From Perkinsus olseni (lineage: Eukaryota), in the NCBI GenBank assembly GCA_013115125.1, contig JABANN010000202.1, positions 1 to 53,329 of the forward strand: a stretch of DNA of 53,329 bases, given 5' to 3'. Within the stretch, counting starts at the first letter, position 1. The number at the start of each line of letters is the position of its first letter. Below are positions 1 through 53,329 of this stretch, piece by piece. A program made the position numbers and the translations under genes. The notes beneath the pieces were generated by a model. It had not been told where the DNA came from. It did not search any database and saw only the letters and a program-made list of their open reading frames with translations.

Positions 1-67
<67 letters not shown>

Positions 68-68
68 G
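1..68. repeat. (TTG)n microsatellite at window/contig start
   Basis: Perfect TTG repeat seen directly. Confidence 0.95.
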
Positions 69-69
69 C

Positions 70-2470
70 TTTTTGCGCAATAATAACCTTTCAACTACAC
101 AGTCCCCTGTTTATCATCATCATCTCTATTGATATAACAATACTACTGCTCAGTCAATCTTGCTTTATCCTCCCTTAAACGTTCAACATGCTCCTCTAAT
201 TGAACGTTCTTCCGCTCGACTTTCGCTCTTGCTAACTTCTCATTGTCCAGTAGATACTGTACATCACCTGGCGTACCAGTCCAGTACGTCTTGAAGGACG
301 CCCCAACCTGCTGCTACATCCCATCGATGCTCAGCCATGATGCATCACCAAGCTTTACCTCCTCAGTGTTGTGAACGCTACGTTCAAGAGGCTCTTCTTG
401 CTGACTTCGTGTAGAAGCACCTTGAATTGATAGATCTCTCGCCTCCTCCTCCTCCTCCTCATCCTCCTTGTTGTTGTTGTTGTTGTTGTCGTTGTTGTAA
501 ATCTAAGAATAAGTACTATTAGCAGCACTTCTATCTACCTCCGGTAGATGGGGTCGTAGTCTAAGTGATTTGGAGTTCATTCGAGTTCATCATCATCCCA
601 CAACCACCCACTCTATCATCATTCGTCCAACACTTTCCCTTTGCGCATGATGGTGATGTCATGTTCTTCTTGCAGCTGTTCTTGTTGTTCATCATCATAC
701 TATTCAACTGCCCGTGTAGTCTACGTATCTACGAAGGAAGACACAACAAGAGAGGAGGGGAAGGGTAACCCTACAAAGCATTACTTCTTCCTTTAATTCT
801 GAGTTGTCGTGTTTGAGTGACGCAATCTGGTGGTTAGCATCATGTAGGTGATCTCTCATCATATCCAATGATTGTGTTGCAACGCGGGCTCTGTCGATGC
901 ACCTATGAGGGAGCACTATTCTCTATAGCACCATCCTTATTATCGTCGTTATTACATTTCCTTTTCAGTTTGCTGTTGTGTGAGCTCTATTAGTAGAGCT
1001 TCCCCAGCATTCCTCTCCTCGATAACAGCTCTTCTCAAGTCCTCGAATGATTGATATTCACGTAATAACTTCTTCAGTCTCCCTTCCTGAGTTGTTGTTC
1101 AATACTCTTCTATCACCTATTGACTATAAGGTACCTTATGAATATTATCAGCTCGAAGAGTGTCCATCCTTCGAGACTTCTGCTCGAGTCGACTGCTCAT
1201 CTTACCCAACTAAGTAGTACTACTACAGGTGATACATGTGACTACTACTGTACACGATTACTTCCACTTCAAGTTCTCTGTTCTTATCCTGCAGTTTACT
1301 GCTTTGCCGTAGTGCCCTTCTCAACTGCGTTCTCAAATTATGTTCTTGTGTTTCCGCTGCTTTATCCACCTATCAATTATGAAGGGTAGATTCTGACCAG
1401 TCATCATCATCATGCTACACCAATTTACATTATGAGTATCCATTTCCGGAGCATCTCTTGTGGCATCCACAAACTTCTCTCTCCACACGTTAGCCTATCA
1501 CTACGCAGTACTACGCGAGAGTACTACTGAGTGTATGTACCACCTCATGTGTAATGACTCCTATACGTGATTCCAATACTTCTATTCGTCCTACCAACTC
1601 ACTCTGATGTCTCTCTAGCGCTGTCTGCTTCGACTCGGATAAAGCCCTCCTAAGGAAGGTTAATACCATCATTGCTACCCTCCCTCGATAAACATCATAT
1701 TGCCAACTCATAACGATACTGCTGCTGCTGCTGCTGCTGCTGCTGATGTTTCTTTTTCACTTCATCTCCAGCTCTTTGCTCTTGATCCTCTCCACGTGTA
1801 AATCCTTATTCAATTCTTCAACTTTTGTGCGTAGCTGCAGGAGCTCCCCCTCCGATTCCCGTAACGCGTCCAATGATCTCCCTCCACTGAGTAAGCATGT
1901 CCATCTAAGTTGTACTATCATCATTATTATCACCTCTCCTTTGCCATGCACAGCTCCCGCTCAATACTCTTCAACTTTCCCTGCTCTCTGATAACATCGG
2001 CCGATCTAGCGTCCAATCTTCTATTTAAATCATCAACCCTACTCGTGTATCATCATCATGATGATCGGTGATACATGATACTACATATCTTCCAGTTTTG
2101 CTCTGCGTAATGACTCCTTCTCAAGTCGTTGTATGAGATTGGTAAACTTAACACAGAGATATCTAGGAGCATGAACACTACGTAGTGATAGTATTAGTAT
2201 TAGTAGTACCGGATATTATCATCAGCTGTTGTTTTTGTTGCTGGTTGTGTGGGCGGCCCTTTACCTCTTGTAATCCTCGATAGACATGATCCCAATACTC
2301 GATCATCGTAACTACGGTTGCTAGACCTGATGCATGGGTGTGGTGATAATATCATCATTAATGATGACCATACCAGTAGCGAGGATCTTGAGTAGCTGTA
2401 AAGGGAAGAGGAGGACGCATGGAGGCATACGATGCTGTGAACTCATCATCATCATTCGCTCCATTCTCCT
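70..2470 (-). CDS. Multi-exon coiled-coil hypothetical protein (3' end runs off the window)
   Basis: Minus-strand exons joined by GT-AG introns give heptad-rich peptides: SLDALRESEGELLQLRTKVEELNKDLHVERIKSKELEMK; ALERHQSELVGRIEVLESRI; QIASLKHDNSELKEE. Start uncertain. Confidence 0.65.
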
Positions 2471-2846
2471 AAAACTGCAGTAGAAGGCTTGCAGTAGGAT
2501 GTTGCCGGCAAACTGACCGGTATTCTGATGTTGTTGCCAAGGTCGTGAAGATCGTAAATATGGCGTACGACAGGCGACGGCGCTCCATTATCGCGGATTT
2601 GTGGTTCATTTATCATGATGATATGTACCGAGGGCTTCCCAAGTAGCAGCTACTATGTGATATCAACACCCTTTAACTGACAACAACTAACAACACAACA
2701 CTGCTGCTGCTGCTGGTCAATGACAACACCAAGAAGAATGACACTAAAGACTATGACCATGATGATGAGGGGCAGCATTATGCACTTGTAGTAGGATCCT
2801 TAGAATGTAAGGATCCTAAGGATGTGAGGCTTACATCATCATCATT

Positions 2847-5800
2847 TTAAATAACTTGCCGTTCATAAGACATTGTAGCCAAAGCTTTCCGTGCTAACTT
2901 AGCTTTGTCTATGTGTATAGCCGCTTCTTCAGCAGCCTTCAATCTGCACTCTATTGCCTCGGTATGAGCCCTTATACGCTCTATACGTCTATCATGTATA
3001 CTCGACTTCTTCACCTAAGGTAATGCACCATCGATATGGGTATTACCGCCGTTCATGATACTACTGCATCAGATATCTGAGGATTAATCGGGTCAGGCAC
3101 GTTCCCTTGACTTGTCCTATAAGTTGTCTTAAATCGTTGACCATCCGATATGTAGGATGCATTACAATCTACAGGGGAGTACAATGATAGATGATAGAGT
3201 AGTAGTGATGAATAGTAGCTTACTGCCAGGGAAGGGTTCTGTTATGAATCTGGTATCAGGATACATAGTACGGGAAAACCGTGTAGGAGGAGGAGGAGGA
3301 GGAGCATGATGGTGGTAGTGGTTGTTGTTGTAGTGATGACGACGACGACGACGGGCCAGCACCTGTATGGTATTTATGACCACCGTGATGATTGAATCCC
3401 CGACGTACATCGGATATTCGACCAACAACGACTCGTCCAGTGTGTGGGGATGGGCCACCATGAATAGGTGGTGATGACGACGATGGAGGAGCACTGTTTG
3501 TCCTACCATAGTACAGACCACCACCACCATCGTCATTATCATGTACAACCTGATTTGTATTAAGTTGGGTGTAAGGCAAGAACATTATAGTTGTCGTTGC
3601 ATACTGAGCATGATTATTACCCCAACCAACTGCCTCTGCATAGAGTCCATGATAGATCCATTATCAAGTATGAAGTTTCGACTGAACTGCCCTATATCAA
3701 CCGAACCTGTGGTATAGAAATAACAATACTACTACCCATGATGAGCCTGTGAGCTGTATAACTCTTATTAATTATCATATCGACTACTAATAATACTACT
3801 ACCTAGGTTCAGTTCCCCCCCTTCCAGCACTTTAAGCATCGCCATTTGATCAGATCTATCAAGAGGCACATTATAATGTTCAACACTTGATCGAATATCC
3901 GATAATGATATATAACCGTCACCATCACGATCAAGTTTGTTGAATATCTGAAGGAAACGATTGTATTGATTGATGGTAGCAGCAGCAATGGTGAGTACAT
4001 TGACAGCCTTCAGTTTACCGCCACCACCACCACTTGGATTGTCCTTCTTCCCTAGTGCTTCATTTAACACCTCCATTGCATATCTTCCTTGCCAGTATCT
4101 TATGGTTGGGAAGGCTACAACAGGCACCACCACAAGGAGCACTAGTAATATTATTACTTATCATTATCGAGTATTTCACCCTGCGTAGAATCCTTGGATG
4201 GTCTCAAACGTCTAACTGCTCTATCATCCAAGGCATCAGGTCTGATGATGATGATGTACTCAACTATTGCTGCTCCTCCTGGTAGTGTGGCCTTTACCCA
4301 TCCATAATCATCTTATCATCCGTACATGTCTTTAAGAAGTCCTCGACGTCAACGTAGCCGTCCTTGTCAGATACCCTAACGGTTACCTCCTTGAAGTAAT
4401 GACTACTACAACTTACAGGGTTGCCACTAGAGATTCAATATCACTACGCTTAATACGGGGTAGTACTGGCGGATGATGATGATGATGGTCGGTATTATTA
4501 GACGGGGGGATGCGGTGGGGGAAAGAAGGAGAATAGTCTGCAATGTTGATGATGATAATAACAGTGCTGATGATGATGGTGATGTTGATAGTTATGATGC
4601 GTTAGTGTCATCTTACTCGTCATTCGTTTTCTCTTAGTAGTATTATTATCATGTTTTGGCTTGATAGTCTGATGTATTATATTAATAAGGTCTTCCCGCG
4701 CTATTCTCCGAGCTCCATTATTTAGTTTACGTATCCTATCACTCACCTGCATAATACTAGATATAATTACTACCATCCTTCTACCAACTGTTGATATCAT
4801 AAGAATGATAACGTACAGTACATGATGACCCATCATAACTACTCACCAGATTCATGTTCCTATCATCATCATCATACTTCGACAAGGCTCTGTGGGCTCT
4901 CATCGCCTTGGCACGTATAAACCTGATGATGATGATGATGATGATGTTAGAGTGGCATAGTGGGTAATACCCACTGGGTATGAACTCTATAATGATCATT
5001 ACTCTTTGTAATTGAGTGTTTTGAATGAACATTGATGAGGCCTATGAGGCAGTTCAACTTGTCGATTCACCAATTTATCGCATACTAATATTACCTAGTA
5101 CATGAACAGTGAGTCCATCGAAGAGGAGCACAAGCCTGGACCAGGCGTCATCATTATCGCCCCTACATCGTCTTGTTGTTGTTGTTGTTGATGATGCCCC
5201 TGATGTTTGTCTCTGAATTTATCCAATAAGAGTATTGGGTCCTCCTTACCATCAGTCAGTTCGTACAGTCTCCTGTCCTCACATTCTCTACCTGTTCTTA
5301 TCACCTGTTCTACCCTCGTCTCAGGTGTACACTTACGTTTAGCTCCCTGTGTATAAGGTGGGGTTGGTGGTCTATATTCATTCTCAATTTCTATTGTTTG
5401 CTTCATAAAATCCCGCCAATCTACTAAACCTTCATTTATCAGTCGTTTGGACTGGGTAGTGTCTGATAAGGGATACGATGATGATGAGGTGATGGTGGTG
5501 GTGGTTGTCATAGAGAGTATCTTCGTGACCTTTATTATTGAGTGATGATGATGAGAATTGTGAGGACCATAACATGTCAAGAGCTTCCTTTGATGCATGT
5601 CGAATAGCCGACAGTATAACAGTATTAAACTCATCCTTATTAACCAGGTATCTGCCACAACTCCCTCTTCATCGATATCATCAGTATTTTACGTATTACT
5701 TTCTATCCCGCTTGACGATGGCATCGAACTTACGTCCCAGAATAGGAGCTACAAGGAAGACCGAGGCATAATAATGGGGCATCATCATCCGACAGTATTG

Positions 5801-6241
5801 GTAATGTTCTTCTTGTCACTACCTTTCCTCGCTATATCCATGAACAATGATTTAGTGATATTACGTACATGACGTCCACGTGCCACCTGGCGGGGATTAT
5901 TAACACCCAATTCTACGTCCGGCGAGTATATCAATTCACAGAATTCATCATAGGTGATACCATCCTAAACAGCCATGCAGCCGGTGTAATAGTGGTGGTG
6001 GTGATGGTGATGGTTATACATTATTATCCTTATCAACTGCATGAATCATTAGATCAGCTTCCATCTTCGTTAACATTATACCCATCCTTTCGAATACTCT
6101 CAACTATTAAAGATGATCATGATACTCCTACGGTCCATCTCACCGGCCTACCAAATCCCTCGATCTAACCATACTATCTCTGTTCCTCGCTGCACTACGG
6201 AAGACCCTGAATAATGATCATCATCACTCTGAGTGATGCCC

Positions 6242-6286
<45 letters not shown>

Positions 6287-7767
6287 CAGTACTGTAATAG
6301 TGCTGGCCTAGCAGCGTATCTCTGCCTTGTGGCTTCGCGTACTCTAGTAGCCCTTTTGATGGCTTCTGATTTGGTTTGATGTATTGGCCTGTATGCTAAA
6401 TCAGGCAAATGGATCGGTCTTATCTAAAGCTGATGGTAATAGAAGTATAATAATACCATAGCATCCTCACTTGATAATCATTTACAGGAGTATCATCAAT
6501 AGCTTCGACCATGGTGCCATCATCTGTATCATAATCATTACCAACTGATGATGGTGACGATGCTGCTGTTGTGGTTGTGGGATCCTCAGTGTTTGTGTTA
6601 TTATTGTTTGGATATGTAGTAGCCCTCATCAATCTATCAGTTCCCTTCATACGTTTGGACACCATAGTTGAATCTTCACTATTCCACACATTCATCCCCC
6701 GACCTATCATCACACGACATCATTACAATATCCTCATAATGAGAACTACTACCTTTATGTAAAGGCAAACGATATATTTGGGATGCATCAAACCAATGTT
6801 TAGGTTGTGTATTGCTTTTCTTAGTAGTCTCATGTATAGATGGTAATGTTGTCCTTGTTGTTGGTAGTACTATCGTGGTGTTCTTATTATCCTCGTTATC
6901 TGTAGCATGTAAAGGTGGTGCATGTATTATCGGTATATTCTGAGATATCACGGCATTATGATAACTACTACTAGCCTGCTGCTGTTGCTGCTGCTAAGCA
7001 TCATCAACATCGGCTCTATCACCACCACCACCTACATTCTGATACTCCTCATATTTCGTGTCATCCTTCATTACCCGACCGATACCAAATAATGATATGT
7101 TCTAATAATAAACAAGTGTACCCGATAATGTAAAAGTTATCGTTACATTTGGGTAAGCCCCTCTTTCCGAGATATCTTTATCCTTATTATATACACTAGT
7201 AGTCATTATCAACCTACTACCCTGATCTGCTTTACACCTGTAAAAGCACCGGCACTTTATGTTACGATTGATGTGTTATTATACTACATTTCCTTTTCCT
7301 TATACGCCATCCCTGTGGCACCTGGTGTAAAGTCCTTGTGCCCAACCCCTGATATTGTTATTGGCACCTATTACTGTTGATAGTCCTATCATGTTAATGA
7401 CTATGATACTACCTGATGGTCTGTATGATAATCCATCATTCTATTAGTATAACTTCGTATTGTCATCATCTTCTTATCATTACTATAACTATTATCCCCA
7501 TAACCATTCATCATCATCAACCCCCCATTCCGGACCACTAACAGTATAATCATCAACAGTAACAATAACAAGAAGGACTCCTTACTGATATCATGAGTGG
7601 TATCTTTATTAGATACACCACTTAGATGATGACGGTCCTTCCGTTTACTATTACGCCCATATAAACCACCACCACCGTCAGTCGACATCACCACCATTAT
7701 TACTGATTCCCAAAGAGTACGTTTGTGTTCCTCCACTATGACCCGTCGATGACATCGCGCACGCCAT
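2847..7767 (-). CDS. Large multi-exon EF-hand protein
   Basis: EF-hand loops FNKLDRDGDGYISLSDI (3.9 kb), DKDGYVDVEDF (4.35 kb), GLVDWRDF (5.42 kb), GSVDIGQF (3.69 kb). Last exon ends ...MSYERQVI* at 2847. Could be two genes. Confidence 0.65.
6242..6286. repeat. (TGA)n/(CAT)n microsatellite (intronic)
   Basis: Seen directly. Confidence 0.9.
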
Positions 7768-7858
7768 TGTGATCGATATTTATACTTGTCGTTCTGTGTA
7801 TGTTAATAATTGCCTTTGGGGTTGTTGTTGTTGGTGGGGTATTACGTCATTACCATCA

Positions 7859-10800
7859 ATGAGTACATCAGCAGGAGGGATTAATCCTGATATATTATCA
7901 ACATTAAGTAATGCATTAGATAATGGTAGTAGTAGTGATAATAATGTACAACAACAGGTAGTAATACACTTTAGTCGGTATTATTATCACTATCATCATT
8001 CTTCAGGTCATGCATACTCTAACTGAGTTATCTAATAATCTTGGACCAGATGTAATGTCACGATATTTGGTTATAGTATTTGCATCAAAAGACAAGGCGC
8101 ATTCACCCTATACAAGACAACGTGCTGGTCTGTTATTAAAGAATACTATACAAACCAATAAACAGGTTATAATACCATGTAATTCATGCTTGTTACAATC
8201 CGTATTTCAGATGGTTATAACATCATCAATAAAATCAGCTATCTTGGAAGCATCACGTGACAGTGATGCTGGTGTAAGATCAACAGCATCAACTCTCATT
8301 GCCACTATTGTATCTGTACATGGGGTTGGATCGTGGCCTGATTGCATGCATACGTTGGCTAATGGTCTGGCTGATTCATCGATAGATGTTGTTGATGGAT
8401 CTTTCAAAGCACTCAAGTATGTATGTGAAGATGGAGTTGAGATATATAGACAACAATTATTATCACATCAAAGGGAGGCGGTAGTAGTAGTAGCGTCTAT
8501 GCCATTAACAACAACAGCATCGTCATCGTAGTCATCGTGTAGTGATGATATTAGGCAATATCTTCCCCTTTCATCGAGTTTGCTGATAAAGATCTAATAC
8601 CTAAACTATTGGAAGTTTGTACCACTCCAGCCGCACCCGATAAGTAATAAGAACAGTACTACCAGTGCTGCTGCTGCTGCTGCTGGTGGTAGTAGTAGTA
8701 CTGCGGTTATGTATTCAGCAGGTACAGGGCGCTATCCCTTAATATATTACATTTATTTGTGTGCTCATTCCTACTCATGCCGGGTGCTACTAGATTAGAT
8801 CATCACATGGAAGCATACTTCAACTCATTGGGTGCTTTGGCCGCTGAAAGCCATAATCCTTCCGGTAACGCGATATACCCGTTTACTCTTGTCCCGATCA
8901 TACCTGATCATGTTGCTGAATCAGTTTTGAAGGAGGTCTGCATCGGTTTCGTGCATTGTGCCAATCATCAACCTGATCTATTGGAGTCCCATCTACCACA
9001 GATCATGCAGTTTATGTTGGCTACATCAAGTAGTAGTTCATTACACTAACTACCTCTATTAGCTACCTCATCAGGTCAATCATCACCAGTAGAAGTGCGT
9101 AGAGAAGCATTAGAGTTCTGGCCAGCAGTCTGTCTTAATACACAATGGTTGGCTAATATACAATCACCAGATAGTCTCAGGGTTATATTACCAACGTTAC
9201 TGGTAGTAATTATCATTATCATCACAACAACAACCATCATCATCATCATCCATTCTTAGTCCAATATGGTGTATGCTAAAGAGGACTTTGAATCAATGGA
9301 GAGTGGGTTGGTAGGGGATGATTCCCATGTACAGGACGAACCACATGATACAGCACCAATCTTCCATCAAGTAGTATTGCTCCTACCACCTACGATTCCT
9401 CCATCTTACTAATGCATCATTAATAATAGGATCGATCAACCCGTGGCGCAGGAGGAGATGGTGATAATGATGATAGTGATGATAGTGGTGATGAGGAGGA
9501 TAGAGCTGTCGGAGGGGAAGGTAACAACATCCTAATATCATGCTGCCTTGATGACACATGCTGCTGCTCATCATTATCAGCTCATGGTGGACGGGGTAAT
9601 ATGTCTACATGGGGTAATGAGTGGACAGTGAGGAAGGCTGCTGCCAATGCGTAATAACAACAGGCTCAACATCATCAACATCATCATCATCATGATCATT
9701 ACTGTTGTTATCGATCAGTCTGGATAATATAGCGAGTGCTCTGAATGACGAGATATTACCCATCCTGCTACCACTTATAGAGAAAGGCCTCACCAATACT
9801 TCAGGTATGTATCCATCTTCATGCCGTTAGTCGCCCGTCCTCTACGTGATGTTGTTAGATTGGCAACAACAAGAAGCATCCGTCTTAGCAGTAGGAGCTA
9901 TCGCACATGGTTGTGAGAGTGGTTTGGGTCGACATATGGATACATTGTTACCATTATTGATACAGGTAATAACAACAACAACGATAATGGTGGTGCCGCT
10001 CATCATCATCATCATCCTCTTGTTATTCATCAGACAACTCAATCTAATCAACCACTATTACGTTCTATTGGTTGTTGGGCATTAGGAAGGTTTGCCCGAT
10101 GGCTGGCAGCACAGCAGGATATCACTGCACTCAAATCAGCTACTACTGCAATATTACAGAGGTAATGCTGCTGTTGCTGGTCGGGGATAATACCATATAC
10201 TGTGCAGATGTGTTGACAAGAATAAACGAGTACAAGAGGCTGCGATATCAGCCTTAGCTGGGCTAATTGAGGAGAGTGGTCATCGTATTAGGGAAGATGA
10301 AGATCTTATTAATAAAATAATACAGGTTTTCAAGATAGCCATTAGATTGTAATAATAACAACAACCAATCCACTACTACTAGTAGTAGTATCATCAATAC
10401 GTACACTTGTTGTTATTATTATCAGTTACCAATATAAGAATCTACTCATACTATTGGATGCTATTGGAACTTTAGTCGGGGCTGTTGGTGCTGATGTATT
10501 ATCAAAGATACCATCAATGGGTATGGAGTTAATTCCTACCATGGTACAGAGGTTGACAATGGTAGTAGGCGACACGTAGGCTGTACGCTGTTGTTGGATG
10601 ATATTCTTATCATCATTAGGTTAATAATGATAACGATAAATGTTTAATATCTCTCCTAGAAGCATTGACACCCATACTATGGTCACCCGAACTAGCATGT
10701 AAACTAGGACAAGACGGTGTCACAATGGTGAGAATAACAACACGATGCTCCTCCTCCTCCCCCTCGTCGTTACAACATCACTCAGGTTGTTAACCGTTGT

Positions 10801-11586
10801 GGACGTATAATACAAGGTTATCTTCAATATATACAATTACCTCAGCATGATCAACAACAAAAGAGTAGCGATAGCGTTGCCCTTGAATGGCTTGTGCATG
10901 CAATACGGTAGAGTAGAGTATTCCTATCAGATGCCGTTGATGATGATACTGGAGTTGATGCTGATATCGTAGCAGCAGCATTGGACTGTCTATCTGCTGT
11001 CGCTGAGGGTTTACACGCATCACAGATATTGAGTGGTAGTATTAGCATGATCATCATCATGTAGTAGGGTGGTGATGATGTTGGTTATTTTGGTTGTTCT
11101 CAGGTGTTGTACCAATAGTTTTACGTCTTATACAATCAACAACAGTGAGATCGGTTAGTATACCATCACAAGTTACTCAACCTGTCTATGCATTATTAGG
11201 CGATTTATCGAGGTAACAACTGGTATCCCCTATTACTAATCAGGTTCAACGCCTTAGGTATTGTATGATTCTAGTAGCACCACATCTATCAATGGTATTA
11301 CCAGCCAGTATTCAGTACATGGATAATGCATCTTACAGTACATGCAATAATGCTATATGGGCTATTGGAGAGATCTGTGTCGCAATAGCTGCTAACAATG
11401 ATGTCAAAGATTTCGATATCAAACCGTAATGATGATTATGATGAGTCAGTAATGCTGCCATTGATGTATTGTTGAAGGTACGCTAATGTGATATCGAGTA
11501 AACTAACATCAATATTGGAGACTGGGCACCTACAACGACCACTGTTGATACAGAATGCTGCCATCACTTTTGGAAGACTAGCTTTG

Positions 11587-11619
<33 letters not shown>

Positions 11620-12069
11620 ATCTGGTATGATAAGGGCATTATTGTCGTGTTAGGTATGCCCCGATGAGATTGGACATAATGCATTACCATCAGCCATCCT
11701 ACCATGGTGTGTAGCGGCATCACAGATGAGGAATGATACAGAGAAGGCGCATGCTATACATGGTATATGTCTAGCATTACAGGCTAACCCATCATGTGCC
11801 ATGGCACCAGATCGACTATCTGGTATACTATCAGTAGCAGCATCATTATACCCCCCTCCACCACCATCACCAACTACGACTGATGTACATGATGCTATAC
11901 AGATGTGTCATCAATTGGTACATGGTTATAAATCAGCATTATCCAAGGATGATTGGGCTAGGTAGGATGATGATAAGAAGTGTATCACTATTGTTGGGTA
12001 TTGTTCAGGTTATGGAACAGTTTACCTAATGATACACAATATAAGTTGACATGTATTTATGCATTTTGA
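7859..12069 (+). CDS. TNPO1: Transportin-1 / karyopherin beta-2 (HEAT repeats), multi-exon
   Basis: Motifs TRQRAGLLLKN; VRSTASTLIATIV; acidic H8 loop (DDSHVQDEPHDTAPIFH); EWTVRKAAANALD; QEASVLAVGAIAHGC; YQYKNLLILLDAIGTL; TCNNAIWAIGEI; LIQNAAITFGRL. Confidence 0.9.
11587..11619. repeat. (GTA)n microsatellite starting exactly at an intron donor
   Basis: Intron 11587-11653 starts gtagtagtagtag... Confidence 0.85.
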
Positions 12070-12430
12070 TGTCTTATAATCATGCTAATCATCTACCACT
12101 GGCAAGACATAGCCCCATCATCATCCTCCTCCTCATTATGGTATATCCAGTAACGTATTGACTATCACTACTATTGCATCATCATCATCATTATAATGAC
12201 TAACAACAAGTTGTAGCTTATTATTACTAATAGTAGCAGTAGCTCACATCCTACCTATAATAATAATCATCATCAGCCGTAATAGTATTATAACAACATC
12301 AACATCAACAACAGTCCTCATCAACCTTGTTGTTGTTGTTCTATAATAATCGTTCCATTACTGCCTATTACCCAATCGTTTCCTGCTATTATCAATCATT
12401 CATGCAACGCGTTGACAGTCATTAATTACT

Positions 12431-12442
12431 GGGCGAGCGCTA
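12431..12442 (+). promoter_or_regulatory. Candidate upstream motif GGGCGAGCGCTA (copy 1)
   Basis: Identical 12-mer at 29833 and 42894; all three are intergenic and upstream of gene starts. Confidence 0.45.
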
Positions 12443-12501
12443 AATGGTATGCACGAAGAAAGCATCATTATTGTCTTGTTAGTAGTCATCGCATCATCAT
12501 C

Positions 12502-13898
12502 ATGGTAAAGTATGACAGTAGAACAACAAGGAGGGCCATATTCCAGGTACGACTTATCATCATTATTATCATCACCCATAATCATAATCATGGTCATGAT
12601 TATTAGGTTACTTTGACGGTAACAACGTTTGCTACGGCCATTGGCAGCTTCATTGCACTTATATTGTTCCAAGCATTCTTAACCGATTTGAGTGATAATT
12701 TTAAAGGAGAGTTGACATCCAAGTAATATATGATAATATCATCATGATCATCATATTAACAAGAGTTGCATTATTGTCACAGATACTTACCTTGTGTAAG
12801 ACATACCCTGAGTGAATGTGATAATACTATTATTGATAAATGTTGGGATCGTTGCTGCCCTACTGGGTAGTACTAACCCTCACTGCTGCTTTTGCTGGTG
12901 TTGTTGGTAGTGTTATTGATAGGTATGTGTGTGAGATATCCCCAGTAGTAGGGTTATTATGTAAAGATGGGGTATCGAGGTGTGGAGGGTGTCCAGGGAT
13001 AGCATCAATATTGGGGCATAACAACAGTAATGTTTATACATGATGTAATGATTACTACTATTCCTATTAGATAATAACTATCCGAGTAGTAGTATTACAA
13101 CAGTAGAGCCAGTAATGCTCACCACCGAGACAACAGCAGCTATGAAGACTGAAGAAGAGTGTCAAGCCGCGTTCACATGGTGTCGTGATTTTGCTGATGT
13201 ATCAGGTCAATGCCGCACTAAGGTCGTACTGCCACTAGTAGTGGTGGTCGTATTATCATCATCATACTCATCAGGTATGTATTGATCATAAGCTAATCGA
13301 GAATATGACCTTGGCTGCCTTTGTACTGGCAGGCTTGGCTCTTATATTAGACATTATTGATATGGTAATACTAGGAGTAGGAGTAAGAGGAGGAATGCTT
13401 ATTATTATAAGTAATCCGTGTGTCAGGTTATATTCGTAGCTACGCCGGACTCTGTCATTCTCAAGAGTTTTATCAATTTATCGTCAAGTTGTATCAAATG
13501 GGTAGGCAGCAACAGCAGCAACAGCAGCAACAGCCATGATCATGCATAGTGTCGTCATGATGATAGGTAGCATTCGGAGTTGTATTAGGGTCCGGGGCTG
13601 ATCAGTTCATGTCTGATGTAATAATTATCACCATCACTATCAGGCTAGCCTTCCTAATAGTACTTATTAGTTACAATCAGCAGAATGCTTTAATGATGAC
13701 GGTGCGGCATTAGTATCATCAACATCGAGTGTTCTTACCTCATTCCTGGTCATAATGTCATTATCCGCGATACTAAGTATGGTTATGGCGCCTACTAGTG
13801 CATATTATGGAGGTATCACCACTACTTGTACTGCTATTACTGCTGTTGTGGTACTATCAGGTAAATTAGTCGGTGCTCCCTATGTCTCCACAAGATGA
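12502..13898 (+). CDS. Multi-pass membrane protein with Cys-rich loop, multi-exon
   Basis: Spliced: MVKYDSRTTRRAIFQ/VTLTVTTFATAIGSFIALILFQAFL (TM)...KCWDRCCPTG/YVCEISPVVGLLCKDG...AAFVLAGLALILDII (TM)...FLVIMSLSAILSMVMAP (TM)...GKLVGAPYVSTR*. Confidence 0.75.
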
Positions 13899-13957
13899 TA
13901 TCCACCCAATACCATCACTACTATCATCAGTCATCATCATCATCCTCGCGTAGTAGC

Positions 13958-14659
13958 ATGTTACATAGAACGGTTGTTAATAGTAGACTGGCCATTGTGT
14001 TGTCCAGCCTGGTACACAGTAGTACAGTTATTAAGGTTCCACGTGATGACGATGATGATGCCTAGCTCTTCCGCTGCCCCACTAATCACTACTACCAGCA
14101 GCAGTAATAGACGTAGAACCCCATCACCATTACCGACTGATGGTCCGGGTAGAGGCAGTATGGAAGAAGTAATGATGATGAGCATGTTACTTGGGTCATC
14201 ATCATCATCATCATCATCATCATACCCCTCAGGTATGGCATAGACTATGTAGCAGGGTGCATGATCTATCCATACACAAGGAGGAGGTGAGGAGGGTATC
14301 TATGGAGCTTAGAGATAAGATAATCATACAAAATAATAAACTTGATGAAAGGAGGGATCACATGGGGAGGACTAATAGTCGAGAGGAGGTAAACGAGCGT
14401 GTGTCAACTAATGCGTACTAGTATTATGCAGGGCCATGACAAGATCAGGGCTAGTGATAGGAGGATACTAAAAGTATTACTGGATACACTACAGTCGTTG
14501 GTAGTATCTTCTAGTAGCGATGGACCATCACCATCGCATAATAATATGATTATTACAGCACTTAATGCAGTGATTGATAATACGTCAGCATCTAATGATA
14601 CAAGAGATAAGGCTATGATAATACTCTCATCCTTTATTAAACAAGGGCAACATGTCTGA
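13958..14659 (+). CDS. Short hypothetical protein, multi-exon
   Basis: Plus-strand ORF pieces (VHDLSIHKEEVRRVSMELRDKII; RRILKVLLDTLQSL...SFIKQGQHV*) bounded by GT/AG. Confidence 0.45.
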
Positions 14660-14778
14660 CATGCCTACCAATGTTGTTCAATACCAATTATTACACCACA
14701 ATCATCATTTTTATTTACTAGTTAATCAATATAGGCCTACTACCACCTACAATTATTAAAGAAGGTAGGGATGATATA

Positions 14779-15714
14779 ATGAGTACAGCTACTACCAGTA
14801 CTACCATCATTATGATCATGACCACCATATCACATCATATCCCCCTACTACTATCAACAGGAATCCTTCATCATACACCATCAGGATACATCATACCATT
14901 GAAGGATCCAACAGCATGTACGACCATAGAGCAAGGCTTCCATACTACATCCCTACAATGTACACCATGCCCTCTTCCATTACTGTACAATAATAGTACC
15001 ACAACAACAGCAACAACAAGTCCATCATATCAAACAACATCATGTGTATGCCCAAGCGGTCATATAAGGTACCACAACTACATGAATATCATTATTATCG
15101 TAACCACTATAGATGTCTATCAAATACGTGCAGCAGTAGTTGTAGACCATGTCCCAAGGGCACAGTCCCCAATATCTATCAAACAGCATGTTATACATGT
15201 CCAGCCGCGGAGGGGCTAGTACTAGGATCAGACGCTAATACCTGCAGGTAGTAATACATGTGTTATTATTATCGGTAATAACAGTAATCGACATGACCAG
15301 ATGTATCGATCCTCAATCATCATTATTAACTAACTACTCTGCGGCAAACCACACCACCCCACCATCATTCCTATGTCGTCCTCCTCATACCATTCCATCA
15401 TCATATCATTGTGGACAAATACCATGGGAGTCAGGATTAGTAGAACATCCAGGCTGTGACTGTGCCCAAGGGTAATGATAACATAACACTACTTCAGCAG
15501 TAGTAGTACGGTAGTAGAGGGTGAAGGATGTCTGTATCGTCACTTGCTAGTTTATGGAGGCCTACCACTGCATCTCCATGTGTACCAGAGTATCTTTGGT
15601 TGGATGTAGAACCTCAGAAGACAGCACCACTGGAGTTATTGTCTAGGGTTCAATACAGGGATGTTGTATCGAATATGGTCGACTATGAGAAGTATCTTCT
15701 AGCCTTCATCAAAG

Positions 15715-15756
<42 letters not shown>

Positions 15757-18700
15757 TCAAGCATATAACACTATTGTTGTTGTCATCATAGGTTATTATG
15801 ATCATACTACTACCTTTGCCAAGTTGCGTATGATAAGTGTAGCTATTGATGATGTATACTATTATCCTAATAATGATATCATCATGGGGTACTTCCCTAC
15901 ATGCGCCCTACGATGTGCACAACTACAACACAATGATGCATGCAATTGCCTCGCTAATTTATGTGTAATGAATCTGTATACCACAACTTCAACAATTTGT
16001 AGCTACTTCTTATCATTAAGTGATGCTAATGAAGCAGCAAATGCAGAAGGAAGTAATAATAGTATTCCTCCCCCCCTCCTGCTCGAGGCGCCACATCGGT
16101 GGTAGCATTGTTAGGCACTAATCTGGAAGATGATGGTAGTAGTATTAGTAGTAGTGGGGCTCGAAGTCTATACACTAACCCACTACCATCATTATTTATC
16201 AACTCCAGTGTGATGATAGAATCGTTACCGTACACTATGGTAGCAGGAGATGAACTTAAGTTATGGGTCGCAACATATGATATTAACGGTACCTATCATC
16301 AACAACACTTTTATTATAAAGTAGTCATACGCAGGCACATGGTTGGGATGGGAGAGAGTTGATGATGATGGGGGGGCTCATGTTGTAACATTATGTGATC
16401 AGCTTAGTCTTACTGCTCGATCATGGTCCATATTTGGAACAACACAGGTAGTAGTAGTAATGATAATAATGTACAACATCATCATTATACGTTCTAGGAT
16501 GCATCATGCCGTGTTAATACCAGAAGGTTAAGGCAAGATCCGAGATGTACTACACCACTATTCTATGAGCTCTATATTCAATATGATAATAATGATAATT
16601 CCCATGACACTGTATCATCATCATCATCGAGTATTATTCCAGTACCTATTCGTCTATGGAATACTGTTAAAGGGGGAGTATCACCCAATGATGATGAAGA
16701 CGTACTAGTCAAAAGATATTACCTCTGTGATACTACAAATGAAGCGATAGTTAGAATAGCAGCTATCACACGCTTTGTTATGTCATCGGACTCGACGACA
16801 CCGTTATTGGAGTTATATATGATGGAGATGGATGATGATGACCACGATGTTAGGACAGCAGACACCACCACTAGTAGCAGCATACTAGTTGCATTCAGCA
16901 GCTTATATTACGGATCATTATCAAACTATTGGATACCAATAATTGCTCTATTCATACCATGGACCATCATAAGTCTAATGATAGCTCTATACCGTGTATT
17001 GAGCATAATGCGTCGATACCCTCGTACTAGTGTAGTATCTACCGATGGTCGTCGGATCATGCTGGATCCGGGGGTATTCCGTCCTAGACCCTTTATATTG
17101 GTACAAACATTCTTAACTAGTATTCTCATATCACATACGGCATTCTTCATGATAATACTATTACATCGTATAGCCTCATCCAACTCGTTCGTTCCACCTC
17201 CCCCTGGCTCCGCTCATTATCGATCGTTCGATGCCCTCCTCATATACCTACTAATATTAACTATCCTAGTCGTCATGATGGACATCATCTCGGTGTCGAA
17301 AGTATTTGTATTCCTACTGGACAGAGAACAAGGACTACACAGCAACAACAACAACAACGCTGCAGCTGCTGCTGGACAACAACAACCTTCATATGACGAC
17401 AATAACAACAACCTCACCATCCCACAGCAGCAAGGAGGAGACCAATGGCGATGGCAGCAGCAGCAGCAACCAAGCCGCTTGTTGAGCACCTTTGGATTCA
17501 ACACATTCATCTCTTCCTCCTCCTCCTCCCACCCAAAGCATCATCATAGTAGTTTGGCCCCGTCCATCACTAATCATAACCCCACGACTTTAGCTGATAC
17601 ACGAGCAGTACCATCAATTGTGTTATCTGGTACCGGAGGACAGTTGGGGTCTTCTGATGATACTAGATGCCGCCCTGGTGGGGAAAGAGGTGATAGTCCT
17701 CACACGATGAGTAGTACGTAGCCTTTTTTTGTAGGTGATGGTGTGGTATCAGCCTGGAGGATGCTATTCATTGGTAATGAGCTGAACGAGAGGTCCACTT
17801 ATCCAAGAGTATCATCAGCTATCCTATGGGTGCTAGTGTTATTGTTTATTCATACTTTTAATTGGATAAGTAATGCCCAATGGACCCCTAAACATGCCAG
17901 GATAACGTACCACACCACCACCACGCAAGGTAGTAGCCATTATCTCTGGTATCACTTCCACACTCCTATGTGGACAGTAATCATCCATGCCATCATCAGA
18001 TACATTATCATCCCCTCTAAATCCTATTATGATCTACAGTATTGCTGTCAGTACATGGTTGTTGGTATTCATCGTACTACTAGTACTACGTAAAATAGGG
18101 ACACTGCAGTTTGGTGACACTCTAGGGGATTTTGTTGATGTCTGCTCTTTAGCTAACATCAGTGTATTGGTAAGTCCTACACTACCACTCTTCAACTCGT
18201 AGTACTATCACTAGCAACATCATAATCCTGGTCATAATAAGATACTCGATGAGCCTCTTCATGGATGGTATATCCATGGTAAAGCGCCTAGTGGTAAAGC
18301 AGATTGCAATGCTACTCAACTCATGTGCCATTTACAAGTACCTACAGTACCATAACTCCATAATAAACTCTTCTATGTACTCATTATAGGATGAGAGGGA
18401 GAATCTTTTGTTGAAGCGTGGCCTCCGTCCAGATGACCCTCAACGCTGTCACCTTCAGACTTACGAAGTACTACATAGTCGTCGTCGTCGTCGTCGTCGT
18501 CGTCGGTGGATATCAGTATTGTTGTATGTTTTAACTATTCTTATCAGATATTCATGCCATCACAATTCCGTAATACCATCACAGAACTTTGTAGTGAGCT
18601 GATGGTCTTGAGAACAACAACAAGTGCGGCTCTACAAGGGAGGAGGGGTTCAACAACAAATAATAAACAGGATACTATTAAATTGGCCGATCTGAGGTTA

Positions 18701-19211
18701 TCCGTGCCTGGTGATCGTCTTTACTTGTGTACCTCAGATCGAGGATCCAACATACTCTGTTGGCCACGGTAGAGTCAATCGTCCGTAATGGTGCGATAAG
18801 ACAGCCGACACTAAAGGAGAGCATCGCTGATCATACAAGAGGTAGGGATGGTAGCATATTATATGATGGTATGAATCAGGTGTAACCTCGGATGGTATGC
18901 TGATTGATGATACCACTGGTATTGGATGGATCGAACCATTCTTGTATGGGTCAGATGTTTTCGGGCTACCTACCGGTGAGAGTCGCCTTCCTCTAGTCTG
19001 CTATTACTAAATATCACCATCAGGCAATGAACTCCATTCAGCTCTTCTACAGTTGTTTCTTTTCTGCGTCGTATTCCGATATACTGACAGTTCAGTGCCG
19101 GGTGTTATTGTTGCGTATTTATTCTCATTCTTCTTCGATTCCATTTGGTCATTTGTATCGAGGCGTACAATAAGTCGGACGAGTATGGTAGATGATAGAT
19201 TCCTACTCTAA
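14779..19211 (+). CDS. TMEM67: Meckelin (ciliary transition-zone protein), multi-exon
   Basis: Cys-rich N-terminus; CNCLANLCVMNLY; VSAWRMLFIGNELNE; FVDVCSLANISV/LDEPLHGWYIHGKAPSGKAD; C-terminal ISRTSMVDDRFLL*. All match meckelin signatures. Confidence 0.9.
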
Positions 19212-19540
19212 CAATCATGTATGAACATACAGCTGCTGCATGCATCGATGTAGTATACGTTAGTGTTCTTGAGTTCAACAGTAGCTATTCAATTATTTCA
19301 TCACCAGTCTGCAGGGGCCGACGCCCCAGTAGTAGTAATGATACCACGGGAAGGGACAGTACACTTCGTCCGTGAGAAGTACTGATGTTTGTCTCCGACA
19401 GAATTAACGGGATATAATCATCATGAGCCCGCCTAAATTCCATATCCTTCCATAATGGTGGGCATTTCAGCACACTCGTAACTCAGCTACTGGTACGATC
19501 GATAGCTTCATAAACACATGACAAAAAGAACAACTCTTTG

Positions 19541-21685
19541 TTACTGATCTTCCGACTTGTACTTTGGAGGGTCAAGTCGAGGGCCAACCAAAGCATACCG
19601 CTTCCTTAGAGGCTTCGCCAACTTCACTTTCAACCTGATAAACCGCCATCACCAGTCATGGATACCTAGAATGGATAAGCACCTTTCGGAGAAGTAGTCG
19701 ATAAGATCTTCACTGGTGAGATATTGCTCAGAAGAAACCTGATGATGAGGAGGCCCTCTGGGATGAAGAGCAGCAACAACTGACCTTAGACGTGCCAGCT
19801 ACACATATCGCCAAATCCTTACTCATATAACCAGCTTCAACGGATTCAATACACGCATCTTCGAGGGCCTGAGCATCACCGATCGGAATCATCATTAATT
19901 GAGGTCTCACCTGAGCGAAGTGTTTGAGCCTGTTATTATTATCAAGGATGGCTCGTTGGTTGAGAGCCCGCGACCAGGCAAATATCGATGCTATTGGATT
20001 GGTTGAAGTCTTCTCTCCCCTCTGAGAATAAATATGAGGAGGCAGCCAGCAGCAGCATCCGCGCCTAACCTGGTACGCTCTGAAATGTCTTGTAACAGTT
20101 CCATGAGCAGCTTCTGACAAAACTGTCTTACCATCCGGGCAGACCAAGATAGACGTCATCAACCCCAGTGAGCCGTATCTAAATATGGCCGATCTGGGAG
20201 TCGAACCCGGGACCGCCGAATGGCTGGTTAGCGGTGATATAACTACCCTTGAGCGACAATGTCAGACTGAACATCTCCGTCATAGTTCTTACATGCCCAC
20301 ACAAAACCACCTTTGGATTTAATGGCCTACAGAATAAAGTTGAGCACATGCCAGCCCGAACTACCACCCTGAGCCCTACTACCTGTGCCACCATATCATC
20401 AATTAAACGATGTTCGTACCACAACCCGGCCTTCTCGAATTGATCCCTAAACATTATAGTCATGACGGATGATGAATCATATCCACATCATCATTGCCCT
20501 ACTTGTATTCATTATCATATAATTGTTGGAAGACGTCTTTAAAGACACCATCATAAACCTTCAGAATAGTGTTCTTAGAGGAGAAGTAGAGAGGCATGCC
20601 CTACACCAACAAAAACTAACATAACTACTATCGGTTCATAGAGATGGTGATGATGACCCTTGTCATTACTACCTGACCCAAGGCGTATGTGAAACAACAC
20701 CTAGCGAAGCTTTCGATGGACCTCTTCGTGTTGTACCTGAAGGAGTATGATGGGTGATAAGATGCGTGTATGCACCCCCATTACATCCCCATAACGACAC
20801 CACCCTCATCCTCCTCCTTGAATTCGAATAACCTCACAGTCTTACCTTCAGACCCGTCATTGGGATGGAATACCAAGTCAACCGTCCCTAACGGATAGGG
20901 AGGTCCCGGGTTCGATTCCTGGCTACACCACCTACCCGGGGTATTATCAGTTTGGAATTGTTCACACTTATATTGATCAGCATGAGCATGACGGCCGATA
21001 ACAATAGGGTACTCCCAGCCAGGGACATATCTAAGAAGTGTCCTCGATGTGAATCGAACCCCAGACCTTTCGATTATTACCGTGGTATATTACGTATTAT
21101 TATCGGAGCCCTGAAGACTGTGCCATCCAAGATGTTACGAATGGTCCCATTGGGGCTCTTCCACATCTTCTTCAACTTGAACTCCTCAACTCGGGCTGCA
21201 TCGGGTGTGATAGTGGCGCATTTAACACCGACATTATACCTGTATAAGTAACACAAGCATACACGTGCGAATGAGGATGAGGAGGAGGAGGACTACTGGA
21301 GGATAGCCTTCGCAGCATCTATTGTTATCTCATCATTAGTTCTATCTCTATTCTCGAGTGATAGATCATAATAATCAATATCCATATCCAAGAATGGGAA
21401 TATCTATTGGAAGGTTCATCATCGTCTCTGCTACCGTTTCCGTGGCGATGTTATTATTACTAATTTATCCTTGATCATTTGCCAGACTATCCTGGTCATC
21501 TCATCGCCATCCAACTCTACTATCGGATTATCTACTTTGATACGTTCATACTCCACCTAATAGAATGATGATGATGATGATGATGATGGCGGTAACCACC
21601 GCCTAAGGCTCCTGTATGATCAATACCCGTGTAAGAAGCTTCCATTCGGTTTTATCGGGCATGATATCATTAGATGCACAACGCC

Positions 21686-21717
<32 letters not shown>

Positions 21718-21861
21718 GCCGCAGAGAAGCCATACTGCTGCTGGTGGTGTGGTGCGATACTACCTAACACCCCTACATCATCGATACACCAATCAGCGTT
21801 GATTACTTGATATGAGGGCAGAAGCCCGAGGGTACCTCAGGCGAGCCGAGGTGGGTATCAT
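19541..21861 (-). CDS. IDH2: NADP-dependent isocitrate dehydrogenase, probably mitochondrial, multi-exon
   Basis: [109 protein letters not shown]. Arg/Gln-rich N-terminal extension. Confidence 0.95.
20179..20246 (-). other. IDH intron containing tRNA 3'-half-like sequence (sense)
   Basis: GTAGTTATATCACCGCT...GGCGGTC-CCGGG-TTCGACT-CCCAG-ATCGGCC-A-TATTTAG. Boundaries fixed by conserved AQG/YGSLG. Confidence 0.75.
20888..20935 (+). other. IDH intron containing tRNA 3'-half-like sequence (antisense to gene)
   Basis: Plus strand TAACGGA-TAGGG-AGGTC-CCGGG-TTCGATT-CCTGG-CTACACC-A follows the canonical tRNA position 32-73 spacing. Confidence 0.8.
21031..21080 (-). other. IDH intron containing tRNA 3'-half-like sequence (sense)
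   Basis: GTAATA-ATCGAA-AGGTC-TGGGG-TTCGATT-CACAT-CGAGGAC-A-CTTCTTAG. Boundaries fixed by NIPR/YVPGW. Confidence 0.7.
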
Positions 21862-22020
21862 CAGAATAATACTTAACCGAGGAGCAACCTTGGCAGGTAT
21901 CCCAACGAAATTCTAGGAAGTCGGAGAAACTACCATGATAGTGAAATGAATGATACTGAGTAGAACGATATTACAAATTGGTTTGATGATGACTATGATG
22001 ATGTCGATGAGAATGGCGTG

Positions 22021-23008
22021 TTAAGTCCGGTAGGGGACAGTGCCCATCCGGGTGGTGTTCTTCTTGTTGTTATGAATTAATACCCTATCATCATCGGATG
22101 TTCGCTCATTCCGACAACATACGAATACTCTCCACCACCGATGAGGACTGTCAACACTCGTCGGTGGTGTTGTACCACTCCCTTCCTGAAATAGTATTAG
22201 GATTATCGATACTGCCAGACGGGGGATACTGCAAGGATACTCAGTCATACTCAAGCATCATACGCAGATGATAGTATTCAACTGTGCATGCCGACTGAGG
22301 ATTGATTTCTATTACCACAGCTCCACCCAGACGCTCATCGTGAGTGAACTACTGAGTGAGGTGTAGTTGATGGCTGTACGGTGCAATATTCACTGATTTG
22401 AACTCCGAGTTATAAGTTCATCACGACTCGGTGATGATTGCTGCCGATAAGAGGTCGAAGATGCCAACACAACTTCTTGCACGATGCTAAGGGGTGTTTG
22501 GCCCTGCACTACTGGCCACTCGTGTGGGCGAAGAGGTCTCCTTTACCAGCGAAGTCTATGATACCCCTCATCATCCCTTGTGGCACATGCCTCTAGTCTT
22601 CAAGAGATTCACCGTTGAACGGTTACCACGAGTGCAACAATTTGAAAACACTTTCCATGTAAGATATCGGGTATGTTGGACAGAGCGACGAGCAAGAAGT
22701 CCGATACCCCTCCACCACACTGTATGGTTATCGGGAAATCCGAGACTAGCAAGACGGATGTGAATGGACCATCAGCCCCGGATATTGATACTTCTAACGA
22801 CGCTTGCATGATACTCCCTTATCATACCCCCCAGTATTACCGTTGTCTTTGCCATTGTTACTCGTCGACTATGGCACACTGGTGTTGGTATATGGACAGT
22901 ATGCAGACTCTCACAAGAGGCCAATTGTAACCTTATCCGAGGTAGTGGTATTGAGCTGGAGGCTTGCTGCTTAGTAGTAGTAGTATCATGGGAAGGGTAC
23001 TTGGTCAT
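22021..23008 (-). pseudogene. Possible decayed intronless gene
   Basis: Protein-like minus-strand segments in shifting frames, broken by stops, with no intron-like repeats. No family recognised. Confidence 0.3.
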
Positions 23009-23161
23009 ATAATAATCAAGAAACTGTGGAGGATCGTATACACCTTGATACCAACAAAATAAATAACCTACAACGGGGAGATGAGAAAAAGTTTAATGCT
23101 ATTTAACGAGTAGGAACCAGATAGTAATGAATGGTGGCAATTGTAGTAGTTTCTGAATACA

Positions 23162-23482
23162 TCATCTTTTAGAAAAATACTCTCTTATACCATCAAAACA
23201 CCCACAAGTACCACAACACGGTAGTTGTCCGTGGTGCTGCCACCAGTGATCAGGTTCAGGGGGTGGTATAGCTAGATGATGTCTACTACCATGATCGGGC
23301 AGTTGTATGTAGATCTCAGGGGTAGGTGGGGGAGTTAATCCACCCGATGATGGACATGATGATGTTTGGGTCCCGAGTAGTGGCTCTTTAGACGACTCAG
23401 CAGGCAGCTGCCGCCCCCCTCCTGTCTTGTCGTCCTTCAACCCTACCGAGGTATCCGCTGCTGCGAGGAGCGTACCGGCCAT
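23162..23482 (-). CDS. Small intronless hypothetical protein with C-terminal Cys cluster
   Basis: 106-aa ORF ending LPCCGTCGCFDGIREYFSKR. Confidence 0.5.
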   Translation of the reverse strand: MAGTLLAAADTSVGLKDDKTGGGRQLPAESSKEPLLGTQTSSCPSSGGLTPPPTPEIYIQLPDHGSRHHLAIPPPEPDHWWQHHGQLPCCGTCGCFDGIREYFSKR

Positions 23483-23639
23483 TAATCGTTCAAATGCTTC
23501 AATTGATGGTGCTCCTTCATCATCAACGAGTGATGATTATGGGGCGAGAGCGATGGTTCCGTTAGGGAATGTAGCAAGAACGCAAGATTTGTACCTACTT
23601 CGATGATGATGTTGTAGCCCACGTCTCCGGCGTCTCTGT

Positions 23640-24539
23640 ATGAATATGGTACTTGTACTGTCTAGTAAGGTGGGTGTATTGGTGTCGGGTTTGGTGGTTT
23701 GTACAGCATCTGGTAGTATGAGGTACGAGGATATACCATGGTTGTATGCTGCTAGTGGTAGTGTTACTCAAAGGCGTTATTATATTAGACCAACTCTACC
23801 GAGCTCCACCCTGAAAAAGGATATTATCAGCACTGAAGAAGTTGATGGCGGTAGTCGTCGTACTGTGGACGTATCGCACCTCTCCCGTACCCTGCCGTAC
23901 AAGGAACAACCATCATGGAAGAGTGTGGCTGTCTATGCAGTCGACGAGAGGTCTTGTGAAGAATATACAGCTAGGATTATCAAGAACGGAACCACTGGTA
24001 ATTACGAGTTCATCGATGTCGAAGGAACTGCACCGCCACCAGCTGACGATGATGAGAAGAAGAGAATGGAGGACTCGTGGGGATTGGTACGGTATGAGCT
24101 CAATGGTATTGCCGAAGATCATGAATTCTATGAACTGGACTCATCCATAACCAACAACCCAAGTATTGACACGACTTATCGCGCTACTCATGCTCAACTC
24201 ACTATCACCCTTACTAAACTCGGTGGTCATCATCCACTACTACAAGTAACCGGAGATCATGCTGATAGATATAATAAACTTCATGTTTACCCGATAGGAA
24301 GATCATTGTACTCACAACTTGATAGAGATGATATGAATACGGCTAAGAGATTCATCATGGAACCCTATGCTGGGGACCTCCCTTCCGCTGGTCCCTTACC
24401 ACAGGATAACCTGGGTACTCTTGGTTACGGTATAAGCAACCTTAACGCCTGGGATAACAGCTATGCCACGAAGGTCGCCCCTCACATTAGAGGAGGGAGT
24501 CTTAAGGGTGTACATGCTCACGATAGGAGTCAATCGTAG
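23640..24539 (+). CDS. Intronless secreted hypothetical protein (lineage-specific family)
   Basis: 299-aa ORF with hydrophobic N-terminus; clear paralog at 25290-26221. Confidence 0.8.
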   Translation: MNMVLVLSSKVGVLVSGLVVCTASGSMRYEDIPWLYAASGSVTQRRYYIRPTLPSSTLKKDIISTEEVDGGSRRTVDVSHLSRTLPYKEQPSWKSVAVYAVDERSCEEYTARIIKNGTTGNYEFIDVEGTAPPPADDDEKKRMEDSWGLVRYELNGIAEDHEFYELDSSITNNPSIDTTYRATHAQLTITLTKLGGHHPLLQVTGDHADRYNKLHVYPIGRSLYSQLDRDDMNTAKRFIMEPYAGDLPSAGPLPQDNLGTLGYGISNLNAWDNSYATKVAPHIRGGSLKGVHAHDRSQS

Positions 24540-25019
24540 GGTGTTCACAATCATCATGATTTTTGTCGATTCTACCCATCTTTACATCTTCATATTTATA
24601 TCTTTTCGCTGACGATGATGCAAGTATGTGATGATGTTATCTCATCATTCCCTGTTGATTACGGAGTTACTGCTAATAACACTCGCAAGGATGACTAGTC
24701 AATGCTGGGCACGACGACGTTAACATCAAGTAAGAGCGTGGAGGGCATCCATACCAGAATCTGAGTGTCCGTTGGAGTTAGCAAATGATGCCGCTGCCCA
24801 GCAGCTGGCGCTGTCCGATAGGTAGATCTGTTCTCATTCGCTACGTTGGTATCATCAACGTAGCTTGGCCTCTTTCCTCCGTCATTTTGTTCGATGATAT
24901 TTCGATCACTCGTTCTCCCATTTTCGCGTTAACCATCGTTATTGCAGATCGTTGACATTATTGACCCTCTCGTCTTCGAGCGGTCCCCAGTTTCTCTACA
25001 CCCGGCGGCGGCGGCGGCC

Positions 25020-25300
25020 ATGTCGGTCGGGTTCAAATTCATCCGTCGGCACTACTGGTCATGGCGGCCTGGGTGGAACTGGTCATGGCGGCCTTCGGGT
25101 TTCTGGCTGCCCTGGGTAGCATCGCTGTATAACTGCTATTGGGGTTCCTTCCGCTATCATGCAGCCAGACCTTATCCGCGCAAAGTTTGTTGGGCCAACG
25201 GAAGGTATTCGAGCTCAAGGGTCGAGAAGAGTCGGCCAAGAAGGCAAGATACTCACGCCATGAGCTCGAGAAACTTTCCGTGACTGCTGATGCTGCTTGA
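25020..25300 (+). CDS. Small Trp/Arg-rich hypothetical protein
   Basis: ATG in gcggccATG context; GC3-rich codons MSVGFKFIRRHYWSWRPGWNWSWRPSGFWLPW. C-terminus depends on splicing or frame. Confidence 0.45.
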
Positions 25301-26110
25301 TAACAAGACGACGACGATGAAGCTAATGATAAACGTTGCTGTTGTGCTTGGCTCTTCGGTGAGCTGTTGTTCTGCTTCAACAACTGGCGGGAATGATGAA
25401 GATATACCATGGTTATACGGTACCATTACTAGGCGTACTTACAGTAGTCGTTATTACATAAGACCCGTTCTATCAGCCGAGGATGGGATACGTGATGATA
25501 TTATCAATACTGTTAAGGTAGATTAGAATCATACTATATACGTGTCACATATGGCAAGTACCACCGCCTTACCCCGACATCCGGGAGGGACGACAACAGG
25601 GAAGGATGTTACTGTTTATGCTGTGAACTCTCATGAATGTAAAGAGTATAGAGCGGTTATTGATGGGAATGCAGCTGCTGGTCGTTATGGATTCAGAGAG
25701 GTGAAAGCGGCTGATGAGAGAATCAACAACATCACCTGATCTAGAATGATTGAGAATGACCTCAACAGTCTTTGCCACGATATACTACGCTGCTGATACC
25801 GAGCCAAATGTACTTGTGGTTTTGAACCTCGATTCCACTAATCTCAATATACTGGGTGAATCTTCTGATGACTGGAGACCTTCACATATCCCCAATAGGG
25901 AAGTCCCTGTATCTACGCCTTGATAGGCTTGTTGTTGTTGATGGTGGTTATATGAAGGTTAGACATCTTATTATGGAGTCGTATGACGGCTTCTACTCCC
26001 GTGTACCAATTCCTGCTGAAAAGCACACCGCCGGTGTAGGTTATGGTACGAGTAACCTGCATACATGGGGTGAGGCCAGCAAGCATGGCGCTATGGTGAT
26101 GTCCAGCATA
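25290..26110 (+). pseudogene. Degenerate paralog of the 23640-24539 gene
   Basis: Collinear matches EDIPWLY, RYYIRP, VYAV..C.EY.A, L..PIG.SLY..LDR, IME.Y.G, GYG.SNL..W, but in-frame TAG (25524) and TGA (25737) and a frameshift before 25856. Confidence 0.8.
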
Positions 26111-27034
26111 ATGATCAGAGGCCATAATGATGACGATGTCCATGTATGCTTATTAATATACGAGCTACTTGGAGGGATGTCCAACATGTTGTTGTATCTG
26201 CTAATGTATGTTTATGAATGATAATGATGATGTGAATCTTGGATGTGCTGTCATATTGTCCCCCTTGAGTTTATGATAGATTCAATGAGACAAATGATGA
26301 ACCTCTTCCCTGAGTCGGGTTCACGACTTGTAAGGTTGTGAGATGTATCCCTAGTTGGGGGTGCCGGGACTGTTGAGGATGGCCGAACCAACATCGAGAG
26401 CTTAGTCCGACCGACCATAGACTCGGACGCCCAACGACGGCCGAGGCGGACGACGGGACAACTGACGAGCGGGAACGCCGTAGTATTTGATAATCCAGGA
26501 TGATAATGACTCGTTACTAACGGGACAACATTAGTCCATCGCCTTACCTGGAGTAACCTCCACCCAATACACGAATAATTTGGTAGTACCGCTACCTCAT
26601 CCGTCAGTTAATGATTAGCAATCAATATCCTCCCCGTCGATCCTGTGCGATGACTTCATATTAGATCGGTAAACCCTTAATATACCGTCAATATAAGAAC
26701 AACTCGCACTTACTCTTGTCTGTGTTACGATCGTTCTTGCAGGCGTAGCATCAGTAGCAGAAGTTGCACCCTGATAGATGAATATTATGAATAATCCCAA
26801 ATGTTGTTATGCTGACTAACACAAGGACACAGTAGGGATAGTATTACACGGCGGCGTACACGAGCTGCTATCAACTATATATTCTGAAACCAGTAAATCC
26901 ACTGAAACGAGTAGAGCGATGAGTAGTAGAAGAAGTCACGTTCGACAAACGACTGTTGTTGCTGTCTCCACGAGGGGCTGGTGGAACTACCCGTGTGGCT
27001 ATGATGATGGTGATGATGATGATCATCATCATCA

Positions 27035-29448
27035 TCACATTATACTACAGGCATTAGGCTGTTGTGAACCTGATAATGATGTCATCATTTCTGTAATGTA
27101 TCCTCCAACATACTGGTCACCTCCAGGAGGCTTCGCTCCGCCACACATCTGCATGATTTCCGATATGTATTGCTGTTGTTTCATTGACGATTCCATAAAC
27201 CTGTTAAAATGACATGAGCCGGGTTCGAACCGAGGATCTATCGGGGTGAATGTACTTCATGTCCCCTTGAAGGGTGGGTGAATGCATCATCCCCGCTATT
27301 GTTAAATCCTCTCCAGTCAAACCCTTGCCACTATCTTCTCTCTCTATAGCAATTGATGCTACACCTTGGGCGAATGGTAATGCATATTGCGCATCGAAAA
27401 CCTCCTCAGGGTTCTCCTCTGACTTCATCATAGTCTTTATCAACCCCAAGCATGCTGTCATACAACTCTGCATGGCTACTACCTGATAATACCACCTACC
27501 CTTCCAACTACACATGGTTTATGCTGCTTACTTGGGATGCTGTAATATTTTTGACTCTCTTCATAACACTAGGTGGAGGTGGTGGTGGTGGCATCTGGCC
27601 TTGTGCTGCTATCATCATCACCTGTTGTTGGAGTACATGTATAATGGAATGATATCATAACTGTAGATGCTGACTACCTGTAGATAGGCTGCTAGATCAC
27701 AACTGGACTTGATCCAAATATTGTGAATCTTGTCGTTATCCTTATACCGTCCATATAAGTCGCCGAGCTCGAGTGGGTTCAATGCAGCTGACAACAGCAG
27801 CAGCAGCAGCAGCAGCAGCATCGGTATCGGTATCGGTATCGGTATCGGTATCACCACCGAGCTTACGATGATAGCGTGAGGCATCCTTCATGGCTTTGGA
27901 GTTCTCCTTGGTATGTTTGACAAACTCCCTGTATGCCGTCTAACACCAGGTCATCATCATCATCATCATCATCCAACAATCACCCTCACTACTACCACCA
28001 CTACCTTGATGCTGATCTTGTGGTGATCAGGCGTCCCCTTAGAAGAGAATAACATGTCATAAAGCTTCGCCCACAACTTCCGAGTGCTTGTATTCTGCTC
28101 GTAAAGTAACTCCATCATCTTCTCAAATTCATCTTCGAGTAACTAAGGTATCGTTCCTATCGAGTACTAGTGCCTGTATGCTGTCCCACTACCAATGGTC
28201 GGCAGTACTCATGCAACTTAGCCATAGTATGAGCCAACATCTCCGCCTCCTGCAAGTTGATGATACACATAAGGCGATAATCACTCTCATCATAATCCTC
28301 ACCTGTTGATAAGCCTTATCATCTTCGAGCTGCTTCTCCATGCGCTGAACTGCCATCTCTAAGTCATCAGCATCAATATGAAACTCAGAATAAACCTTTA
28401 AAGTAACCTAGACAGGTTATCGATAATGTATCACCAATATACCGTTTGTTGTTGTTGTTATTACATGAACCTCAGCGGCAGCCTCCACCACTTTGGGTAG
28501 CATCTCATAGCGCTCAGTTTGCGGTATCTTCTTGAAGGTCGCCACAAGCCTCAAGAACCTGTAGTAAGATTGCTGCTGCTGCTGTTGGCTGAGTGATGAT
28601 GCTGCTGTCTGGACCACCATTACGTTTTATTCATGAATTTATGTATGTTGATGACCTTCTTCCGATCAATACTATCAGCCACCGATTTAGTAGCATGAAC
28701 TGGCGGTACACTAATACCCCCTACGATGATAGACAATAACTAGACGATAGTAGTATTGAGTAGTGCTACTACCTTGCTGTGCTAACATCATCCTCTCACC
28801 AGCTTTATTAACCTCATCATCATCGTACCTGATGCCAAGTATGATGAAGGTTGAAGCGGTGCAGAAGTAGTAAGTACATTACTTCATAGCTAGTGATTGA
28901 ATATCCCTATCATTGATACCCCTCTCTTCTGCTGGGTCCTTCCCTAATAATAATCATCCTATCAACAGCAGCAGCAGCAGCTTGGCAACAGAGGACTACA
29001 TTGTCCAAGATCCAATAGCATGTTGTATAGGTCTTTGAATGTCAATGCCTCGTAACCACCTCCCTTCTTTATTAACTCCCTCGCGAAGTCAGAGATACGC
29101 TTTCGGGAATTAATCTGATGATCATGATGATGATGAGTAGACCATGTACGATACCCAGTATTATCATTACATGATAATCAGCCACCTCATTGAGTAGTTT
29201 TAGGAAATCATCACGATTATTAATAGCATCAGCACCAGTAGTGGTAGGAGCAGGGGGAGGAGTGGTATCATCAAGGGTCTCGGCAACATGGAGGGCACCA
29301 AGCGAGTCGGGTATAATGCCCAAGCCTACTGTACCGTATCTAAAGGTGTCCCGTGTAAGATACAAATAAGGTTGGCCACGACTGATGTAGTGATGTAGAA
29401 TGTTATTATCACTTCTTCATTCTGGCTTGGAATGCTTCAGTTGCATTC
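27035..29448 (-). CDS. Multi-exon helical hypothetical protein ending in a CaaX box (CSIM*)
   Basis: Spliced MNATEAFQARMKK/YGTVGLG...FLRLVATFKKIPQTERYEMLPKVVEAAAEVH...QGDMK/FMESSMKQQQYISEIMQMCGG...QQPNACSIM*. Confidence 0.7.
27201..27255 (-). other. Intron containing tRNA 3'-half-like sequence (sense)
   Basis: GTACATTCACC-CCGAT-AGATC-CTCGG-TTCGAAC-CCGGC-TCATGTC-A-TTTT-AACAG. Confidence 0.7.
27795..27852. repeat. Compound intronic repeat (CAG)n + (ATCGGT)n
   Basis: Seen directly; fills most of a minus-strand intron. Confidence 0.85.
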
Positions 29449-29455
29449 ATCGACG

Positions 29456-29468
29456 ATTGTTGTTGTTT

Positions 29469-29538
<70 letters not shown>
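29456..29538. repeat. (TTG)n microsatellite just upstream of the minus-strand ATG
   Basis: Seen directly. Confidence 0.95.
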
Positions 29539-29830
29539 GCCGAGGTGTTTACTGTAGGAGCCGCTTTCCGCTGCGTATTGGCATGTGATGACGATGATGA
29601 AGTCATTATCGAAACAACAACAACAAACTGTGCAGCAGAGCAAAGTCGTACAACCGCCCCCATTACGATAACTAATACCAACTTCTCCCCAAACCCTACC
29701 CGAACGATTCCCCTCATGGACATGAGTTTAACGCAGTTAATCCATGATGAAGTTCACCAGGGTACCGCAACGAGATGATCAGGGACCGGGGACTGCAGTA
29801 AGGTATGCTGATTATTATTGTGTTAATCCT

Positions 29831-29846
29831 TCGGGCGAGCGCTACT
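29831..29846 (+). promoter_or_regulatory. Candidate promoter motif TCGGGCGAGCGCTACT (copy 2), in divergent intergenic region
   Basis: 16/16 identical to 42892-42907. Confidence 0.5.
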
Positions 29847-29984
29847 GACATCGATCACTTTCATTCAATCTGAACTTCCTTGGCTATCTTTGTGCAGGGT
29901 TGCAGGTATATTATCCTTACCATTACCCCTCCCCCCTCCTCCTACCGTCACTATTACCAAGACGATAATACTGAGGATACCATT

Positions 29985-31144
29985 ATGCAGTGGATTGATA
30001 ACCAGAAACTACGGCAGATATCAGCAAGGATCAATACATTGGACTTGGCCGATCTAAGACTAGATTGCAGATTAGAATTATTCGCCACCATATCCAGTAG
30101 TAGTGCCAACCAGGATATTAATAATAGAATACCATTACCTATAGAGAAGAGTCTTAATAATGAGATACGGTCATCACCACATCTATTGAAGGCATCACCA
30201 TTGGGGCCATTATCAGCTCAGCATTCAAGACAATTATTGGTTACATTAATCGGAGTATTAAACGACACATTCCCTGATTATCAATTCAACACTCTAAGCC
30301 CTGATCATTTTGTTAAGAAGGAAGACCCAGCTGAGGTTGTTAGTAATAATACTACCACTCCAATCATCAGCGTCATCGCCACCCCAATGTCATCATCAGG
30401 TGAAGTTAATCAGTATTTTGGCACATCACTAGACTTAGCCCAACCAGGGTTAGTAGCTGAGCTGTGGGGTGCAGTACAAAGTTGTGTTAGCTTTATCGAT
30501 ACAGAAGTCTATGAGCTGGTAATGGTCCCCATCATGATGGTGCTGTCGCTAGTATCTTGTTGTTGTTAGGTTGACGATCTGAGCCTTCTGACAGCAGCTG
30601 ATGATGATTCTGGATCACATCTTTGGCAGTTCCATTACTTCTTCAATGATAATAAACATAAGAGTAATAACGATACCATACAAAAATAACTATAACGATA
30701 ATCATTATCAGGGTTACTCTTGTTCGCAGTGAAGGCGACATCAAGATACGTTCATGGTCATACAACGGGCTCGGAGGCTGATGATGAGGATGATGATATG
30801 ATGCAACCTGGAGAAGGGCTTTATTCATCACCTACATCAGCCAGGGGGTATTATAGTAGCAGTGATTCGGAAAGGAGTGGTATGGGAGGAGAAGGCTCTG
30901 CAGTAGGGCCTTCTACTGGCAATGCAGGACATCATCATCGCATAATAAAGCGGTCCCGTCAGAATGGTAGATTAGCATCATATGACCAGCGCAGCGATGA
31001 CCAACAGAGTAATAAAGTAGTAGGGTCATCAATGATGTATGGTTCTTGTTGTTATTAATAGGTAGTATATGGTCCCAGACCAGTAGAGAGGATATAGCTA
31101 TGGATGATTATGCTAGTAGTAGTGAATCAAGTGATTTGTATTAA
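29985..31144 (+). CDS. MAF1: MAF1 repressor of RNA polymerase III transcription
   Basis: MQWIDNQKLRQIS...RLELFAT; SPLGPLS..SRQLLVTLIGVLNDTFPDYQF; LWQFHYFFNDNKHK; acidic C-tail. Matches Maf1 boxes A/B/C. Confidence 0.85.
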
Positions 31145-31481
31145 TAGTAATATCATGTATTATTAAAGTAACATTAACCACGACACTAACGACTTTATTA
31201 TTATCACTATTCAATGCACCATTATTATTACTATCACGTGATGTGGGAGTTGTGGTATGAGAAGAAGCGTACGGGCGGTATGATAATAGTCATGATAAGT
31301 TTTATTATTAACGTGAGTAATGCTGATGATGATGTTGATAATAAAGCGTTCGTGGACACCATTATGATGATAATCTAATAACTAATGACCATTATTCTTA
31401 TTATTGAGTTCATCGTCATCATTCTGGAAGGTCTTCGTGTAACTTTACGTTCTTTACTATGCAGTTGTATCCAACCTAATA

Positions 31482-32559
31482 ATGATAAGACCTGAGCAAC
31501 GCCATCCGACAATCATAATCACAATCTTCATCATCATAGTATCATTACTTCCAACAGCAGCCCACACCCCAAGGTTGGAGGTTGGAGCTGCGCCGTCGTC
31601 TGTTGGGACTAGGGAGACCGACAACCCGAAGAATGGAGATGGAGTATTATATCCCGACTCTGATGATGAGGATGATGACGATTATGGTACACTAGATGGG
31701 TATTACTTCAGTGCTAATGGTTCATTACCGAAGTCCTTCACTGCAAGTGGGGTCAAACGAGTAACGATGAATGATGCTGTTGAGAACGCCAATCCACCAA
31801 TGATGAGCATCACCTTCGACATGATTAATAATGATAAGACCAGCAGCCATCCCAACCGAATCACGACTGGTCAACTCATCGTCAATCCTGATGGCAGTAT
31901 CAACCATCAGTGCTTCACCTTCGATACTTTTAGTATGATATCCAAACCAAGAGCATTTTTGAGGACATTGGCTGATATCGCGGTCAATGAGGAAGGAAGC
32001 AGCAACAACAAGGCATTGACACTTAAAGACGTTAAAATGTGCCTTCACCCAAGATATGGTCACCCGAGTACCATCATGTTTGGTAAAGATATCACAGTTG
32101 AACTCAGTCGACGTAGTGAGAGTACCTCACGGATGCCTGATATCATTGGATACTATCAGGGTGTGTCAGAGCATGGCCTCCAAATACAAATGATAGTAGA
32201 GAAGAAAGTTGATGCCGGTTTACTGCAATGCAAGCTGAGAATGGGTAAAGATAGAGATGGTATTATAGAACACACGAAGCCTTTAGTGATGGTTAAGGAG
32301 GAGTCTATGATGATGAGTAAGGGGCAGCATCATAAACCATGTTACAGTATAGATTTCAATATGGCTCTTGATGTGGTATTATTGATGGAGCTGGGCGTCG
32401 TCGCAGATCAATTCTTCCTCTGTTTCCGCCAATCCTTTGCTCTATTCAAATTTGGGGTGCCCTCTGATGATGACTATTTCGAAGTAGTATTGTCACGGTG
32501 GAAGTCAGCGGGACAGAACCGCGGCATAATCCACGGCCATCATCATTATCATCTTCGTA

Positions 32560-32611
<52 letters not shown>

Positions 32612-34232
32612 GAAGCATCAGTTGTACATTGGTTACATCCCCCCACAATATCTCAAGTACCTTACGAATTTGGAAGTGGTTATTATCGCAAGTTTAGATT
32701 CCAGTGAGACAAGTGTAGTGGTGGGGTTCTCAAAGGGCAATGCTCATCATTATATAGAGTCACAACACCTTAGTCTATACAAGCATCGTGCTCACTTCCT
32801 AAGGGACAGCTTGCCTCAAGATCTCCCTCTACGGAAGCTTATTGCTGATGTCAACTTGGGGGTGGTACCCTCGCGCAGGGTGCTTACCATTTTTACGAAG
32901 CCTACCTTGCGGATTGTACTTGGAAAAGTACAGTTTCCCCTATTCAAAAGTATTATCGGTACCACCAATGATACTTTTATGCCTCAGCCGCAGTCGTCTG
33001 CGTCTGCCTCTCCTCCTCCCGCTGCTCACCCTCAATCATCATCATCATCAGTCTCATCATCTCACGGGCGAGCAGCAGCCTCAGGTAAAAGGGCATCAGC
33101 ATCATATGTGAAGCCTGAAGCGAAGCGCCGGAAGATGGTGGTGGGAGGGAAGAAGTCCTCAGAGAAGGAAGTGACCAGACGTCCAGCAGACGGGTCTGCT
33201 GCTGCTGCTACTAGTGGTGTTGGGGATGCTCCTGCCATGATGACCAAATCCATCATCACACTCGGTGTGTACGTTAACGAGAAGTGGACTATGGGGGAAA
33301 TGGATGATCGTATTATCATTGAGGTCTCCACTCGACAGTCATTTATAGGGATTACGCTCGAATTACAGGAGCTCAGGCCCGGAGGCAACGGGGAACCTCG
33401 CGCAATACTTCAAGATGATGGCAGTTTCAAATGGCTGGAAACGAGTTACTCAATAAAGAAAACAGCCTTCGTCCCACTGATAGCATACATTCAGGAAGGT
33501 TGGTTAAATCATTTCTATCTTAAAACAGCAGCCCTACCCGACAAGGATAGACGTTATGTACTTTCAACCTTGGCCCGGATAGCTGTCATTAGAGGTATAC
33601 CTGTCGATGGGTCTATTCTTATTGAAGCATACGTTAGGGGAGCACGGTTGGCCTCTCCTGATGCTTTATGTCTCAAATTCAGCAGCAGCAACCGACCATG
33701 AACGACCGCGGGGTTCCATGGAAATATCATCTTTGCATGGACCGGAAACATCAAAGAAGACGACCAGAAATATCCTAGGTTGACGCCAGAAGATGTTGGG
33801 GATCCTGATTATATCTGTTATGCCACTGAAAGTCCCTCTCAAGGGTTCAATTCTATCCACATGCGGGTGTATGGGACTGAACAACAACAGCAACAGCAAC
33901 AGTCACCAGCAGCAGCAGCGTCTGTTGAATTCTTCTTTGAGTTTTCCCTCCCCATCATCCTCAAACCTCCATGCCGCGTACCATTAAAGAAAGTTGATGA
34001 TTCTGATGGACTACTTTTGGATACTACCAGGCTGAATGAGACTGAGTTGGAGGAAGTGTCTGTCCAATTCATACAGGCTGGGCTTTACGCTGGTCTTAAC
34101 GCTGGTCGGATGCGTCCAATATTCTTGAAGGATGTCAGACTTCTTCTACTCGACGACGATAATCAATGGACTCTGAGGCTCGCAAGGGACTGTACCTTCA
34201 CTCTCAAGCCCTGTAATCCCAACCAGCTTTAA
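31482..34232 (+). CDS. Intronless secreted multi-domain protein; one in-frame TGA at 33699-33701 separates 739 aa from a 176-aa in-frame continuation
   Basis: Signal-peptide-like IIITIFIIIVSLLPTAA; about 5 diverged G-x-Y-initiated domains; ORFs 31482 and 33780 are in the same frame with no other stop between them. Confidence 0.75.
32559..32610. repeat. (GAT)n coding poly-Asp tract
   Basis: Seen directly inside the 739-aa ORF. Confidence 0.9.
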
Positions 34233-34411
34233 TAAAGAGTCTCGAAAGCGATAGCGAATATGATAATAATGAAGATGTTCATAATGATGATGATTTCATG
34301 TCATGCTGTTGTTGTTGCCGATATCTATAATGATGTATGAGTCCTTTTGAATTGCGTTAATGACATGGGCATCATCATCACAGTCCTATACGGCTTCGCT
34401 GTACACTGATA

Positions 34412-38960
<4,549 letters not shown>

Positions 38961-39047
38961 TCTCACTGCTTGTAAGCATCTTTCTATCAACGATCTATGG
39001 CCGATTTGTGTTGACCCTGGTGAAGCGTAGCAGCTGCTGTGAGGTTG

Positions 39048-39692
39048 ATGGTATTCATGTTTCAGAGTATTCTCATACTCATGTCATCATCAGCAGCCAT
39101 CATCGATCGTCCAGTCGGTCGTCGTAGTGGGGTACCAGCATGGAGCAATGGTGGCTATAACCATAGGCCACTGGATAATGCAGGATACTCTACATCACTC
39201 GTAGTCCCGAGCTGCATCTATGGTCATGCAATAGTAAACGATAACTATGTTAAACGAGCAGAGGGAAGGTGAGGGCAACGGCATCATGCACTGTCCAATG
39301 ATGATACACTATTGGCGTTCCCGTCATCAGGTTGTGGCGTCGAGATCTCCCATCGGAATCATCAGCCTGGGCTCACGACGGCACCACTAGAGCTATGATG
39401 CTATTCAATAATACTGATATAAGACCATACACCAGCCCATCGCTGGCTACTCTTTATCAACTGGACATGAGTAGAATTAACAGACCAGATGTTGTCATTC
39501 AAAAGCTGTATCGAGGAGAGTGTCGTCCTCGGCGTAGGGAGAGGAAAGCATACCACTCTTCACGCTCATCAAGGTACTACACTTCGTCATCCTGATGAGC
39601 CACACGATGGGTGCTGCATCATCAGGTCATCATCACTTGCTACCTCCACATCACCAACACGGTGCCATGTACAGAATAGTTGTAAGACGTGA
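39048..39692 (+). CDS. Hypothetical, possibly secreted protein, multi-exon
   Basis: Hydrophobic start MVFMFQSILILMSSSAA; successive ORF pieces joined by GT-AG. End uncertain. Confidence 0.4.
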
Positions 39693-40114
39693 TGTGGTTT
39701 GTGTGGGGTATTAACAATGACGGTGATGATGATCAGATATCAAACGGCTACTACACCCAACTACTACGACAACACGTTCTTGGTTATAGCAGCAGTAGCA
39801 GCCTAGCAGCAGCCCTGAGTAAGTTAATAACAACAATGATGTGATGATGAGTATAATCATGTTGAGCTGTGCATGATAGACTAGAGTGGTGTTAGTATCC
39901 ACAAGGGGCGGCATGGACCTCAGAGATCTGACAGCTACGGAGGGATTCATTCTAGTATCTACCAGAGTTGTGGTCACCCACTGCCGCTGTCATCTTTCAC
40001 CGAGTGATGGCCACCGTGTGACTGCGGAACACGACAGGACAGTAGTGAAGCTGTGATGTTAAAAGTAATATTAAAATAAATTGAAGGGTGCAGCAATATG
40101 TCAATAAGAATAGT

Positions 40115-42733
40115 TCAGCCAGTTGTAGCGATATTCTCATACTGAGTCGATAGGTGCATCAACTTGTACCTAGTGTATGATGTTGACAGCATAATGATAC
40201 CGCAGTAACTTACAAAACAATGAAGACAAGCAGATGTAGACCCAACAGGTACACTCCACCTGCGATCCTCGTAACTCTATTCCCAGCCATTTGAGTTAAA
40301 ACCTGGACCTGATCAAAGAATAGTACCACACGTCTCCGAAATCATCTCGGGAGTATTACAATCATACGTTCCCCCGTTGGGAGTTTCATCAGCCTTTTCT
40401 CTCTTTCTGAGGTCTTGAAGGTCTCGAATGGTGATAATATAACCCCTTGCATGTATGCTGGCATATACCGCATTTCCACATCATCCTCCCCATCATCCAA
40501 CTCGGATATGATACCTACTTAAGATACAGTATAATGACGACTACAAGGAGACCACTACGTGCTCTTTTGGTAGGAGCCTCGACGCTACTGCTGCTGCCGC
40601 CACTCACAGATTGCCAGTACCTGCCCAATGCATGATGGACGGGCAATAGTAATGACTATTACTTTTTCTGTTCCAGCAGCCGGACATTATCCGCATAAAG
40701 TCTATCACACTTCCTCGACTTCTCCCCAGCCTCCACTCTTAGAGAATCCCTCTCAGTCTCAAGAGCCAATACTCTAGTTCTAAGATGATCTCGTTGTTGA
40801 CGTGTTATATCCAATAAAGATGGTTCGGTCGAATTGCCCTCCTCATTACTGACACCCGCCGCCGGAGTGTACGGTAATGATGATGATGGTGAGGCCTGTA
40901 GCATTAGCCAATGACGATTGAACAACGAGAAGAAGCGTGGAATATGACATCAGCAGTAACCTCCTTCTCCAGCCTATCCAAGGATTCCTTCAACGTCATC
41001 ACTTCACTTTGTCGTCGTCTCAGCTCGTCTGCCATACTGTCAGCTTCAGAGGCCTTCACACGAAGAGGGGCCAACTGAGCTTCCAAGTTCCTAACCTAAC
41101 CAGATACTCTGGCAAGGGCCCCCTGATGCACCACCACCACCACCACCACCACCACCACCTTCCCCAGCAGCATTCGCTCGACATCGGTTGTGCCCTCTGA
41201 GGGGTCCGTACTGTATTCAACGATATTCATCCTTTTTAGCGTTGCTTGGCACCTGACGTTGAAATGGAATCCGCCCAGGTTCAAATCCCAGGTGCAGTAC
41301 TTTCCGAGATCCTCTTCTACAGCCCTCAGCCTCATCACTTCCTTCTCCTGGTGTTCAAGTCTCTCTATCGTCGCTCTTAACTCCTCGGACGCTTGAGATT
41401 CTCTCCGTTGCAGCTCATCAATGACATTCTGTCTCTCATCTCTATCAGCATCGGTCTTCGCCCGTAATGCAGCCAACTCGACCTCGAGTGCCTCACTACG
41501 TACACGCTCTTGCTGGAGGTTCAACTCGACCGTCCTAAGTACAACCAATCGTCGCCAAAGCCAAGCCCCCTCTACTTATTACGAATTGGATCCATCCAAG
41601 TGTTGTGAGCTACTATTCTTCCAGTTGAGTTGGGTCCGCAAAGCCTCTACCTCAGCAGTGAGCCGATCGACATCCTAAACTTGCATCCTGTGATGATGCA
41701 ATGCCAGCAGCTACCCTACTGCAGCTAGTGTCTCATTCTCAGAGGCCAGGGCTTGCAGACTATCCTCAGATACTTTCGAGTATTGGAGCCTCTCCTCCTC
41801 TGCTTTAGCTATTAAATCTTCCATCTCCTTCCTTCGCTGCATTTCCATATCCAACTCGTGCTGTAGCCGTCGTTTATGGTCATCAACTTCCATACCATGG
41901 GCATGGAGTCTTCTATTAAACTCCTCCGCCTGTTCGCTAAGAGCTGCTTTAACCTTCTCATCAGCTTCATCATCCTTAGCCTTGATAGTCTCTCGCAGTC
42001 GGCGTACAGTCACAGCCTGATTGGTGAGAGTAGAGAACTCCGCGTCTAAGTCGTGTAACTGAAGACACATGATCATCACGTCACTGCAGTAGTCCTATTC
42101 AATACCTTCGTAGTAAGCCTGACAATCTCATCGTCCTTCATCCGTATAGCCCGACTAAACTCATCTAACTGTTCCTCACCACCAGTGGCCCCGAGACCAT
42201 CAGCGGCCGACACGGGATCGGGTAGAGGTTTGAGCAATCTGAGGCAGTGATAATACTGATAATGCTTCCACCATTGGCTGAGGACTCACTGGAAGAGTTT
42301 ATTGAAGGAAGTCTCGGCATGTTTAGCTCTCCTACTCAGAGCGTCGATCTCCGATTGATAACTCTTCAACAACTCATCCCACTGTGATGTTGATGATGAA
42401 TCTTCACAGTGCGGCAAAGATACTCCCGAGGAGGTCGCCAATAACCGCCTTTGGAATGCCTCTAAGATCAGCATCCTATGACCTCATACTCTAGTAGCAT
42501 CCCTTTACTCGTGTCCTCTGCAAGATGCTTCTTAGACTCTAGACTACGAGCCCTACACTCGGCCATCATATCCACGGTGTTGGACATCTCCTCGAGTAGG
42601 AGAGGGAAGTTCAAGGACCTGCTGGCATCATGCTAGTCCCCCTATTGCTAACCCCTGGGATTCATTATTACCTCCATAACTCGGTCGGTGTCTGCTCCTC
42701 CTCAGCCACTCTTGGTGATGATGTTACCGACAT
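40115..42733 (-). CDS. CASP: CASP/COY1 golgin (CUX1 N-terminal coiled-coil + CASP C-terminal TM), multi-exon
   Basis: YQSEIDALSRRAKHAETSF...LPDP; EFSTLTNQAVTVRRL; SLLDITRQQRDHLRTRVLALE...LYADNVRLLEQKKYWQS; C-terminal TM YLLGLHLLVF. Confidence 0.85.
41253..41300 (+). other. CASP intron with tRNA-like T-loop/B-box (antisense)
   Basis: Plus strand TTGAAATGGAATCCGC-CCAGG-TTCAAAT-CCCAG-GTGCAGT-A. Perfect B-box, imperfect stem. Confidence 0.55.
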
Positions 42734-42891
42734 TCTCAACTACAAACACAACCCAATCGGAATGTGGATTGTCCAGATGCCCCCTCCCTCTGAGTAGTCG
42801 AGGAGAATTCAAGTTGGGGCGCAAACTCCCAATTCAAGAGCGGAGCGGACACTTCAAGCACTCGACACTAATTGCGCGGTCAATCGATCGC

Positions 42892-42907
42892 TCGGGCGAG
42901 CGCTACT
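42892..42907 (+). promoter_or_regulatory. Candidate promoter motif TCGGGCGAGCGCTACT (copy 3), between divergent CASP and prohibitin
   Basis: 16/16 identical to 29831-29846. Confidence 0.5.
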
Positions 42908-43097
42908 CAATTGGCGCTCGTGAATATGATAATCGGGAGGTGTTGAGGACTCTAATGTCGTTGCGTAGGATGGTATTCCTGCAAGGGCTTCTCGATAGAT
43001 GATGTGTGGTGTGTTGTGCTGGATATCATTAGTATGATGATGGGGATGGATCGGTATCTATCTGTAGTCTAAGCCTTCCCATCCTACTTGTATTTGA

Positions 43098-44293
43098 ATG
43101 GCTAGTGCATCATCTGCTGGAGCTGATAAATTCCTATCCGGATTGGCATTAGCAGCCTTTGGTGCAGGAGGGGTTGGCCTATTCTGCAACACATGCCTTT
43201 TTAATGTGGATGGTGGCCAGAGGGCAGTCATGTGGAATGTAATTACGCCAGGAACTAGACCTGTTTTGTATCTTGCCTGCTCAACCTGTGGATATCTTAG
43301 GTCTTCGGGGGTGTATCTGATAAAATATACGGCGAAGGGACTCATGTGAGGCTCCCGTGGTTCCAGCGACCACATGTGTACTCAATCCAGATCAAACCTA
43401 AGCTCATTCAAACGACCACAGGTAAATTCAACCTGTTCTGTATCCTACATGGTTCAAGCTAAGATACTATGAATCTCAGGTACCAAGGACCTGCAGATGG
43501 CTACGATTCATGTCCGTCTGCTTTACCGTCCTGTCGCTGAGCGTTTGCCGGCCATCCACAAGTCTCTTGGACCCGACTTTGCCGAGAGAGTTTTGCCTTC
43601 TGTTGGGAATGAGGTCGGTTGTTGTTGTTGCTGTTGCCACCCCTTGTGCTGCTACTGTGTATGCTTCGTCAGGTATTGAAGGCTGTTGTTGCTCGATATA
43701 ACGCCGAGCAACTACTCACACAACGAGAAAAGGTATCGCGTGAGATCAGGAATGCTGTAGTCGACCGATGCCAAGCATTCGATGTGAGGATTGAACCGGG
43801 GTCGCACGGTTTGGAAATGTACCTGTTATCAGATTGCCCTGGATGATGTTGCCATTACGCACTTGAATTATGGTAAGGAGTTCGCCAAGGCTATTGAGGA
43901 GAAGCAGGTTGCCGAGCAGGAGGCCGAGAGGCAGAAGTTCGTTGTTGCCAGTGAGTGAACATCATTCAACTGTTCTACATAACATAGTATCCTTCCGTAG
44001 AGACCGAGCAAGAGAGGATAGCCACCGTTATTAGAGCTGAGGGTGAGGCTGAGGCTGCTACTATGATATCCAAGGCACTCAAGGAGCATGGCACTGGCCT
44101 CATCGAGGTAATTATTGTGAAGCATGATGATGATCGGTAGCGATATCATCATCATCGTCGTTGTTAGGTGAGAAGAATCGATGCTGCTCGAGAGATTGCG
44201 GAGACTCTGGCTAAATCACCGAATGTTATGTATCTACCTGAGAAGCAGAATACACTTCTAGGCCTCGGCTCTGCGGCGCAGGGTGGAAAATAA
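43098..44293 (+). CDS. PHB1: Prohibitin (SPFH), multi-exon
   Basis: [94 protein letters not shown]. Confidence 0.95.
43784..43832 (-). other. Prohibitin intron with tRNA-like fragment (antisense)
   Basis: Minus strand TTTCCAA-ACCGT-GCGAC-CCCGG-TTCAATC-C, truncated at the donor. Boundaries fixed by AFD/IALDD. Confidence 0.6.
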
Positions 44294-44628
44294 TAATCAA
44301 CAGGTGGCTCCGTCGTTGTCTTGTCGTGAATACCAATGCACTGCTCAGGTTTCCGATAGGTTCGAGAGGTTATTGGTGAATCGATTGTAGGAGGCGAACA
44401 GAGCCCTACCCTATAGTTTACCAGAAGTTAGCTGGGGAGTGGTATTATCGAAGACACGAGTGCGCAGTTTCTGTTATTGCTCCTATTGAGTATCGGTTCC
44501 AATAATCGTTCGATCTGCTATTAGTTTCGAGTAATGGTCGTCGTCATAATACATTGTTCGAAGCCCTAGTAATGATGTGGTGTTGATAACTGTGGGGATA
44601 CTGTAGGTCGAGTATATCCATCTTCATC

Positions 44629-45629
44629 ATGGTCATCATCATCAAGGAGGTTCCAGCCACCACCGCCAGCACCGCCAGCAGGGGTATCACTAAAGGCTTC
44701 CTCTCGGGTGACGCTCGTCTGTATGGCGATGAGGGCAGCCCTGAGGGTGCGGTCACGGAGGAACAGAGAAGGAGAAGAGATGAGTAGTCCGACGACGATC
44801 GGGTCATGATGATAGAAGAGGGGACCGCTCGGTAGATACGAGCTGAATTGTAAAAGTAATGATGCCATGCATGAGGTGCTACACAAGAGAGATCGTATAG
44901 TTGACGGCTATGATGGGAAGTATCCCGACAGAGCGCCTTGGTAGTCCTCACCCCCGCAGGGAGTCTACTGTCTTATCGTGTAGGTACACCCCCGAGTATC
45001 CTAAGAATTGTGAATATAACAACCCGCAGTGTGTGATGGATCCGCTGCAGTCTAGCCAAAGTACTGAGGCCCATCAGAGATTACTAGTGCATTCTAAGAG
45101 GTGGAGAGATATCCTCGATGTGAGATGCCCTCCCGAGTCGCTGCCATCACTCCTGCTGCTGTCGGCAGGGTACCTCTGGCCTAGTGGAAGTACGGCTCTC
45201 GTACTCGGGTATTCGAGACAGCGACATCGGTGTTCTGATGGACGTCCTCGGGGAACGTCATAATAACACCTGTACCTTCATAGACCTCAGCTCGAATGAC
45301 ATTATGGACGCTGGAGTAGGGCGGACAGCACCTGAGGAGGGCGGAGGAGCAGTGCTGCTGTGGGCGATAGATACAAGCGTTAGTGGGCCGGCTCAGCGAC
45401 AAGAAGGTGCTGCCAGCCTTAAACAAGTTGTGGTTATTTGGCAATAAGTTGACAGATCTTGGTGAGTACGGTGGATGCTGCTGTTACTACTAGGACAGTG
45501 TGGATTGTAGGACGGGTGATGCTGCTGCAAGGGCTCGGGGTTTTACGGAGAGAACTTCAATTAGAGGTCGATACTCCAACATGGATGATACCAAAAGATA
45601 CTTCCTCTACGGCAACACCATCGACATGA
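44629..45629 (+). CDS. Leucine-rich-repeat (RNI-like) protein, multi-exon
   Basis: LVEVRLSYSGIRDSD; FIDLSSNDIMDAG/IQAL; LNKLWLFGNKLTDLG. Confidence 0.7.
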
Positions 45630-45724
45630 TATCCAACTGGTTGTGAAGATCCTTTCTACTATACCGGTGTCGGGTTGTGTGTGGAGGCAGCGGTCACTTC
45701 GAATGAGAGGGTAGTTGATCCAAG

Positions 45725-48198
45725 ATGGTGGAAGCTTCCTCGTCATCATCAACTTCACTCGAGGATGAGGGCGCCCGTCTAAGTACGATACAGTCGAGCA
45801 TTTACTTCCAAAGTGTCCCTGCTCTGGATTGAACCGGTAGCTCTTCCTCTTCCCTTGTCAGGAGCATTGAGGGTGCGGGCTGTTGAGTCCAGGATGGCTG
45901 CTGCGTCAGGAGAAGAGGAGGACCCCCTGCCCAGCCGGAAGAGGCAACGTCTTGCAGGTAACTTTTGAATTTACTAAATTGTTGTACCGCGATAGACGAC
46001 TGGTCACTCAGCCAATCCTGATCACCATCCATCATCGTCCTCCTCGTCATCCTCTTCTGGACTGTCACCAGTGAAGATCGAGGATGAGTCTGGGCCTCAC
46101 CACCGGGAGGGAGAGCTTGCTCAGGACCCAGCAACCTCCTCCTCATCAACATCGAGCAGTGTAAGTTATGGTATGTCGTAGCAAAAGGACTGGTCTGTTC
46201 TCAGATCCCTGCTGCTGCTGCACCACCTTCCCAACCGGAGGCGGCTGTTGTTGATATCCTCGATTCTTCTGAAGATGAGGGGCCGGTGGACGTATTGGAG
46301 GTATCATCGGATTCTGACGATGATGAAGACGATGATGAGCTGGAAGCAGTAGTGGAAGGTAGTAGGGGACGATACCCGCTCAGTGCTCGGCGGCGGTTAG
46401 CCTATAATGCTGCTAGATCCCATTGAAGTAGACCTCCTCGATGATGAGGACTTCGAGGCTGGCGCAGCACCAATAGCGATCACGGAGGACGAGGCTAGCG
46501 AGGGGGGGCATCATAGCGATACTGACCACAATGATGTCGAAGATGATGATGTGGAGTTCGTAGGGGAGACCAGAGCAGCAGGAGCCAATTGGGGCTTGCG
46601 ATGGCAACATAGGAACAGGCTGGATAACAGCGCTTTGCGGGTAGTTTCCGCCACGCCATCCTCCCCTTCCTGCGCACTTTTCAGGCACTCGATCGTCATC
46701 TCGGCTTCAACCCTCCTGTCGGCATTCAAGACGTCTTCGGTGCCCCTCCTCCTCCTGTCGCCCATCCATTGCCTAATGCCTTCATCAATCGGGCGAACAG
46801 GGAGAGGCTCAGAGCTGGGGTGATATCTCGTGCAGTGCCAATGGATGTAGTGTAGATCATTTCAGGGCGTTAGGAGATATAACGGAGGTAACTTGCCTCA
46901 CTTGCGAGATCTTGATACTCCTCAACCGGGCGAGGGTGATCGGCCTCTTTATGCAGTTCGCTATCCCCGAGGGAACCGTCAACGATGTGAAGTAAGGCGC
47001 CATTGTCTCCTCGCTACACCCCAGCTCTGTTGTAGGTGTGCCGCCGCAACATATCACTCAACTCGACTGTTCTCTGTTACCGCAGTAGATTGATGGTCAA
47101 AACTGTTCACGTCGAATGCGCCCCCAATAGCCGAGCGATGTGAGGAGGATAACCCGTCTATCATCATCCACACTCATCAAGCGCAGGTACAGGCCAGCGG
47201 ATGTCGGAGTTGATGTTATCTTCCAGGACGCAGTTGCTAACGATGAAGCGGAAGTAGATCGGGTAGGCAATCGAAAGGATCCGGGTTCGATCCCCGGCCA
47301 GCAGATCTTTCAACAGGCCATTAGTACTTTGAGTCATCTGAGAAGCAGGAGGCTGATGGATCGTGAAGGGTAGGTTCGGAGGTGCAGGCCTGCTGCATGC
47401 TCACCCACCCCGCCTTGTTCAGGGAACTTCGACGTCGACGCAACAACAGACGCCAAAACGGCGGTGATCTCCTCTTGGATATTATGCGGATACCTCCACA
47501 ACAGCCGCAGCAGCCGCAGCCGCAGCCGCAGCCGCAGCCGGTGATGGAGGATCCTGGACGAGTGCTTGGCTTCGACAATGGCCTTCATGAGGGCCTACTG
47601 GTAGGGAAGCGTCCTTCTACGACCACCGATAATTATATGTTGCAGGCTTACAATTGGTTGTTGCCGGGAGCAGCGGCAGTGGCCGGGTTTGGGCCACCGG
47701 GGCACCATATTAACATGTACCACTCATCGGTGGCTGAAGCCCTCCTGCGCGGTCGGATGCCCCAACGTGGCCCCCCACCTCCATCGATACCAGCAGTACG
47801 AGGGCGAGGGGCTGCTCTTCGGTATTGCCATCTATCATTCTATCAGATGCTGAAAAAGTGTACGAGAGTTGTCATCAAGAAGGGCGACGTCGACCCCGAC
47901 ACGAATGCCTTCCGAGAATGTGAGGTTGGCTCAATCTCGGGTATCCCTTATGCTTGCTTCAGGTACGATTTGTTTGGAGCCTATGAAGACCAGACAGGCC
48001 GTTATTGAGTTGCCTTGCGAGCATCGGTGGGTTCTTGTAGGACGAGGTTGCATTTATGATGTTGTATTGGGAAGGTACCATCGAGGATGTATCGAGAAGT
48101 GGTTCAAGACGGCGTCCACGAAGGATCCGACCAATGTTCGATGCCCTCTGGACAAGAAGTCACTGTTTGAGATGCTTGGAGAGCCCGTCCCTGGCTAG
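45725..48198 (+). CDS. RING-H2 E3 ligase-like protein with acidic/SIM-like low-complexity region, multi-exon
   Basis: C/TICLEPMK...LPCEH/RYHRGCIEKW...CPLDK; VVDILDSSEDE, IEVDLLDDE, VEFVGE (SIM-like); basic RKRQRL. Confidence 0.75.
45811..45842 (-). other. tRNA-like fragment inside intron 45783-45861 (antisense)
   Basis: Minus strand AGCT-ACCGG-TTCAATC-CAGAG-CAGGGAC-A-CTTT. Confidence 0.45.
47263..47316 (+). other. Intron containing tRNA 3'-half-like sequence (sense)
   Basis: GTAGGCA-ATCGAA-AGGAT-CCGGG-TTCGATC-CCCGG-CCAGCAG-A-TCTTTCAACAG, with a perfect 5-bp T-stem. Confidence 0.8.
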
Positions 48199-48815
48199 CC
48201 TGTAGATTAGATATGATCATTGCACTATAATACTCGAGGAAGAACAACAACAACAACAATTATATAATTTAATAACGAAAGTCACACCGCGAAAGCGGCT
48301 TTGACGAGGCAGAGTTGAGTAGTCAAAAGGTTAGGACGATTGTGAGAGGGAAGGGTTTCGCCCGACTGAGGGAATGTGGGAAAAATACCAGCCGGTTGCA
48401 TCACAAATCATCCAGGTATACTTCTCATTGGTGTACGGGTGTTTGCCAAACATCCTTCATCCTTAGTGATCGGCGAAAGTCTCTAACCCATTGAGTTTTC
48501 TACGCCGTTTGCCACTCTCTTATCTCGGCCGACTGCCTCTGCGCGTGTCTGTATATCTTTCTGTAACTGCTGCCGTGAAGGCAGTTGATAAGTCGCTAAC
48601 TTGAAGTTGGGTTTGTGAGACGAGGCGAAGATATTGCAATCGCCTTTTGAACTGAATAACGCAACTGGTGGAATCCGGTACACACTTGAAGAAGCGCTGT
48701 GCGACTGAGCAGTAAATAACCAAAAAATCAGTACAGAAGTCCCAGAAAGTTGAAGGTGAATAGCCAATTTCACCGAGAGAATCTCGGAGTCTCTCTCGAA
48801 GCTAGCTTCACGCTG

Positions 48816-51800
48816 TCATGTTGATGCAGTAGAGGTGGTATAGTCTCCTCGCATGCGGCGGCCTTTCGGATCGAACAGGCAACCCGCCGTCACTTTCACT
48901 GGTATAATCAGCGGCTTGCCGTCCCCACCAATCGGGTGGACGCGAACGGTCCATTCCCCTGAGAGCAAACGATCCATTGGAGTGGCAGCCTTCGGTAGCG
49001 GTACCTTGTTCTATGTAGGACTTATCGATGATTGCTCTATCGTCCGAGATGAGGCACAGCCCGATCGGGCATTCCAAGACTGTTGAGTATCCGGCGGAGT
49101 TCAAGTAACTATACGCCACTGATGAGGGTCATCGAGAGGTTGTCACATACCCGACTAGTTTGTCGTTCCTATAGACTAGCTCAGCGCCGTGCCCCCACCA
49201 TGGCAGCTTTCCGAGGTCTACATCCGGGCACTGGGCCTGAAGTATTCAGTGAGGTCTTTCCAGCGAATCACGAAGCCCCACCTGCAGTGATAGGAGCCTT
49301 TTCTTCAGCCCTCCTGCCTCCTTTTCTCTGATCAAAGCTGCCTTGCCGATGAAGTCAACGTCTGAGGAGGAAGACCTCATTGGGGCGGCATCCCGCAGCC
49401 CCGCTTGTCTTTACCTGTTTTGAGCTTGCACGCAAAACCCAGGCCGACTTGTAGGACACTTTCCATCGGTGAGAAGTCATGACCATAGTGAAGGAAGCGC
49501 TTCTCCATCCTTAATGAGTCGAGCATGGCTAAGGAGCCCACCAACCGCTGTTCGGAAAAATGAATGGACGGCGGCAGACTAACGGCGCAACAACCCACAG
49601 GTCGGATGCTCCCTCCGGACATGATCCCGTCGAACAGCTTCTTGGCCCCACTCTTCTGAACGTGGAGCTCCAAGCCCAGCTCTCCGACATAACTGCGATG
49701 GAGCAGCATCAGCACAGGATGGGCGAGGGGGACTTACGAGACACGCAACGCTCGGCAGGAGACTCCTGCAAGCATCAGATCATCCTTCGCCCTCGACAGA
49801 GGTATGGTCGAATGGAGATCTATTCCGTCTCCGAGAGAGGATAACAGCTCGAAGCTCTTCGGACCCATTACCGATAGGACCTGAGGATGGGAGCTTGACG
49901 AGAGGCCTGACGTGTGGGTGCAGTAGTACGGCGATGTCGTCGGTGACATCATTGATAGTAACTCCCTTCATGCCTCGGCTTGCCGTTGCCCAGTGTAGAT
50001 GATCTTTTATCATCTCGGGCTGGTTGGAAGTGGTAGTAATATAAAAGCTGTCCTCTCCTAGTCGAGTGACGGTAAAGTCAGCGAGAATACCCCCGCGTTC
50101 GTTGGCCATGGCCGTGTAGACGATGGTGCCGATTGGTCGATCAATGTCAGCTGTACAGACCCATTGGAGGAGCTCTCCTGCGCCATCACCCTCGACCAAC
50201 AACTTGCCGAAAGACGACATGTCAATAACACCGACGTGCTGCCTAACAGCTCGGGCCTCTTCCTTCATAGCCTCGAACCACTCGGTCTTGCCCAGGCCCC
50301 AAGAATGAGGATATTCGTGGCGCGCGACATTGGTCGGGAGATAGTAAGCAGCCCTCTCCCAACCGAAGCCTTCAAAGAAGCGTGCACCATGGCGTTGATG
50401 CTCCTCATGAAGGGGCAGGAGGCGTCGATTGCGGCCACTGTGCAGCTGCATGTAGGGATAGTGGACTCCATACCTCGAGGGCTGACAGATGCTGACAACA
50501 TTCTCGATGGCTACTTACATGATGCCATACTCCTCTGCAGCCCTCCCCTCACACCAGTCAGGGTCCTCAGCGAGCGCTGGATACCAACGATTGACGTCAG
50601 CTGCTACGAAGTCGTCCTTGAAGCTCCTAGGATACCCATGGAGGATCCACTCGGCATTCGCAAGGCCAGCACCGGCGCCACATTGTATGCCCTGGGAATT
50701 GAACCCGGTACCTACGCCAGGGGATATGGGCTCCTCCTTCCCATGCATCGACGGTCCTCAGAGATGGTTACATATGTGGACATTATCAGTGCCAAGAAGC
50801 CTGCCCATGATTGGTGCGGTATCACAACTATGCGTGTCGGGGCCGTGTAACCAGCGCTTTATACCCACCTCCTGCAAGGCGGGAACGGTCTCCAAGGCAT
50901 CTGAGGTCGATGATGGGGACGAACAGGAGGCAGTGGCAGTACGCTCGAGCCACTCGCCGGCTTTGTCTATGCTCTCCGGGAAGACTTCATGCGATATATC
51001 TCGTGGCGCCTACGGGTGATGACGATACCACGACGGAGCTGGTGCTGGTAGATGCTACCGCTCCTGACGCGTTCCTTTCCTTCACATCTGGTGGGAAGTG
51101 GACCTCGGGGTTGGATTCGAAGACTCCAACCATAAAACCGCCAACCTCGAGAAGAATAGAGGGTGGGGTGTTGTAGTCACAAGAAGCCCTACCTCAGGCT
51201 TTAGGTAGAACTTGTTGAGGTAGTCTCGGACAACAGGCAACTTATTGGAAACCCCTTCAAGTCTATCAAACACCACATACCTGATCATGAGGGTCCTACA
51301 AGCAGTGGTGCCAGAAGCCTTACTGATGCGGCACAACGGCAGCTGGGAGGATGTCGCCTAGGCCCAGCTCCTTGACGATACCCTTACTCCATTGACCTGA
51401 CCTCACAATGACGACGCCCATCACTTGCTGCAGCCTGTCACCTGCGCAGATGATGATGTTATTCATGTGCACCAATGCCCCGCTGTCAAGTTCAACAGCA
51501 TGGGCTCGGCGACCATCCCTCACTATACGACGAATGGCCGTCCTCTCCAGTAGATGGGCCCCTTGGGCTCTCGCTCGAGCTGAGAAGGGGCCGTATTGTT
51601 GTTGCATCGCGGTGGTCGGTACTAGCCATCGCCATGGTAACGTCAGCTGGGTTGACGATACCGTCCTCTGAGGTGTATATACCACCATAAACTCCGGTAG
51701 TATCCAAATATGGATGGATCTGAGAATGGTGCGGTATTGGAGACAGCTGGGAAATACATAAATATCTTCCATCACGTGGTTGAGTGTATGAGAGGGGTAG

Positions 51801-52402
51801 GTGTAGTGAGTAATGGCTACCTGGCTAATCCTACTGGCATCACACAGTTCATAGGGTATCCCGAGGGACTCCGAGATGTTTGCCATCTGCAGCAACTGCG
51901 TCCAGAGATCTGTCCATACCATACGACCATCAAAGGGGACTGTAGTAGACATACCTTCAGTTCGGGCTATGCCCAGGCTGCCTGTCTTGGCCCAGCCTAC
52001 TCCTTCGTCAAAGGATTGATACAACCGATGCCCCTCTCTTGCCATGTTAGCGATGCATCTGCGATGGTCGACGGGTGGGTAGCGATGGATGGCCATCCTC
52101 CTACTTAACCCCCTTGAGTGCAGTCTGGAGACCAGCAGCATGCCAAGTGGTGCCAGACGTGAGGGTGTTCTGTTCGACGAGTAGTATTCTATGGGATGGT
52201 CCAGCTAGTCGAGAGAGCTGAAAGGCTGTTGCTACCCCTATAATGCCGCCTGAATAGATCATTGGACATATCCCTAGCATCAATGCAACACCTATGCTTG
52301 ATGCTTACCTCCAACGATGAGAGTGTCCACCTCCTTGGGCACGCTAGAGGCGATAGTACTGTACCCTCTACTCGATGGTCGGATACACAAACGTGAGAAC
52401 AT
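48816..52402 (-). CDS. Sarcosine/dimethylglycine dehydrogenase family (FAD oxidoreductase + GcvT domain), mitochondrial, multi-exon
   Basis: TLIVG/GGIIGVATAFQL; LTSGTTWHAAGL; DGIVNPAD; AGQWS; GFNSQGIQCGAGAG; GWERA; VIDMSSFGK; RVSYVGELGLELH; DSLRMEKRFLHYGHD; DFIGKAAL; LFDPKGRRMRG. Confidence 0.9.
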
Positions 52403-52798
52403 CAAACCAAAACAACTTGACAACAGGCTAGAGGTGTAAGTCGCCTGCATGGGATAATACGAGCAGGATGGAAAGTGCGCGGGCATGATGTGGGATAACC
52501 CAGTGTAACACGACGGTCGAGTAAGGTCCAAATTTTGCAGAGACAGGCCTTTCTATAAATACCTGTAAACACTCTTCAGCACCGATAGCTATACTGTGCA
52601 CGAACATGTACAACGCACAGCATCGCTAACAGGCTTCAGGAAGTGCTTCAGCTGCGGCTGTATCGGTAGTATCCTCGCCCCATGAGCTCAGACATCATCT
52701 CCAGTCACCAGAAGCGGCGATAAAACCGAGTATCGCAATTGACCACTATTGACCAACGACAACAGCGGCAACATATACCATCGAAGTCGGAGAAGAAT

Positions 52799-53258
52799 CT
52801 AATCTTTAACGGTCATCATAAACCCCGAACTGATGCCAAATAATTCATTCAACAGTCCACATGTTGATGCTATCTGTGGTGCCCGGGTCGAGACTCTGCT
52901 CCAGTCCCAGTTGGACGAATGAGCAATCAAAAAACCCCACATGGGTTGTCTTAGTAACCATCGTAACAGCTGCATCGGATCGGCTATGATGTCAGGCAGA
53001 AGGATGAGGTCACGTAAAAATGAGAGGTAGAACGAAGCCAAGTCGACACGTCTACTGTCCTCATCGGACAACTTCAGAAGCCCGATGGCATTCAGAAAGA
53101 TAACATGATCGAGTTGTAGGACAGCCATTTTGATGAGATCGACGAGGGTATCTTTCTTGCCACTTCGACCTCGACGAGCAACTAAGATACCCAACTCTCT
53201 GCCGAACTTCACTACACTGAGACCGTTCTTCAAAGCAGCAGAGATAGCCTTGTAGCGA
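52799..53258 (-). CDS. Probable PEX11-family peroxisomal membrane protein (5' part outside window)
   Basis: YKAISAALKNGLSVVKFGR (amphipathic helix), LDHVIFLNAIGLL and C-terminal STCGLLNELFGI resemble the PEX11 pattern. Confidence 0.45.
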
Positions 53259-53328
<70 letters not shown>

Positions 53329-53329
53329 G
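53259..53329. repeat. (TTG)n microsatellite at window/contig end
   Basis: Seen directly. Confidence 0.95.

Follow-up and report, generated by a model that had tools for sequence, protein, structure and literature searches.

Lone B-boxes that belong to no tRNA gene have been described as ETC sites in S. cerevisiae, as COC sites in S. pombe and as ETC loci in human and mouse. In the available parts of these reports, conserved bases continue for about 10 nt 3' of the B-box, numbers can reach thousands, and the yeast and human ETC sites mostly occupy intergenic DNA flanked by divergent genes. According to the accessible text of PMC3395662, a yeast ETC site consists of a lone B-box extended by 10 bases on its 3' side and serves as a boundary and tether, and more than 1,865 human ETC sites have been reported. 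Yeast tau138 contacts G47 upstream of the B-box and tau91 contacts downstream bases conserved among ETC loci (PMC11724288, available part), and the human structure has tauB modelled over bp 55-89, the B-box occupying bp 65-75 (10.1101/2023.05.16.540835, available part). Protist B-boxes outside tRNA genes are known from Dictyostelium rDNA, where solo B-box and A/B-box loci were proposed as Pol III factor sites (PMC5391098, available part).

The class of motifs described here, from Perkinsus olseni, resembles ETC and COC sites in being lone B-boxes without a tRNA gene, in an estimated number that reaches thousands and, in part, in its conserved 3' bases. Unlike the ETC sites described in the parts of the literature available, it lies mostly in 45-70-nt introns, clusters within genes, keeps upstream tRNA-like bases and a T-run, and is weak in the yeast ETC bases G68 and G71. 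The Dictyostelium loci differ in that they have A-boxes or no further tRNA likeness and stand on rDNA, not in introns (PMC5391098, available part). Introners, or introner-like elements, are alike in bringing related sequence into many introns at unrelated positions and filling most of them; compared with their description in the available text of PMC11282704, the class has no near-identical copy families, no terminal inverted repeats that were noted, no significant target duplication, free orientation and no fixed ends. Dada transposons of Perkinsus marinus share the genus and a tRNA-gene association with the class, but are multi-kilobase DNA transposons inserting at the A-box (PMC3706591, available part). 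No published description of such a class in Perkinsus was found in the open-licence literature.

The window analysed (the whole stretch of 53,329 nt) is one whole contig. A NADP-isocitrate dehydrogenase (IDH) gene, whose closest proteins carry the name Perkinsus olseni in their sources, lies on its minus strand at 19544..21767. Four sequencing runs were compared at this gene, and transcript-like contigs were obtained from two of them (X7 and X8). One contig from each skips 13 CT..AC segments of 42-72 nt between 19635 and 21460, including 20888-20935; neither run is recorded as RNA, and because all 13 segments are skipped, both contigs represent spliced transcripts. At the focal segment the joint is identical in X7 and X8 (20886->20935, skip of 48, CT..AC on the plus strand). 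The focal intron (20888..20935, minus strand, 48 nt, phase 1) is a real spliceosomal (U2-type) intron with GT-AG ends that is removed from the mRNA and splits the Gly codon of ...DNTPG/TVDL. None of 10 aligned public IDH protein models retains it, and its exon flanks, when aligned to other IDHs, show no additional residue where they meet. Its length is 3n and its frame contains no stop, as a preceding sequence-only reading had pointed out; a 3n length is ordinary in this gene, however, being found in 8 of the 13 introns.

The same reading had proposed recent intronisation, which finds no support: the intron is present in both diverged DNA runs. These DNA-like runs, X14 and X16, show no joint at the focal intron and both bridge it; an X14 contig runs without a gap across 20778-21244, where it has 11 differences, and the intron therefore predates the separation of these lineages. 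Among the 40 of 109 isolate differences listed, none falls inside the focal intron. No relative of the focal 29-mer within 3 mismatches was found in the genome either; since the class profile predicts just 0.4 neighbours of the focal copy, this shows only that the motif has no close copies. Recent family expansion was rejected, as the focal copy has no sibling. Two other IDH copies in the genome, adjacent paralogs 65-67% identical to the window IDH (L126 and L127, G000:C2812), are intronless. A metagenome scan for IDH gave 26 loci, five of which were examined; the one multi-exon eukaryotic IDH among them (L239) is without the focal intron, and absence from this single distant gene says little on intron age.

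The tRNA likeness of the focal intron was assessed using an HMM built solely from the 3' parts of this genome's tRNAs. An extended B-box motif corresponding to tRNA positions 44-73 (variable loop, T arm, 3' acceptor strand and A73) was located at 20901..20930 on the plus strand, antisense to IDH, with 18.3 bits. On controls, the same HMM reached at best 9.4 bits in 5,000 shuffles and 6.0 bits in 1,891 reversed introns. The likeness is therefore beyond chance, and it is limited to positions 44-73. On the plus strand the elements AGGTC, CCGGG, TTCGATT, CCTGG, CTACACC and A are read as originally described; of the tRNA 3' half claimed from position 32 to 73, the part from 44 onward is supported and the anticodon part is not. 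The supposed anticodon loop TA-ACG-GA has A, not U, at position 33. TAGGG has a single possible partner, which takes half of its bases from the exon; the two form a 6-bp hairpin with a 5-nt loop across the 3' splice site (20885..20901, plus strand) that is probably due to chance: one hairpin of this type was found among 110 class members, and permutation predicts 1.2. The anticodon arm was thus rejected as part of the class, in which positions 30-43 hold no information and no hairpin excess. The splice sites had also been placed at the fragment ends; the donor site actually lies 5 nt beyond A73.

A perfect B-box core, GGTTCRANYCC (positions 52-62), occupies 20909..20919 on the plus strand, so that a B-box consensus stands outside any Pol III gene. 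Upstream of it, neither a match to the 5'-half HMM nor an A-box pattern was found, and the first TTTT follows 719 nt downstream. With no A-box and no nearby terminator, Pol III transcription of the site is unlikely. ARAGORN found no tRNA gene in the window, and Rfam gave no tRNA match in 19000-22500 at E<=10. All five T-stem pairs of the focal copy are intact, and its acceptor strand has no upstream partner. Taken alone, the focal copy is compatible with a decayed tRNA copy; the argument rests on the class.

The donor was searched for in a library of 36 tRNA types assembled from the genome, in which Phe, Tyr, Met and some isoacceptors are missing. A tRNA-Arg(ACG) donor had been suggested, and the genome does contain Arg(ACG) genes (32 pattern matches); these match the focal motif at only 17/25 bases over positions 43-67 and 24/42 over 32-73. 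Comparison with the host tRNAs, proposed as a check, thus gave Pro(CGG) and not Arg(ACG) as the closest (24/25 and 30/42, respectively). Because Pro(CGG) almost equals the class consensus, this best match is not diagnostic; Pro(CGG) was rejected as donor, and none can be named.

Two further IDH introns carry the motif, both spliced and both in sense orientation on the minus strand: a 68-nt intron at 20179..20246 (B-box 20207-20197, 17.2 bits) and a 50-nt intron at 21031..21080 (B-box 21060-21050 with one mismatch, 9.7 bits). The other ten of the 13 gave no HMM match. In public IDH models P0001 and P0037 the acceptor falls within the motif of the 20179-20246 intron, by which five residues are added, whereas both transcript-like contigs use the acceptor at 20179; the motif can thus supply a cryptic acceptor.

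Genome-wide, the B-box pattern gave 2,996 matches against 355 for a backwards control. In 400 kb picked blind to the motif, 9 of 39 matches lay within tRNA genes; extrapolating from these two results, lone B-boxes are estimated at about 2,000, some 60% of them in introns. The focal intron is therefore one member of a class and not a unique recent event. Most intron calls rest on a gene model trained on 839 kb (about 2% of the genome) and not seeded with motif introns. Of the 13 IDH introns it predicted 10 exactly (8/10 seeds and 2/3 non-seeds, the focal intron among the latter). For a second gene with seven motif introns, comparison with public models gave three exact agreements, three calls inside longer annotated introns and one sharing the donor. 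The motif is present, in either orientation, in about 3% of the short introns sampled. Targeted loci included, 120 matches outside tRNA genes comprised 45 intronic sense, 32 intronic antisense, 33 intergenic and 10 exonic copies. In the blind 400 kb, 18 of 30 non-gene matches fell in predicted introns, which make up 20% of bases (p=1e-6; p=0.007 against non-coding DNA only). Elsewhere in the window, introns predicted by the gene model only carry the motif in sense at 27201..27255 (minus strand) and 47263..47316 (plus strand) and in antisense at 41253..41300 (minus strand). A predicted intron with a B-box motif at 43784..43832 is of uncertain host strand, and a further B-box motif at 50690-50715 (minus strand) is of uncertain intron assignment.

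Orientation to the host gene is free (36 sense, 29 antisense, p=0.46), and information is limited to positions 44-77, alike in sense, antisense and intergenic copies. Motif introns are clustered: in genes with one such intron, the motif recurs in 102 of the 1,213 remaining introns, against 27 of 1,074 introns in the blind sample (8.4% vs 2.5%; the pairs are not independent), while clustering in the small blind sample alone is not significant (p=0.49). Neighbouring motifs are not copies of each other, sharing at most 19 of 32 variable bases, and nearest neighbours within the sample reach at most 31/35. Local copying within genes was rejected, same-gene pairs sharing 15.1 vs 13.9 of 32 bases and 24 of 54 being on the same strand. 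A single gene at L168:1900-4450, presumably Na+/H+ exchanger-like by motif, holds at least seven intronic motifs of mixed orientation.

Strong intron bias and clustering in genes are atypical of described ETC sites and would suit another reader of a selected motif, be it a different DNA-binding protein or a machinery that recognises an RNA signal in the excised intron or pre-mRNA. Free orientation and lost stem pairing argue against an RNA signal, the core is an exact B-box and a B-box-binding subunit is encoded in the genome; we consider this explanation very unlikely.

tRNA pseudogenes and tRNA-derived SINEs have a tRNA-like B-box, a discriminator and a T-run, as does the class. In contrast to these, the class lacks a 5' half and an A-box (0 of 106 upstream regions) as well as a body and tail, and has stems at chance level and an intact core. 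In short introns, 38 of 1,279 matched the 3'-half profile and one the 5'-half profile (sensitivities at 10% divergence of 0.75 and 0.56, respectively). Intronic cores with 0, 1 and 2 mismatches numbered 21, 8 and 5, against 0, 0 and 3 in the control (flanks scored by a gene-only matrix), counts that fit about 4% decay in simulation. At that decay, 2.76 of the three outer T-stem pairs should be kept; the observed value was 1.63 (n=79), below even a simulation of 40% decay (1.91). In a filtered set, from which 18 of 110 non-exonic matches were dropped (the focal copy, look-alike picks and gene-like pseudogenes), 1.28 pairs were kept vs 1.33 after permutation (n=92). Positions 49 and 65 stay C or G and are independent in the elements (p=0.81), being fully coupled in genes (p=2e-8). 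G59 is carried by one of 92 elements but by 9 of 33 genes (p=7e-12), a scarcity that copying from the gene pool would not give. CpG decay was rejected as the cause of lost pairing (CpG observed/expected 0.83 in introns, 0.93 overall). The pattern of the class is not that of decaying tRNA copies.

These results bear on an account of neutral capture, which keeps the idea of the sequence-only reading and gives it an older date: reverse transcription or break repair would have put 3' pieces of tRNA genes or pre-tRNAs into exons, where they turned into introns and now decay neutrally. In its favour, many 45-55-nt introns consist mostly of the motif, the class has the discriminator and the T-run, 5' halves would be missing if priming started at the 3' end, the focal exon flanks join other IDHs cleanly and L239 is without the focal intron. 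Neutral decay can nevertheless produce neither a core decay of about 4% together with chance-level stems nor the scarcity of G59. Moreover, there is no significant target duplication (junction repeat 2.19 vs 1.88 nt, p=0.08), no phase bias of motif introns vs other introns (p=0.97) and no significant 3n excess (3n stop-free share 20% of 74 motif introns vs 13% of 1,524, p=0.08); intron ends are not fixed relative to the motif and spread over about 20-25 tRNA positions; and the focal copy has neither donor nor sibling. We consider this account quite unlikely.

Several features nonetheless indicate tRNA-gene ancestry and would be compatible with mosaic copying. TTTT follows position 73 in 37 of 106 members vs 5 in a control window, and column frequencies of the elements track those of tRNA genes (r=0.82). 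The two halves of the motif, left and right, are linked internally but assort independently of each other; a few tRNA-like types account for the left halves, and in the set including look-alike picks halves are slightly closer to real genes than column-shuffled ones. In 19 of 139 cases a whole tRNA gene overlaps a predicted intron, and shrinkage of such intronic genes offers a possible route to motif introns. All this would suit copying without host function, either by a chimeric tRNA-derived mobile element or by short gene conversions from hundreds of tRNA genes, which would refresh the core and reshuffle left and right halves; the tRNA-gene-rich sister species (PMC3706591, available part) points the same way, as do tandem B-box arrays and degenerate tRNA units in the genome. 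Tracts from the gene pool, however, would bring G59 (9/33 genes) and T50, found in 1/92 and 9% of elements, respectively, and the focal copy has no near-identical sibling. Homology of 11-15 bp is, in addition, short for gene conversion. Such copying therefore appears rather unlikely.

By our mapping, the DNA modelled with human tauB, which includes 10 bp ahead of the B-box and 14 bp behind it, is equivalent to positions 42-76, and the conserved span of the class thus matches the DNA held by the tauB module, as far as the available part of that study describes it. The genome encodes a GTF3C1/tau138-like protein, the TFIIIC B-box-binding subunit, in a multi-exon gene (L215) that public annotation lists as hypothetical. 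Its B-block and extended winged-helix domains score above Pfam cut-offs; an initial match to the B-block alone was marginal and was also obtained in prokaryote controls, the identity being settled by further searches. Upstream A-boxes are absent from the class by HMM (0/106), and 5 vs 1 were found by a loose pattern. Downstream, the class keeps G70, C72 and A73, of which the focal copy has only C72 and A73. The two-speed decay of core and stems, seen within this one genome, supports conservation beyond neutral expectation.

On this evidence we favour, at little better than even chances, a reading of the class as selected ETC-like TFIIIC sites of probable tRNA-gene ancestry that are housed in mini-introns. 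The focal intron would be an ordinary short GT-AG intron with a lone extended B-box inside, a putative DNA site for TFIIIC tauB without A-box or Pol III unit. Its raw material was probably tRNA-gene DNA, in which selection would have kept the protein-read bases (core 52-62, upstream 44-50 and downstream 70-73) and ceased to maintain the RNA fold. With a genome this compact, 50-nt introns may be where a 34-bp site can be accommodated within a gene, and the likely role would be chromosome organisation, as a boundary or in SMC loading. Against the ETC-like reading, the T-run belongs to Pol III terminators and is given no role in TFIIIC function in the available parts of the literature consulted, and the focal site has no T-run, G68 or G71. 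The latter two bases are invariant in the eight yeast ETC sequences, by our reading of the table in the available part of the source, and occur in only 33% and 47% of the class, respectively.

If the sites bind TFIIIC, they would constitute a large intron-embedded ETC system in an alveolate and give some introns a direct DNA-level function, and the chromosome-organising role of TFIIIC could be tested next to dinoflagellates. If tRNA fragments seeded the introns, they would be an intron source for which no description was found in the open-licence literature. A bolder extension, which we regard as doubtful, is that about 2,000 TFIIIC sites build Perkinsus chromosome architecture and that many mini-introns exist as their containers: tRNA fragments would have entered coding DNA, been made spliceable, and been kept to place TFIIIC, and via TFIIIC SMC complexes, inside genes. 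In this sister group of the dinoflagellates, gained introns would then have been kept because they serve DNA binding.

Other tRNA-like DNA was observed in the genome. Whole tRNA genes lie within predicted introns of 100-180 nt in either orientation (L090:5857-5930, L067:1469-1542, L025:1500-1573 and others). Tandem tRNA gene arrays with many degenerate copies and anticodon-mutated variants occur at L022, L035, L036, L045, L046 and L079-L085. A tandem array with a 169-nt period and subunits of about 85 nt was found at L208:380-1060 and L213; every subunit has a B-box-like motif and unpaired stems, and a related copy is present on another small contig. Finally, at L210:70-830, a gene that we take to be U6 snRNA-like precedes two degenerate tRNA-like units of full length; these lie on the opposite strand and may be external promoter elements of the A/B-box type.

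What the first reader, a model, noticed from the sequence alone, without database searches (positions are those of the whole stretch)
47263..47316. Best-preserved tRNA-half intron; splice donor may coincide with an anticodon
Seen: perfect T-arm CCGGG-TTCGATC-CCCGG, acceptor strand CCAGCAG + A, preceded by ATCGAA-AGGAT. The intron starts GTAG and is 54 nt and stop-free. Established: eukaryotic tRNA-Tyr has anticodon GTA, G72 and A73. Inference: a tRNA-Tyr-like 3' half whose GTA anticodon supplies the GT donor.
Basis: partly seen in the sequence, partly recalled or inferred. Interest (0 to 1): 0.7.

Follow-up and report, generated by a model that had tools for sequence, protein, structure and literature searches.

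The report
tRNA-derived short intron in Perkinsus
A 54-base intron in a gene of the shellfish parasite Perkinsus is really spliced out and consists almost entirely of the back half of a transfer-RNA sequence; four similar introns lie nearby, which hints that tRNA copies can seed introns.

Summary
Window 47263-47316 reads exactly as described. Assembled RNA contigs of two runs skip exactly these 54 bases, GT..AG, together with 12 other short introns of the same RING-finger gene.

The interior matches tRNA positions 37-73: AA, TCGAA, a variable loop, a perfect T arm, a 7-nt acceptor strand and a discriminator A.

It is not alone. Four more introns in the window are each co-extensive with the same kind of tRNA 3' part: three in the NADP-isocitrate dehydrogenase gene and one at 27.2 kb. 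One of the four is antisense. A variable-loop/T-arm pattern gives 6 hits against 0.21 expected. Five of them are these introns and one is coding.

Protein names place the window in Perkinsus, whose tRNA genes are known to be amplified (PMC3706591).

The tRNA-Tyr/anticodon-as-donor reading is not supported:
- GTA lies three bases out of register.
- GTA starts 20 of 27 introns here.
- The sibling introns start at other tRNA positions.
- G72 is unique to this copy.

Best reading (about 0.5): these are introns descended from inserted, 5'-truncated tRNA copies, now passengers. I found no report of this. The host tRNA-Tyr could not be compared.

The parts
47263..47316 (+). 54-nt GT..AG spliceosomal intron; the eighth of the 13 introns seen in the stretch 45900-48300
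   Evidence: Skipped in the RNA contigs of X7 and X1. It is in frame and stop-free.
47263..47268 (+). Donor site GTAGGC
   Evidence: GTAG also starts 4 other introns of this gene.
47269..47280 (+). AA + TCGAA + AGGAT: look-alike of tRNA positions 37-38, the 3' strand of the anticodon stem and the variable loop
   Evidence: The same AATCGAAAGG stands at positions 37-46 of real Thr, Arg and Asn tRNAs. Intron B shares it.
47281..47297 (+). T-arm look-alike CCGGG-TTCGATC-CCCGG. It contains a match to the Pol III B-box consensus (consensus recalled).
   Evidence: It forms the centroid hairpin.
47298..47305 (+). Acceptor-stem 3' strand look-alike CCAGCAG plus discriminator A
   Evidence: An A at this spacing is invariant in all five sibling introns. 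No complementary 5' strand lies upstream (read).
47306..47316 (+). T-rich tail TCTTTCAAC and acceptor AG
47187..47262 (+). Upstream exon (…YRPADVGVDVIFQDAVANDEAEVDR)
   Evidence: The peptide is conserved in P. olseni and P. marinus proteins.
47317..47369 (+). Downstream exon (AISTLSHLRSRRLMDREG)
45958..48198 (+). Part of the RING-H2 finger gene that was covered by RNA contigs, with 13 introns of 43-58 nt. Annotated P. olseni orthologues start further upstream.
21031..21080 (-). Sibling intron B (50 nt) in the NADP-IDH gene. The tRNA-like part is in sense, the T stem is decayed, and it begins GTAATAA-TCGAA-AGGTC.
   Evidence: It is spliced out in the annotated protein P0003. The PDB IDH alignment starts after it.
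20888..20935 (-). Sibling intron D (48 nt) in the IDH gene. The tRNA-like part lies on the + strand, antisense to the intron.
   Evidence: (0 mismatches). There is a 17-residue gap against PDB IDH at this place. It is spliced out in P0003 and P0004.
20179..20246 (-). Sibling intron C (68 nt) in the IDH gene, in sense. It reaches further 5' into the tRNA-like sequence and has CTAAC 15 nt inside.
   Evidence: P0004 and the PDB alignment support this acceptor. P0003 uses a cryptic acceptor at 20194.
27201..27255 (-). Sibling intron E (55 nt), predicted only, in an unnamed gene
   Evidence: GT..AG joins two open frames in the right phase. It is a family member by nhmmer (E 1.2e-06, a self-trained profile) and by pattern. 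There is no RNA or homology support.

Best explanation
Window 47263-47316 is an ordinary U2-type GT..AG intron of a Perkinsus RING-finger gene. The spliceosome removes it and leaves the in-frame junction …DR|AI….

Its interior is a decayed copy of the 3' part of a tRNA, positions about 37-73 (complete T arm, acceptor 3' strand, discriminator A), followed by a T-rich tail that ends in the acceptor AG.

It belongs to a small family. At least five introns in this 53-kb window are each co-extensive with such a tRNA 3' part. All end 5-11 nt beyond the discriminator. Their 5' extent varies (T loop 23-42 nt from the tRNA-side 5' end). Four are in sense and one is antisense.

The most likely origin (inferred, not shown) is insertion of 5'-truncated tRNA or pre-tRNA copies into exons, as retrocopies or as filler DNA. 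Only copies that the spliceosome can cut out exactly would have survived. That makes them tRNA-derived, introner-like introns.

The tRNA-like part is now a passenger with no role of its own. The GT donor is not the anticodon.
For: Shown:
- Splicing of A in 2 of 2 contig runs.
- Restored open frame with a RING-H2 domain.
- Orthologous P. olseni and P. marinus proteins lack the 18 residues.
- tRNA likeness and enrichment (real-tRNA model: A 18.3 bits with E 0.0013, C 14.8 bits with E 0.022, D 13.2 bits with E 0.079).
- Five members with nhmmer E from 1e-9 to 1e-6, the next hit at 0.022.
- Each member spans a whole intron: B, C and D by IDH homology and by the annotated proteins, E by frame logic.
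- Among 378 pairs of 28 introns, this group is the only family that is not low-complexity.
- The discriminator A stands at fixed spacing in 5 of 5. A variable-loop-like pentamer (AGGTC in B and D; AGGAT, CGGTC, AGATC in A, C, E) precedes the T stem in 5 of 5.
- The 3' end is fixed and the 5' end varies.
- No 5'-half (A-box/D-arm) motifs occur in the window (0 hits).

Context: P. marinus holds more than 500 copies of five tRNA types, among them 46 Ile-ATT and 23 Tyr-TAC, so tRNA sequence is unusually abundant and dynamic there (PMC3706591, sections 10 and 13 read).
Against: - No target-site duplication or terminal inverted repeat. The longest junction repeats are 4-5 nt, and terminal matches are 2-6 of 12.
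- The copies are only about 52% alike per column. Their acceptor-like strands all differ. The family was found through the T-loop motif, so conservation of that motif is partly ascertainment.
- B and E score in the noise range of the real-tRNA model (8.6 and 7.9 bits, E 3.5 and 6.5).
- The model's training set was chosen with a motif taken from A and B, which inflates their scores.
- The exact 25-mer of A (T arm plus acceptor strand) has no match in the metagenome collection, so no source tRNA is identified.
- Gain was not tested against invasion of older introns, because no DNA of related species could be fetched.
- Five copies in one window say nothing certain about the whole genome.
Confidence: 0.5

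Rival explanations
1. The introns are older than the tRNA-like sequence. tRNA-derived repeats inserted into pre-existing introns, and later deletions trimmed them back to the short length that this genome favours. What remains is mostly the insert between the original splice sites.
For: - Introns here are uniformly short: 42-72 nt in 27 resolved cases.
- No insertion hallmarks are seen.
- The exon sequence next to A is conserved in P. marinus.
- The donors GTAG/GTA are generic for this genome.
Against: In all five cases the tRNA-like part fills the intron nearly end to end and lies 5-11 nt from one splice site. Independent trimming would have to produce this five times.
Confidence: 0.2
2. One reading: a tRNA-Tyr 3' half whose GTA anticodon became the GT donor.
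For: - G72 and A73 fit the eukaryotic Tyr identity pair C1-G72 with A73 (recalled knowledge).
- P. marinus has 23 tRNA-Tyr-TAC genes (PMC3706591, section 10).
- The intron starts GTAG.
Against: - GTA is three bases out of register with the AA-TCGAA landmark.
- GTA starts 20 of 27 introns.
- The siblings start elsewhere in the tRNA, and one is antisense.
- G72 occurs in only 1 of 5 copies.
- 0 of 19 motif-bearing tRNAs are Tyr, though that collection is not the host.
- The real-tRNA model aligns the GTAG of A and C to the D-loop rather than to the anticodon.
Confidence: 0.08
3. The tRNA-like part is kept because it works, in one of three ways: as a B-box site that binds TFIIIC inside Pol II genes, as a hairpin that helps splicing, or as the source of a small RNA.
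For: - GGTTCGAnnC is invariant in the five copies and fits the B-box consensus (recalled).
- One copy is antisense, which a DNA-binding site would tolerate.
Against: - The invariance is largely due to how the copies were found.
- Folding energies of all five introns equal those of shuffles (z from -0.22 to 0.94).
- The T stem is broken in B, and the hairpin is absent from the predicted folds of B and E.
- Only 4 of 27 introns with resolved boundaries in the two genes carry it, so it is not needed for splicing.
Confidence: 0.07
4. Chance resemblance in a GC-rich short intron.
For: Rfam gives no tRNA match, only the hairpin at E 8.5. ARAGORN finds none. One equally good T-arm look-alike at 50695-50713(-) is plainly coding.
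Against: 6 hits against 0.21 expected, with 0 of 100 shuffles reaching 6. CCGGGTTCGA occurs four times. Five hits coincide with whole introns.
Confidence: 0.03

Closest known systems
Introner elements / introner-like elements (Micromonas, Aureococcus, fungi, dinoflagellates, Amoebophrya)
   Same: Related sequences each make up a whole spliceosomal intron in unrelated genes. Both orientations occur.
   Different: - The copies are tiny (48-68 nt) and far more diverged from one another.
- No inverted or direct terminal repeats are seen.
- The shared sequence is a tRNA 3' part.
- Mobility and recent gain are not shown.
- I saw passages of PMC7789003 and listings. None mentions tRNA-like introners or Perkinsus introners.
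tRNA-derived SINEs
   Same: A tRNA-related sequence with a B box. The same AATCGAAAGG..GGGTTCGAT motif stands in many SINE-like repeats of animal-associated metagenome contigs: 78 of 97 loci had no ARAGORN tRNA over the motif.
   Different: SINEs carry a whole tRNA-like head with A and B boxes, plus a body and a tail. Here only the 3' part is present, there is no A box, and the whole unit is 48-68 nt.
5'-truncated retrocopies / tRNA pseudogene fragments captured at breaks (filler DNA)
   Same: The 3' end is fixed, the 5' end varies, either orientation occurs, and there are no transposon ends.
   Different: No tail typical of retroposition and no target duplication were seen. That such fragments become exact introns is my inference, not a described case that I could find.
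Functional tRNA genes nested in introns, and split or permuted tRNA genes
   Same: tRNA sequence lies inside a protein gene's intron, or a tRNA half is encoded on its own.
   Different: No 5' half and no cloverleaf are present. The stems of the siblings are decayed. Nothing suggests that these pieces are joined into a tRNA.
Dada DNA transposons of Perkinsus marinus that target tRNA genes (PMC3706591)
   Same: Same organism group. They show that tRNA genes are amplified and disrupted there.
   Different: Dada elements are 4.7-11 kb, insert at TAGCTC in the A box and leave 6-bp duplications. The introns here start near the anticodon or D loop and show no such ends.

Membership tests
U2-type spliceosomal intron | GT..AG boundaries | tested here: met
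U2-type spliceosomal intron | Absent from mature RNA, and removal restores the reading frame | tested here: met
   Contigs of X7 and X1 skip 47263-47316. The open frame has a RING domain. Orthologous proteins lack the 18 residues.
U2-type spliceosomal intron | Branch point | tested here: inconclusive
   I found no clear shared motif by eye in the 13 introns. Lariat data are not available.
Functional tRNA gene | Complete cloverleaf with paired acceptor stem and D arm | tested here: not met
   ARAGORN finds 0 genes. Rfam finds 0 at gathering score. No strand complementary to CCAGCAG lies upstream. A-box/D-arm patterns give 0 hits.
tRNA-derived sequence (3' part) | T arm with the TTCRANN loop and G53/C61, a variable loop before it, and a 7-nt strand plus discriminator after it, at tRNA spacing | tested here: met
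   The real-tRNA model gives 18.3 bits, rough E 0.0013. The spacing is shared by 5 of 5 siblings.
tRNA-Tyr origin | GTA at positions 34-36, in register with the anticodon stem | tested here: not met
   GTA lies at positions 31-33 relative to AA-TCGAA.
tRNA-Tyr origin | G72 (partner of C1) and A73 | tested here: inconclusive
   Both are present in A, but 4 of 5 siblings have C72 and C1 is absent. The identity rule itself is recalled.
tRNA-Tyr origin | Similarity to the host's own tRNA-Tyr 3' half | not testable with these tools
   No host genome is held. The tRNA sequences of PMC3706591 are in a figure that is not held. The exact 25-mer has 0 hits in metagenome contigs.
Introner family | Several related introns in unrelated genes, each element co-extensive with its intron | tested here: met
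   Five introns in three genes. This is small scale, within one window.
Introner family | Transposon hallmarks (terminal repeats, target-site duplication) | tested here: not met
Introner family | Recent gain: presence or absence between relatives, and many copies across the genome | not testable with these tools
   No Perkinsus DNA beyond the window could be fetched.
tRNA-derived SINE | tRNA-like head with A and B boxes, followed by a body and a tail | tested here: not met
   Only a B-box region is present. There is no A box. The unit ends 5-11 nt after the discriminator.
Extra-TFIIIC (B-box only) site | B-box consensus | tested here: met
   GGTTCGATCCC at 47284-47294. The consensus is recalled.
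Extra-TFIIIC (B-box only) site | TFIIIC occupancy | not testable with these tools
   No binding data.

The most novel reading that the evidence does not exclude
Perkinsus carries a family of introns born from Pol III transcripts. In this reading, 5'-truncated tRNA or pre-tRNA copies inserted into coding exons in either orientation. They persist because tRNA sequence and its T-rich trailer can supply or sit next to splice signals: a D-loop GGTAG-type donor in C (and possibly A), and a T-run plus AG as acceptor. This would be a new source of introners and a direct route from tRNA amplification to intron gain, even in conserved housekeeping genes such as isocitrate dehydrogenase.
Probability: 0.3. 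Interest if true: 0.85.

Novelty: new variant of a known kind. Interest (0 to 1): 0.62.

Why it matters
How new spliceosomal introns arise is a long-standing question. The known large-scale sources are transposon-like introners. A set of introns that are each a tRNA 3' part would add a different donor of intron sequence, and it lies in an alveolate lineage next to the introner-rich dinoflagellates.

The idea can be tested at once on public Perkinsus genomes by comparing species and by scanning all introns.

There is also a practical consequence. Short introns that are in frame and stop-free (A, D, 48027-48074) and cryptic acceptors inside the T stem (intron C) mislead gene prediction. One deposited IDH protein shows this: it carries five extra residues.

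Tried and rejected
- Own genome: none is held.
- Raw-read RNA runs X22 and X24: 1 and 0 reads laid, so no test.
- Rfam in E-value mode gave only tmRNA-model hits on the hairpins of A and D.
- The exact 25-mer of A (T arm plus acceptor strand) has 0 matches in metagenome contigs.
- The gapped motif search returned real Thr/Arg/Asn tRNAs and many SINE-like repeats. None came from the host, so it fixes the register but not the source.
- A protein search with the read-through frame at similar lengths found nothing. Orthologous genomic frames could therefore not be used to see the intron in relatives.
- The protein atlas gave no taxon.
- The whole-window repeat search was swamped by trinucleotide repeats.
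- T-arm look-alikes at 50695-50713(-) and 50282(-) are coding.
- Weak model hits, for example 22974-23042, are noise.
- My first guess that the organism is a fungus was wrong. Protein names show Perkinsus.
- Ten literature searches listed no paper on tRNA-like introns or on introners in Perkinsus. I read only listings and, for four papers, passages or sections.
- Supplements are closed. Table S1 of PMC3101222 (the list of Perkinsus cis-introns) was not seen.
Full report
**1. The observation.**
- It starts GTAGGC and ends AACAG.
- It holds CCGGG-TTCGATC-CCCGG (47281-47297, five Watson-Crick pairs around a 7-nt loop).
- CCAGCAG (47298-47304) and A (47305) follow.
- AA-TCGAA-AGGAT (47269-47280) precedes.
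- The frame 47131-47373 runs through it without a stop.

ARAGORN finds no tRNA gene anywhere in the window and Rfam finds nothing at gathering score. In Rfam's E-value mode only the 17-nt hairpin is reported, under a tmRNA model (8.5 bits, E 8.5). So this is a look-alike of part of a tRNA, not a tRNA gene.

**2. Is it spliced?** Yes. I laid four runs on 45900-48300. The assembled contigs of X7 (an RNA-Seq library) and X1 (kind guessed) each show 13 joints, all GT..AG, skipping 43-58 nt. One joint goes from 47262 to 47317 and skips exactly 54 nt. The two raw-read runs gave 1 and 0 reads and are no test.

Removing the 13 segments gives one long open frame that ends in a RING-H2 finger. Three deposited proteins carry the flanking peptides joined without the 18 residues that the segment would encode: two from Perkinsus olseni and one from P. 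marinus.

**3. The organism.** I first took it for a fungus. The IDH protein encoded at 19.5-21.9 kb is identical to a deposited protein whose name begins 'Perkin…'. The RING gene's nearest relatives are named Perkinsus olseni and P. marinus. The window therefore comes from Perkinsus, an alveolate parasite of oysters and clams. Passages of PMC3101222 say that most P. marinus introns are under 100 bp.

**4. It is one of a family.** The T-loop core GGTTCGATCC, with one mismatch allowed, occurs 9 times against 2.53 expected.
- T-arm-like hairpins: 2 with perfect stems against 0.215 expected, and 7 with at least 4 of 5 pairs against 1.27 expected.
- The longer pattern AGGTCNNNGGTTCGANNCC with up to 2 mismatches: 6 hits against 0.21 expected, largest 2 in 100 shuffles.
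- One of the six hits, 50695-50713(-), encodes a conserved part of a dimethylglycine-dehydrogenase-like protein and is chance.

The other five hits each fill a whole short intron:

| Intron | Coordinates | Length | Gene | Orientation of the tRNA-like part |
|---|---|---|---|---|
| A | 47263-47316(+) | 54 nt | RING finger | sense |
| B | 21031-21080(-) | 50 nt | NADP-IDH | sense |
| C | 20179-20246(-) | 68 nt | NADP-IDH | sense |
| D | 20888-20935(-) | 48 nt | NADP-IDH | antisense |
| E | 27201-27255(-) | 55 nt | unnamed | sense |

B, C and D are supported in two ways. Alignments to solved IDH structures show the gap at D and the exon starts after B and C. The deposited Perkinsus proteins also support them. 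One of those proteins uses a cryptic acceptor inside the T stem of C. E rests on frame logic alone.

The annotated IDH model has 15 introns, of which 14 resolved as GT..AG. So 3 of 15 there carry the tRNA-like part, and 1 of 13 in the laid part of the RING gene. These genes were not sampled blind.

Further support:
- A profile of the five finds them at E from 1e-9 to 1e-6, with the next hit at 0.022.
- Among 378 pairs of 28 introns, this group and a CAT-repeat group give the top scores.
- A covariance model built from 15 real tRNAs of other organisms ranks A first in the window (18.3 bits, rough E 0.0013), then C (14.8 bits, E 0.022) and D (13.2 bits, E 0.079). B and E (8.6 and 7.9 bits) fall in the noise.
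- That training set was chosen through a motif taken from A and B, which favours them.

**5. Anatomy of the family.** All five have a variable-loop-like pentamer before the T stem (AGGTC in B and D; AGGAT, CGGTC and AGATC in A, C and E). All have the T loop, and all have an A exactly eight bases after the T stem, where the discriminator would be. Four have C before that A; only A has G.

After the A come 5-11 mostly T-rich bases and then the splice site. The other end varies: the T loop begins 23-27 nt from the tRNA-side 5' end in A, B, D and E, but 42 nt in C.
- No 5'-half motifs occur in the window.
- There are no terminal inverted repeats and no target duplications beyond 4-5 nt.
- Predicted folding is no better than for shuffled sequence.

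**6. The anticodon idea.** A gapped search of metagenome contigs for AATCGAAAGG..GGGTTCGAT gave 97 loci. ARAGORN finds a tRNA over the motif in 19 of them: Thr 8, Arg 6, Asn 3, Pro 1, Leu 1, and no Tyr. Most of the rest look like tRNA-derived SINEs.

In the nine aligned tRNAs that carry the motif, the anticodon is the triplet directly before AA-TCGAA. In intron A that triplet is GGC. GTA lies three bases upstream.

GTA also starts 20 of 27 introns of the two genes, and GTAG starts 11 of 27. B starts GTAATAA, which read in register is an Ile-type loop. C has its CTAAC loop 15 nt inside the intron. D takes its donor from the complement of the flank after the discriminator. The real-tRNA model aligns the GTAG of A and C with the D-loop.

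The donor therefore need not come from an anticodon, and the register argues against it. The host's own tRNA-Tyr could not be compared, and a 3-base insertion would rescue the idea. I give it 0.08.

**7. Most likely history.** The following is shown:
- a genuine intron with a tRNA-derived interior;
- a local family of such introns;
- a fixed 3' end and a variable 5' end;
- both orientations;
- no sign of structure or of transposon ends.

The following is inferred. These are relics of 5'-truncated tRNA or pre-tRNA copies that entered exons by reverse transcription from the 3' end, or by capture at a break. They survived only where the spliceosome removes them exactly.

Perkinsus marinus is reported to hold more than 500 copies of five tRNA types, and transposons that target them (PMC3706591, sections 10 and 13 read). 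This makes abundant tRNA-derived DNA or RNA plausible.

The main rival is invasion of older introns followed by trimming. Telling the two apart needs DNA of related species, which I could not fetch.

**8. What is known.** Introners and introner-like elements are the nearest kind, and tRNA-derived SINEs are the nearest sequence relatives. The family here fails the transposon-end test and the SINE architecture test. Ten full-text searches listed nothing on tRNA-like introns or on introners in Perkinsus. I saw listings and some passages only, and supplements were closed.

**9. Verdict.** The single intron is an ordinary working intron. The interest lies in the family and in what it suggests about intron origin.

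Noticed in passing
window 20179-20246 (-): The deposited IDH protein P0003 uses an acceptor AG inside the T-stem look-alike (intron 20194-20246), which adds SAIFR. P0004 and solved IDH structures support the acceptor 15 nt further on.
   Followed up: yes
window 19683-19778 (-): One gap of 46 nt in the annotated IDH model (between residues 459 and 460 of P0003) found no GT..AG solution in my search. It may be a non-canonical intron or an annotation error.
   Followed up: no
window 47317-47319: The spliced junction reads DR|AI in this window. The P. olseni and P. marinus proteins have V in place of A.
   Followed up: partly
window 48027-48074, 20888-20935, 47263-47316: Several introns are multiples of three and stop-free, so read-through frames look coding. 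The 48-nt one splits the RING finger between CEHR and YHRGC.
   Followed up: partly
whole window, e.g. 1-70, 29458-29540, 32556-32613, 37280-37329, 53252-53329: Trinucleotide repeats (TGT/CAA, GAT/ATC, CAG/CTG) are very abundant, in both coding and non-coding parts.
   Followed up: no
window 50695-50713 (-): A T-arm look-alike with the same CCGGG stem lies in a coding exon (…GTGFNSQG…) of a dimethylglycine-dehydrogenase-like gene. I take it as chance.
   Followed up: yes
window 11240-11256 (+): A T-arm-like hairpin (4 of 5 pairs, loop TTCAACG). Its context was not examined.
   Followed up: no
window 20327-20382 (-) and 46359-46416 (+): Two introns in different genes both begin GTAGTAGGG and contain GCTCAG. 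Their pairwise score was not among the top ones.
   Followed up: partly
L001-L097 (metagenome loci): 78 of the 97 loci with AATCGAAAGG..GGGTTCGAT have no ARAGORN tRNA over the motif. Many fall into a few repeat families with tRNA-like heads, mostly from a handful of host-associated samples.
   Followed up: partly
window 44590-45900 (+): Annotated P. olseni orthologues of the RING protein start with a leucine-rich-repeat part encoded upstream of the stretch I laid. The gene probably has more than 13 introns.
   Followed up: no
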